From: Dimorphilus gyrociliatus
Lineage: Eukaryota > Animalia > Annelida
Assembly (NCBI GenBank): GCA_904063045.1
Contig: CAJFCJ010000018.1
Location: 496,001-560,000, forward strand
DNA length: 64,000 nucleotides
Direction: 5' to 3'
Positions within the stretch are counted from its first letter, which is position 1, and every line of letters begins with the position of its first letter. Positions 1-64,000 of the stretch are shown here, piece after piece. The translations under genes were made by a program, and so were the position numbers. Below the pieces are notes generated by a model, which had not been told where the DNA came from, did not search any database, and worked only from the letters and a program-made list of their open reading frames with translations.

Positions 1-466
1 GACTATGAATATGTACAAAGATGCAATATCTTAAGGTAGATGTAACTAAATTAATTATTTGTGTACAATGTGCTAATTTCCTATAAGTTGCTTATACCTT
101 TGAATAGACCTGAAAAAATTAAACTATTCATATAATTACTAGACTTAGCAAGCCTATTCTTTTCATTACGGAGAATAAGAAAGAAGAAGTAGTGTGATAT
201 TATTCATTACATAATTGATTATAATTATTATTTTTAAGGTATATACTCAAGAAAGTTTTGAGAAACAGTTAAGATTATAAGTTATGAATTTCAATTTTTT
301 CTTTAAAATTCATGATCATGAATAACCTTCATGTCTAAAATGGCGAATAGGACAAACAAGCTTTAACTGATTGAAGTATTTTACCTTTCGAAACAGAGAA
401 GGTTATTTGAAGAAATGAATAGCATCCATAGATTTTATAAAATTATCATTGAATAAAGAAACTTAC

Positions 467-3400
467 AGTGTTAACTTGGAAAGCGTAAAGCAGATCAAAC
501 GGAATTGCTGCAAGCAAGTCTAACAGGAATAAACCACGTAAATAATTTATGGCAATTAATTTCGGTTCGTACACCACTTGACCACTCTTGCTCACATAGG
601 TTGTTCGAAAGTTAAGAATGATATCTAAAATTTTTAAGACAAATATGTAGTATTTTGTCTGACCTAGACGTTATAATTAGAATTAAGAAATTCATATTTC
701 AAATAACTGTACCAATAATAAATAGCATCTCTACCATAACATCACTGACGATGGAAGCCCTTGATTTATCCTCATCAGCACCCGGAGGTGGTACAAAGCT
801 ATTTGTGCCATTTTTTGGCTGTGACCCAAAAGTAGCATTGTATGGCACAATTATGGCTATATAAAAAGTACAGAATAAAATCAACCAGTCCCAGCCAATT
901 TTGAATATTCCATAATGTAAAATGATAAATTTGTGCGCTTTAATTTCTTGAACTTTGTATTCTGGAATTTGAGTGCTTCCGGAAAAATTTTTTATCTATA
1001 ATCAATATAATACAGTATATACTGCAATTCAATAGCGACAATAAAAAGCATCAATACTTTATTCAACTGTAGCTTGCTCTTCGTGTTCTTTTGTTTGTCA
1101 AACTGGCCGGATAAATGATAGAGGACGGCTCGGCTGAGAAAAGAAGCAATAAATTAATATTTATATAAGACGGCAGTGTTTAATGCGTGGCATATTCTAT
1201 ATTTATAATAAATCGCTAAAAAATTACTCTCTCTTGTACTCAATGTACATCCAGGGCATTTTAAAGAAATACAAAATGGTATTAGTGCATATTTGCTGGT
1301 GTTGAATTGAAGAAAGCTAAACTATTATTCTTTATACACACTAATTGAATGAAAAAGTAGCATAAGCAAAGTGTTATATTGATTATATTCCATGTAAAGT
1401 AAACATTGTAATAATAAAAGAGAGTAAAGATTGAATAAATTAGCGTTTTGCAGAAATTTGTTCAGTCTAAAAATGACTTGCTGCAAGCTTTATAAAAAAA
1501 GAAACAATTCAAGATACTAATTAGAATAGTCTTTTAACTCCATTTGTGAAACACTTAATAGTGAATTTAAAATGCACCGCAAAAGAAAATAAAAGAAATT
1601 AAGCGAATTCTTACGAATGTCTGTATAAACTGTCGGTAGTCATACCACTGCAAACAGTTTCGGTACAAAAGAAAAATGCAAATATAAGAGATAAGGTTTT
1701 AAAAGTTGGAGATAGTAATACGTATAGTGAAGCATTATGTCTTTTTTACTCATATCACACAAGAAATTATTAATACTATATATCTATTATTAAAATGCTA
1801 CATTTACTTAAACCAATGTTGCAGTTTCAAAGTTCTCTTTTGGTAAGAAATCTTTGTAATTATTTACTTAATTTATTAGTAAAATACTCGGAGACAATTA
1901 GCAGTAATTACCTCCTCCTTCTTGAATATTTGTAGCTGTCATCGGACTTCTCATTACTTGTTTGATCTCCACCAGGTGGGAGGACTACTCCACACCTTGT
2001 CCGCCGTTGTTTGAGCAAATTTAAATCCCCTTTGGCATCTATAATCATGTCAATATAAAACTCGAATATTTAGCAATTTTATTTATAATTATTTACCGCC
2101 TAATATACCATCAGATCCTTCGAAAGCCACTGATTTTTCATTGGAAATATCCTTATGCGATGCAAGAAAGAGGACAACTTCTCCTTTCTCGTTCTTAATA
2201 GGGACAATGTCGAGTAAGCAAAGGAAGGCGCTGCCTGTATAATTTGTAGCATAAAATGTACGCTCCTTTTAGCTACTTTAGAATTTAGCCTCATTTTACG
2301 GGCAATGCACAACATGAGGGAAAGAGGGAAAAGGTAGGCAAATCTGCTAGAGTCAGGAAAATTGGCTTATGTAACCGCAAGGCACAAAAGACAATTTCAC
2401 ATCATTCGTTGAAAAAATTTTTAGGCTTAAGAAATTTATACCATCTTTTTTGTAGAACATTACTTCCGTCTTGAGCTCTTCATGTTTTTCTAGAGCTTTA
2501 TCGATTTTAACCTTTTCTTCATCGGCTGTTTCCGGGCCCTAAAAGAGAATGAAAAGGAGAATAATTGAAACGTATGTATACAATATGAAGAAGAGATATT
2601 TGCAGTGCAAACCTGTAGGAACCTGCAGGCGCAACTCTTTGACATTACTTGAGCCCTTGCGAATCCTGTAAGCTCACAGAAGCCATCCGAACAATAGACG
2701 ATCGGATAACCCTGGGCCTGAGCATTTCCCAGAACGAAATTGCTATCTGTGTGTTGTACATAAAAGTTCATTAATCATTCACAAAGTCTACTATATATAG
2801 CGAGATGGAATCTGATTAAAAGTGTTGCAAATTAGATTTGGGTAGAAAGAATTAGGCCTAATTTCCTAAATGTTTAACAATAAAAGCTGCAGTTTTTGAG
2901 CAAGTTTGCGTTGTTGAACTATATTTGCCGGTCATATTGTAGAGAACATTAGTATATTAAACCAATTCCAGTATATTAACTGAAAGCTGCGCCCATGCGA
3001 AAATAAGAATGTTCATGATTTGCTTGCAAATAAGAATAGAAAAAACAATGCATGGGATACACGCGAAATATATAATTATATCAATCAAAGTCACCCTCAG
3101 GATAAAGAAAAGGGCATTAAAAACGCCTCAACAATTATCCTTCATTTTCTGGTATGGAAGAATATGGATCAGAGTGCGCCATTTGTAAAAGAAATAGCTT
3201 TTTTTACATCATCCAATGGAAAACGATAGAATTTTTGTTATAAGAAGCTTTCCAGAATCTGTTTTATTTCATTGCTTTAAATTAGATTTGGGAGATAAAA
3301 AATAATAGAGGTACAGTTTATATGCTATATGGTCTATATAAGAAATAGTCGATATAAAAGTCGTATACACACTAACAACCATAATTCATGAGGCGATAAT

Positions 3401-6400
3401 TTTCACATCTGGACTATAGTATACATAATTGTTTGCATATTTTGCAGTTGAACAAGTGCAAAGAGCCACCTTTCAGCATTAAGACTGTATCGTAACAAGC
3501 CTATCATATGCTAATTTATTTGGCAAACGTCGGTATTCGGATAAGGAATGTCGCTCGTAAAGGAATTAAAGATCACGCATGAGCAGAGTACTAAGTAGGT
3601 AGCCGTCAAGATTGATTGCAAATGTGAGAAAGAAGCTAGAACGAGAGTTTTCCTCCTCAATGTATTTATTGATTTTTAAATGTCACAAGGTGACTGGGTA
3701 GAGTTAGACTTCTATATGAAGATACAGAGAGGAAATAAGTCTATATATAGCAAAAATGATCTAAATATAAACTAAACATATTCTCATCTTTTCTCTTTTC
3801 CATCGTTGCTATGGCGTCCACAGCAAAAACGCCAATTGTACGAGAGCTTTTACTATATAATATAGGCATCGAATTCTTCCTACATTAATACGTATATATT
3901 CTGAGCCAGGGAACTATTATGCTTGCGCCAGAATAGCCAAGGTCATCTTACCAAATGATTCTGAGTGAGAAGTAATTCTGACAATAATGTATAGGAGGTT
4001 TAGGCATCTTTTGGAAACAAGTGCTTCTCAAATCGGCAGTTGAGATGCCCTTGTCTCTTTACGAGCAAACGATACTCGTTCGTTAGCCGTCTATACAAGA
4101 ATTACGAAAAAGAATTGAAGATCGATTTGCAAACAAGTACAGAGTAGACATGCAGAAAGTGAATAAAACGTCAATTGTGTTCGCAGGTGTATTTTTTATA
4201 GAAATTATAGAAGGAGCTGGTGGGTCCATAGAAAAGTAAACAAAAAGCGGATAAGCGAAAAAAAGACGACCAGCTAACGAGTCTCGGGGCGTTCACTTAA
4301 GACTCCAAACGTGACCCATTACTGTTTCTCAGACTTAGCTGTGGATTCCGAAATTTTCCTAGGACGTTATATAATTAGAGCTAAGAAATTAGGTGCAGAG
4401 AAAGTCAATTATCTAACCTACTTTGTTGTTAATATAATAAATTAGACGAGAAAATATGAGAATAGACAGAGCGTAGAACTAAAAAAGATTAGACGAACAA
4501 CGAACAAAATCTGGACACTCTGATCGAAATCGAGTAGTTATCAAAGCTTATACGTCTGATAAGGAGAGCAAATTAGGGATTGAAATCTTTAACAGAGACT
4601 ATAAGAACTAGACATTTTGGGATTAAAATTTCTCTATAGTATCCAAAAAATCATAAAAAAGAAATCGAAGTAATATATATCGAAACTACAATGGAGAGAT
4701 TGAGAAGCGTCAATATTTGCACCATAATTTTCTGACGGGGGTATCTCAACAAATGTCATATTCATTGACTGCGAAAAGGTCGGCTTGTTATCTGTAAATA
4801 ATAAGCCGGATGTAATTAGTTGGTAAATTCATTTTCGTCAACGAGATGCTGCTGAAAAAGCATCATGTCTATCCTTGGAGCAATTACCAGCTGTTAATGA
4901 ATCCAGAGTTTGGTTTACAGTTTACAGTATTATCAGCTGGTTATATTCGATTAGACTGGGTTTAAAGGTTCTCATAGAAACGCAAGTGGGAGAACGTCTA
5001 TGTATCTTCATTATGTTATTATTATTATTATTACCATTATATATAGTAAAAGAATGGCAACTTGACAAATAGCAGTTCTGACACGGACCGACTGCAAAAG
5101 AGTCTGTCAATAGCACGTTTTTCCCTACTGCTCATTTTTCTTCATCATATACAAGCTTCCCTTAAAACGGTCCTTTTCCGTTTCCTTAATGAAATATTCA
5201 GGAGAATTAATCGCAATCTATCACACGACGAAACGTACGACCCCCTCCCCTCGAGGTGTTTCGGAAACGGCAGAAAACGATTTACAGCCGAGCGAATTTA
5301 CTCTAATAGAATATAAGAATATTTCCCTGGAGTTATTACTATTATGACACGATGCTGTTGCTTTTTCTTAATATTTCTGTTCTCCATCTTTCTAGTACTC
5401 CAGATTGTTCTACCGTTTTTCAACCTTTATTAATAATTCAAGACAATTGACGACACTCTACCATATGCCGGAAACTGCGTAGGTGAAAATGTTGGCTGAT
5501 CCCCAGAAAAGCAAAAGCGACATGAAAAGAAGCGATAAATTAATTCGATTACTAAAACTTACAAGTTCATCAATCACTATTCTCTTTGGCAGCTAGCATG
5601 GAAAGTCTCTTATATAAAATAAGATGCCTTAGATTGCAGTACGACTGTGAGCCTAAAGTCGTATAAACAATAAGAAAGTAATCATATTGCGAATCTGACG
5701 CTAAATCCAAACGTCTCAGTCATATAATAATACAAAAACATTTTCATTTACAATTTACTATAATATCCAGAAGACTGGGTAGTCACGCTCGATTAGTTCC
5801 TATCTGACTTTGACATGTCCTCATTAGTTTTTCAAGCCTTACCTCCTGCTGCTTGCACGAAGTGCAGAAGGCGTGAATAAGAACGAACTATCTATTCAAT
5901 ATATATCTATTTACTACTTCATGAATAATTAATAATATACTTCAGATGATTGATTCACAGTTTTATTTAAAGCTGTATGTATTAAGGTAGGTTTTAACTT
6001 TTACATATGCAGGAAAGTGATTAGTGTAAACTATCCTAGCCTTAGCACATTACAAACATTCTATACGCGACGTTGCATTAGATATATACATAGAGTGTGA
6101 CTACGGATTCCAATCGATTCAAAAATTATACGCTATAAGATAAAAAGGGGAAGGTCAGAAAAGAAGGAAGGCATTTATTATTCAGAATAGTCGAAATTTA
6201 ATTAAGGCTAACGATTGGAGCAGTTCCTACTATAAAATTACTATTAATTTACATCCTCTAGCTAATTTCAAATAACATTGATCGCGAGCTCGAGTAATAA
6301 GATGCGTTTTCATACTATTGACAAACGTCATGAAACGTTGCATGGTGGAGGCTATTTAAAATGGACAACATAAGTCAATTTGCGGTTGGCATGTCGAACG

Positions 6401-6900
6401 ACAAATATTCAGTCGGTATAAAGATATAGTCAAGCTACATTAACTTTTTCGGCCTATAATGACAAACAGAAAACTGTCATGTTTCCTTGTATATTGATTG
6501 TGCGCTGCCGTAGTCTTCAAAAGGGAAACTGAGTATTACGGCTGAAACCTTATATCGCATTCTTTATTTTATGTATACTATATATATATATATATATACC
6601 CTAAATAAACTGATACTACATACAAAATACTCGATTGTGTCTCTTAATTTAAAAGCAGATTCAAATTCGTCTCACTTTTAATGTAAACAATATTATCGAA
6701 TTACGAATGTCTCATGTGTGTCACAATGTACTAAAATTATTTCAGTCTACTTTATTATTTTGTGGAGCATAACGTAAAATATCATTTTTGTATCAATTTG
6801 CTGGCAAAGCAAAGAAATACTTACGTGTACCATCGAATCGTGTGGCGATCGTGTCTAAGAAGGTGTTTTGTGGAGCCAACAAGCCCTTTCTAGCAGGCAT
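467..6900 (-). CDS. ELK-subfamily (KCNH3/4/8-like) voltage-gated K+ channel, 5' part only; the gene continues past position 1
   Basis: Exon 1 6900-6825 encodes [26 protein letters not shown] (EAG PAS-cap). The exon from 2746 encodes [25 protein letters not shown] (PAS), followed by [25 protein letters not shown] and [14 protein letters not shown]1-S2 exon (ending 713): [40 protein letters not shown]. Exon 624-467: [21 protein letters not shown]. The RRRSRAVLYH and [10 protein letters not shown] segments are ELK-type. Confidence 0.95.
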
Positions 6901-7473
6901 TTTATTCCATTTTAAAAGTCTTTTTGCGCTAGCAGTGTTATTCTGGAGTGGGCTGTTCAATTAAGTTATAATGAAAGCCGGCTTGAAACAAATTGAACTG
7001 ATTAATCCAAGGTTTTTAACAGCATATTTCTTATATTCCAGTTATATTCCAGGTCGAAAAATATGGTTGTAAGGTAAAGTATTTAATATTCTTTCATCAG
7101 TTTCTTCTAACAGCTGGAGTACTGATAGAAAATTAGAAAGTGATTTGTATTTATTGAATAGTTATCATTAAATGTTGTTTTCAGTCACTGAAAAAAGTAG
7201 ATCTTTATCCATGTAAAGAATTATGAACGTTTATTATTGATTGAAAAAGCCTGTTGCATTCAACGACTCAACTCAAAAGTGTTGCAATAACCAATGTACA
7301 CCGACACCAGCGATCCTGGTGTTATTTTTGTAGTTAGCGCCATCTTGCTAAAAAGTTTTCGTAAGTCTTTCTGTTTAATCGATTTTATTCAAAGATTTTT
7401 TTTTAAATAAGTAAAAAGCCTTGATGAAATATTTAGTAAAAGAAAAAAAATGTTTCTATTTATTTTTTTGTCC

Positions 7474-10400
7474 TTATTCTTCACATTCTTCTCTTGTTTG
7501 AAGCAAAGTTTGGCTTCTGTGAAAATTAAGGACAGCAGCTTTTCTACTTTTGTTTGCTTTTAAATCTTTCACCTTGCTATCACGAACGTCATCTTCCCAA
7601 AGTGACAGCTGTATGTTCCATGAATTTAGTAATTTATCCCGATCTGAGTCAATAGTCTGAGGTGTTGTCATATTTAGAGCTGTAAACATTCTCTTAAACA
7701 AATGATAAACAAAAGTTAGTAATACTTACAAAATGGGTGGGAGAATGTACTGAATCGAAACAGAAATATAACAAAGAAAATAAGAGATATAGGAGGGAAA
7801 AGGGCGCCTCTATCATGATAATCCACAATAGTTCTAAATCTCCCATAATAATAATGCTCCCTAGCATTTTGCTGCACTTGATCGAAAGTAAAAGTGAATT
7901 GAGCTATAAGAAGATTGAGGAGTAGGACGTTCGTAATTACAATATAAATTCCCAACAGCCAAGGCACAAATTGTCGTCCGTACTCACTTGGGCAATCCGT
8001 TGCAGCAACTGAAGATGCGTTACTTTTACATACTGATAAATTCTCGCCTCTTATATCGTCCACAAATAACTCTCCAAACATTTGAAAATATGGTCTTAAG
8101 AGTAAATTCTGTGCCCTTATACCATCCCATCCTTCACCAGGGTATAACATGGCATGTGTTCCAATTCCGTAAGCTAATATTATAACAATCAAGATCATGA
8201 GAAAAAATCCCAAGTCAGCAAGCTATCGATAGATTAGACGTTAAAACAATAATAAATTAATAAATTAAAACAAAACCATTTTCCCGATTGTAACAATTTG
8301 GGGACCGAGAGTGGAGTGAAGAGTAAAGAAATGTAGTATTTTCAAGATAAAACCACACAAACTCAGTCCCAAAAATATTCTCGCCCATTCAACTCCGTCA
8401 AATCTCAATGCAAAACCAACATAGAAAAGACTAATACCAATCATATCACAAATATTCCAGGTATCGGAAAAATATTTTATGAAGCCTCGTCCTGAGAGTT
8501 TCTCTCGTATAGCTTGCAGAATTTCTTCTAAGAAAAAGGTAGCCACAAAAATTGCCAATACAATAAACCACGAATCAGTTTTATAGTACTTTAGCATGGC
8601 CACACAAAAAATAATAAGAAAAGTGATAAAATATATCTGCAAATGATTCGTTAATTTCATAAGAGTAGTAAGGCGTCTACTTACGAAAGTCCAAAACATG
8701 GTTACTATTGGACTTTTATAAAATTCAATTAAATTTTGATACCAATAATTTTTGTAGTCTGTTGCTGTATAACCTTTCTCTATCTAATGAAATGGAGTTT
8801 TTTAACAAATATAAAATTGAAAAATTTTTATAACTAACAGTTCTTTTCGCTTTCAACAGCACTGCGTCATTATCGTTTATTTGGTGGAAGTTGCTTTCAT
8901 TTATAAATTTAAAAATAAGTAGCGAAAGAGGAATAACAGGTGCAATCAGAGTGAGGAATAGTATCTGCCATAACAAAGATGATTATTTCCTTCCTGAATT
9001 AAATAAACATATTTTATCACCTTAATTGAACTCATGTCAGCTTTACAGGGACCCCTCCAAACTCTTTCAATGACTTGTTTGCAAGAATCAGTTACGATAA
9101 ATGCTCGATGATGTGCCATTCTTGCCAGCAAGAGAGGTGACTGATTACCAAAAGATGGCAATTGCCTAACAAGCAATAATTGAGCATTTCGCTCATCAGC
9201 TTCACCGCACCTAATTTGGAAGATGTAATATACTATATATATTTTTTTCAAAAATGTTGAAAATTTTTGTAAGATATACTGACAAATTAATAAAATTAAC
9301 GGCGAGTTCCTGCATAGTGCTCCTAGCCATTACTGTTTGCTCATATATTTCATCGAGGGGATGTATATTATGACGCAAAACTTTCAAAAGCCTGCATGCG
9401 AAAAGAAGACAAGCCAGAGGATGTTCAACTCTTTCCCATAAGATTTGAGCTAAATCACATCTGATGAGAGCAACTGCCCATATGAAAATATCATCTGCTT
9501 TTGCAAAGACGGCATCTTTACTAAAAGTACTCTTAGAAAGATTATCCGTAACTATGTTTAAAAGAATAAAATATAATAAATAATAGTAAATATAAAACAA
9601 TATTTTTTCGCTCAACCGTTTGCTTGAGATCCCATAAAGCATTTGTAGAGACTTACAATATCTGTCACGTCTACCCCTTCTTCATTAAAATTATGGTGCT
9701 GTGAAAAGACTATTGTAGGCTTTTGTAATGAAAATGATAATATTTTAATACTATTTTGTGAAGCATTCGAAATAATATGCTTTTCTTGTCAATAGTTTTA
9801 TAAAGCTGCGCCAGATTAACCCCAGCTAGTTCATAGTCTTTAAAACTCTCGTCACCATGACGCAATTTAGCTTCCTGCTCCAGGAAAACGCTTATGACAT
9901 CAACTCGGTTTTTTCGCAAGGCTAATTCTAAAGGTAAATCACTCAGTTTTATATTACTCTGAAATATAATTTTTCATGTTAGTTCGAATTCGGAGAGAAA
10001 TTTACACAACCTCTTTATATGACATTAATCTTTTTACGATTTCCAAGTCATCAAAATCAACTGCCAACTTCATGGTCGATCTCCATCCTTGTTCATTTTC
10101 TTGTCCGTGCCACTGCCTTTTCTTAATATCTAAATCCAGAGCTCTCAAAATCAGTTTATCTAGAGGGGTGTGACTATCTTCAGCAGGATCATATATTTGA
10201 ATCATATTTGAACCAATATAATTAATAAACGTTTTAAAATTCCTAAAAAATTTTTCAAAACCATTGTTAACTGTTACATGATAACTTTCTGTCAGTTTCG
10301 TTTTCAAATCCTCTTCCTGCATCCATTTTAATTAAATTAAAAGATATCTAAACTCAAATAAAGAACATACAGAAATCTTTCCAGCCTCTTCATCTCCATT

Positions 10401-11529
10401 TTTCAACTGATGGTAGTATATCAGCAGCTGGGTGACTCTAGAAGAACCTTTGACAAGAATAACAGGAGTATTTTTTTTTAAGCTGTTTACAATGGTTGAT
10501 AATGTGCCAGGGCCACCCCCAATCGAAATGCATATTATCGGAATGTTTTCTGAATCAAAGATTTATAATTATTTCTCTCAGTAACATCATATTAACTAAC
10601 TGTTTTCATGAAAGAATTGCTCCAAATCAGTTCTAAAGCTCACTTCAGAACCCCAATTTCCATTTTCATCATCTATAAGCAAAAAATGAGAATGGTCTTT
10701 GTTCAGATGTGTGCAACCTTTTCTAAAAAATTTTTTCAAATGTTATTGAATAAAAGATACGATTATTTTAGTACTTTTCATGTTTTAAATTGTATTTGAA
10801 AGGATTTTCTACATAGCTCTCTTTTCCTTCCATACGTGATTGTTCAATTATTCTCTCCCAAGCTGCAATCCCTATGATTGTAGTATCATTTTCAATATCC
10901 ATTACGTGATCAGGAGCTCTTAGCAATTCTCCAGTTTGCTGCATGACACCAGCGTCTGTTCCGCCAGTTATAACCCACGAGTCTATTTAAAATTGGTATT
11001 TAATATTTTTAAGATATATTACAATTATAATTAATGAGTTACCAGAATTTTTTACTACATATCTTAATTCTTTTCCCCATCTAAATTTAAACTTTGCTCC
11101 TTTAACTTTTTTATCCATATCTAATGCATCTCCTGTAACTGAGACAATTAAGTCGGGCACTGGTCGATTCCAGTAGCGATGCTCGGTCAATAAGGTCCAA
11201 ACTTTCTCTAAATGGGTGCTTGCGAATGATTGGTTTTCACTTCTTTCCGATATTTCGTGTCTTCCTAATTTTACGAACTGTTTTTAAAAACTCTATAAAT
11301 GATTGTAAAAATTAGAAAGAAACACCCTACTTTTCTATCGTAAAATTGCAAAAGCGGGAATTCATCTTTATAAAATTTCAAAGATCCAAAACAACGTTTT
11401 CTTTCATTATTGTCTTTTCTATAAAATTTTATGCTATTCAATCATTTTAATAGACTTAATTAGAAACAATAACCTGGTTGAGGAGCAGAGGTCTCTATAC
11501 AGTTCTTGCTGGAGGACAAATCGAGTCAT
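7474..11529 (-). CDS. TRPM-family cation channel (multi-exon, no C-terminal NUDT9-H or kinase domain)
   Basis: SLOG/MHR motifs PDLIVSVTGDA, WVITGGTDAGV, ISIGGGPGTL and FIWAV; 6-TM region with WNICDMIGI, LGPQIVTIGKM, pore PYFQMFGEL and NVLLLNLLIA. ATG at 11529 splices in frame through exons ending at 11331. The start is less certain than the body. Confidence 0.9.
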
Positions 11530-11581
11530 TATTAAATCTTTTTTAGCAGTAACATGCTTTTATAGAAATTTACACTGAATT

Positions 11582-11591
11582 GTCACGTGAC
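11582..11591. promoter_or_regulatory. Perfect palindromic GTCACGTGAC (CLEAR/USF-type E-box) upstream of TRPM
   Basis: Exact 10-mer about 53 nt 5' of ATG 11529. Confidence 0.55.
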
Positions 11592-13324
11592 CTAAGAGTA
11601 TGTGATAAGGCCAATGTGTGGCTTTAAGACAATCCTACAAATTTTGCTATTTTAAAGTTTTCTTACTGGTATTTCCTTACTCTTAACTCGCGTTTCAAAG
11701 TCTTCAACTCGGTTAGAACTCGCACCTATGATAATTTTAATAATTTTTAATTTAGCAATATACAAATATAGCTTGTTCCTTTAATTCAAGAATTGCTTAT
11801 AAATAAACATTAAAACTCTATACAAATACATACTATAAAGCTTACTTCGTTTTTTAGCCATTTTATTTTATACTTCTAACATGATGATCAAACTTGATAT
11901 GTTCATAACGTAATATTTCCTAGCGACATAAACTTCATATGGCCAATATCACCAGCTTGTCAAAACATGTTAGATTATCGGACCGAGCCTGTTGGCCAGC
12001 ATTTTTACAATATAAACAACCTAATCTTAAGTCTGGGAGAAGTGATTTCTCGTTATTTACAGAGCAGCATAAATGATATGACATGATTAACATTTTTGAA
12101 TCTCAAACATTTAGGAAACACCTTAGTATGAGTATCGCGTGAAGCAAAAATTTTGTGAAGTATAAATCTATTGATTTGTCTTTTAAGCAACTTATATTTA
12201 CATTTATGCTGGTGATAACTTTCCGTCAAATGTCTTAATAAAAATTCTAACAGATTCTTTTTCGATCCGCTCTTTTTAACTTTTTTTTACAGGAAATAAA
12301 TAATGAATGGCAATAATTTTTTAGGTTTCTACGAACTTTATGCAATAGAAATTAAGGTTATACATATTAATATTGAAAAAGGGACTGTCGCTGATATGTG
12401 TGCATTTATGTACACAAAATATATAATTTTATTTGTTATTTAAAATTAATTCTAAAACCGTTTAAGCGATTTGTAAATCGTAAAGAACATATAAGGAAAC
12501 ATCTCCTCAATGTTCTATTTTCTTCTAAAGATCCTTAATTTTGTTCCCTGGAATTTCTGACCAGAGCTTATTCGTTTATTTCAGAATTGATGAGAGCAAT
12601 TTAGTAAAAACATGTAACTCTATTGTTCATCAATACATTTTGAATGAATATATTAAAGATTTTGCCATTTTATATCTGGATCCCAATTTTTTAGGAGCAA
12701 AGTACTGATATACTCAGCATATTCCAAATTAGGTATATTTTCCATATGAGAACTTTATCGAAAGAGTACTTGCAAATCTCACTGACCCTTTCAAAACCAT
12801 TAAAATGAAACAAAAATTTGTTTTCAAGCTAAATTGTAACATATCGTCATTCAGCGTAGATTTGTGGCAGAAGAAATATAAAATAAATATTTTTTTCTGA
12901 ATAGTTTCTAAGCTGACTGAACTAAAAAGTGTTCGATTATATTTAAAATCTCAAAAATTAATAAATTAATAAATTTAATTAGCCTCAAGTCTAATTTGAT
13001 TAATCATCAAACCAATGCTCGTCGTTCAACGTTGAATGATATATTAATTAAAGGCCGAATACATTGGGAAAATTACTCTATTTTGAATTGAGTTGAACAA
13101 TTATTTTATAATAAATCAAATCTAAGATAAAATCAAAGTTTTATTATCAGCTTGAAAGGAATGCCTAGAATTCTTATTTAAAAATTACAATCTCGAAATG
13201 GTTTCTGAATGGAGTAATCTGTAGTCTTGCAAATAGTATTCTTTGCTCGTACCTAAATACCAAACTGTAATAGACAACTGCAGTACTGCAACGGCCAATC
13301 TAACGAAAACAAGGTGAGAACCTC

Positions 13325-13334
13325 TGCGCATGCG
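13325..13334. promoter_or_regulatory. NRF1-like motif TGCGCATGCG in the probable GMC promoter
   Basis: GC-rich motif in an otherwise AT-rich gap, next to CCAAT and a GTGAGA splice donor. Confidence 0.4.
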
Positions 13335-13892
13335 TTAAACGATTCTCAAAGATATTCTTAGACCAGTTAGTGGTCCGAGCAGACAAAACTCCTTCAATTT
13401 AAAATTTTATAATCTATTCTTCAGTTGTTTAGAGGTTGGTGTTTAAGCTTACGTAAGCTATGTACTTCTCTTTGCTTAAAAACATTTAAAATATTCAAAA
13501 TCCTGAGAACATAACTTTTCAAAGATAATTTAGAATTTTGTTTAGTCTTTGAAAACCTAATTTTGCAGTTTTTTCTATGGAAGCCATTTTGATGTTTAAC
13601 GTGAAGGTTAAGGTGTAGGCTAAAATTGTTGATGGTTCTCTTAAATTATACGTAAGACAACAAATTTCTTAGGGATTTTTCTTACAAATTAGCTAGCATT
13701 TTAGGCTGGCAGACTTAGGTGTAAACATTGATCTATTTGCGTGTTCTCAAAATATTTTCAGCAGCGACAGCAATGGTAAGTATAGACTTATGAGCATTTT
13801 CTATAAATATTATTCGTAACTTTTCTTTTATTAATATTTATTTTGTCCTGTTTCTCCAAACACTGCTATTATCTCAATCCCATTTATTTTTT

Positions 13893-13965
13893 TTATATTT
13901 TTAATATTTTTATATTTTTAGAATTTTTAATATTTTTAGAATTTTTAATTTTTCTAGTCTTTTAG
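13893..13965 (+). repeat. Degenerate ~9-nt tandem repeat (ATATTTTTA/GAATTTTTA)
   Basis: About seven imperfect units in a non-coding intron 5' of the GMC start. Confidence 0.6.
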
Positions 13966-14221
13966 TATTTTCACATTTAATTAGAAAAATATTCCTGGAT
14001 AACCGTATTAATACATACTTCTAAAGAATAGTAGAAGTAGATACAATACTTGAAATTCCATTGAAAAATGTATAATATATTTTGTAAATAGTTTTGTATC
14101 TTTTTCTCATGGAATTTCGAGGACATGTAGAATGAGCAGATAGTAAACTTGAACTTAACAATGATAGGAGCCCCGAAGACGGTTATCAGTTCGTCGTTCT
14201 TCCGTACCTGCCGAAGATAGA

Positions 14222-16254
14222 ATGGTTACTCGCTATATCCCTCAAATTCTGGCCCTAGGAGTTGCTCTTGTTATTGTGAAGCTCTATGGACCGTCTTTCA
14301 ATCGCGAAGCAACTACCATAGAGGATATCAAGGAATATTACGATTATATCATCGGTTAATCAAATATGATAAATATATTTTATTTGTATTTTTAAAATGT
14401 TTTTTTTCTAAAGTTGGTGGTGGAACATCCGGAGCGGTTCTTGCAAGTAGGATAACTGAAGATGAAGACAAAAAGGTTCTTTTAATCGAAGCAGGAGAGG
14501 ATCAAGCACAAAATCCGGATGTAAACATTCCAATAATGGGAGAAAAAGTAAGGGGTTCAGAATTGGACTGGAATTATGAAACTATACCTCAGAAATATGC
14601 TTGCAAATCACACATCAATAGAGTAAGACAGGTTTTAATAGTGTCTTAATAACGCTATATAAAAATATTTAAGGTTGCATTGTGGCATTGCGGCAAAGGA
14701 TTAGGAGGAACTTCGAACATAAACTATATGCAGTATCACAGGGGCTCGAGACATGATTATGATTTATGGGCTGCTCAAGGAGCTACTGGTTGGTCTTTCA
14801 AAGACGTTCTGCCCTATTTTATTAAATCGGAAGATAATCGTAATGGCGATTACGTCAGAACGGTTTTCCACGGCTTTGGTGGGCGGTTAACAGTGCAAGA
14901 TACAATTCTTTCACCAGTGACACAAATTATGACCCTAGCTTTTAAAGAATTAGGGATTGAAAAAAAAGATATTAATGGAAAGAGTCATTTTGGTTATGCA
15001 CATAGCCAGGCAACAATTCGGAATGGAATTCGTTGGTCGACTGACAAAGCATTTTTAAAGAGAGCAATGTTTAAAGATAATTTAGATGTCATAACTGGAG
15101 CATTTGTCACTAAAATTTTAATCGAAAATAAAAAAGCAACTGGAGTTTCGTTTCGGCACAACGGAAAACAGAGGAAAGTACGTGCCAAGAAAGAAGTCAT
15201 TGTCAGTGCTGGGACGATTGGATCTGCGAAACTTCTCCTTCTATCGGGAATCGGACCCAGAAAACACCTAGAAGCCCTTAAAATACCTGTCATTGCGGAT
15301 CTTCCTGTTGGCGAAAATTTGCAAGATCAAGTTCAAACAGATGCTATAGAATTCTTTACTAGACATCATGTTTCAATTACAGCCGCACGATCAGAAAATT
15401 TCTTGTCTTCGTGGGCTTACACTCTTTTCGGTACAGGAATGAAAATGAGTCCAAGATTTCGAGAAGGAACTGCTTTTATTAAGGTTAGGCAACAACCTCC
15501 TCATATTCGTTATCCATTAATAGCTTTGCAAGTAATAGCGAATGTTGCAACTTATAGTTCTGAACAACTTAATATAGATTCAGACACTTGGGGTGCTATG
15601 CATGATGATCTTCCCAGTAAAGAAGGATTCAGTATTTATCCAATTCTTTTACATCCAAGGAGTAGAGGAACAGTTAAGCTAAGGAGTACTAATCCCGAAG
15701 ATCCTCCTCTGATTAATCCTAATTACTTAGCTGATGATGCAGATGTAAAAATCCTAGTAGAAGCGATACAATTTGTCCGTTCAAAATTGGCAGATACTAA
15801 AGTATTAAAAGATTGGGACTTTCAGTTAAGCGACAAAATTCTTCCTGATTGCTCGGAACATGGCAATTTCACCAACCAGTATTGGGAATGCTTCGTGAGG
15901 CATATAACATTATCAGGTGCTTCTCCAGTGGGAACTTGTAAAGTAGGCGCAATTGGGGATCCCACAGCTGTTGTCGATCCTCTCTTGAGAGTCAGAGGTA
16001 TAAAGGGGCTCAGAGTAATTGATGCTTCGATAATACCAAAGTCAGTCAGTGGCAATACGTATGCCACACAAGTTATGCTTGCTGAGAGGGCTTCCGATTT
16101 GATCAGAGAAAAAGACACCGTGAAAAAAATTAAGGATTATTTTAAACATCTTATTTCTGTCAAACATGAGAAATTTAAGGATGAAGACAGTGAAAACATT
16201 GATAGTAAAGCTGCAAAAGAAAAAAAGAAGGGAGAGAAATCAAAAAACAAATGA
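14222..16254 (+). CDS. GMC (glucose-methanol-choline) oxidoreductase-like protein with N-terminal signal anchor
   Basis: ATG 14222 MVTRYIPQILALGVALVIVKLYG; YDYIIVGGGTSG..VLLIEAG (FAD Rossmann motif), GKGLGGTSNIN, SAGTIGSAKLLLLSGIGP, VGENLQD, GLRVIDASIIP. Three coding exons, the last about 1.58 kb. Confidence 0.93.
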
Positions 16255-16360
16255 AGATATAGAATAAATATAGCTATAGGTTGATCGACACCTGGTATAT
16301 TTAGATAGTGATTTTTATTCATAAAATTTCCACTTTTTCCTGTATTTTGCTAATAACAAT

Positions 16361-17466
16361 GTAGATGGCGCTACACATCCCCTTTTAAGTGACTATGGAT
16401 TATCTAACCATAATCCCTTAAAATGAACTATGTATTCAATGAACAATGCAGTTACCCTTTCCTTCCACTGACAAGCAAAAATTTACCAAACAACCTGTAA
16501 TCTGAAATATATTTTAAGTAACAGTTATTTAAAATAGAAAATTCATTCTTATGAATAGCAAGCTCAAACGCAGATTTTTTAAATCTAATTTTTTTTGTTT
16601 TCAAAGAAATGAACGCAAAGAATTTTAAAAAAAGATGTTATGTGAACATATAGACCAAATGAATTATTCTACAACTCGGTACTTCTTAGGAATATTTTTG
16701 TATTCGGTTTATCCAAAAATAATCTACACAACATCAACAAAACAATGCTTTAATATAAAACATTTGGAGCCAACATATACACCATTCGCGTGTGACCCTT
16801 TTTTCTTCTGATTCATTAGTATAGCTAAAACAGTGCGATAAAGACAATTTTCGAAATCGCTAGAAAAGTTAAATCTATCAAAATTCACATTCTAATATGT
16901 CAACAAAAAAGTATGCAATATTCATAATAGTTATATATTTCTCAATAGATGGCGCTATAATAAAAAACAAATATATATTCTTCTATTGGCTTGATTATGC
17001 TAAATAAAAAAATAACACACAATTTATAAAGCAAACTATCATTTTACATCATTTACAATGTGTCTTTGCATTGAAAAACTAAATGAATAAATAAAAGCAA
17101 ATATACATTTATAGTGTAAAAATAAATAACCATATGTACATGAAAGAGGAAAAATTATAAACATTCATAAATTAATCTAAATAGGTGAATATATGATCAT
17201 AATTTTTTCTCCTATTTATTCACTCAGCAGCTTGCTTAGTTCTCTTCGTTTTTATCAATAGGAAGACGTCGTTTTACGTCCGTCATTAAATTGCTCTAAC
17301 GGAACGCATACATGATGAATATTGCAGAGTATATGGAAATAGAATCACAGCAAATTGGTGTGAACACTTAACTAAAAGATTTGACATTTAAAATTATTAA
17401 GTAACGTAGACAAATAGTAAAATTAGACATTTGAATAACAGTTCAGCATATCGTTAGATGGCGCTA
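16361..17466 (+). promoter_or_regulatory. Three direct copies of TAGATGGCGCTA (CTCF-like core)
   Basis: Identical 12-mers at 16362-16373, 16946-16957 and 17455-17466, between the convergent GMC and zinc-finger genes. Confidence 0.6.
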
Positions 17467-17725
17467 GGCACTATTATATATCTATTTTTCCAAGTAAATG
17501 CCTCTCTTTTAAATCATAATGTTGTAGACTCCGTCACAAGTGTGTGCCAGAGAGATCTATATTGACCTTGGATGTTTTAGACTTCAGTGTCCCGTTCCCA
17601 GAGCTTTTCAATCAATAACAACCGTACAGTCATCAAAATATATCCCTAAGCGCCCCATTGACAAACAGGATATGAATCGGTAGCCAATGCAGCTACATAT
17701 TATAGACCTATAAACCTATGCTTTT

Positions 17726-18517
17726 TCAAAATCTGGACGATGAAAGGACGTCTTCTAAGAGACGGTCAACTTGGTCCGTGTCATGTTTTAAAGTCCTTTC
17801 TAAATTCAAATCAGGCGTTAAAACCGAAAGCATTCGAACAACATTTTTCCGTAAAAATTTGAGACGTCTTGCATGTTCACAATCAGTTTCTGAATGTGTG
17901 GACATTAGATCTACACCCTTACTCCCAGGAAACTGGTCTGTGGAAAGAAACGGTGGTGTTAAAAGTGATCCTAGTCCGCCAAAAAATTTTGGTTCAACCA
18001 GAGACGGGTTCGGAAAAAAAGTTGGTGGTGGTAACAAGGATATAGGAGGTGGGATGGGAGGAGTTCGCCTTGTTATTTTTAAAACATCCGTTCTTTTATC
18101 CAAATTATAATAAATCATTTGGGCTCCATGTCTTGACCGAATGTGAGATTTCAGCAGATGACCCTGTGTATATCGCATTCCACAGGCCCCACACCAATAA
18201 GGGCGTTCGCCTGTATGAGTTCTTCTATGAACAGCTAAGTTTGACTGGTGTCTTGTTGCATATGCGCAATCATCGCATTTATATACTTTCGGAGGAGTTA
18301 TCTCTGACGATGTTGTTTCGGCTTCAGGATTTTCAGAGGTATCGTCTTCCATAATCGGAATTGGTGATGGTGAAACTCCTTCTCCATTTAACCACACACA
18401 TGGAAAGGTTCTTGGGGTAACATCGTCGTCATCTTCAGCTGTTTTGTCTTTTAATCTTGCAATTGTATCTAATAATTTCAAGGGCTGTGAGTCACTTTGT
18501 TTAGCAGCCAGAATCAT
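17726..18517 (-). CDS. C2H2 zinc-finger protein (two fingers, TGERPY linker) with a Pro-rich linker and a MORC3-like C-terminal helical segment
   Basis: Single 263-aa coding exon: CDDCAYATRHQSNLAVHRRTH-TGERPY-WCGACGMRYTQGHLLKSHIRSRH. All three frames after the upstream acceptor (about 18537) hit stops, so ATG 18517 is the start. Confidence 0.88.
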   Translation of the reverse strand: MILAAKQSDSQPLKLLDTIARLKDKTAEDDDDVTPRTFPCVWLNGEGVSPSPIPIMEDDTSENPEAETTSSEITPPKVYKCDDCAYATRHQSNLAVHRRTHTGERPYWCGACGMRYTQGHLLKSHIRSRHGAQMIYYNLDKRTDVLKITRRTPPIPPPISLLPPPTFFPNPSLVEPKFFGGLGSLLTPPFLSTDQFPGSKGVDLMSTHSETDCEHARRLKFLRKNVVRMLSVLTPDLNLERTLKHDTDQVDRLLEDVLSSSRF

Positions 18518-18802
18518 TTTAACTTCTTTTAATCACTAGAATGTAAAAAACAAATTGATTTTTAACTTAGCTTTAGAATTACAAAGTCACATAAATGATC
18601 TGCAATTACAACTTCATTCGCGATCCAAATATTTTACTGGAAGTGAGATCATATATTCATGTGAGAGCAATGTCACTTGCAATTGACTATGAAATACTAT
18701 TTTATCCGGAACGTACGATATGGAATATTCACACAATAAAAACGCATATACTGAATGCGCCATAACATATTATATATGTGCAGAAATATATAAATATATA
18801 TA

Positions 18803-18805
<3 letters not shown>

Positions 18806-18842
<37 letters not shown>

Positions 18843-21828
18843 TATATACAGCATAGATAAATATGATGTGTTTGGATAATATATTTGTACATAATGGCTA
18901 TTTTTATCTGTTATACCTGTGTCTTTCTTGCTCATTACGCTGCGTAGAATGTACAAGCGAACGCATGATAAACAGCATGCTGGCATATATATTTATAGTA
19001 CATAGTATGCCATATATACAATACAGTAAAACAGTTATAAATAGTTTATACTGATTTTTCTATTTGGTCCTAAGTTAAGCTGAAACAACTTTAGTATTCG
19101 ACCAACGATATACTATTACTATTATAAGTAAAATGGAAAACGCAATAGTCTATAACAGATTAATTAAGATTGCACAACTGAGATGGTAGCTTATCAAAAC
19201 AGTTCTAATTTTGTCTCTAACCCTATTTGTAGCTTGAAAAATCTCAGTTGTGCTAGATTTACTATATGAACTTAAAACTTTCGATGAGCACAATAGCGAC
19301 AGGAGATGATTTTGGCATTATTTTCTTGGTCACGTGGTAATGCGTTAGTCGCCATTTTAACGTCATGAACTCAACGAATCGAAAGTTCACTTATCCATAA
19401 ATTATTCACAGTACAGTTATAGAATTGAGCTATATAAGCTTATTGCAAATAATCCCAAACGTATATATACATCATATATATTCAGCATACACTGAGGAGG
19501 TCGCTCTTAAAATATGCACTAGGCGTTTCATATGTACGAATAAAAGCTATTTTTCTAATAATTGTAACGTTTCCTTGTATTCAAAGGCTAATCATTGTAT
19601 GGTATAAAAAGCCATGTACTTTTAAAATAATATTTCTATCCAACAGTGTAGGAGTTTAATCTTTGATACTGAGAGAGAGAGACTTTCACCTTAATCTTCG
19701 TAAAAATCTCATAGACGATACTTAAATTTTAAAATTTAACACTTTCTCACAGCACCTGCTATGAATAACGTTGCAGTTGATGCGGAACGGGATCGTAACA
19801 ACCAATCACAGTCAAACACAACTGAACAATGCAGTCTTTGTTATGCATTGATCCTTTCAAACGCACCGCATTAGTCAATCAGTCATGTACACATACTTTG
19901 TTTATTACGTCAACAACTTTTCAAGTCGAGCTGCACACACACATACAATATATATATATATATATATATATATTTATGCAAAATGATATCGGAAATATTT
20001 AAATGTATTGGAGCTTTGCATATTACATACTTAATAATAATGCATGTTTACTAAAAACAAAATATGAGGCTAAAGATCTATTTAAATATACGCCTAATTA
20101 AAAAAAACAATCAAAGTGATATAATAATTATAATTATTGAATTATCAAAATTGAAAGGTAAAATAGTCGACAAGGAGCAATCCAAATTAAATGCGTGATA
20201 GGATAACTTTTTGAAAAAATCATTGTCGTGCAAAATTCTTAAAGACAAAATAAAGAAGCCAATTAAGAAGCAAAAACTAGTCTTACATTATTTTAATTAC
20301 CAAAATTTGCTTTTCAGTCGTGCTTTACGAAAAAGTAAATTTTTTTAACCAATTTGAAAATTCGAGATTAAAGTTGCAGAATAATTTAGAAAACAGTACA
20401 AAATTTTTCCAGCTATAGTTAACTAAAAATCTTTTAAAAGTAAAAAAAAAACTCATTGTTCTTTTGCTTAAATCGTATAGAGTCATGTTGGATATATTAA
20501 TATATATATATATTAAGTTTGGTAAATATTCCTTAACCACTAGCTTGATAAAAAACTATAATGTCATGGAAGAATGACAAAGATTCTCGTGCTCTTGCTA
20601 AATTGTTTAATTTTATAAACCTGATTTTCTGATTTACTTTAATTAGTTGAAAGAAATTTCGTTCAGTGATGCAGAAAATGGAATTTACATCAAAATAGAA
20701 ACTTTCATTTGTAATTTGCTTGAATTCATTTCGTTTATTATTTTTATCACTTGATATAAATTTTGTGATAAATGCATAAGTTCAAAACTACATAAATAAA
20801 AGGTTCTAGATATTTTAACTTGAGTAAGTAAATTATTAGACTATTGAATAGCTCACTTCAATTGACAGTTTTTGAAAGGAAATAAGTGAACTTTTCGAGA
20901 AATTGATTATTCGGCGACTTTGTGAATAAATTGTTCTTATTTCCTACGATTGCATGAGCTTAATCTGTTCAATTGAATTATCATCATAATGCCCCAAGCG
21001 CGTGTATTGCAGTTTTGTTCTTATATTTTACTTTCATTTGCAGTTGCACGCCATCGTTTATTATTTATTGCCTTTACATATGAATATCTATATTTATATA
21101 ATACCAGACGCGTGTAATGTAAATATATATGCATACGTTCGTTTCCGATTGCATATATATATATATATACATATATTTATAAATATATACTGCATATACA
21201 TAGCCTATAAATGAATAATTTTCATTCTAATTTTATATACAATTATAAATACATAATTAGAAGTGTCAGTTGTACATTTCCTCAAACTATCAAATATATA
21301 TATATATATTTAATATATTTATTTTCGAAAGCAACTAAAGCAGCCAGCATGTAGCCAACAATAATTGCTTCAACTAGTCTTTCTAATGATCTACATTTAC
21401 GTACCCTTGTGCTCTGCAAAGCACCAGATCTTGCATCAACAATAAAACAAATAAATAAATAATAAATTATTATATGCAGGACACATTCTAAAATACTTAT
21501 ATATTTACTGTGCATATACTGTCTCTATTTAGCTCTATATGTGCGCGTAACTTGTAATATATAAAAGAATGCACACACAATGCTGCAATATATACTAAAT
21601 CATGTATATAATTATCGGAAAATCGACGGCTTATCGGCACATAAAGGGAAAGGCGTTCAACAATACCCTGCTAATAAAATTATTCATGGAAATCCATATA
21701 CATTACAGTTATTGCAGTCGGTGATATTATAAACAGATGCGCATGTAGGAAATGATTCATTTCAGCCATATGGCTGTATAATACATACTTACATGCGCTC
21801 TATATATAAATATACAATAGATAAATCT

Positions 21829-21874
<46 letters not shown>

Positions 21875-22033
21875 GCATGAGTTATATGTATTTATATAAT
21901 ATCCTTTTTCAATATTTATAAATATAAAAACTTAATAATTTTACACGCTTTTTTTATCACATTATTTATAACTCAAAATGAAATGAAATACATACAAACA
22001 TACTTAACAAAAAATATTTATAGAGAAAAATGT

Positions 22034-22074
<41 letters not shown>

Positions 22075-22343
22075 AATATATTCTTATTTATATAATAATT
22101 GTTATATTTATTCATTCATATATTTATATTTATATATATTATTTATATTGTATACTGCATACATATACAGTGTATATTTAGATATGAATTATGCAAATAT
22201 TTGTGATTTGACGTTTCCTGCACTAATGTGTATTTGATATACATTCCACTTATCGTACAGACAGAAATTCGCGACATGTAAAATCGTATGGTGAAATTTT
22301 GAACTATGTGATATAAAATTGGATCTAATACATAATATATCAT

Positions 22344-22393
<50 letters not shown>

Positions 22394-23310
22394 ATAGCAT
22401 ATATAAATTATATATATACGAGCAATATACAGTACATAAATCTATATAAATATAAGACTTATATATACATGCATATATATATATATATATATATATTTAC
22501 AGATACGCATTCACCATGAATCACACGCCCTAAACAAAGAACTGGGCGTTTTTTTATTTTCACATATATAAATATAGAACGCTTATATTTATATAAACGG
22601 AAGGTGAAAATCAATGCTTAGCAGTAGGATCGAATAATTTAATTGCGAAACGAATTGAGTAAAGTGTATTATTGTTTGGGATTGTTATCATGCAAAATAC
22701 ATATATGGACGCGTGTTTTTTCTGACTGTTACACGAGTGTAGAATAAACAGAGTATAGAATCAACATGAAGAACTGTTTACAAATGAGTATAGTTTTTGA
22801 TAGAGCGTGTTGAGTTTTCACATTCGTGTTTATATACTGCCAAAGATGCTGGTTAGAGATTACCAGCACGAATAACGCTTTATAGAATATATATGTATAC
22901 ATATGCTATTTATATACTTTCTGGTTGGCATTCAGATGCACTTGCTTTAGCGAATGTTCAAAAGTTTTTCGAAAGTCAATTGAAACATTCACATTGTACA
23001 TACATAATGATGTATCATAACTTTCAATGAATGAAAATAAAATTGCAACGTTATTTGACATCTTTGTAATAAGATAACGATTAATCAACTTTGAATTGTG
23101 TACAGGTTTGTTACAAGAAAATCGTATTAGCCTCTCGCGCCAATATCTCAATTCATAATCAGCCCGACAAAACGCTATTATATATTATGCACAATCGTAA
23201 AAAGTATCAAATAAGGTAATCAAACGAAAAAGCTGCATGATTAATGTCTATTGCAGATTGAATCGATACTCCTATATATATAGTATATATATATATATAT
23301 ATATATATAA
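18806..23310. repeat. Cluster of (TA)n microsatellites
   Basis: Runs at about 18806-18838, 19948-19975, 21834-21871, 22036-22071, 22347-22389, 22473-22495 and 23271-23310; the only comparable run elsewhere is about 6578-6598. Confidence 0.9.
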
Positions 23311-25227
23311 GTATAAATACTTTTTTATTGCTTGATTTTTGTATTCACCATTTATAAGCGAAATTTGACTACATACTGTATATATTTGCCGCGATGCTAA
23401 GCTTTAAACTAATATTGACGAATTCTGCGTCTTAACTCGTGACACGCACGCGTTGTGATGGCAAAGCACACATTTTTTCTTTCACTCCATTTTTACATAT
23501 ATGTATTCTATACATATCATGTATGCGCATGGATGTTCGAGGTATGATAATTCACCAGCTAGGTTCGTCTATTGCTTAATGTATAATGTAAGTTGCTGGT
23601 TAATTTAGGTAAATGGAACATAAGAAAAAAAGCTGGTAAAATCTCCCTGTTAAAGTTTTAGCAGTGTTAAACGTTTAAAAAGGGAACTGTTCAAGAAAAT
23701 CAATACTGTTTAACACCGGCAAAGATGTACACTCGCTTGCACGCATATTATACAACATGACGCTTAATTACGTGTAATCATAAGAAAAAACCCTCTGGAG
23801 TAAATCTAATTAGAGAGAACAAAGAAGAAATTGGAAATTAACAAATGCTAAAATGCATTCTTATTTATTGATTTAATTATATAGGACTATATTTCTACGT
23901 CTGCATGGAAAATTTCGTTTCTAATATTAACGTAGCTCATGCATTACAAATCGCATTTACAATGCATATCCAAAGCTCATTAATCTATTAATAATCGCTT
24001 TTTATACTTATATAAATCCAAATTTACATGCTTTTTTCCAACGTCACGCAAATGCTATATTACATTATATTAACTCCATCCAGACGGTCTGCTCGCTTAT
24101 TTCTTCAAGAGTTCTGGACAGTTTTATGACTATGTATCAATATATCTAGGCCTTTACCTTTAATTATAAAGGTCTTGAATCGTTTAATTACCCTAATTAA
24201 ATCATTCCACCTGCTCTACACTTACCAGACATTTATAAAAGTTTTAAAAATTTCGAAATTAACAGTTAATAACTTTCCTACAGAGTGTTGAAAAAGGAGT
24301 TTTTTGTACGATTTGTAAAACAAAGAAAATTATCCTTGATTGCCTTTATATGCGTCATAATATTATTGTTCGAATAAGTATATTTAAAAACAAGAACCAA
24401 TGAATTTGCAAGTCCATTAATTTACTCATTAAAGTGCCGAAAAAGTACATTGAAATCAATACAATTTAAAAAAATTATATCAAACCTTAACGGTCCCATT
24501 GCTAAGCTTTTGATTTCCAAATTCTCAAGAATTCGAAGATTCGACTGCATCGCTAGCGCTCAATCCGCCATAAGAAACAAATCCCAAAATGCAGTTTTAG
24601 TCGGGTTTTGATTCGAACTCGAAATACATTTATCGGTTAGAGTTGGGATTAATGAACCGTACAACAATTTAGATGCTCTTTTGATGCTGAAAATTTACAT
24701 GTATATTATATGTATGTATCATATTTATTTGATAAAATCTACGGCGATAGCAAAGACATTGTGAGATATCTATATTTTTGACCCCTATTGAATTCTCTTG
24801 GCGTATCATAACTTCAAACTTCAAAAACACAAAAAAGGCTTAGGGTCACGTAATCCCAACTTTAGCCCCTAACTTTTAAAGAATATTAATGGTTGAAATG
24901 CAATTTGCTTTGTTTTCGGCTGGAATCTCCAAAACTCAACTACCACAAATAAATGACCTTTTTGCTCATTTAACCGTGTGGGGTCTTTATATACTTCCCC
25001 AGAGTAGTATTTTTTTTCTATAAACCAAAAATCACTTTAAAACTAAAATATTAGTGAAAAACCGGTAGTCATTTCAAATTATATTTATACTACAGGTGGC
25101 GTTCATAAAAAGGTTTATTGACGATATCCACAACATAAGAACGAGATTTACAACATTAAACAGTCGAATTATCGTCCACTATTTTTAAGTGTTTTATTTC
25201 TATCCGTGAAGTAGTAGCAGCAGGAAT

Positions 25228-27402
25228 ATGCCTGAAATTGAAATTGAAAGAATAATTTCAGTATCAAGTGAAGATCAAGTAAGATATACATTTTTCAAAC
25301 ATAAAAAAAAATTATGATGTATATTGCACCGAACAGAAATTTCCCGCAAAAAATCTCCTACGAAAAGACGGCTCTAAATGGCAAAATCAGTGCGGGAAAA
25401 AGGCAAGCATAATCTTCAAGGTTTGTTCAAGTAGTTCATATGTATGTTATACCATTTATACTGCGAAACTGCAGCTGAAAGAGGAGTCTTTAATCACTTC
25501 AATTCACATTGGAAACAATGGTTCTGCCTTCGTAGAAGTATTGGTTGGAAAGTCGTCGTCCACTGAAGATAACAAAGTACAAAAATTTCTATTTACTGAT
25601 TCCAAATCATTGATAATTTTTATAGGTTATATTAGTTGCATCATCTTTCATGAGTCCTGTAGAGAGCAGATCAATGGATAATTCTCATAGAGTTAGGTTA
25701 TTTAATACAGATAATCTTTGCAAGACAGTCATTGACGAAAAGTGGGATAAGATTGAAGTTGTTTGTACTCAACCTTTTAATAAAGTTCGATTATTCTATT
25801 GGCATTTCTTCAATTTTTTTGTCATGAAATCTAATTCTTTCAGACAACTCCTTACGGATTGTCATTTATAAAATTTTTCTCTGAAGAACTTCCTGTCCCT
25901 CAGGTAGGTTATATTTTTAATATAATATAAATCTAAGTAAATATTTTTAAAAAATACCAATTAAACACGTTATATTAATCGGTATTTGGTTTATTTCCTC
26001 AAGCAAACGACTTTGGGATCTTTTAAATTATTATCAGATGACAATAGACAAAGCAGCTTTCGTCCTGGATCATTGTTTGCTAAGAGAAAGGAAAAACCTC
26101 TTTCCCCTCCACTCTCAGCAGCAGCTGAAGCACGTGATATTTCCCGGCATATTGAAGGATGTGACCATCAAACTGTGCCATCTAAGGTACGAATTTGCCA
26201 TTCTTTCAGTCCCTGTGTATATAAAATTATCGCTTTACAGCAAGAAAGAAATACTATTAAAGAAAAAACTTCGAGAGTCTTCGAACCAAAGCAAAAAACC
26301 ACACTTGATCAGGGAAACAAAACACACAAGACTTTAGGAAGTAAAAAACATTCCTGATTTGATATATTTTAATATAATACAAAACCTTTATTAGGAAATA
26401 GCAATAAAAAAGAAAGATCCTTTGGTCAGCTAATGGAAAAAGTAACATTTGTTCTGAGTGGTTTTCAAAATCCATTTAGAAGTAAAATTAGGCAACAGGC
26501 CATTGAGATGGGAGCTACTTATAAAGCAGATTGGTCCGCTAACTGCACACATTTAATGTTATTTATATCCCAAATGGAGTCAAGCAAATAATAATTTTAT
26601 AATTCACGTTTTAGATGTGCATTTAAAGACACACCAAAGTACAACTCAGTTCTTGGAAAAGGAAAAATTGTGAAGCATCACTGGATAGAAGACTGCTTTA
26701 AACAAAAAAAATTATTATCTTCGAAAAAATATCGTCTTGATTCAAGTAAAAGTGACAGTTCAGAGTCGGAAGATGATATACCATATAAAAAGAGAAAGCA
26801 ACAACCTGGTATAATAAGTAGACCCGAGACATCAAAACAGGCTGATAAAAGAGATTATCCTTCTGGTACAGTGCTTGCTTTTTGATATTTTTCATTCAAT
26901 GTAAGAAGTTTAGAATTAATTGAAATTTTTTTCAGACTTCTCATCTTCACTTGAAACAGATCAACCGAAGAGAAGAAGGTAGGTTAAAATTAAACGAAAA
27001 ACACTGCTTTAATTCTGCTGTTCATTAGCCAAACGAAGTTAACACAAAAAAATGATAGTACATCATCTGTCTTAAAAAATTTCTTTGAAGGAACTATATT
27101 TTTCATTCATGGAGATTTTCCTGAAACTGAAAGACAGCAAACGGAGAGATATATCATTGCTGCCGGCGGGTACGTTATTTTACAAACTTATTTAAAATTT
27201 AGCTTAAGTTTTCTATAGTGAAATTGAAGATCAAATATCAAGAAATACTGAATTTGTAGTCACAATGAATGAATATCGCAGAAACTTTGACGAAACAGCT
27301 AAAGGAAACTTAACAAATTTGAAGTTTATTAAACCACAATGGATTTTTGAATGTCATGACTCTGGGAAAAAAGTTGAATATCGAAAATTTGAAGTTAAAT
27401 GA
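25228..27402 (+). CDS. XRCC1: DNA repair protein XRCC1
   Basis: NTD MPEIEIERIISVSSED..IHIGNNGSAFVEVLVG..RVRLF..VVCTQPFNK..YGLSFI; BRCT1 VTFVLSGFQNPFRSKIR..THLICAF..HHWIEDC; BRCT2 YIIAAGG..FIKPQWIFECH; stop TGA 27400-27402. Confidence 0.95.
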
Positions 27403-28244
27403 AATATTTTTATTGGCAATACCAAAAAATTTTGTTCTCTGTACATTCTTTTTACTTCTGATGCTTTCATCAACTATGGCATAAGTGTGGTAGAGAAACG
27501 TAAAATAAACAAACAGCACATATGCCAAATGAATATTATATGTACAAATATAATGTAAACCCTTCTTATCAAAACCATCATCGGTTAAAGCATGAAATAG
27601 ATGGTAACATATTTTTTTGGAAACTCGTATAAAAATGAACTATTAAAATTCTTAATGAAATTACGCGAAACCAAAAAGTATGAACAAGCAGATTAATTTG
27701 ATCTTTTCTTTGTGGATAAAATTTTAAAGGAAATCTGCCAACAGTTTTGAATAGTTTTTAGTCCTAGTAGAGAAAGACTAAGGTGTACTGCTAAGTCGAA
27801 GTGCCAAAATGTATAGTTGTCTATTTGTAGTAGACGTAAAAGAGCCATTCTTTCGGTCAGCAACCAGGTCAATAGTGTAACCAATTAAAAATTCGAAAAT
27901 ACTCTGTATAGGTATGTATTTCCCTAGTATATAGATTGATAACGCGAGTTCATGACTTAAACTTATTTGAAGCTGAAAAATACCTCTTTAGGCTAATGAA
28001 AACCAACTATGACGGAGGAAAAGGTAAAGCATGTAATAAGAACCACTTATTAGATCTAACGCACGGTGCAAGTGATTCTTTACATCTACGTCTGTACAAA
28101 TGACTTACTCAACGAATTCGTTTATGGATATATATCAATATTTTATTCAAAATCACTGATACGTGACCAGACACCATAGAATAAAATTAACAGACTAGAT
28201 CATAACACTTGAGTTAGGCAACTCGATAAGAGGTAGAATTGAAT

Positions 28245-30184
28245 TCTGTGGATAAAAAAAATTACGAAGAAAGCCTTTAATTTATAAAAAAATTACCATG
28301 TATTGTCTTGTGTCTCAGTATTTTTCTCAGCATGTGTCTTCGAATGTTTTGCCAAGTGATCACTTCTCGTAAACTTCTTTTGGCAGACGTTACACTGAAA
28401 CTTTTTTTCCCCAGTATGAGTCCTTTTGTGTCTTTGTAGCTCGTCAGAACGGGTAAATTTTTTCTGACAATAGGCCCAATCGCATTCAAATGGTCTATCA
28501 TCATTGTGCCATCGCAAGTGAGCTCGTAAATGGGACGTTTTACCATAGACCTTATTGCATCCTGGCATATGACAGATATGTTCCTTTTTCTTAAGATTTT
28601 TATTTTTGCTGTCAGTTCCTTTGCAATTAGGACAAGTGCATGCTATCCTCTTCGGTCTTTTTTGCTCTCCTGTTGATTGAAGAATACTTTCTGCAGGAAC
28701 AACTGAAACTTTCGTATGATCATTTGGGTCCATCTGGACTTGAGCAATGACAGCAGACGCAGTACCATTTGTGCCATTCACAAGTTGAAAACTATCGTTA
28801 TTGGCATATTGCAACTGTATAACGTTGTTTGAAATGTTGGATGCAGAAGATTTTGGTAATTGCATAATGGTCGTTGGTGTTGTTGAACCAGTTATGGCAT
28901 TGTTGGGTTGGATTTCTGTTGGTGCTTTAACCTCATTCTTTGATGTCTCTTCAGTCTTTATCATCTCAGTTTGAGCTTGATTTAAAACTGTAATCTGTTG
29001 TTGAGGACTTTGCATACCATTTTGAACAATTATACCTTGCATACTAGGAGCTGCTGTGACAAATTGCTGAACAGCTGGAACTTGCACTGCTTGTTGGGCC
29101 ATTTGAACAGGTACATGAACAGTTTGAAAAACTGTTTGACCATTGGCATTTGTAACAGGGATTTGTACGACAGCTGAAAGTGTCGTAGGTAGTGTTTGTT
29201 GAGGAAAAACAGATCTTTGAACTACCATTTGTCCATTTTGAGCTAACAGAACTTGGTTGGGACTCACAGTATTTTGGATGATTTGAGGTGAATTATTGCG
29301 TACCAGCACAGGAATTACCTGATTATTTTGTATGACATACTGCTGAGAAGTGTCTTCAGCTGGAACATTCATAATATTCTGGAAGGGCTAAAATTAAATG
29401 TATTAAAAATTATTTCATTTTACAAATTTTAAACAATAGCATAGAAAGCGCGAGGCAAGCTTTTTTAAATTAATTATAATTTTTTCGTTAGAATGTAATA
29501 GCAAGTGTTTAGACAAAGCTGAGATAAGAAATGTTATATCTCTCTTAAGAGCACAACTTGCCTTGCTGTTCCTCGAAATATTGTTGTTATCGTTTACCTG
29601 AAGCATATTTACTACAGGTTGTTGGGGCTGGTTAATAACTTGAATTCCGTTAAGTTGCTGCACCTGCTGTCCAGTTTGTAAAACGGTCTGGAATAGCAAC
29701 TGTGCTATAATAACGTATTAAAATCAAATAAGATGAGGCACCTGGTTTATAGCTTGTGGAGGAAGTGTTTGCTGAATTTTTCCTGAAGAGTCGAATGCTA
29801 CAGCCATCAAATTTCCTTGAGCCGTTTGTATATAGCCGTACTGCTGCTGTTGTCCATCTTCACTATTTCCGTTGCCACCTATTTTGCTGCATGTTGCAGC
29901 CAACATTGCCAGAGGCGATGGCTGTGCTGTATCCTGAAAAATAAAGGTGATTTACGCAAATTCTCTTTCCAGTTTCAACCAAGTTTCTGTTACGTAATTT
30001 AAATTATGCCATGTCCTTGACCGTGGGCACGTCCGGGAGGAGATAGGGCGGGGTTACATCGATATGGGAGGCGATTCTTCAAAATGGCGGCGTTTTTGAA
30101 AATAAAACCAAATCAGCTTACCTGTGCGCTTCCTGTTGGAGCTATATATCCGTCGTTCTCCTTTTGAGTTTCGTTCGAACTCAT
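28245..30184 (-). CDS. Sp1-4 group transcription factor
   Basis: Exon 1 30184-30122 [21 protein letters not shown]; Sp box [16 protein letters not shown]; Gln-rich region; buttonhead box IACTCPNC; three fingers ending RSDELQRH and RSDHLAKH. The stop is either TAA at 28295-28293 or a TG|A codon made by splicing. Confidence 0.95.
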
Positions 30185-30266
30185 TTCATATTCGATAAAT
30201 TACATAAAATAAAAAATTTACCACAGAACAGGGAGTTCTGCTATATCTTGTACAAAATGGCGGCTC
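30046..30266. promoter_or_regulatory. GC-box and YY1-like motifs around the Sp first exon
   Basis: GGGCGGGGT at about 30046-30054 in intron 1; AAAATGGCGGC at about 30081 and 30254. Confidence 0.55.
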
Positions 30267-31273
30267 CGCCTAATTCAGTATTATTGTATTATTACGCTTT
30301 TGCAAAAGCCTATTTAGTAGTCATAAAAGGAGCTAAAGTTCTCAGAACTTACGTAACTTATATAATGATATTAATTTAAGTAAATAATTTTTCGAATATC
30401 TACAAGATTATTCATATATGTCAATGCAGCAAATTTTTTTAAAAAATAGTCCCACCCTCAAAGCTTATGATTGGCACATTGTGTGGCTAGTCTTTTCTTT
30501 AGAATAGTTAAAAAAAGGGAAGTTATTGCTTATCATTCTGAAATATAATAATGCATTCTTTGAAGGCATAATTTTTACAATAATATAGGCATTTCTCTAA
30601 TTTTGAATGCCTTTTCAAAGATACTTTTACAAACGTGGGCGGGCGCTATCCAAAACAGAAATAGCCCTGCCCCAAGGCGGGTCACATAAAACTCATCATG
30701 CTAATTTTTTTGAATTGATGTTTTGCAACATACAAGATCACAAAAATTAAATACAACTTTTATAATATTGATTTTAAATTCAGAATATTATTGTTTTCCT
30801 ATCTGAAATGTTATATTTAGGGGTACAGAGGGCGCCACTTTTTGCTTTGTTCAATAGTTTCATGATAAGTTGACAAAGTTATGCTTTTAGAGTTCATTTT
30901 CATCAATCTATCATATTAGCTTCATTTCATTATATTGCATAGGAAAAAAGACAATAAAACAAACTGATTATATTGTAATGTCTCAATAATTTTGGCTTGT
31001 TTAGAATGGCTGAAAATATTTCAGATTATATAAACAATCTCATCGAGATATTCTTAAATTCTGCCACACATTCTTCAACCTTGTGCAAATGAATTTAAAA
31101 AGATTTTTGTTAAAATACAGATTTTAGTTTAGAGTTGATATTTTGACAAAAACGTGCAAAAATCTATAAGATATTATATATTGTTTAAAAGAGTAGTTTA
31201 AACATATAAATTGTAATATTCATTTCTTTATTTATAAAATAAATACTATACAAAGTATATTTCATAGTAGAAT

Positions 31274-32664
31274 TCAATCACGAGATACATTTTCAAGACG
31301 AAACTCTACTCCATAATAATCAAGCACAATTAAGTTGGGCATAAATAAGAGAATCCTCTCGATTACTTTGTCATCTATTCCACTGCAGCAGGCTAAATCT
31401 AAAAAGCAAAGATTCTTCATTTTCAGAGGAATATTTACTAAACATGCACCCGAAGGCTGATCAACCCCAGTCAGTTCTAGCTTCTCTAAACTAGCAGATT
31501 TGTCTACAATCTTGCTTAAGCCTTCTTCGGTGATATTCCAGCACCACTTTAGAATTAGTCGTTTTAACGTGGAATTATTTGTTTCAACTAGATGGCAAAT
31601 AGTTTTATCCGTCACATAGACACATTCCGACAGATCTAACTCGACAAGTTGTTTTACAACAAGAGAATTTAAAAATTTGTTAAGGCCAATCTCCGTAAAG
31701 TTTCTTCCTTTCCTTAAAGAAAGGTTTCTTAATGAAGCAGTATCAGATATATATATTAATAAATTGTCTGTAACATTTTCGCAAAAAGATATATGTAACT
31801 GTTGCAGCATTTTTATCATAGGAAGTCTTTGAAATGGTTCATCAGTAACCTCGGATCCATCTATGGATAGATACTGAAGCGATTTTCCATGCCTGTTCAC
31901 GTAAAATTTTGTGTATGTTCCTTAAGATTTTTTAGAAAATTCCGCTTATTTTATACTAATATTTATATCTACCAATATATTACATATAATTTATAATTCA
32001 TAAAAAAGATTTATAGATTTCTTACGTATGGAAAACATCTTCTATAAAATTATTCTGTAGCCATGGTATCCCATTTACATCTAGCGATTGAAGGTCTTTT
32101 AATTTTCGGCACATATTAATCATACTCTCCTCAGTTACCCATTCACAACCCCTCATGTTTAAAGATTTTAAATATGACAAACTTCCAATATGCTGACAGG
32201 TTGATACACAAACTTCTTTACAGCCTTCAATATTCATCTGCCTATATGAACATTATGAAATTTGATAAATAAAAAACTCTTTGTTGATACCTTCTAGGAG
32301 AAACGTACCTAAGTTTTGGCCATGCTTTCACAATACTCTGCATGATACTTGATTGAAGTTGTTCACAAAACGTTAACGAGATATTTGTAATACATGAGCA
32401 GTTCTTTATAAAACCTAAAATTTGTCCTGCATTAGATAGTTCTAAACATTTAACATTTTGGAATTTTTTTGAAAGCTTCAAGGCAGTTTCGTCTGAAATT
32501 CTTGGAGACAAGCTCACACACTCCCATAAAGACCCATCAAAACAGAGACTGTTAAATCGCCAATTAACAAGAGACATATTGCACAAATCTTTCTTTTTCA
32601 AGTAGGATAGGAGATAGAGGAGAATTTCCTCTGGTAAACTGTCCAAATATTTTTTTTCGTGCAT
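31274..32664 (-). CDS. F-box/leucine-rich-repeat protein (FBXL type)
   Basis: N-terminal F-box LDSLPEEILLYLLSYL..LCNMSLVNWRFNSLCFDGSLW, followed by cysteine-containing LRRs (LxxLxLxxCxxITD). Exons 32664-32309, 32241-32026 and 31892-31274 join in frame. Confidence 0.88.
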
Positions 32665-33464
32665 TGCTCGATATTAAGAATCACAACGAAAGTAGGAAAA
32701 TAGTAGCATTAAAAATGGAATGTCGATTAGGCAAGCCTTGATAAGTAGGATATTTGATCTTACAATTTTTCGGGAGAAGAATAGTTGAAAATCAAATTAA
32801 TTTATCCTATTGTAACCTAATACATCTGTTAAAGACGTCTTCTACATTTTGTGTAGATGGCAGTATAGAGCTGAATTTTCAATGAGGGAAATATGTTTCT
32901 CCTGAGATTTTATAGATTTTTGTTCATTATATATGATGCATTATCTGAGATTACTTTGTTTTTATTTCTTTTATTACCGATATTTTATACATTGCAATTA
33001 TTTGAACATTCAACTATGATTATATGGAATTAAAGTATTCGCATTACGAAGCACAGGTTTTTAAGTGAATGCTTTGACGTTTTTAGACACATTGCACATG
33101 AAATTAAGTTTGAATAATACTCATTCCTAGTTATGCATATATGTACATAGGAATCATATTCGAAGTTATAAATGTAGTCAATAACAAAAACTTTCAGCAT
33201 AACTAATCAACAATAAAGCGACAAGTTCATACAATTAAATATCATGATTAATAAAAAAGATAATAGTCCGTACCAATTTGCTTGTATTCGTAAAATGTTA
33301 TCAATACGTAGTGATGGCATTCATATGGAACTTTTTTATATGCAGGATGCTACGAATATTATTGAGTTTCAGAGAAAAAGTACACAGAGCGTCAGTTGTC
33401 ACTATATAAAAAAACCCTATAATATTTCGGTTAGCATCTCAAAAATAATTAATAGTCTCATTCT

Positions 33465-34264
33465 TCATTTACAGCATCCGCCACCAGAACTAGGATCTGT
33501 CCTTTCCAAGCTGACACCCGAAGAACCATTTCCACCCGATCCACCATCATTTTTCGGCAATTTTTTCGCTAACATAAATTTTATTATTAGTGGTGTTTAT
33601 ACTATTTTTTAAACTACTACCTATTGCTAAAAATATGTCGTTTACATTCATCGCAGTTTTTGCAGAAGTTTCCATAAAAAGGAGGCTATTTTCTTCGGCG
33701 TATGCTTGAGCTTCCTATTGAGAATATTTATATCAGTAAAAATTAAATTCAATATATTCTTATCCATTTTAAAATTACTTACCTCACATTCGACCATGCG
33801 TTTGTTAGATAAGTCACATTTATTGCCAGCTAGAGCAATAACAATATTTGGACTGGCTTGCCTCTGTAATTCTTTCACCCACGTTTTAGCCCTGCTAAAC
33901 GTGTCCTGATTCGTTATGTCGTAGACAACAATAGCTGCTTGAGCCCCACGATAATACATTGGTGCTAAACTATGATATCGTTCTTGACCCGCAGTATCCC
34001 ATATTTCGAATTTGACGGTAGTGTCATCCAAGCAAACGGTCTGGGTGAGGAATGCCGCTGAAAAAAGCTCGTTGCTTCAATGTATTAAAGAGCATGAAAT
34101 GGCTTACCTCCAATCGTGCTTTCCTGGAACTCATGGAACTGTCCTTTGACGAACCTCAATACTAAACTTGATTTTCCGACAGCTGATTCTCCCAACAAGA
34201 CCAGTTTGAATTGACAGATTTTGTTTTGCCCATTAGCTGGCCTGCTTGCCGTTCTATTTGCCAT
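33465..34264 (-). CDS. RAB5: Rab5 small GTPase
   Basis: [60 protein letters not shown]-terminal GGCCK. Exons 34264-34108, 34057-33783, 33714-33621 and 33568-33465; a 5'UTR exon ends at 35251 (GTAAGT donor). Confidence 0.97.
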
Positions 34265-35250
34265 TATTTTGAATCTGAATTGAGTAGAAAATATATATTA
34301 TTTCGTTTCAATATATCAATAATGAATCAGCAGAGATTAACAATATTTTAACCTAGACCTTGAAATATATCGTATCGTTTTATATCGATATCGATGCTAT
34401 TTTTATGATGGATCGACATATTTTTTAGTACATCTTTCTAACAAACTGTCTATTCTTTCAGAAACATTAATCAATCGTAATTTAGAGCCCAAGTCATATG
34501 TTCACAGTCGCCACACTAACATTAATAAACGCCACAAAGATATTTTTATTTTAAGCACACACAATATCGCCCTTATGTGAGATGACATAGCCTACTTGTT
34601 TTATTTAAATATACCCCTCATAGAATAAATCTATTCTCTAGGAAGTTTATCAATTTGCAGTATTTTTTTTTATAAAGGCTGTGCAAAATTTTTCTTTCAT
34701 ATAGATTAAGGTTTACAATTATAGTCAAACTATGATATTACTTTAGATATACTGCCAAAGATAATATTTTAATTAACTTCTGCACAATGATTGTACTAAA
34801 TTTCTGCTCTACAATACAATCAACAACTTTCACGAATCATAATGCTTTTACGAGAAATTCCTGTCTGAAACACACACTATACTGAAGCCATGTTGAATAG
34901 ATTTCTGAATAAAAACAAACGTAGTGGCGAAATCAAATTCCACAAAATACATTAGTCTGTATGTGTTCTACTTAAACTTACCCACTTCGTGAAATTTTAT
35001 AGAGAGTTATCAATGTTAATTTTCAGTTAAACACTGGTCTCATGCTACTATCTTGCTATAATCCAAATTTTCACACAACACCCCTTCAATTATTACACGG
35101 ACTACTTTGTTTTTGTCATCCTTTATTATTACGCCTATACAAAGCATAAAGTTCCCTCTAAACTTATTTGTTTAAAATGATTATTGAGATTTTTCATGTA
35201 CAGAGCCTTCTTTAAAATTAACTAACGAAAAATGACATTGATTTACTTAC

Positions 35251-35517
35251 CTTGTGCTTCTCAGCAATCAGTTTACTGTAATGAGTAATATATGTCACGT
35301 GAAAATTGCGTCAACAGAAAGTAGAAAATTGTCGTAAAATTTTTAAATTAATTTTTTATATTGGTTTACAACGATTCTAAAAAAATGAAAACTACTAATA
35401 AAATGCAAAAATTCTTATCGGAAGTATAACTGAACTGCGCTGCCAAGGTTACGTGACTGCAACATCCGGTTTTCTTGTTCTTGAAATACAAAAAAAAAAT
35501 TATCATCTCTTTCAAAA
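35251..35517. promoter_or_regulatory. Bidirectional promoter shared by Rab5 and EFHB, with E-box/CLEAR-like motifs
   Basis: The Rab5 5'UTR exon donor at 35250 and the EFHB ATG at 35517 are 267 nt apart; GTCACGTGA at 35294-35302 and GTTACGTGAC at 35448-35457. Confidence 0.7.
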
Positions 35518-37797
35518 TGACAACAGTGGAGAGGTTGCCTAATGAAGAAAATTTTAAGCTACCTGACATCAAAGGAATATATGAAGGGAAATTTACGGAT
35601 AGAAATCCTGATATAAGAACTGTAAGCTTTGTTAATAGAGAGCAACTACTATTTTAATTTTAAATATTTAGGCAGGAAAGCTAACCGCAACAGGAGAAAC
35701 AGCGAAACAATGTATGAAAGGAGAGGAACCTAAGGTATTCAGATTTTTTCTGTAGTTTATGTTTATTGATTTCTGAATCAAACAGTCGAGCACTCCTGAC
35801 ATAGTTATGAGATTCCGAAATTATGTTAAACCAGATTATGGCAAAAAAACCGTTCATTATGGTCAAGCATATGATCCCCACCTTCAATGGGCAAAAGATA
35901 TGGTTCATGGAGCTGTTAGTAAACCTTCACATATAGCTGGAGACCTTTTGAATCCTTTGCCTCAAAGTAGATTTCGCCAGGCAAAAGTAAGTTTAAAGTG
36001 CTTGTAAATGTATGAGAAAATTGACCAAAAATCCAATAAACAGTTAGAGAAAAAAGAAGATATTTATGAATCCCATCAGAGAAAACCTTTAGGAACTTTC
36101 CCCAATCCAGAGAAAAATTTTCCTGAAGGAATGGATTACGAAGGCAAAATATATGGTATAAAAAGCGAAAAGGGCCATAGAGCAAAGGAATCGCTAAATC
36201 CTTCAAAAAATTATGATGAAGTAGAAAAAGAATATGATGATAAACGAGATTTATATAGATTTTCTCATAAATCTTATAATGTAAATATAACTAACTATAG
36301 CACTTGAAAACCTAATTTTTAATTCTACAATATCTAGGCTGGTGAACAAAAGCACCGTAGCTACATAGCTCCTCCGTATAATCGATGTCAAAAGTATGGC
36401 AAACCCACTCCACATGATAATGCAGGCAAATTAACAGCGAAATCGTTAAAATGGATTGATCAGTGTTGTGGAAAGGAAGCAACTCCGGTTGTTCAAAAAA
36501 GGGTTGATAGTTTCCGGGAGAGAACGCAACCACAACTGGGAAAACCTCTTGATCCGTAAATATTAAAGTATTAATATATACTACTTCATTTTAACTTTTC
36601 TAAAATAGAATCAAAGATACAATGCACGTTCCGGATGATCATACTTTTGGAGTATTATTACAACCAGATGAATATGGAGTTGGAGATCTCCTTCATGGTC
36701 GCGCACCTAAACATTATTTACGTGGTCAGGAAAAGGAGAGAGGCTTAATTGCTGCCATAAGATCAAACTTAAAGAAAGCAAATTATCAAAATTTTAATAA
36801 TCTCGTACAGGCCTTTTGTCTCTATGATCCGGTAACGCTATAAATTTTTAAACAAATTTGATAATGAATAAGATATCTTCAGGATGAAAAAGGCTATATA
36901 ACAGCTACTGACCTTAAGAACGTTTGTGAACAATTTCAGCTACCTATTGAACTGGAGCTATTGGTTCAATTGTTTGATTATTGTGATGTAGACAGAGATG
37001 GACGTATAAACTATATTGAATTTTCTAATTTTTTAAATTGGAAAGACAAACTACCAACTGGCTTACCAGGTTTTTACTATTTAGCAAAGATTTGTAGATA
37101 ATAGTTTATTCTTTTATATCAGATCGAATAAGCTCAGCAGACCATTTCCACAAGAGGCTTCAAAAACAAATTGATAAAGCAATTGTTGACCAAAAAACTT
37201 CTTCTCAAATGATTAACTCTGTAGTTGGAGGTGTTTCCACAAAGTCATTTCGAAGTTATGGAGTACCGTCAATCCGAAATGACCTACCAGCGCCAAAAAT
37301 AAAAAAGTGTGATGATAGGTTTGAAGTTCTTAGTTCATTTTTTGATTGACTTTTAACAATTATTATTCTTACATCAAGAACGAACTATGGTGATGAGAGT
37401 GATGCCTTTGGTCTGTTGCAGCCATCCATATTTTCGAGATATGGTGTTTATGAGAGAGATATGTTGTCCCATAAAAGTCGAGATGAGGTAGGGAGTAAAT
37501 GATTATTGTAAAAGTCTCACAGTAGTCTTTCAGATAAAAGAAATTTTTTCGAATGCGGGATTGAAAATTTCTGAGGAGGATTTTGAAAATTTATATGAGC
37601 AGGCTGCATCCAAGCGCTCTGACGGATGTGTTAGTGTTGAAGAGTTTCGAACAATGCTAAATTCATTTCTGGTAAGGAAACAGTCGCAATTCATATAGGC
37701 TTGGATTTAAATTAATTTTTATTAATTAGAATACGCGTATTGATACTGAAAGAGAAGCCGAAAAATTATCATGCTAAATAAAACAAAATGGCATTAT
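35517..37797 (+). CDS. EFHB: EF-hand domain family member B (ciliary microtubule inner protein, CFAP21-like)
   Basis: ESHQRKPLG, GEQKHRSY, FRERTQPQLGKPLDP, HTFGVLLQPDEYGVGDL, EF-hands YDPDEKGYI and CDVDRDGRINYIEFSNFLNW, SYGVPSIRNDL, NYGDESDA. About 11 exons joined in frame. Confidence 0.9.
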
Positions 37798-37978
37798 TTA
37801 ATTTAAATGGAAGGCTGACAATTAATGATTGTATCAGTAATTTAATCTCATTAACAGTTTTTCAAAAGAACTATACATGAATTTGTATTAATAAACAATA
37901 TTTTGACCAAGAAACTTAAATAAATAAAATTGTAAATTTTGGCTTAAGCAATGAAAATTGAAGTTTCTGTAAACAACT

Positions 37979-40191
37979 TTAAAGTCCAGAAGCTGGTAAA
38001 AGAAAAATCATAACAGTAACATTATGTCGGGTTCCAGCTAAAATAGCAGCTTGAGTTAACTTTTCTGCCATGGCGTTGGCGAAACCTCTTTGAACTCTCT
38101 GCCTATTTTCTTCTACTGTTTGGCTTGATTCAGACCATGTATCCTCTCCGAGCATTATTGTAGCATGACTTTCGTCTGATTCTGAAGAAGAATCCGATAA
38201 AGTTGATCTTGTGAAATTACTGAAAACATCAGAACTATTTTCTGATTTATTATCATCCTCTATAGATTGTTTAGATAAAGGCTTGTTAAGATCATAACTG
38301 ATTCGTGATTGAACAGCGCTTAATATAACGCTATTCTGTTCAACCAAGGCTCGTACACTTGATGTGCAATGTATAGTTGGAGGTAGGCGATTACTTGGCA
38401 AAATTTGGAGGAGTAGAGTTGCAACTTCATCGGGAGTAAATACATCCCATACTCCCTTAGATGCAATAACAACAAATTGAGAAAAGTTATCCAACTTGAC
38501 CGTTATTGTTGAAGGTTTCCTAATCACAAATTTTCTCAAATCAGGATCGCCATGATTTCCAAGTCCTCTCGTTGTAGGTAAAACCCCATTGACGCACTTC
38601 TGATCCTTACTGGAGCTTAATTTTCCTCCTTGTTTAGTAACCCGGGCGACTTCAGCGGGATTTTTAGTGGAATGCTTTTTCGTTAACATGTAAGGTCTAT
38701 TTGCTCTTACCAACATTGCTTCAGAATCTCCTTTAATATAGAAAGGAAACTTTTAGATATTTTTAATGAACTTGTTTAGAACAAAATAATATTTAAAATC
38801 TTGATAAAAATACAAAAATATATATTACCACAGTTTGCAATGTGCATGTATCCAATTTGCTCAACTCTATTAATATCTGACGAAGAACTTTCATTCACTG
38901 GTCGTGGTCTATCTAAGCTATCCACCAAAATAGTCACTGTTGAACAACCACTCCACCTAACCTTTGAATTTTCTTCTTTCCCTAATGAAAGCAATAAGTC
39001 AGTTTGGAAGTGGGCTTTTTTAAAACAATCTGATATTCTTGAATTGTACATATCATCTTTATTATCATTTAAAGACTTGTTAGTAAGATTCTGTGCTCTT
39101 TCATTAATATCCTCAAGCTGCAATTTTTTTGTAGAAGATTCAATGATTTGTTGAACGATATCCTGGCTAATTTCATGCAATTTTGCTTTCTCTGAATAGG
39201 AAGATATTGGTCTACAATGTGATTTATGGTCTTCCATATGATCTTTTTTGATGTATGCAGAAGATGCTTTGTTAATAGTACAAGTACAACGTATAGACGA
39301 ATCAAATTTAATCATTTCATGCAGTAAAAAGTGATGTAATTCTGTAGCAGCAACGTGAGCTGCTCTATGTCCTCCGTATCCGTCGAAAACAGCAAAATAT
39401 GCTTTTCTAGGGTCATTACCAAAAGAATCCTGAAAAACTTTAGTATCTTCCATTTGTTCTTTCCAACGCTCGTTCTTATGACAGCACCAAGACACTGCTA
39501 GAATGTTTAAATTCGAACAATTTAATGAATTCGCTTTAACATTTACGTCAACATCGTCTCGAACTTGGCGGAAAGGTTCATATGTTTGATCCATGTGAGA
39601 TCGAACAAGCTCATAAGCTTTATCTATTTGACGTATAAGTTTTTGATCAATTAAATCATTTCCATTCGATATTTTTTTAAGAAGTAGCAATCTTCTATCC
39701 ATAAGAGAGTCGACGCTTTCTGGCATCATTCCTCTAGGAATAAGGTGTAAAACTAAATCTATATGCATTATATGTGTAATTGCAGCATATTACAACTAAA
39801 AGTACCAACTGTTTGTATTTTAAAGTGACCAGAGCTTCATGATACTTCTTATGTTCATGTAAAGCCCGTACATCGATGTGCTGAGAGCACTCTTTACACT
39901 GTTAAAGCTATAATGTAATACTTTTCTATATTTTACTTGATTATGTACCTGTAACGTTATATAGGGCTTGAAATCAACTGTCGTGGTTTCCGACGCCTCG
40001 CTCTCTGAAAATAATAATATAAGAAAACTAAGTATAATATATCCCGCCTCTACAGGTAACGATGGGAAGAATAAACCTTTCTTCCGTTCATAATCTCTTT
40101 TTCTAGAACAACACATGGAATCATAGTCCGGTGGATTCCAATCTGCAAACTCTTTTTGATCACCGTAAGAAATTGAACTATCGCTAGCCAT
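37979..40191 (-). CDS. PP2D1: PP2C-like domain-containing protein 1 with an N-terminal C2H2-like finger
   Basis: CKECSQHIDVRALHEHKKYH exon, EQMED, YFAVFDGYGG, WSGCSTV, IANCGDSEA, TRGLGNHGD. A further in-phase acidic exon at about 40490-40401 may extend the N-terminus. Confidence 0.85.
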
Positions 40192-40823
40192 GAGAACAAT
40201 GAAGTGCGAAAGGTAAATCTCGCATACCGAAAAGTAAATATACGATATTCAATAATAGTCAATAAATATTCATCCAATAGATATGATCGAATTTTACACT
40301 TATTAATGATCTTATATCCACTAATTTCAGTATATTTGTTTTACATTACGAAAAATTGATATTTTTTTATAAATAAGATGTCCCGCTGCAATGTCCTTAC
40401 CTGACCCAATTCTGAAGTACATATCTTCAGACAGTTCATCAGAACTTCCACTCCAAGACGAGTCTTCATTGTCAGATCTCTTGGATTCCTCTGTTGAAAA
40501 ATTCTTTTAATTGCTAGCAAACATTAAAACAAAGATGCACAAAAAGGAAATACATATACACATGCAAATCTCTTTTCTTTAGATAATTCGAATCTGATAA
40601 TTAATTTACTCTATTTGCTTAACGTAATTTTTTAAATTGTTGTTAGTCAACGAAATACTAATTGTTATTTATATAAATATGAATATGATTAAAGAGATAT
40701 TGTTAAATATTATGGCAAGTAAAGAAGTCTCGAGTTATTTTTTCTATACCCTACCCCAGTTAGACATTATCTAGGAACTGAGCATAGAAGATAGGAGCTG
40801 AGCTTTATAAAACTGACAATGTT

Positions 40824-40837
40824 GTTGCTAGAGATAC
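40824..40837. promoter_or_regulatory. RFX X-box-like site upstream of PP2D1
   Basis: GTTGCTAGAGATAC, an imperfect X-box palindrome about 630 nt 5' of ATG 40191. Confidence 0.5.
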
Positions 40838-41603
40838 AATGAGCAAAATATTCTTCAAAATCTCATTTATCTCAGAGCTAAGCAAAAAGTCTTTAAAACC
40901 AAAGTTAAGGCTCTATAAATGTCTATTTTCAGTGAGTCCAATAATAATATTCTAATACAAATTATGGAATAGTTTAACTAATATTATGCTATTTTATAAT
41001 AATAAACTCGTATTCTAGAAACTGGTATAAATGAAGCGGAAAAATTACAACTTTTTGAATCCTCCGATTCTTTAAAATCTTAAAACTTATTAATGTTAAA
41101 GTACTTTTTTAAAAATTACTGCAAATAATTTAGGGACAATTAAATATCAACTTGACTATATAAATTTAATTTAAATCTGCGAGAAAGTAAAACAGACCGA
41201 CGACAAAAATAAAAATATCGAGCAATAATTCAACACATGTATATATTCAATAATTTTCCTGCAGATTTAGTCAAATATTTATTGAAGAAATTATCCAGAT
41301 TTTGTCCAGATACGACAAAGCTTTATAAATGGAAATTTTAGTTTATAACATTTTAAATCTGACAGATTAATATCCTATTAAATTGTTTGCAAACCAGCAC
41401 CATCTACCGGTTTGATTATAGTCAGAAATGTAACCAAATCAGCTATTTCAAAATGGCTTCGCGCGATTAGAGGGGCGACGCCATTATACTAATCTGGCTT
41501 TATATTTACTGTGTATGCACTATGTACTTCTGAGCTCGTAGGCCTAAATATTATAAAATTCATTATATATTCAACGTAACAAAATAATAAACACAACAGG
41601 TTT

Positions 41604-42239
41604 TTAATCTTGCATTTCTGTTTGCAAGTCCTCTAAGAGAGATTCATTTCCACGTTCTGTATCGAGAACAGAATCACTGCCGCACCTTCGAACTCGAGGT
41701 TCCTGGTCTTGGGATTCTTTATGCTCAAACTTCATTTTTGCATGCAATAGGGAGTTTTCATCATTGAGGCGAAGGTTTTCACGACGTAATGTTTCTATTT
41801 CCTTACGCAATTTTCCTGTCTTATCGAATTTGGACTCCAAACTCAAACACTCTCTTACCAACTCCTCTTTTGTCAACGAGTACAAGCGCTCGACTTGATA
41901 CGAACGATATTCTTGTGAAAACTCTTTTGTTAAAAAGTCAGGATTAACACGGATATCTTCCTCGAGAGATGTATCTTCTTCGTCCGAAGATTTGTCGAAG
42001 TCGGGCGTAGTCGCCCCGTGTTGGTCAATCAAAAACTGAGTCGTATTTGACGGTGCTGTTGCTTGAAATCCATTATCTTTCTTTTCGACAGAGTTTTCAG
42101 TATTTTTCAAGTAAGGGCGCCACTTTTTCGAATGATGAGCGCCGCCTTTCTGCTTCCTACGAATCTTCTTTTTTTTTCCGTCAAGACTGTCGCCAGATGG
42201 CGTGCGAGCCCGGAATAGCGCGTTGTCTTCTATTTCCAT
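41604..42239 (-). CDS. HEXIM: HEXIM (7SK-dependent P-TEFb inhibitor), intronless
   Basis: Basic region KKKKIRRKQK..KKWRPY, APSNTTQFLIDQH, and FLTKEFSQEY..VERLYSLTKEELVRECLSLE coiled coil. First ATG at 42239; the ORF track starts at an upstream TTG. Confidence 0.9.
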   Translation of the reverse strand: MEIEDNALFRARTPSGDSLDGKKKKIRRKQKGGAHHSKKWRPYLKNTENSVEKKDNGFQATAPSNTTQFLIDQHGATTPDFDKSSDEEDTSLEEDIRVNPDFLTKEFSQEYRSYQVERLYSLTKEELVRECLSLESKFDKTGKLRKEIETLRRENLRLNDENSLLHAKMKFEHKESQDQEPRVRRCGSDSVLDTERGNESLLEDLQTEMQD

Positions 42240-43474
42240 ATTTTCCAACGCTATGTTAAACTGTGATGAATTTTGCAACTCAAGTTTTCAATCCAAACGC
42301 TAATAGATAGCGCAATAAGACAATAGATTTGAAGTTAAAGTTCGTTTTGCAAACAATTTTTGTCAGTTCACACATTTGAGCTGCTTGCAATAACTATTCA
42401 CTTCGAACTAAACCGCTTGTTTATATACATATTTACGACCGGTGAACAGCTAATATAATGTAAATCTCCGCCGAAAATAGCACCTCACATAATCCATTTC
42501 CTATGGATTCCCCATAAAATTGTCTCAATCGAATCCTCTCATTAGATATTTATAGTTACAAGACATGGAAAAATTATACAAAATAGTGATAAATTATTAA
42601 AAGACGTATAAAAATTCTCTGATAGATTTCGTGGCGTATTAATTCTGAACTTTATAGGGAGCTTTTATTTTCGTAAATACCAGTTAAATTTTGTTTTTGA
42701 AATAGCAGATTAATTTTTTCATCAAATGTTTTTAAGTTTACCATTATATCAATTTGATTTATTTATAATTAACATATTACCTTGACACTACAACTCGAAC
42801 CCGCCAAACTCTTACGTACAGAACTTTCTCCAACGCTTTGGAAGTCAGCTTTCACGCGACTTAGAAATTCTAGCAGATATAACTATTAAAACAAAAATGT
42901 TTTACAATGCTACTTTTAAAACCTAAAATATAAGGATGTTTACAGCAAATATGTATCATATTTTGAACAACATTAGTATGAGTACTTATGAAAATCTTTC
43001 GATGAATCGTTTGTTTTAACTAGCGACATCTAGTGCCGTTACAAATTATTTCATTAACAGATATGTACAAAACATTGTAGTCCCTGTTTTAAATAAAATA
43101 CCAAAGTTTTATATATCTGGGCGGGACAAAAACCCTTTAGTTAACGAGAAATGATTGAATTATAAGAACAATTAAATAAAGGATGAAAATTTTTAATAAA
43201 GTACCTTTATTGTTTGCTACTTAAGAGAATATACACATTATAGTGAAATAAAAATTTTAAAAATATTATAGTATCATCAAAATTTATTTATATAATATCA
43301 GTGTTAGCTCGTAAGGCTTATGCACAAAATTTTCCAGTTGTTTGTGATAATAGATATCGAACAACCTTAATTATGCCATCTATTTTATTTTAGAGCAAGT
43401 AAACTTAGTTAAAGATATTTTAAAGCTGCAAGTCTTGAGCGGGTAACTAAAGTTAAACGTCGTCCTAGGACAAT

Positions 43475-43488
43475 GTTACCATGGAAAC
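43475..43488. promoter_or_regulatory. RFX X-box upstream of the pLGIC first exon
   Basis: GTTACCATGGAAAC fits the X-box consensus GTNRCC-AT-RRNAAC, ending 71 nt before ATG 43560. Confidence 0.7.
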
Positions 43489-43559
43489 AGTCTACGAAGT
43501 GAAGTCTATCGTTTGTCCTCCATTTCAGAAAATAATTTCAACTTGCAAACATTGGAGAG

Positions 43560-46500
43560 ATGGCTGATCAAATTTTAAGAAGCGTTGCCAGATATTCTTC
43601 TGCTGATAGAATTAAGGTATTGTAATTTGATTTTAGAAGTTTTCTCCATAGTTTTTAACTATTTAAATAAAGGTATTTTATTCAGCATTTTAAAAATTTT
43701 CCATATCTAAAATAGGGAATAATACGAATCCAGTTTTAATTTTATAATATATATTATTTATGGTTCGAAAACATTTTGCACAGTTTAAGGTTCTCAGTTC
43801 TAATAAATATTTCGTAATAAAGTTGATTTAGGTTACTGCAGGGCTAATTTCACGAGCAGCGTCTCATTAATTCTACCCGTCCGATTATTGATCAAATCGG
43901 CTAAGGCGATAGTGCATTTGCAGTGCAGGCTATGCACAGGTACAGAGACGATCTTCCGATGTTCCGACTCTTCTGCACACAAATTAAAAATTTCGTGTTT
44001 TGTTAACATGTCTCGAAGGACTGATTCGACTGTGTGCTCTTTAGTAAAGACAATAATACCAGCAGAATTCAGGGTGAGTTGAAGGAAATTAAATTAATCA
44101 GATGGAAGAGTTTATGTTTATCTTTCTATCTTTTGATTTAGAAAAATTATTCCATTCATGTTTTGATGATAATGTAGAAAGAGCTATTTTTCATTTAGAC
44201 ACGACACATTTATTATAATTATATGCAAGGGTCTAAAGAGCATAAATTCTTTAGTTCTTAGAAAAAATCCATTTGAGCTTATCAAAAAATATTTTAAAGA
44301 CAAATGTACTATTATGCTTAAAATTTACAATCTTTTTTTCACATTTTAAGGCATCAATGAAAAATATTTTCTAAGGCTGACTTGGAATGTATGTAGTCAG
44401 CCTCTGATTTATTGATTCCCCAAACTTGCATTTGCTATCGTATTATTTGTGCATTGATATTTATTCATCATTATTACTAGTAATAAAATGATATCTTATA
44501 TTCCATGTGTGACAATTGTCAACATTTTTCTCATAAATGGTGCATAATACAACTAGAAATACACGTAATATTTTATAGGTTAGAGCATTTTATATATTAA
44601 GAGTATAATTGACAACAGCAGAGTTTTTTTTTAACACTTATTGATATTATCAAACCAACCCTTCATTTTTATTCTCATGTGAAAAAAATTCTAGGTGTTC
44701 TATTATAAATTTTCTTAGACAATGGAAAACTACAGTGATATGAAGTTGGATGATAATTTTATTGGAGGAAAACAGCTGGGAGCTCCGGTAAGCCCGGCAT
44801 GGAGTATTTTTAGATAGAAACACAATTATTAGAATGTTTAAACCCAGTAAACTGCAAAGTTCGATAAAAGTATGAAGTGAGGTGGTCATTTAGATGTGGA
44901 AATTTTAAATTATTTAGTAGTGTCTTGGTTGAAATGAAAGTTTTATTTTAAATTTCTTAGCGTTGTCAGCTTATTGACATGCACACTTGTCTGTTGGTTC
45001 ATATTCGACGCAGTGCGGCGCATAAGAAATATTTGTTTATTTTACTTACCTACTAAATAATAATTCTCTCATATAATAACTTTCAAAATTTATAGAAAAC
45101 AGTTTTGATTCACGTAACGTTCCTAAAACTTGGAGAAATCAACACATTAAAGGAACAATTCGAAGCTGATGTATTAATTCGTACAAAGTGGAGGGAACCT
45201 TCCCTTGATCGACGTGAAGCAACAGTAAAAGTCTGAATAATAAATATTAGAGATTAACTTTACTAACCAAATTCTGTTTAGCATACAACGAATGAAATCG
45301 AATTCTCGGGATTCTGGTCCCCGCGAATATTCGTTGACAACTGCATAGGTGATTTCAAAGAGACATCCTCTAAAGCTTTGGAATATAATGAAAATGGCGA
45401 AGCTTATCTAGTAGAGAGGAAAAGAGTTAAAGGATGGTTTATAGAAACCCTAGAGTTATGGGATTTTCCTTTTGATGTTCAGGTAGTAAACATAATATTT
45501 TGGATTTATTTGAGAATACATCTATGTATACAGGATCTTTCAGTAACTATAATGTCGGATACTCCATCTACTGAGGTGGATTTGGTTGAAGATCCTGAAG
45601 AAATTCATCGAATTTATAAACAATCATTCGTTGATGAACAAGAATGGTTACTTTATAAATGTATAGAATCAGAGAAGAAAGAGTTACTTAAAGATAGAGC
45701 TGATCCAACTGTGAGAAGGTCTGCTTTGACAGTTAAATGCAGAGCAGCAAGAAGACCAGCATATTTTCTCTACAACATGTTTTTGGTTACCGTAAGTTGC
45801 AAAGATAAAAATTAATTTATATCTGCATTAAGCTATCTCTAGCTATATTATTGTATTAATTAAATCTATAAGACGAAACAAGATAAACATGAGTTAAGTA
45901 TTGCTATCTTTTTGTAACAGTTTCTCATTGCCGTACTTGCTTTCGTAACTTTTGCCGTTGAACCAAATCTGGTTCAGAACCGCTTACAATTAAGCTTTAC
46001 TCTGGTTTTGACTGCTGTTGCATTCAAGTTCGTCTTAAATCAAAGCTTGCCGAAGATTTCGTATCTGACTTATCTTGATAAATATATTCTTGCAACACTG
46101 ATTGTCTTAGCTATAGTTTGTTTTTGGCATGGTGGACAGACTCTCATTTCTGATCGCCAGAGCGCTAAATTTAAAGATCAGATTGCTCTCATCATATTTG
46201 CCGGAATATACTTGGTTTACAATGCCCAGTTCTTAGTTGGAATTATTCTAGGGGTTAGATAAAATAAAAATGAATCAAATTTAGTCTTTTTGATATTTGC
46301 AGCCTTGCAAGAAGAGAAGAGAAATGAAAAAGAAAGAAGAAGAATACATTGTAAGTATAGTATCACTTTTCATAATATGTTATGCCTTTCAATGTAGCTA
46401 ATTATAAATCAATAGATACTTGTTTAGTAGATGTCAAACTCTTATTTTTCTTTTGCTCCTTTTCATAAATCGTATGAGCAGAATGTTGTAGAGCGCCAAT

Positions 46501-46577
46501 CACTTAATCTTAGAGAAAAACGAAGATCATCGTCGGATAAAATTAGAATTCGAAATGAGATATCCATCAACTATTAA
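43560..46577 (+). CDS. Cys-less (Pro-loop) pentameric ligand-gated ion channel subunit
   Basis: Exons from 45096: VLIHVTFLKLGEINTLKEQFEADVLIRTKWREP, FWSPRIFVDN, GWFIETLELWDFPFDVQDLSV, EW, RRPAYFLYN-M1, M2 NRLQLSFTLVLTAVAFK, LPKISYLTYLDKY-M3, M4. First-exon choice is uncertain. Confidence 0.88.
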
Positions 46578-47695
46578 CTACTTGCATGGCTTTATTAATA
46601 TAGAGATATTTTAGGTATGAGCTTTAGATCATGAAGTTTTCATCTCCGTTTAGAATTATTGCTACTTTTCAACTGATATTCAGTTGTCCTGTTAATCATT
46701 TGAATTTCTATTTAGAATACTGTCAAGAAACAAAGTATTACGAGGAAAATGTTGATGTTGCGCAGAAAAAAGCATAGTGCTAATAAGAAAAACTTAACTC
46801 TAAAGAATGAACATCTCTCATCTCCCCTGAATCCTGCTAATCCAGCCAGCGTTTGAACATGTTGATACTCAATTCCCTAATTTTTTTGATGTTGTTTGAA
46901 TATCCGCCTTTCTAAATTATCAAACTGGCGATTTCTTGCCTGATTGTACACCATCAAAACTTGATTTAACAAAATATTTTGCTTTGAACTGCTGTCGTGA
47001 CTTTAATTATTGTTTTCAGTTTTGTATGATACACTACATGAATGTATTAGTGATTAAGTTTAATGCTCTTCTCATAATTATAGAATAAAGACAAATAATA
47101 AACTGTCAATCTTGTTCAACTGTCACACTGTAGAAATAGCGATTGATCACTATTAACTGGTGATGTATTTCTAAATAATTTGGAAACTGTACTAAGCAGA
47201 AATGTTCATTTTAAGGTATATTAAGTTCTTCGGGAAAGGTCAGAGAATCAATTTTGATTATAGGTTTAAGCCAAGTATTAAAATTATAAATAATACATTT
47301 ATATTAATATATTCGTTCATTTCCATGACAAATATAGCTAATTAGAAATTTTATAGAGTTATGTGATGTGTAAGAAAGTTTTAAAAATATGAATGTTTTA
47401 CTATGTAATGCTCAAGCTTTCAAAATGGCGGTGACCAGTCCGTCTATATGAGAAATTTAAACACACTTCGTAAGGTATGAGCGAAATAATTCTCGTAAAA
47501 GACTTATTTATTTTTAAATTAGTTTATGATTTCAAATTCAAAAGAACAATTATTCTATAGTAAAATTTTTATTCATATGATATACGAAAATAAAGGTGAA
47601 GGTCGTGTATATGCAAAGAAAAATCCCTGTCAGAATCTGTAATTTAATCATAAAATGAAGCATCGCTAGACACTTGTAACTTCACTCTGCTTATA

Positions 47696-50600
47696 ATGAG
47701 TTCAACACGTTATTCCGAAAAATCAGGTGAGAGCAAAAGTAATTTAGTTAAGTCATAATATTTTCATCATTCAACGCGCTTGCACAAGCAACTTCCGTCA
47801 CAGTTGGTGCTTTGTGTGATTTCTTTACGTGTATCAGAGACTAATTATAATTAGCACTTTTCTGATATATCAGAGTTTTACTAACACAGTTTAATAGTAA
47901 AATTTCTTGAAGGTTTCTCTCTTGCCTCCAAATAATCAATACATTTTTTTCATTTGAAATACAAGCTGACTCCTGAATGATTTTTTTAGGAGATGAGCAG
48001 GATGGACAAACTTTTGCTAGACCCGCTGCTCCACGATCAAATATACGAAAGTCGGCTAGTTCATCAGGAAGGCAATCGAGCTCAAAGAATGAGAGAGGTG
48101 ATAAAATAAGACTTTAAGCATCTGTTTTCACATTCATTTCATATTTATCAAAAATTAATGTGCTGTGATGGATTCAACTTTTCTATCTATTTTTAGGTTT
48201 TAGAGCAGATATAATGAAATAATTTTGCTCAAATTATCGATAATATCTATTACTTTATGTTTTATTCAACAGGCGGCGCTGCTGGTGCTGTAGATGAGGA
48301 TTTCTTCAGAGAGAGTTTTACAGCCAATTTACCATTAATTCAAGTATGCAGAGTAACTTTAATTTAACAACTGGATCTAAAATCAAATTTTTTTAACAGA
48401 GCTGTAGCGCAAGAGACGTTCAAGAAAGAATGTCTGCTATTCAAGCCCTTTTGTCTAATTCCCAATCAGACTGGAACAAAAGATGCATTGCTGTAAGTTC
48501 CTCAAATTAGGTAATGCGTTTGTTAATAAACAAGTTTTTTAATAGCTCAAAGAAATTCGAGCTCTAATTGCTGCTGGAGCGTCTCAATATGAAGAGTTTT
48601 TTCGAGCTGTACGAATTATGGAGACAGGGCTTATTCAAGCTGTTAGAGATTTACGTAGTCAAATCGTTAGAGAAGCTTGTATAACTGTTGCGTGAGTGTG
48701 AAGAGATATAAATTTCTTAATCTTAATATAGAAAGAATATTAATTTATTAAATATTGTCAGGTTTATGGCGCAAGAGCTTGGTTCTAAGTTTGATCGTTT
48801 TGCTGAAATTATTCTGTCACACTTAATTAATCTGATACCTAACTCCGCAAAAGTAATGTCTACATCTGGGGCAACTAGCCTTCGTTTTGTGCTACAGGTA
48901 AGGATTGTTTACCTGCACACGAAATGCTAATTTAACTTTTCTTAAAGCATACCCATTCTCATCGTCTCGTTCCAATAATCATAAGTCATTCGGCTTCAAA
49001 GTCAAATGTTATTCGACGAGAATGCTATGATATAATAGCTTTAATTCTTTCAACATGGTCAACCCATGAATTGGAGAGAAAAGTTTCAGAAATTCAAGGA
49101 GTGATATCTAGAGGAATGGAGGACGCCGACTCAGAAGCACGAGCTCACTCAAGAAAGTTAGAAGTTTAAAAAATTCTCTTTGTTTCATAAGGAAAATATC
49201 GTTTTTTTTATGACAGGGCATTTAGAGCTTTCTCTAAACATTTTCCTGAAAGAGCTGAAACTTTACGGCAATCCCTGGATCCTGCTAAGCAAAAGATGTT
49301 ACAAGGGGAATTTCCTACTTCTACCAGTAGTTCGTCTATAGGAAGTGCCTGTGGTGGGAGAGCAAGTAGTGTTGTCAGCTCTTCATCTAGAACTAAACCA
49401 AGTAGTCGTGCTAGAAGCACAGATAGGAGATTAGAAGCGTCGTCATCCTCGTCAGCCGTTGGGTAAACATTAATTGATCAAAAAATATATATTTTATATT
49501 TTACATATATATTACTTATAAATTAACTAATGCGGAATTGATGCTATTTATTTCTAGGAGATTTACTGCAAGCGATTCAAAGAGTAGAGTAAGATCCTCC
49601 GGCTCTAATTTAAAGACAAGTAAGTGAAATAGAGATAGATCGGTTGGGTGTTTGTTTTAATTTTTTATCTCCTCACCAACTCTCTTGCTTTCACACGTTG
49701 GTGTTGTGCATTTTACTTTTAGCGGTTGTAACACCTAAAAAGAGTTCGATAGCAAGGTCTTCAAGCGCTGCTGACGTAGGGAGAATGAATTCTCTTCCAG
49801 AGAGGGTACCGATTGTGAATGCTGAAAATATAATGTCAACTTCCACAACTATGGGGGAACTGCGTAAGTTTCGTTTTCTACAGAATCATTCCTGTCTTCC
49901 ATTTTATATTTTTACATGTTGTATCTTGTTTTAATGAATTTTACTGCGCAAACTTATTAGTTGAATTTGTTCGCTAAAACTATCGTTGGCCGACAAAATT
50001 TAGTTTATAAATTTATTGCTATTTATTTATCATACATCAATTTCTTTCTACAAGCTGTCAGAAAGCAGCGGAGCCTATCGGAAAAAGACTCTTTTGAAAA
50101 GAGTGAAGCATGGTTATTGAATAATAGTGCTCCTGCATCAGGGTTAAAATCATTTTTACGTGAGTGACTTCGGTAGCGTGTCGTCACCATTATGTTTATT
50201 TAATGCAATTTTTATTTTATTTGCTTCCCAAATTTATCCAATTTAAGTTTAAAGTACCTTTCTAGATAATTAATTCTGTTATGCAGTTCAAACAGTCGAA
50301 GGTTTGCAAAGCTTAGCAGAGCAAGCTCATTCAGGAAAAGATATACCTATATACGTAAAGATCACACTTTCAGCACCTCAGCCAAACGATACAAATTCTG
50401 AATCTGACGATGACTCTGATTTAAAAAATATTAGAGAAATTTTAAGCAATTGTAAGCCCACTTTTAAAACTCCTAAAAAGCTAGCAACTGAGGACAATCG
50501 TTCAGAACAAAGAAGAACTAGTTTACCCAATCTACTTGCAAAGTGTAAGGGCATTCCAAACCAAATTTATAAGAATGAGCCTTTAAAACTACGGCTTTCC

Positions 50601-53600
50601 TCCGGCTGTTCATCTTCTGCTAATTGCATGTTTACTGTTATGTAATGCTTAGATTTCATATTATAAAAGAAATTCGTTTCTTTATTTCAGCTAAACCTCG
50701 AAAATCTGTAACTGGTCAAAGTCCTACTTATATACCTACTCTACAACGTTCCAGACCTTCAAGAAGTAGTCAATCTCAACGTATAGAACATTAAATAAAA
50801 GTAATTAATTTATACTGTATATTTGAATTTTACTAGCGGGCAGTCGGTCAACTTCCCCATCCAGTCATTTAAACTATTTAACGAATTCAAATTATGCGAC
50901 AACTCCTCGGAAGCGCTCTGGTATTCCCCGATCTCAGGGTGCTAGTCGAGAAACTTCGCCATCTAGGGGAGGTTCAACTTTTGGAAGGGAGCGTCGTTTG
51001 AGCTCCGGTAGCTCGAAAAAAGGTGCTGCTTGTCAACGTGTTCCAAGAGCTAATAGTAGAGGCCTTAACGAAATGCAAGTAGAACTAGCTTTTTCTGATG
51101 CCGTGAGAGCAAGAAAGGTACAGACTTAATGGACTTAGATAATGTTTTAAAGACCACTCTACAATCTGACTCTTTTTTCACAGGCTGCGCACAAACAATA
51201 TGATAATGACGATGGGGAGAGTGAAACTTCAAGCATTTGTTCTAATACTTCATTTGGTGGACGTTCCGATGTAAGTAGAAGTATACTCTTTACTCTTGTC
51301 GTATTTTGAGTGCACATAAAAATGGCATGTCTTGAATCGAATCCCCTATTTCTAATCATTGACCTCTTCTCTCTTATGCGCATGGCAGGCTTCAGATCGC
51401 TCAGAGAGACGCTCCAGTTTATCAACAATGCGTTTGCGGAAGGTATTTCTTGTGCATAGTCTTGTAATTGTTGTATTCTTGTTAGTCAACTTTCTTCTAA
51501 AGCGCACGCTTTCTTCTTAGTTATGTAATGGCTTTCTCTTTCTTTGAAAAGACAAACACAGATAATTTTTGCATCGCCCATGAACGACAATGTTTTATTT
51601 AGGGTTATCGCATGAATTAAATTTACGGTTAAAATATTTCATTTTTTAACTTATTGGTTTTTATAGAAATCCTCATACTCGGGACGGAAATAATAGCTTC
51701 GTAAATTAGCTTTGAGCTTTTCAATATTTTTTTTGAAAAATATATTGTTAATATTGCATTAAATAATTTGAGGGTTGAAAGAAAATTTTTTTAATTAAAA
51801 TGCTTTGAGAATTTTTATTTTCCTTTTGCAAATGCACTATAGAAATGTGTTAAATTGTTTTAAAAATTGAAAATTTTATGTAACAAATGTTCAAGGTCAA
51901 TGATATATGGGCTACGGTATTAATGTCATTTATATGCATTTTGTCATATAGGTCTTTAATGCTCCAAGATTTACAATATAATTTTCCCTTTTCTAACCTA
52001 GACATACTTTATACATGAATCTTTTTAATCAAACTAATGATAAAATGAAAGATTTCAGGGATAACTTGATTTCGTAGCATTAGTTTGTTGTTAGTTAATT
52101 TTCGATGCAGTTTTTAAAAAACGTAATCTAGCAGCTGTAAATTTAACAAGAAAAGGGTTAACTTATGAAATCATTGATAGGACATAGCGGAAGTAGTTAG
52201 AAGCTTAGAAAGCAAATCTTGGTCAGAAAAACGTGAGGGTCTTTTATCTTTGCAAAATTTTATTATGAACAGCCGAACTCTCAGGTATATATAAAATAAA
52301 GTTACTATTCCAGTTTTCTAATTTAGTGAATATTTATTCAGTGATAAGGAGTTGAGAAAAGTTATAGAAGTCCTAACCAAATTATTTCAAGATCAACATG
52401 GCAAAGTATTTAGTACACTATTGGAAGTGCTACCAGACCTTGTGAGGACATATACTTTGCAATTGTCTGATTGGCTATATGTCCTTCTTACTCGTCTTCT
52501 AACCAAAGCTGGTAGTGACTTATTGAACTCAGTCAATTCTCGCCTTTGGAAATGCTTGGAAGTGATACGAGATTGTTTTGATTTGGAAAATCAGTTTCAA
52601 AATTTGTCAAAGTTTATTATAGACCAATCTGTTTCTCCGAGTTTACGAGTGAAAGATGCTGTTTTAATTTATATGTTTGATGTTGTTCAGCGTTTAGATA
52701 GTGATGTTATTGGATTAAATTTCCAAATGACTGAAGTTCGCTTGGCAATATCAAGATTAATCACCTGGACATCAGAACCCAAAAGTGCCGAAGTGAGACG
52801 GTCCAGCGCCCAACTAATTGTTGCTCTATTTGATGCGAACCCTCCAGCCTTCCAAAGTTTAATAAGCGAACTACCTAAACCATTTCGTGATCCTGCCACA
52901 AAAGTTTTAAAAAATCATGTAAAAACAGCATCGGCAGAAAATCATGGACAAAGTGATATATCATCGCCCTTGAGAAGATTTACATCAAATAGAAATTCAA
53001 CAGGCGCAACTGGATCAACTCCATGTCAAGATAAAATGAAGCCTGAAGATTTTTATGCTAGCATCAAGCAAACTACTGCTGATATTGAAAAATTGCATTT
53101 GAATAGACTAGATGCTGGCGATGCAAGAGATCTACATAACGTAATAGATAAAATTAATCTTTGAGAATTTTTCTAACATAATCAAATCTACAGAGTGATA
53201 CAGCATCTAGAGACTCCGGTATTCAACTACATCCAAGCTACAACCCAGCGCAGTATACTTCCGATGATGTAAGCATTAATCGTAACGTATGTTAAGTTTA
53301 TGTCCCCTATGAATCGTAATAGGTAAATTAAATTTCATGAAAAAATATTACACGTAAGACAATCTCCCAAAAAAGTATATGCATTGAACTAGTTTGTCAT
53401 ATGGCTTTAGCTTTAAAGCTTTCTTTTTCTCTGATATAGCTCTTAATATATAATATTTTATAATAAGTCTATATTATGTGAATATTATAACAAGACGGTT
53501 TGAGTTCAATATAAAAGTATCTGAAAAATCGTGAAATTATTTAAGCTTCTTAAACAGGCAGCACCAATGGTTAAGTCAACGTATGAAGAACAGATTTTTG

Positions 53601-54934
53601 ATGCTGAAGAAGATATACTGTTTAACGATGGTACGATATTTTATATAATTTTAAACTGCGTTTTCTTTTATTTATGTTTATATTTTTTTATATTATTTTT
53701 GTTACACTTGAAGCATTTTCGCTTACATTTCTTTTGTTGTGGCTGTCATCTTTTTTATCACCTTTAGATTGATTATCATTTTTGTTATCTTTTATTTTCG
53801 TCGCCGGAACACAGAGGCCGTGCGCAAAATTCTCCAGGCCGAAAATGGAAGGCGTTCGAGTCTTGAATCGGGGGCTATCGCGATCCAGAAAAAAGGAACT
53901 CGTAAAAATTCATTTTCTTCGAAAGAGAATTTGATTATTGAAAATATCAATCGTTCTAAAGGTTATCGGAATGTTTTACTATTTATTTTGAATAAGCGAC
54001 TAGGAAAGCTTTATAACAATACATTAGCAGCTAATAAATCTTGTGCTAAGTAGATGGTTCGCTTGTTGCAATTATCGCTTTTTGACGCATGCTGTTCATT
54101 CAGAATAATGATTACTATTTCTTCATTGATTAGTTACTGATTTTGGTGAAAATTTCAGGAACCTTAGTTGGGGATGAAATGGCTGTGATTTTGTGCGAAC
54201 TATCGAATCACGGAACTAGATTTGAACAACGTAGGCAGGCTCTGTTGAACTTGTTGAGTTTGGCTCGTGGTAATACTTCAACGGAAGTGGATTGGAATGA
54301 ACATTTTAAAACAGTCCTTCTCCTTCTCCTCGAAACAGTTATAGGAAGCGAGGGAAGTGCTGATAACGAAGTTATATTAAGAGTACTTGCCTTGCGAGCT
54401 CTTCGGCAATTAGTACAAAGACAACACTCAAGATTCCAACCTTACATTGAATTAACGGTTATGAAAGTCATTGAGGCCCAGTCTGAGGGTATCCATAAAG
54501 ATGTTACCAGAGCTGCTGAAGATTGTGCTATTGCAATTGCGGCAACTGCAGATCCAAGACATATTTTAAAAATTATTTCCCCTTTAATTTCAACGGCTGT
54601 TTACCCAAGAAATGTAGCTGCTTTAAAAATGCTTACAAAAGTCATTGAAAATTCGACGAATCAGTTGGTTGGATTAGTTATCAACGAAGTCGTTCCAGTT
54701 TTGCTTGTATCTTACAACAGTACGGAATCCATTGTTCGTAAAACATCCGTTATGGCTCTTGTAGCTATAACCGTTAAAGTTGGCGAAGAAATAATACGAC
54801 CTCACCTGGAAAGTTTGAGTACAAGCAAGATGAAATTGCTAAATTTGTATATTAAAAGAGCTAACGGTCAGGCTAGTGGCGTTGGTTCAACAGCTTCATC
54901 TTCAAATACTGTTCATCAGTCGGATGAAGTGTAA
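47696..54934 (+). CDS. CLASP: CLIP-associating protein (CLASP), starting at the TOG2 region
   Basis: GAAGAVDEDFF, DLRSQIVREACIT, LIPNSAKVMSTSG, RGMEDADSEARAHSRKAF (TOG2); RKRSGIPRSQGASRETSP (SxIP); WSEKREGL..LFQDQHGKVFS (TOG3); C-terminal DWNEHFKTVLLLLLETV..MKLLNLYIKRA (CLIP-interacting domain). An alternative upstream exon MRNLNTLRK lies at 47448. Confidence 0.93.
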
Positions 54935-56722
54935 AATCTTAAGCTTTAACGTTTTTTAGATAAATCATTGCGAAAATGTCTCCTGTTTCGATTTAGTTGC
55001 TGATGTTAATTTTTTGTTAATTAATTCTCATTTGTGTGCTTCATTTCCTATGTGTTTGTATGGAGATCTTTTTCACTCTCTCTGAACTTACCAGAATAAC
55101 AGTATAATCTGATTCGTTTTTTCAAATAAAATGCACACTTGTATCAAAATTATATAAGTGAACTATATCTGGTTATAATGAAACTAAAATGAAGCTTCAT
55201 TTCATAAAGAGTATAAGTCTAAACTTAACGTGCTATTTCTAGCAAATATTTTTGAAATTAATGAACAGAAGCTAACTTTCTAACTTACCGTGTGTTCTCA
55301 TGATTCTCATCTAACAGTTTTTCCTATGTACTTAACAAGACTATTGAAGTTGTGAGATCGAATAATAGCTTTCGAAAAATAGGTCATATTTAAAAGATTA
55401 TTTTATTGTGTAATAAATTGAACGACAGTTTCCGAAAACATTCTTTTACATTTCTTTTCTAAATGTAAAGTATTGACTTTGCATCATTTATTTTAAAGGA
55501 AAAAATTTGATACTATCAGCTTAAATAGTTAAGTGGAAAACCAAATCCATTTAAACAATTCTTTCATCAATTTATTTGTCTGAGAATAACGGAGGTACAA
55601 ATAATTTAATCGAAAATATTCTATAAAGATTTTATTGCTTAAATAATTACCAGATTGACTTGCATATAAAGTTGTTTTTTAATAGTGTAAAGCTGTAGGA
55701 AATCGGATTATGTTGTATTTTCAAATTTAAAAAAAAATCTAAAATAATTATCGACGACCCCATGAAACGCATAAAATAAAGTGTAATTTAGAAACGTTTT
55801 AATGAAATTAGCGAGTCCACCGATAGCGGATATGAAACTATCTTGGATTTTATAAATGTTAAAGATCTAAATCTTAACAATATATTAAAGAACGAGCTAT
55901 AAAAATCTAATGGTAGTATTTTATTGCGTGCCTTAGGTCAATATAGAGTCGATTGACAAACGATTGAACACCTCTCAGTTTGATATATTCAGGAACGCTT
56001 TCTGATCACTCTGTTGGGAATTGTTGTGAACTTTCTCTTTTAAAACAAAGAATACCCAAACTATTTTCATTTATTTGGAGAGTATATTTGTGAAATTTTT
56101 CAATAGTGGAGAGATCAGCAAACAATAAAACACTCGCTTTATTTTTTTTATGTAGACTTCTTGCAGATCTTGATTAAATTGGTTATGAACAAGCAATCGC
56201 GTAATCGTTTAATCCCTTAGACGTAGTTCAGCTAAGTCTTAGTTTCTTTTACAGAAAATATTGACCGGTTTACGACTACTTTTGAGACTAACTCATTAAA
56301 AAAAAGAGGTTGGTAAAATTTTAATTAGAAAGATACGTGGAAAAAGAAACTGCGCGCGGCGATCAAAGTGTTAACTATGTTTAGCGGTCTATAGTTCATA
56401 TTGAACTGAGGAAAGCAAGTTATCGTAGTTTTCCTCAATAAAATATATCTGTTAGTATTTTAGACAAGTAAGTAAAATTAATTATTTGCAGTTTTTTTTA
56501 TTTAATAGTAGTTTATAATATGAAGGCTTAGAAATTCAGATAACAGATATAGATAATTTGTCATATGAATAGATAAGGCATTCAACTTTTATGATTCTTT
56601 AATTTATTTCTATTTGGAGGTCAGACTTAACGTAAATGCCGCCCTGACTGAGTCAGTACTATATTTTATAAACAGTGAGATATCGTAATGCTAACTGCTA
56701 CTAATTGTTAACCAGACATTGA

Positions 56723-59195
56723 ATGAACATGGGTCTACCAATTATCCATATTCTTTGGCCTGAAGATTCCTGCGATATGATTGTAGCTAAGTCAGGAGAG
56801 ACATTGGTTATCAATATAGCGGTTCAATCAGCTACGGAACCGATCGTAACATGGTTCAATCAAGGAAAAAAGCTGGATCAATCAAAAGGATTTAATTCCG
56901 GAAAAATTTGTAGTGGAAGATACTATGCTTCTTTTCTGCATGTCCCTGATAATTGGAATAGTGTAGACGTTTACGCACAAAATCGAGATGGATCAAAGTC
57001 GATTAACATTCCTATTAAAGTTTTCAAAGGTATAGTTTCACTCCTTTAAAGATATAATAAATATATCGTAACGAAATTCTAATTTGCAGTCAGATCCAAA
57101 GCCAAAAATATAAGATCTAGAAAATCTGAAACATTTCGACCTCGTGGTGAGAAAATTATTATTTGTACTATTTATTAAGATAAGTACTTGGTGAAGCGAA
57201 ACCTCAAAGATAAAGCAAATTTTCTGTTTTTCAACTGGATCTGAGGTTGTAAAAAGGAGAAAAGTATAGAATTATTATATATAATCTTTATACTGATATG
57301 CGGCGTATAATAATCGTGTTTATATTGAATATCACAAAAAAGGAAAATCTCTTCGAATAAAATTCCGTTTGTTGTATTTGTTGAACGGCTAACTGCAATT
57401 AATAATTCTCGTTGAATTTTGTCCCAGATTTTCCCACATAACGAATTTTTTTTCAGACTTAGCCATGACTCTTCCTAGAAGAATGATAAGGTCTGATTCC
57501 CTTAATTACACAAGCCATGATCTTAATTCAACTGTTGATTCTACCACTTGTTATACAAATATACCTCTTGCCGGTACTCTTTCAAGATACCGTGAAAGTG
57601 CGAGTTATCTTGGAGAAGATTTAGATGATGTTTTTGAAGATAATTTTAATATTTCCTCTGTTGAAAATCTTCGAAAAAAGACAAAAAGTCGGCGAAAAAT
57701 ATTTAATTCTGCACCAAAGCTCCACAGAACAATGTCATCCCTGGTAAGAACAGATAGAAATAGCATGCTGTTCAATTCATCTGATGTGAGACCAAGATCA
57801 TGTGTATTTGTAACACCAACAATACGAAGACATGTTAAGAGTATTGCCGATTTTAGGGCGCCGCGACAATCAAACGTTCAAGAAGATATATCTTGCCAAG
57901 TATTACCTGTTGGACCCTTAGCTATATCTGAATTCTCATCAGAAGAGAATTTCGCTACTATACCAAAATCACCAATTATTATGTACGAAAGAGAAAAAGT
58001 CTCGCAAATTTCAGACAAAACTAAAGAAGATTCTTTAAATGAGAGTTTTTTAAATAATAACCGCTTCAATGATACTGCAAAAGTGATAAATAATGGAAAA
58101 CCAATAATTAAACAAAAAACTGAGACAAGAAAATCGAATAACTTGATGAAGAGGTTTTCAAACATTTTCAAAAGTTTTAGATCTAAAAAAGAGATTAAGA
58201 TAAACAAAAAAGTGGAAGATCGAGAGCAAGTCCCTGTGAAAAAGCGTTACTCAATGCCTGCTACTGAAGAAAACCAGACGCTGACTGACTTAGATGATGC
58301 TGCCGTTAAAAAATTTTTCAGACAGAACTCGCTTTTTTCGGATAATAGTGAATGTATATCTAAGAGAGGTACTAGTGAAATAGATATTTATCATACCAGT
58401 CTTTCAAATGATTCTGAAAGTGAACGTAGAGAATTAGATTACTTGGATGTTAATAAAGTAGAGGAAAACAAAATTTTCAATAATACCCAATCGGCTCTTA
58501 CCAGTAGAGAAGAGAGTTTAGTAAGTAAGCATATTTGTTCTTTATTCAAAATATTCTTAAGACACCTAAAGCTTTCTTTTATGCTATTTATATGAATAGA
58601 AGTAGAAATTTTCTTTTTGGTAAAAAATATGACATGAAGAAATTGTTCTCATTTCTATAAATAGGATTTAACTTTTCTTTGTTAATCCATTTTGCAGATT
58701 GTGAACAAACCAAAAATCTAACACAACCACTTAAAAGTAATAAATGTAAAGGAATATTATTAAAGACGGGGGAAGATGAAAAAAAAGAAACGGAAAAGGA
58801 AAGAGATGATGAAAATATCGAGAATATTAAATCAGACGACGAAGACACAGATGAATGGAATTCTGATTTTGTAACTGTGACTGAAGTTATGGTTGATATA
58901 TCTCCCCAGAAGTTAAACATAATTTCGGAAGATTACAGTCAAACTGTCGTTAAGGATAGCTATAAACCAAAAACTTTACGAAAATTTTCGGAAAGTGAAA
59001 ATGAGAGAGAAATGGAAAACACTCAAGATATGTTTACTTATTTCTCAAGTAATTTTTTAGGTAAGTTTCTAAAAACGATAGTGGAAATTCCTCATACAGT
59101 AAATATTTACAGGGGTCGTTTTTGCGACAATGGCTTTCGGGATAGCACTAACAGTGAGGATAATTTTAAGTGGGACTTTTGCTAAATTTACTTAA
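56723..59195 (+). CDS. Uncharacterised protein: N-terminal Ig-like (I-set type) domain, long low-complexity region, C-terminal transmembrane anchor
   Basis: Exon 1 has Ig-like features (IVAKSGETLVINIAV..EPIVTWF..GRY..YAQNRDGS). Five exons join in phase. Last exon 59113-59195 encodes GVVFATMAFGIALTVRIILSGTFAKFT*. Confidence 0.65.
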
Positions 59196-59349
59196 TTTCT
59201 TGTCATGTAATATATTTGCTCAAAATTTGACACTTCTTTGAAATATAACTTTCTTGAATTTTTAAACAAATGTTTTATTTGAAAACGGGTTATCAATAGA
59301 AATAGGAAAAACATTCCACGATCAAAATAAACAAATTCGTTTTCTTAAC

Positions 59350-61499
59350 ATGGAAGCTCTTGTAGGAGCTCGTTTTGTTAAAATTAGGAGGTTTTTTATG
59401 TTAATTCTACCCCGAGAAGCTCTTCTTGAAAAAGTGGACGATATTCCAGATTATATTCAAGAAGTGATAGATTTAATCTGTTATTAACAAAAAATAGCTA
59501 TAGTCTATGCTTTTTTAGGCGATTCCTATTTTTCTCTCCTTTATTATTTTAGAAGCATTTTTCTTGGCTCTGAGGAGAAAACCTATACCGAGGCTTAATG
59601 ATGCATTTTCCTCAATTTCAGCAGGATTATTACAAATTGCATTCAGGTATATTTTTCTTGAGGCGCCATCTTACGATTTACACAAAAAATTGGTAGTACC
59701 ATAGTCGGTAATATAGAAGTCATTTCTTATTGTTGGATATGGAAACAATTCCGATTACTCGAAATGGATTGGAATTCATCAATAACTTTTTATACCTGCT
59801 TCTTTTGTGTGGATTTTCAATATTATTGGCTGCATAGATGCTCACATGGTATACATTAATCTTTTGTTTATCAAATAATATATTCATATTTTCAACATTA
59901 GAAGTGCACTTCATGTGGGCCGCTCATCAAGCACATCATAGCTCTGAAGATTACAATTTTACAACAGCTCTAAGACAATCTTGTCTTCAACAGTTTCACG
60001 CTTGGTTATTTTTTGCCCCTATAGCTTTATTTGTACCACCCCAAGTATACGTTGTTCATCATTATTTTAATTTACTCTGGCAATTTTGGCTTCATACTGA
60101 GATAATTGGAGATCTTGGTTTCTTAGAAAGTGTACTCAACACCCCAAAGCATCATCGGGTTCATCACGGTCGAAATAAATATTGTGTTGATAAAAATTAC
60201 GGCGGAATACTAATTATTTGGGATCATGCTTTCGGTAAAATAATTACAGTCTTTTAATAGAAGGTGACATTCACTAAGATCCCTGATACATATGTCGTTT
60301 AAATGCCATTCCTATAAACTAAAATCTAGTTTAAGCGAATTTGAAAAAGTAACTAACCACAACAGGATCGTTTGCTAAAGAAAAAGACAATGTAATTTAT
60401 GGTTTAGTGAAGCCGTTGAGCTCATGGAATCCTTTCGAAATTCAGGTGATTGCAGCATATTGTTCAGGTTTTTTGTATTAACTAAATTAAACTGGTCGAC
60501 TTATGAATTGAGTCAAACTGCAGTATATAATTTAAGAAAGTCCGGTATTCGGTATGAAACTGAAAAAATTTCCTCTCAAGTATAGAAAATTTTTATTGAA
60601 ACTCAGAGAAAATATCTAACGCCCTATCGAATTAAGCTGGTGAAGTACTTATATAATCGATTAATGAGAGTGACTGGCCAGCTTGATCGACTAGATAAAT
60701 TGCGATTCATTTTCCCTGTGAAAATTTTCTATGATTAGCAAATCATTTTCTTGGTAGAACCGTCTTTTTTTGATCAATTAATTACATATCTGATCATTAT
60801 TTCAGTTTCTAAACGGCTTTCTTTTCAGTTTCATGTTTGGAACAGACTTGTTAAAAATATCTACAAAAGCGATCGTTGGCGGACTAAGCTAAAAATCCTC
60901 TTTTATAGTCCATCCTTTGGTTCAAAGTCAAAAAGCTCTCAAGTAAAATATTATTTTTTATAGTAGACTCTGACTCTCTAAAAACATTAATTTGTCATAT
61001 GCTGTATAGAGACATATATAGAATGTCTCACAAATATCTATATATTATATACTATATATAAATATATGCAGTATATATACGTACATAAAACACATAATTC
61101 AAACCTGGACTAATATCAAATTATTACAGCTGAATGAAGAAACTATGGACATTAAGAAAAAGTATGAAAAATGTCCGAAAACACCCTGCTTAATATATAT
61201 ATATGTGAATTTATTTTTCTGCTTCGGATTGTACATTACTTGCTCACAGGTTGCAAAAAAGGATTATATTAAGTAAATTTTTATTCGATTTCCTCCCTCA
61301 CAGTTGTGTTTTTTTCAACGTTTATTAATGGTTTCCTTAATCCTATATACAACATTTGTTAGTGGTCTTTACATGGAAAAGAGGTAAATTTTATTTCTAC
61401 TTTCTAAAAAAGGAAAAAAGCTGTAGGAGGTTCTTTCTACAAGTTGTTTCGATAGTTTACTACTGCATTAGGCGCTTTTACTTTTTGGTGCCACACTGA
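59350..61499 (+). CDS. AGMO: Alkylglycerol monooxygenase (fatty-acid hydroxylase family); 3' end provisional
   Basis: IPDYIQEAIP, RLNDAFSSISAG, DFQYYWLHRCSHE, WAAHQAHHSSEDYNFTTALRQS, WQFWLHTE, NTPKHHRVHHGRNKYCVDKNYGGILIIWD, YGLVKP. Exons are secure to 61383; the terminal exon is uncertain. Confidence 0.9.
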
Positions 61500-62708
61500 A
61501 TGCCAAATATCCCGTGACTGATTGTTTGCTGTTTATTATTATAAAGGCATTCTATCTGTCAGTTAAACTCTATTACTCACTATTTAAGCGTCAAATTTCA
61601 ATATATTACCAAGGTTACATCTGTATAGTAGTATTTACTATAATTATCGGCAACAATCTTTTTAAAAAAAGTTTTCATATGCGACAGATCATCTGCCAAA
61701 TTTCACGATGTCATAAGAATATTTTTATCTCTTCTGATGCTTTGTCGAATCATCCACATCGGTAGTTTGTCAAATCTTCTTATATACACTTGGTTGTTTT
61801 TGAGCTTCATGTATTGTTATTTTTTATGTTGAAAAATAATTTTTTTCATTAGTATTATAAGATAGCAATTATATTATTATTTTAATGAAAAACTATTGAG
61901 TTCTCTAATCGTTACAATTTCTTTACTTTGCTCATCAGTTGTATAAACCCAAATGATATTTATATAATAAATAGATATTAAATTCAGTAGAAATAAATTT
62001 GTCAATAAAAAGCCAATAAAGAGTTTAGTTATCATTTTATGATACGGGTTTGAAGTATAGTGTTTACCAGAAACAAACTTCATTCCTATTCTAGTAGATA
62101 TACTCAATGCTAGGTAAAAAGAGGGAGAAGTTAAATTCAACAGCAAGTGGAAGACTGCTTCTTACTAGAATTTAAAAATAAAATGACTCTCTCCGAAATG
62201 GGTTTGAATTTTAAAGTGACGCCATTCTGGTTACTTTTATATATGTTATTGATTTTTCTCGACACCCTCGAGGTGGATTTGATTATTGGAGTTAGCTTGT
62301 CAAACCAGGCGTCATCTTAATGTCGAGACGTAATAGATCTATCAAGGGGGTAGAAGTAATTAGCAAGATCGATGTAAAATCTTTTCGAAAGAAAGTGAGA
62401 GTCAAAAGCTGCTTACAGTTTAAACTCAACTTCTGAACTTGAAGAATAATAAGTGAAAAATGCGCGTGTCAAAGATGATTATGATCCGGAAGACGTAATT
62501 TTTATCTGTCTTTTAAGCACACCTATATTCTATTTTGCACGATACAGTGAAATGCGAGATTTATTCACGTCATGTTTTCATTGAGTATATAACATATTAA
62601 ACAGAAATAAGACGTCTATGTTGTATTCGCATAGTGGTACACCAAGTGGTAGACCAGACTCACTCTCCAGGTGACGCTATTTTCGTCTTTGTTAATTCTT
62701 AACAGAAG

Positions 62709-63236
62709 ATGACTTCGAGCAGTAACAATTCATCAGTTGCTGATTATAGAAATGAAAAATTGGCTTTAATTGAAATATATGTTCTCTCATGCATTCTTTT
62801 ATCTGCGATTGTTGGAAATTCGATTGTATTAGCATTACTCATCTATCGAAGAGGACGACGAAAATTAACTAATATAAAGTTGCTTATAATGCACTTGTCA
62901 TTGGCAGATCTTTTCGTTGCGTTCTTCAACGTTTTACCTCAGTTGGCTTGGGATGTTACTTTTCGCTTTCAGGGACCAGATAGTTTGTGCCGGCTAGTAA
63001 AATACTTTCAGGTATTCTTATTAATTTTTTTTTGAAGCTAAGAATTTGCCAAGTTTCTTATTGAATTCGTTGCCTCCCGCAGGTAGTTGCCATGTTTGCT
63101 TCCTCCTATATTCTGGTTACGACAGCGGTAGATAGATATGTTGCAGTTTGTCACCCACTCGTTTCTCATACCATAGGACGAAAAAGGGTTTATGTTCTTA
63201 TCTCTGTAGCTTGGGTATTATCCTTAATTTTCTCCG
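62709..63236 (+). CDS. Vasopressin/oxytocin-type (annetocin/conopressin-like) GPCR, TM1-TM4; the gene continues beyond the window
   Basis: Exon 62709-63011 [46 protein letters not shown]; exon 63083-63236 [30 protein letters not shown]. Confidence 0.92.
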
Positions 63237-64000
63237 GTGAGCTCCTATTTCCCTTATAATTTAAGAATATTCTTTTCGCAAATTATAAATATCATATTAT
63301 CAATACTCAAATTCCTATAAACTCAATCGTAAATATTTAGAACTATTTGTGCTTCTGTATTATTTTCATATATAAAAAAAGATGTTTGATGGTTAGAATT
63401 TATTGAAAACTTTTGGGATATTTTAAGAGAATGTTAAGTTTTACATTAATAACAACCAGTCCGAGCCAAATACTTTTAAATAACATATCATTTCTTCGAT
63501 ACTATTATATACATGCGCTCAGTGGTCTCATTTATCCTTCCAATTTTGTATAGATGCAAGCTGAGAAACCTGCAATATCCGAATTTTTGCCGAATATGCT
63601 AATTATTTTTGTTCTAAGATACCTTATATTTAATAATCTAACAAAATGTACTAATGTTAATGAAAAATTTTCATATGAAAATTTACAAGATAGATATATA
63701 CGGCTAAGAAGTTGATAAGGTTTAAGAAATTTTATGACGTCATAGTGATAAAAATCACAGAAGCTTTCTGCCTTCTGCTCATATTCCATTAATATCAGAT
63801 TCAGGGACATTGAACTGATACTAATAGCTAGATTTAATTATTCTTAGCTTTGTCCAGTAGAATAGTTCTTCATATTTTTAAGTTTAAATAGTTTAAATAG
63901 TTTTTGGGACTCAATATTATTAACATGATGCAACAACATGATTTGACTTTTAAAGATTCACTTATTAAATTTTTGCTACAAAAATTTTATTAGACATTTC

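What the first reader, a model, noticed from the sequence alone, without database searches (positions are those of the whole stretch)
17726..18270. C2H2 zinc-finger protein carrying a MORC3-like C-terminal module: candidate sequence-specific MORC adaptor
The C-terminus reads RRLKFLRKNVVRMLSVLTPDLNLERTLKHDTDQVDRLLEDVL. From memory, human MORC3 ends [40 protein letters not shown]. The shared pattern is L-LR-NV--L----PDL-L-----D-D-VD--L--V, and it sits at the extreme C-terminus in both proteins. MORC C-terminal helices mediate oligomerisation. This 263-aa protein has no GHKL ATPase or CW domain, only two DNA-binding fingers and a Pro-rich linker. Inference: it co-assembles with MORC and targets it to specific DNA, much as KRAB-ZFPs target KAP1, or it acts as a dominant-negative partner. 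I know of no description of this architecture.
Basis: partly seen in the sequence, partly recalled or inferred. Interest (0 to 1): 0.8.

Follow-up and report, generated by a model that had tools for sequence, protein, structure and literature searches.

The report
Zinc-finger protein with MORC3-like tail
This is a real, expressed gene for a small DNA-binding zinc-finger protein of a worm/mollusc family nobody has studied, whose strongly conserved C-terminal helix-loop-helix module has a predicted shape closest to part of the vertebrate chromatin ATPases MORC3 and MORC4, which points to a shared pairing or docking domain.

Summary
Window 17726-18517 (-) encodes a 263-aa protein with two C2H2 fingers, a disordered Pro-rich linker and the quoted tail. 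It has no GHKL, S5 or CW domain. A spliced transcript contig shows the gene is expressed; its 5,950-nt GT-AG intron lies in the 5' UTR. Constraint is strong: Ka/Ks is 0.027 against a relative, with fingers and tail 100% identical.

It is not an orphan. A phmmer search with the tail found 57 clusters, all with C2H2 fingers or no Pfam domain, none MORC. Named members come from molluscs, annelids and an orthonectid, all uncharacterised. Most are longer and have three fingers.

The tail (C213-S261) has eight invariant positions and folds confidently as helix-loop-helix. Three structure searches of the ESM Atlas (7.7 million clusters) each put chordate MORC3 first, and one put MORC4 second. Sequence-level homology to MORC was not shown: no MORC passed E<1e-3, and I could not obtain a genuine MORC3 C-terminus.

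Best reading: a conserved sequence-specific factor whose tail is a dimerisation or docking module of the MORC3/4 type. The MORC-adaptor idea remains possible but untested. The invariant DNA-contact residues argue against a KRAB-ZFP-like role in targeting transposons. The scan's earlier notes held nothing on this.

The parts
24486..24517 (-). 3' end of an upstream non-coding (5' UTR) exon; the donor GT lies at 24485-24484
   Evidence: The loose end of the X7 transcript contig matches here exactly and nowhere else in the window. The sequence reads ...CCGTTAAG|gtttga. No long ORF lies on this strand.
18536..24485 (-). 5,950-nt GT-AG intron within the 5' UTR
   Evidence: acceptor ...ttctag|TGATTAAAAG. 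A related organism (run X1) leaves the genome at the same junction.
17726..18517 (-). Complete CDS of 263 codons plus stop, all within the last exon (exon start 18535)
   Evidence: Stops close all three frames between 18535 and the ATG. Ka/Ks is 0.027 against orthologue P0001.
18383..18412 (-). N-terminal family motif R-x-F-P-C-x-W-x-N-G (residues 36-45)
   Evidence: It aligns with the same motif in four of the nine proteins aligned: its close relative P0001, Capitella P0034, and unnamed relatives P0008 and P0015. Three rows are fragments without this region, and Mytilus P0030 lacks the motif (alignment A2).
18125..18283 (-). Two C2H2 zinc fingers (residues 79-131) joined by a TGERPY linker, predicted to bind DNA
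   Evidence: Pfam zf-C2H2_16 and zf-C2H2. PDB finger matches. pLDDT 84-94 in the full-length AF2 model. 100% identical to the relative.
17948..18070 (-). Disordered Pro-rich linker (about residues 150-190) holding the short motif PKFFGGLG (family consensus GPRxF..GG)
   Evidence: pLDDT below 55. Motif seen in alignment A2.
17735..17881 (-). C-terminal helix-loop-helix module, residues C213-S261. Invariant positions: C213, L219, L222, R223, L230, P235, L254, V257.
   Evidence: 58-sequence alignment A1. AF2 pLDDT 80.6 with helices 16-35 and 51-63 of the 65-aa model. Top Atlas structure matches are MORC3 and MORC4.
17192..17725 (-). Conserved 3' UTR
   Evidence: 75.7% identical over 531 nt to the relative, although synonymous sites are saturated and the intron does not align. 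Covered by RNA contigs.

Best explanation
The gene encodes a short member of a conserved family of sequence-specific C2H2 zinc-finger factors found in annelids, molluscs and an orthonectid. Only two parts of the protein fold: the two-finger DNA-binding unit and a 49-residue helix-loop-helix module at the extreme C-terminus. A disordered Pro-rich linker carrying short motifs joins them.

I propose that the tail is a self-association or docking domain of the same type as the end of MORC3/MORC4. Two hairpins would pack into a four-helix bundle. That would pair two DNA-binding units, so that a protein reading only about 6 bp per monomer gains specificity and avidity.

Shown: gene structure, expression, constraint, family membership, the fold prediction and the structural resemblance to MORC3/4 models. 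Inferred: homology to the MORC3/4 end, dimerisation, and any contact with MORC.
For: The gene is real and constrained.

Only the fingers and the tail are predicted to fold.

The tail is conserved across phyla: eight positions are invariant in 58 sequences. The hydrophobic positions have a/d-like spacing on both helices, which is more than one hairpin needs for its own core.

The tail lies at or close to the C-terminus in most of the 57 hits, the exceptions being gene models that appear to read on past it.

The AF2 model is confident (pLDDT 80.6).

Chordate MORC3 is the top Atlas structure match in three searches with two different family members and two modelling methods, and MORC4 came second in one of them.

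Precedent: MORC2's C-terminal CC3 is a constitutive dimer hub (PMC13189624). MORC3 is reported to homodimerise through its coiled-coil region (PMC8627505). A C-terminal tag makes MORC3 hypomorphic (PMC13373173).

The weak PDB look-alikes are dimeric hairpins: Rop and bHLH proteins.
Against: No MORC appeared among the phmmer hits at E<1e-3.

A profile search of PDB sequences gave nothing.

The Atlas output does not say which part of MORC3/4 is matched.

TM scores of 0.6-0.7 on about 57 helical residues are weak on their own, and the PDB matches are insignificant (Z below 5).

No oligomer could be modelled here.

The 32-bit score rests on a sequence recalled from memory, which may have been unconsciously bent toward the query.
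Confidence: 0.45

Rival explanations
1. The tail pairs heterotypically with the equivalent C-terminal module of the host's MORC3/4-type ATPase. The zinc-finger protein would then load or anchor MORC at its DNA motif, or poison MORC dimers as a dominant negative.
For: The same structural evidence as above. MORCs lack sequence specificity and are recruited by partners. From my own knowledge, not checked here, Toxoplasma MORC is recruited by ApiAP2 factors. PMC13373173 notes strong MORC3 sites without H3K4me3, which suggests other recruitment routes. The family survives even in the highly reduced orthonectid Intoshia.
Against: No MORC sequence from this organism, or any other, could be examined, so there is no evidence that spiralian MORCs carry the module. 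There is no co-occurrence or co-evolution test. Vertebrates appear to keep the module in MORC3/4 without any orthologue of this zinc-finger family, so the module works without such a partner. Invariant finger contact residues fit a fixed regulatory motif, not transposon targeting.
Confidence: 0.2
2. The tail is a docking module for a third protein, such as a co-repressor or SUMO/PML-type scaffold, that MORC3/4 also binds through its own copy. The zinc-finger protein and MORC would share a partner without touching each other.
For: Invariant polar residues on helix 1 (R223, N225, R228) and D251 on helix 2 look more like a specific recognition surface than a plain hydrophobic zipper. The family linker carries a CtBP-like P-x-D-L-[ST]-x-K motif, which fits a repressor that collects cofactors.
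Against: No candidate partner is known. The conserved polar residues could equally form salt bridges within or between hairpins. The CtBP-like motif is degenerate in the window protein (GVDLMS).
Confidence: 0.15
3. The resemblance to MORC3/4 is not homology. The tail would be a family-specific helical hairpin (a homodimeriser, an export signal of the form M-x3-L-x3-L-x-L, or a stability element) that happens to look like a helical stretch in MORC models.
For: No significant sequence match to any MORC. Short helical hairpins match many things at TM 0.5-0.6, as the other rows show. The MORC3 sequence was only remembered.
Against: That is very unlikely for a generic hairpin. The remembered string fits seven of the eight invariant columns.
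Confidence: 0.2

Closest known systems
Uncharacterised C2H2 proteins of molluscs, annelids and an orthonectid: Capitella teleta CAPTEDRAFT_187265 (ELU10104.1), Paralvinella palmiformis LSH36_280g03030, Mytilus LOC143082362 / XP_071182061.1, Octopus 'myoneurin-like' XP_029636710.1, Babylonia LOC143286489, and the zinc-finger part of an Intoshia linei model named PRA1
   Same: Same N-motif (R.FPC.W.NG, though not in Mytilus P0030), near-identical fingers 2-3 with the MEFYNLDK extension, the GPR.F..GG motif, the C..C.H signature and the same C-terminal module at the protein end.
   Different: Most are 550-1270 aa and have a third, upstream finger and a clear P.DL[ST].K motif. The window protein has 263 aa and two fingers, a degenerate GVDLMS, and lacks the acidic residues after the module. 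None has been studied, and the database names are automatic.
MORC3 / MORC4 (GHKL-ATPase chromatin compactors), C-terminal region
   Same: Best predicted-structure match to the tail in three searches (TM by query 0.59-0.74 over 50-58 residues).
   Different: The window protein has no GHKL ATPase, S5 or CW domain. No MORC reached significance by sequence. It is not a MORC.
MORC2 CC3 dimerisation hub (PDB 9KQL)
   Same: A helical C-terminal region of a MORC that forms a constitutive dimer (PMC13189624). It is a functional precedent for what such a tail may do.
   Different: About 100 residues long. It was not matched by the family profile or by the fold searches of the PDB, so it is probably a different module.
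Zinc-finger factors with dedicated association domains (BTB-ZF, SCAN-ZF, the Ikaros C-terminal finger pair) and HLH dimerisers
   Same: The logic is the same: a few DNA-reading fingers plus a separate small domain that pairs the protein. The helix-loop-helix shape weakly resembles bHLH and Rop dimers.
   Different: No sequence or significant structural relationship. The module here is not in Pfam.
KRAB-ZFP / KAP1 and ApiAP2 / MORC recruitment systems
   Same: A DNA-binding protein carrying a small module that brings in a silencing machine.
   Different: KRAB-ZFPs have many fast-evolving fingers and a KRAB box. Here there are two or three fingers with invariant contact residues and no KRAB. Recruitment of MORC is not shown.

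Membership tests
C2H2 zinc-finger DNA-binding proteins | Tandem C-x2-C-x12-H-x3-5-H fingers with a TGE[RK]P-type linker | tested here: met
   Two fingers at residues 79-101 and 107-130 with a TGERPY linker. Pfam PF23611 scores 37 bits, above its cutoff, and PF00096 scores 30.2 bits, above its cutoff. PDB finger matches. pLDDT 84-94.
MORC family | N-terminal GHKL ATPase (HATPase_c_3) with the S5-fold domain | tested here: not met
   No such Pfam match even at E<=1. The CDS is complete, with closed frames upstream.
[quoted passage not shown]
   No zf-CW match.
MORC3/4-type C-terminal module (not a curated family) | Predicted structure matches the MORC3/4 models better than anything else | tested here: met
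   Chordate MORC3 is first, and MORC4 is second. Two family members and two modelling methods were used.
MORC3/4-type C-terminal module (not a curated family) | Statistically significant sequence match to genuine MORC3/4 C-termini | tested here: inconclusive
   Single-sequence phmmer found no MORC at E<1e-3 in 1.84 billion representatives. No profile search against MORC sequences was possible. The remembered string scores 32 bits against profile A1, but it is unverified.
MORC3/4-type C-terminal module (not a curated family) | The module sits at the extreme C-terminus in both protein families | tested here: inconclusive
   True for most members of the zinc-finger family. The Atlas output does not give the matched residues in MORC3/4.
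Zinc-finger-plus-tail family of molluscs, annelids and an orthonectid (Capitella CAPTEDRAFT_187265 type) | Fingers 2-3 with the MEFYNLDK extension, plus the C-terminal module | tested here: met
   38-48% identity over aligned positions to Capitella, Mytilus and unnamed members in alignment A2, and fingers-to-tail collinearity with Intoshia. Tail E-values from 7e-27 down to 2e-4.
Zinc-finger-plus-tail family of molluscs, annelids and an orthonectid (Capitella CAPTEDRAFT_187265 type) | Upstream finger 1 (VCPECHKVFKRKVYLQRHMEREH) | tested here: not met
   Absent from the window protein and its close relative P0001. This is a shortened member.
KRAB-ZFP-like transposon-targeting adaptors | KRAB box and long, fast-evolving finger arrays | tested here: not met
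   No KRAB. Only two fingers, identical to the relative and nearly so across phyla.
CtBP-recruiting repressors | P-x-D-L-S-type motif | tested here: inconclusive
   Family consensus is P.DL..K, for example PQDLTTK and PQDLSTK. The window protein has GVDLMS, which does not fit the usual pattern.

The most novel reading that the evidence does not exclude
The tail is a heterotypic pairing module. Through it, a sequence-specific zinc-finger protein would bring a MORC3/4-type ATPase to a fixed DNA motif, which would be the first DNA-sequence-directed MORC recruiter in animals. The same unrecognised roughly 50-residue module at the end of human MORC3/MORC4 would then be a docking site whose partners are still unknown.
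Probability: 0.17. Interest if true: 0.8.

Novelty: new variant of a known kind. Interest (0 to 1): 0.5.

Why it matters
Reviews and primary papers treat the long C-terminal half of MORC3/4 as mostly disordered with 'a coiled coil'. None of the papers I read singles out its last 50 or so residues. If that end is a discrete ancient module that also caps a conserved invertebrate transcription-factor family, it gives MORC biologists a defined piece to delete or mutate. It also offers an explanation for why C-terminal tagging of MORC3 is hypomorphic. Finally, it provides a concrete test of whether MORCs can be coupled to sequence-specific DNA binders. For invertebrate genomics, it defines and names the parts of a conserved, unstudied factor family retained even in an orthonectid.

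Tried and rejected
Hidden upstream coding exons, for example MORC domains spliced onto this ORF. Rejected: all three frames are closed between the acceptor and the ATG, here and in the relative. The upstream exon found through the transcript contig has no long ORF.

A second copy of the tail or a MORC gene in the window. The A1 profile against the six-frame translation finds only this ORF.

Word search restricted to the tail. It returned only the close relative and missed family members that share 7-8 five-letter words, so it could not be used to reach MORC proteins. The length window also excludes them.

Profile A1 against all PDB sequences: no hit at E<=10.

Foldseek on the PDB and VIA-align wide: nothing significant, best Z 4.6. 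MORC2 CC3 (9KQL) did not appear.

Full-text search for three substrings of the remembered MORC3 end: no paper prints them. I read five MORC papers, and none describes the extreme C-terminus as a module.

Divergent tail hits (P0078, P0079) as possible MORC fragments. Their loci carry C2H2 exons upstream instead.

Vertebrate or arthropod orthologues of the family. Only generic poly-finger hits covering about 15% of the query appeared.

Full report
**1. What is in the sequence**

Pfam finds two C2H2 fingers (residues 79-101 and 107-130, joined by a TGERPY linker). It finds nothing else, even at E<=1: no GHKL ATPase, no Morc S5 domain, no CW finger. PDB sequence matches are all to the fingers. The window is AT-rich animal DNA, 26-38% G+C. 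Its neighbours include a GMC oxidoreductase, an Sp-type factor, a Rab and a TRPM-like channel.

**2. Gene model and expression**

A polypyrimidine tract and AG lie just 5' of the ATG, so the exon starts at 18535. All three frames are closed between that point and the ATG. The relative's genomic contig has an acceptor and an in-frame stop at the same place.

- In run X7, one contig of 6,961 nt at depth 209 (surrounding pieces have depth 2-6) lies on 16900-18537 and then leaves the genome.
- Its next 30 letters match window 24488-24517 exactly, and nowhere else in the window.
- The sequence there reads ...CCGTTAAG|gtttga.

This defines a canonical GT-AG intron at 18536-24485, with an upstream exon that has no long ORF on this strand. 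A contig from a related organism (run X1, about 94% identical) breaks at the same junction. Two marine or coral metatranscriptomes hold pieces of the CDS and 3' UTR, 99-100% identical in the coral run and 95-99% in the marine one. The gene is therefore transcribed and spliced, and the 263-aa ORF is the complete coding sequence.

**3. Constraint**

The closest relative, P0001 (261 aa, Logan contigs L001 and L002), is 78% identical in DNA over the CDS plus 3' UTR. By the Nei-Gojobori method, Ks is about 2 (saturated), Ka is 0.055 and Ka/Ks is 0.027. The fingers show no non-synonymous difference, and the tail is identical in protein.

**4. It belongs to a family**

A phmmer search with the last 59 residues against 1.84 billion representatives gave 57 proteins at E<1e-3, with the match at or close to the C-terminus in most.

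- The ten longest hits (553-1272 aa) are all C2H2 proteins.
- In the set of 50 others scanned (46 remaining hits plus four cluster members), a couple match finger families and the rest match nothing. Many are probably last-exon fragments.
- Two divergent hits also sit behind finger exons on their contigs.
- No hit has a MORC domain.

Named members come from these animals:

- Molluscs: Mytilus, Octopus, Argonauta, Elysia, Bulinus and Babylonia.
- Annelids: Capitella and Paralvinella.
- Orthonectid: Intoshia.

Every name is automatic or 'hypothetical'. A search with the Capitella protein found no vertebrate or arthropod orthologue, only generic finger hits covering about 15% of the query.

Alignment A2 shows the family layout:

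- an N-terminal motif R.FPC.W.NG (absent from the Mytilus member);
- finger 1, which is missing in the window protein;
- nearly invariant fingers 2-3 with a MEFYNLDK extension;
- a GPR.F..GG motif;
- a CtBP-like P.DL[ST].K motif, which is degenerate here (GVDLMS);
- a C..C.H signature followed by the tail.

The finger residues at helix positions -1, 2, 3 and 6 (H, S, N, V and Q, H, L, S) are the same in the window protein, Capitella and Intoshia. That fits a factor with one fixed DNA motif.

**5. The tail**

In 58 aligned tails (A1), eight columns are invariant: C213, L219, L222, R223, L230, P235, L254 and V257. Eight more are at least 90% conserved. AF2 with this alignment gives pLDDT 80.6. 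The model has a 20-residue helix, a short turn around PDLNL, and a 13-residue helix. In the full-length model only the fingers and the tail fold. The hydrophobic positions on both helices outnumber what a single hairpin would bury, which suggests an intermolecular interface. This last point is inference.

**6. The MORC question**

Structure searches of the ESM Atlas (7.7 million cluster representatives) gave consistent results:

| Query model | Top matches |
|---|---|
| Atlas model of this protein, residues 205-263 | Chordate 'MORC3-like' cluster first (TM by query 0.74, 58 aligned) |
| My AF2 model | MORC3-like first (0.60, 57 aligned); MORC4 second (0.59, 50 aligned, rmsd 2.0) |
| Atlas model of the Capitella tail, only 42% identical to this tail | A different chordate MORC3 cluster first (0.67, 58 aligned) |

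Three limits apply:

- The output does not say which residues of MORC3/4 are matched.
- No MORC reached E<1e-3 by sequence.
- I could not obtain a genuine MORC3/4 C-terminal sequence.

About 2,000 shuffles (1,950 returned a score) reach at most 11.8 bits. The string matches seven of the eight invariant columns.

**7. Comparison with solved structures and the literature**

Foldseek and VIA-align find nothing significant in the PDB. The weak look-alikes include Rop and several bHLH dimers.

- MORC2's C-terminal CC3 is a crystallographically defined dimer hub, PDB 9KQL (PMC13189624). It was not matched by this module.
- MORC3 is said to homodimerise via its coiled-coil region (PMC8627505).
- MORC3's C-terminal half is otherwise described as largely unstructured (PMC6614601).
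- A C-terminal degron tag makes MORC3 hypomorphic, and some strong MORC3 sites lack H3K4me3 (PMC13373173).
- No paper I read describes the last 50 or so residues as a module.

**8. Reading**

Most likely (0.45), the tail is a self-association or docking domain of the MORC3/4 type. It would dimerise a conserved two-finger factor, probably a repressor given the CtBP-like motif in its relatives.

The rival readings are:

- A shared third partner that both proteins bind (0.15).
- No real homology to MORC (0.2).

**9. Novelty**

This is a new variant of a known kind: a C2H2 factor with a dedicated association domain. The domain itself is unannotated and apparently shared with MORC3/4. The family has not been studied. 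The scan's earlier notes contain nothing on it.

Noticed in passing
window 17192-17725 (-): The first roughly 530 nt of the 3' UTR are 75.7% identical to the relative, nearly as conserved as the CDS (79.8%). Synonymous sites are saturated and the intron does not align. This suggests strong post-transcriptional control elements.
   Followed up: partly
window 14680-16254 (+): A 524-codon open frame for a GMC-type oxidoreductase (glucose dehydrogenase-like) converges on the zinc-finger gene. The X7 contig runs on about 2.7 kb past 16900, so the two 3' ends may overlap or were merged in an unstranded assembly.
   Followed up: no
window 28293-29372 (-): A 359-aa open frame for an Sp/KLF-type factor (Q-rich region followed by three C2H2 fingers, ...[25 protein letters not shown]...) lies upstream on the same strand.
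   Followed up: no
window 26433-26591 (+): A short open frame reading like an XRCC1-type BRCT exon (FVLSGFQNPFRSKIRQQAIEMGATYKADW) lies on the opposite strand. It falls in the region where the X7 contig's 2,650 nt upstream of the junction would lie if they are collinear with the genome beyond 24517, which was not checked.
   Followed up: no
P0082 (Intoshia linei, 413 aa): The public model named 'PRA1 family protein 1' looks like a fusion of a PRA1 gene with the orthonectid member of this zinc-finger family. Residues 232-402 are collinear with the window protein from finger 1 to the tail.
   Followed up: partly
alignments A2 and A3 (family linker); window residues 201-206: Relatives carry a conserved P-Q-D-L-[ST]-T-K motif resembling the CtBP-binding PxDLS motif. 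In the window protein it is GVDLMS.
   Followed up: partly
alignment A1, columns before the tail: Many members have C-x2-C-x-H immediately before helix 1, with the last Cys invariant and His in 49 of 58. This could be half of a zinc site completed across a dimer or by a partner. The window protein keeps only C213 and H215.
   Followed up: no
window 18786-18851: A (TA)n microsatellite lies in the 5' UTR intron. The reads tool skipped this and several similar repeats.
   Followed up: no

What the first reader, a model, noticed from the sequence alone, without database searches (positions are those of the whole stretch)
43560..46577. Cys-less pLGIC with no signal peptide and a cytosolic-type C-tail: possible inverted-topology channel
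Seen: the loop equivalent to the Cys-loop (FIETLELWDFPFDVQDL) keeps the FPFD proline but has no cysteines. The M3-M4 loop is only about 15 aa, as in bacterial GLIC/ELIC. None of the candidate N-termini is hydrophobic. M4 is followed by a basic cluster (PCKKRREMKKK) and a tail with a PKA-type site (KRRSSS). The pre-M2 sequence is VQNR, neither anionic PAR nor cationic GEK. Known: canonical pLGICs have a cleaved signal peptide, an extracellular N-domain and a short extracellular C-terminus, and Cys-less members exist in some invertebrates. Inference: by the positive-inside rule both termini are cytosolic, so the ligand-binding domain would sense an intracellular ligand.
Basis: partly seen in the sequence, partly recalled or inferred. 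Interest (0 to 1): 0.8.

Follow-up and report, generated by a model that had tools for sequence, protein, structure and literature searches.

The report
Channel whose sensor probably faces inward
This annelid gene makes a relative of neurotransmitter-receptor channels that has no export signal, and its charge pattern suggests the ligand-sensing half sits inside the cell, which I found unreported for this channel superfamily and which remains untested.

Summary
This is a real, expressed 8-exon gene (43560-46856, + strand). It encodes a 413-aa subunit of the spiralian Cys-less, ELIC-like branch of pentameric ligand-gated channels.

**Gene model.** RNA contigs confirm every splice junction. There are two alternative 5' exons. 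Both have in-frame stops upstream and neither is hydrophobic, so no signal peptide is encoded.

Most of it holds: FPFD loop without cysteines, 15-aa M3-M4 loop, VQNR, PCKKRREMKKK. The KRRSSS tail does not hold. It lies in an intron. The real tail is 62 aa with 29% K/R.

**Family evidence.**
- 96 complete relatives and 56 rotifer relatives show no strongly hydrophobic N-terminus.
- In 53 of 53 non-redundant members, K+R favours the ligand-binding-domain side (median 13 against 3).
- A polybasic RRRR-x-M motif follows M4.
- The domain has one conserved, unpaired cysteine and no conserved glycosylation site.
- N-extensions look disordered (no Pfam domain, Ser/Arg-rich) and are enriched in RRxS/T.

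**Reading.** Sequence rules therefore predict both termini, and the ligand-binding domain, in the cytosol. This is unproven: I ran no trained topology predictor, had no positive control, and there is no experiment.

**Novelty.** The family has been known since 2016 (PMC4795631). I found no paper on its topology. The scan already flagged two paralogues in this genome with the same reading (s1-080638, s1-084658).

The parts
43475..43488 (.). Palindromic RFX X-box-like motif GTTACCATGGAAAC, 72 nt upstream of the exon-1 ATG. Possible regulatory site only.
   Evidence: one of only two sites in 64 kb. No such site upstream of the same-genome paralogue or the Capitella orthologue.
43560..43616 (+). 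Coding exon 1 (short form): MADQILRSVARYSSADRIK. Not hydrophobic.
   Evidence: Joint 43616|44719 in RNA contigs. In-frame stop at 43533-43535 upstream of the ATG.
44008..44073 (+). Alternative 5' coding start (long form of exon 1, donor at 44073): MSRRTDSTVCSLVKTIIPAEFR.
   Evidence: Joint 44073|44719 and a contiguous contig 43587-44073. Stops upstream in this frame.
44719..44787 (+). Exon 2: TMENYSDMKLDDNFIGGKQLGAP. Not conserved in relatives.
   Evidence: Joints. No match in any relative.
45096..45230 (+). Exon 3: strands beta1-beta2 of the ligand-binding domain (HVTFLKLGEINTLKEQFEADVLIRTKW).
   Evidence: Joints 44787|45096 and 45230|45282. Weak Pfam Neur_chan_LBD hit. 68% identical to P0165.
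45282..45482 (+). Exon 4: middle of the ligand-binding domain, ending in the cysteine-free Pro-loop ETLELWDFPFDVQ (45438-45482).
   Evidence: All family-invariant residues are kept.
45534..45791 (+). Exon 5: rest of the ligand-binding domain (conserved SFVDEQEW), basic pre-M1 KCRAARRP, and the start of M1 (45759-45791).
45921..46253 (+). Exon 6: end of M1 (45921-45959), M2 (45981-46043, 0' Arg, 6' Thr, 9' Leu), M3 (46071-46136), 15-aa M3-M4 loop (46137-46181), M4 (46182-46253).
   Evidence: Pfam Neur_chan_memb E 2.3e-6. PDB GABA-A gamma2 and ELIC E about 3e-7. Joints.
46303..46350 (+). Exon 7: polybasic post-M4 motif PCKKRREMKKKEEEYI, conserved across the family as RRRR-x-M..KD-x-EY.
   Evidence: Joints 46253|46303 and 46350|46716. 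Motif consensus. Predicted helix in the relative's model.
46716..46856 (+). Exon 8, coding part: basic tail NTVKKQSITRKMLMLRRKKHSANKK...PASV plus stop. The 3' UTR runs to at least 47430.
   Evidence: Joint 46350|46716 and contig 46716-47430. Translation.
46431..46577 (+). It is not part of the main coding sequence and lies in the last intron. An alternative exon ending at 46614 overlaps it.
   Evidence: main joint 46350|46716, minor joint 46614|46716. Sequence read directly.

Best explanation
The gene encodes one subunit of a pentameric channel from the Cys-less, ELIC-like branch of the pLGIC (Pro-loop receptor) superfamily. That branch is spread through Spiralia.

Shown:
- The gene is spliced and expressed.
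- It keeps every family-invariant residue.
- It encodes no N-terminal hydrophobic signal.
- Its close relative folds as a complete pLGIC subunit.

Inferred mechanism:
1. With no signal peptide, the roughly 225-aa N-terminal beta-sandwich folds in the cytosol.
2. M1, preceded by KCRAARRP, inserts as an N-in signal anchor. M2 to M4 then follow.
3. The short M1-M2 and M3-M4 loops therefore face outside (or a lumen).
4. The ligand-binding domain, the M2-M3 loop and the 62-aa polybasic tail face the cytosol.

The coupling elements (Pro-loop, beta1-beta2 loop, M2-M3 loop) all stay on one side, so gating can work as in any pLGIC. The agonist, however, would be an intracellular molecule or ion. A cytosolic domain would also explain why the Cys-loop disulfide is absent. 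The ligand, the ion selectivity (pore VQNR, 6' Thr, 9' Leu, no -1' Glu) and the membrane in which it sits are unknown.
For: Gene and expression:
- Nine GT..AG joints in spliced contigs of run X1.
- In-frame stops upstream of both start codons.
- The nearest upstream ORFs are on the other strand.

Family membership:
- Pfam Neur_chan_memb on exon 6 and PDB hits.
- 677 representative clusters at E<=1e-3 for the domain piece.
- Named relatives in molluscs, annelids, a brachiopod, nemerteans and flatworms and rotifers.
- 65% identity to P0165.
- 20 of 20 invariant and 38 of 39 near-invariant residues kept.
- The family profile is closest to ELIC, E 4e-29.
- AlphaFold2 model of P0165 has pLDDT 90.4 and pTM 0.82, and matches GlyR and ELIC at TM 0.7-0.8.

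Topology:
- 96 of 96 complete members have no N-terminal 9-aa window with mean hydropathy >=2.5. 56 of 56 rotifer relatives likewise.
- Only 4 of 96 have an uncharged hydrophobic run of 10 or more.
- K+R on the ligand-binding-domain side against the opposite side is median 13 against 3, larger in 53 of 53 non-redundant members.
- The tail is 25% K+R.
- The RRRR-x-M motif after M4 is conserved.
- There is a single conserved, unpaired Cys (45 of 53) and no shared N-x-S/T column (at most 3 of 53) in the domain.
- M3-M4 loops hold more N-x-S/T sites than shuffles (16 against 9.3+-2.6). Three flatworm loops have Cys pairs.
- N-extensions have no Pfam domain and are enriched in RRxS/T (20 against 8.6+-3.0).
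Against: - All topology evidence comes from simple rules that I coded myself. I ran no trained predictor (SignalP, DeepTMHMM). I had no control set of canonical pLGICs, because I could not obtain any by reference.
- My hydropathy threshold could miss weak signal peptides.
- N-x-S/T sites are also somewhat enriched in the N-extensions (47 against 35.7+-5.0), which does not fit a cytosolic location.
- The depletion of such sites in the folded domain is not specific, since S/T-P is depleted there too.
- Flatworm members have a basic helix-like stretch just before M4 that resembles the cytoplasmic MA helix of canonical receptors.
- Proteins with long N-terminal ectodomains and no signal peptide do exist (neuregulin-1; my own knowledge).
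- A helix after M4 on the ligand-binding-domain side also occurs in canonical receptors (alpha7 latch; my own knowledge).
- The joined 413-aa protein itself was never searched or folded.
Confidence: 0.6

Rival explanations
1. Canonical orientation reached without a cleavable signal peptide. M1 would act as a reverse (N-out) signal anchor, or a weak N-terminal segment would act as a signal. The ligand-binding domain and the basic tail would then be extracellular or lumenal, and the channel would be an ordinary receptor for an external ligand.
For: - The fold and all coupling elements are those of ordinary pLGICs.
- N-x-S/T sites are slightly enriched in the N-extensions.
- Flatworm M3-M4 loops end in a basic, MA-like stretch.
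- Mollusc N-termini share a mildly hydrophobic motif, M-[ST]-T-A-I-A-Y-S-F-M.
- Signal-less N-out proteins are known (my own knowledge).
Against: - The N-terminal part is 190 to more than 600 aa, folded or strongly basic, which disfavours N-tail translocation.
- The flank before M1 carries 3-6 K/R against 0-2 after it. The first 25 residues of the tail carry a median of about 9 K/R.
- There is no conserved disulfide or glycosylation site in the domain.
- There is no strongly hydrophobic N-terminus in 152 gene models from many genomes.
Confidence: 0.27
2. The missing signal peptide is a gene-model artefact: an unseen upstream exon supplies it.
For: - Assembled contigs cannot show transcript 5' ends.
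- One contig has a 95-nt loose end at 43689 that matches nothing in the window.
Against: - Only two joints enter exon 2, and both come from exons with in-frame stops upstream of their ATG.
- The upstream neighbouring ORFs lie on the opposite strand.
- RefSeq and other models from dozens of species show the same lack.
Confidence: 0.05
3. The gene is decaying, or its product no longer works as a channel.
For: - No function is known for any member of this clade.
- The N- and C-terminal exons are not conserved.
Against: - The frame is open through 8 exons.
- The gene is expressed and correctly spliced.
- 58 of 59 conserved family residues are kept, including the pore 0' Arg, 6' Thr and 9' Leu.
Confidence: 0.03

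Closest known systems
Metazoan Cys-less 'Pro-loop receptors' (Jaiteh, Taly and Henin 2016, PMC4795631)
   Same: This is the family the gene belongs to: no Cys-loop cysteines, conserved loop proline, dominated by Lophotrochozoa with flatworm members.
   Different: The paper is a phylogenetic inventory. Its main text never mentions signal peptides (0 occurrences) and does not discuss topology. No member has been characterised.
ELIC (Erwinia ligand-gated ion channel) and GLIC, bacterial pLGICs
   Same: ELIC is the best solved-structure match of the family profile (E 4e-29). Shared features are no Cys-loop disulfide, no N-terminal helix in the model, a short M3-M4 loop, and the same fold.
   Different: The bacterial channels are exported with a signal peptide, have a periplasmic ligand-binding domain and a short C-terminus (my own knowledge). 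This gene is a spliced animal gene with no signal and a long polybasic tail.
Canonical animal Cys-loop receptors (GlyR alpha3, GABA-A gamma2, 5-HT3A)
   Same: The overall subunit fold matches at TM 0.70-0.72. M2 has 0' Arg, 6' Thr and 9' Leu. The Pro-loop FPFD and the M2-M3 loop proline are present.
   Different: This gene has no disulfide, no signal peptide, a 15-aa rather than a long cytoplasmic M3-M4 loop, and a long basic C-tail rather than a short external one. Its pore entrance is VQNR, neither PAR nor GEK.
Channels gated from the cytosolic side (CNG/HCN, IP3 and ryanodine receptors)
   Same: If the predicted topology is right, the working principle is the same: a cytosolic ligand-binding domain opens a membrane pore.
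   Different: These are unrelated folds and families. This is an analogy only.

Membership tests
pLGIC / Pro-loop receptor superfamily | N-terminal beta-sandwich domain followed by four transmembrane helices | tested here: met
   AlphaFold2 model of P0165 (65% identical to the window exons): strands, then 4 helices, pLDDT 90.4. Matches GlyR and ELIC at TM 0.7-0.8. Pfam and PDB hits on the window exons.
pLGIC / Pro-loop receptor superfamily | Conserved proline in the beta6-beta7 loop (F/YPxD) | tested here: met
   WDFPFDVQ at 45459-45482. Invariant P110 and D112 kept.
pLGIC / Pro-loop receptor superfamily | M2 pore helix with 0' basic residue and 9' leucine | tested here: met
   NRLQLSFTLVLT in exon 6. 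Invariant R221 and L230 kept.
pLGIC / Pro-loop receptor superfamily | Assembly into pentamers and ligand-gated conductance | not testable with these tools
   Only a monomer could be folded. No functional data exist for any clade member in the papers I searched.
Metazoan Cys-less clade (Jaiteh et al. 2016) | Both Cys-loop cysteines absent | tested here: met
   The loop FIETLELWDFPFDVQDL has no Cys.
Metazoan Cys-less clade (Jaiteh et al. 2016) | Groups with lophotrochozoan and flatworm Cys-less sequences rather than with Cys-loop receptors | tested here: inconclusive
   All named close hits are spiralian Cys-less proteins, and solved Cys-loop receptors score far lower. I built no tree against the paper's dataset.
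Canonical animal Cys-loop receptors | Cys-loop disulfide | tested here: not met
   No cysteines in the loop. The family has only one conserved, unpaired Cys in the domain.
Canonical animal Cys-loop receptors | Cleavable N-terminal signal peptide | tested here: not met
   Both RNA-supported N-termini are hydrophilic, with stops upstream. This rests on a heuristic only, with no trained predictor.
Canonical animal Cys-loop receptors | Long cytoplasmic M3-M4 domain and short extracellular C-terminus | tested here: not met
   The M3-M4 loop is 15 aa and the C-tail is 62 aa with 18 K/R.
Prokaryotic pLGICs (ELIC/GLIC type) | Bacterial or archaeal gene encoding an exported protein | tested here: not met
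   This is an 8-exon spliced gene in an animal genome. The scan of 185,579 prokaryotic genomes found only one exon-like piece, in a doubtful MAG contig.
Proposed N-in/C-in ('inside-facing') pLGICs | No signal peptide, and positive charge concentrated on the ligand-binding-domain side | tested here: met
   This gene: 15 K/R on the domain side against 3 on the other (counted). Family: 53 of 53. No strongly hydrophobic N-terminus in 96 plus 56 members.
Proposed N-in/C-in ('inside-facing') pLGICs | Experimentally cytosolic ligand-binding domain | not testable with these tools
   Needs tag accessibility, glycosylation mapping or protease protection.

The most novel reading that the evidence does not exclude
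The whole spiralian Cys-less pLGIC clade (hundreds of genes in molluscs, annelids, nemerteans, brachiopods, rotifers and flatworms, including schistosomes and tapeworms) works inside-out. Its 'extracellular' domain would be cytosolic and sense an intracellular messenger, ion or metabolite. The absence of the Cys-loop disulfide would follow from life in the reducing cytosol. The polybasic post-M4 helix would dock on the inner leaflet.
Probability: 0.5. Interest if true: 0.9.

Novelty: new variant of a known kind. Interest (0 to 1): 0.72.

Why it matters
Every pLGIC studied so far, from bacteria to humans, senses ligands outside the cell. A clade that senses the cytosol would be a new mode of use for one of the best-studied channel architectures. 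It would offer a simple reason why these members lack the disulfide. It would also change how these orphans should be deorphanised: inside-out patches and intracellular ligands rather than bath-applied transmitters. The clade is large and includes parasitic flatworms, where its members are currently labelled GABA receptor subunits, so correct topology also matters for drug-target work.

Tried and rejected
**Left out**
- The exons were searched singly by reference, and the closest stored relative (P0165) stood in for folding.

**Led nowhere**
- Scanning prokaryotic genomes for relatives, to serve as signal-peptide and charge controls, gave only one exon-like piece in a 'Metamycoplasmataceae' MAG. 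This is probably host DNA. No positive control set was therefore available.
- Looking for fused cytosolic domains in long family members gave no Pfam hit beyond the two channel domains.
- The two loose contig ends (at 43689 and 46398) match nothing in the window and remain unexplained.
- Alignment-based loop boundaries failed for most rotifer relatives. Only 6 of 56 could be scored, and all 6 showed the same charge bias.

**Tested and weakened**
- The X-box motif is exact here but absent upstream of the same-genome paralogue and the Capitella orthologue. A ciliary link is therefore unsupported.
- I had meant to use the depletion of glycosylation sites in the domain as evidence. It turned out to be non-specific.

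**Literature**
- Searches for any report of signal-less or inverted pLGICs found none.
Full report
**What is there**

The window is AT-rich (about 32% G+C). Earlier notes of this scan name the genome as the annelid Dimorphilus gyrociliatus, close to the Hox cluster.

The finding is a spliced gene on the + strand. Spliced contigs of one public run (X1, 99%+ identical) give nine GT..AG joints:
- 43616|44719
- 44073|44719
- 44787|45096
- 45230|45282
- 45482|45534
- 45791|45921
- 46253|46303
- 46350|46716
- a minor 46614|46716

All exons are in phase 0. The main product is 413 aa, from the ATG at 43560 to the stop at 46854-46856. The last exon runs on to at least 47430 as 3' UTR.

**The 5' end**

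Two donors, at 43616 and 44073, join the same acceptor at 44719. They give two N-termini:
- MADQILRSVARYSSADRIK
- MSRRTDSTVCSLVKTIIPAEFR, from the ATG at 44008

Both are followed by TMENYSDMKLDDNFIGGKQLGAP and then strand beta1. In-frame stops lie upstream of both starts. No other joint enters exon 2. The nearest upstream ORFs are on the opposite strand. None of the three N-terminal peptides has an uncharged run longer than 7 residues. Assembled contigs cannot show true transcript starts, so a far upstream exon is not formally excluded, but nothing points to one.

These features are all as described:
- the cysteine-free loop FIETLELWDFPFDVQ|DL
- the 15-aa M3-M4 loop
- VQNR before M2
- the PCKKRREMKKK cluster after M4

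The KRRSSS tail is not. That ORF (46431-46577) lies in the intron between 46350 and 46716. The real tail is PCKKRREMKKKEEEYI plus NTVKKQSITRKMLMLRRKKHSANKKNLTLKNEHLSSPLNPANPASV.

**What family it is**

- Exon 6 hits Pfam Neur_chan_memb (E 2.3e-6).
- Exon 6 also hits solved GABA-A gamma2 and ELIC chains (E about 3e-7). The domain exons barely hit anything solved.
- A full scan of 1.84 billion representative proteins with the domain piece 45282-45791 (open through a 51-nt intron) found 677 clusters at E<=1e-3 and 240 at E<=1e-10.
- Named relatives are bivalves, gastropods, cephalopods, annelids (Capitella, Owenia, Helobdella, Lamellibrachia), a second D. gyrociliatus gene (DgyrCDS13991), Lingula, nemerteans, flatworms (Echinococcus, Opisthorchis, Macrostomum, Schistosoma) and rotifers.
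- Databases call them 'cys-loop ligand-gated ion channel-like', 'proton-gated ion channel-like' or GABA receptor subunits.

This is the metazoan Cys-less clade described by Jaiteh, Taly and Henin in 2016 (PMC4795631).

The closest complete relative, P0165, is 65% identical over exons 3-7. Exons 1, 2 and 8 match nothing. The window gene keeps 20 of 20 invariant and 38 of 39 near-invariant family residues. A profile of 55 members (A1) is closest to ELIC among solved structures (E 4e-29). An AlphaFold2 model of P0165 built on A1 has pLDDT 90.4 and pTM 0.82. It shows a beta-sandwich, four helices and a fifth helix right after M4. It matches GlyR alpha3 and ELIC at TM 0.7-0.8.

**Topology: evidence for an inside-facing domain**

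I aligned 153 relatives of 330 aa or more and kept 96 with all four helices. Of these, 53 are non-redundant at 80% core identity.

1. *No N-terminal signal.* No member has a 9-residue window with mean Kyte-Doolittle hydropathy of 2.5 or more in its first 45 residues. The median is 1.31, against 2.3-3.0 for M1 to M4. The same is true of 56 rotifer relatives, where the highest values are the beta1 strand itself. Only 4 of 96 have an uncharged run of 10 or more with mean hydropathy of 1.5 or more.
2. *Charge bias.* I counted K+R on the ligand-binding-domain side (15 residues before M1, the M2-M3 loop, the first 25 tail residues) and on the opposite side. The medians are 13 and 3, and the domain side is larger in 53 of 53. 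For the window gene the count is 15 against 3.
3. *Post-M4 motif.* The tail begins with a conserved polybasic motif (consensus RRRR-x-M..KD-x-EY) and is 25% K+R overall.
4. *No disulfide or glycosylation signature.* The domain has a single conserved cysteine, unpaired, six residues before M1 (45 of 53). No N-x-S/T column is shared by more than 3 of 53 members.
5. *N-extensions.* They have a median length of 70 aa and reach several hundred aa in flatworms. They have no Pfam domain, are Ser/Arg-rich, and are enriched in RRxS/T (20 against 8.6+-3.0 in shuffles).
6. *M3-M4 loops.* They hold more N-x-S/T sites than shuffles (16 against 9.3+-2.6). In three flatworm lineages the long loop carries a Cys-x7-9-Cys pair just before M4.

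By the positive-inside rule and the charge-difference rule for signal anchors (established knowledge), this predicts N-in/C-in. The beta-sandwich, the M2-M3 loop and the tail would be cytosolic, and the two short loops would be external or lumenal.

**Topology: evidence against, and limits**

- These are my own simple rules. I ran no trained predictor.
- I could not obtain canonical or bacterial pLGICs by reference to serve as positive controls. The prokaryote scan returned only one exon-like piece in a doubtful MAG.
- Weak signal peptides can score below my threshold.
- N-x-S/T sites are also enriched in the N-extensions (47 against 35.7+-5.0).
- The depletion of such sites in the folded domain is not specific, because S/T-P is depleted there too.
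- Flatworm loops end in a basic helix-like stretch that recalls the cytoplasmic MA helix.
- Signal-less proteins with long N-terminal ectodomains exist (my own knowledge).

I therefore put the inside-facing reading at about 0.6 and canonical orientation at about 0.27.

**Function**

Nothing here identifies the ligand, the selectivity or the membrane. The pore has 0' Arg, 6' Thr and 9' Leu. It has Asn and Gln at -1' and -2', matching neither the cation (GEK) nor the anion (PAR) signature. The domain is acidic, with strongly conserved ENLEL-x-DFPFD and SFVDEQEW motifs.

An exact X-box motif lies 72 nt upstream of the ATG. It is absent upstream of the paralogue and the Capitella orthologue, so a ciliary role is only a lead.

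**Novelty**

The family is known (PMC4795631) and is repeated in reviews (PMC8634148). Flatworm members may have been among those treated as GABA-rho-like Cys-loop channels in PMC6881066; I did not check this against that paper's gene list. In six full-text searches I found no paper that discusses missing signal peptides or an inverted topology for any pLGIC.

Within this scan, two other loci of the same genome were flagged the same way. A follow-up of one of them reached the same reading (s1-080638, s1-084658). That is agreement between similar methods, not independent evidence.

**Left out**

The joined spliced protein has no reference, so I did not search or fold it. All searches used single exons or stored relatives.

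Noticed in passing
window 43475-43488: Exact palindromic RFX X-box consensus GTTACCATGGAAAC, 72 nt upstream of the channel's ATG, and one of only two sites in the window. No comparable site lies upstream of the D. gyrociliatus paralogue (L002) or the Capitella orthologue (L003).
   Followed up: partly
window 43587-44073: Two alternative donors (43616 and 44073) feed the same acceptor at 44719. In the long form, the first ATG opens only a 21-codon ORF (MADQ...RIKVL*), and the channel frame restarts at 44008. The long form has the higher contig depth.
   Followed up: partly
window 46398-46614: An alternative exon ends at 46614 and is spliced to 46716. One contig starts at an AG acceptor at 46398 with 255 preceding letters that match nothing in the window. 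A second loose end of 95 nt lies at 43689.
   Followed up: partly
L001:1501-1695: A contig filed as a Metamycoplasmataceae MAG (CBDHHR010000831.1) holds an exon-sized piece 48% identical to this animal channel family. It is probably host DNA binned with the bacterium.
   Followed up: no
P0170, P0004, P0178, P0179, P0192 (mollusc and related homologues), N-termini: A short conserved, mildly hydrophobic N-terminal motif, M-[ST]-[TA]-[AV]-[IA]-A-Y-[SN]-[FY]-M, is followed by a polybasic and serine cluster just before strand beta1. Its function is unknown.
   Followed up: no
P0015, P0020, P0018 (flatworm homologues), M3-M4 loops: The long flatworm M3-M4 loops carry several N-x-S/T sites, Ser/Thr-rich runs and a Cys-x7-9-Cys pair just before M4. 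This would fit an external loop.
   Followed up: partly
P0003 (1034 aa) and P0005 (592 aa): P0003 is a gene model that fuses a stretch I took for retrotransposon sequence to two tandem copies of the channel's ligand-binding domain. P0005 holds two tandem channel copies. Both are likely annotation artefacts or tandem duplicates read as one gene.
   Followed up: no
window 37979-42278, minus strand: The ORFs upstream of the channel gene (245, 330 and 224 aa) lie on the opposite strand, so the channel gene is divergently oriented to its neighbours. I did not identify them.
   Followed up: no
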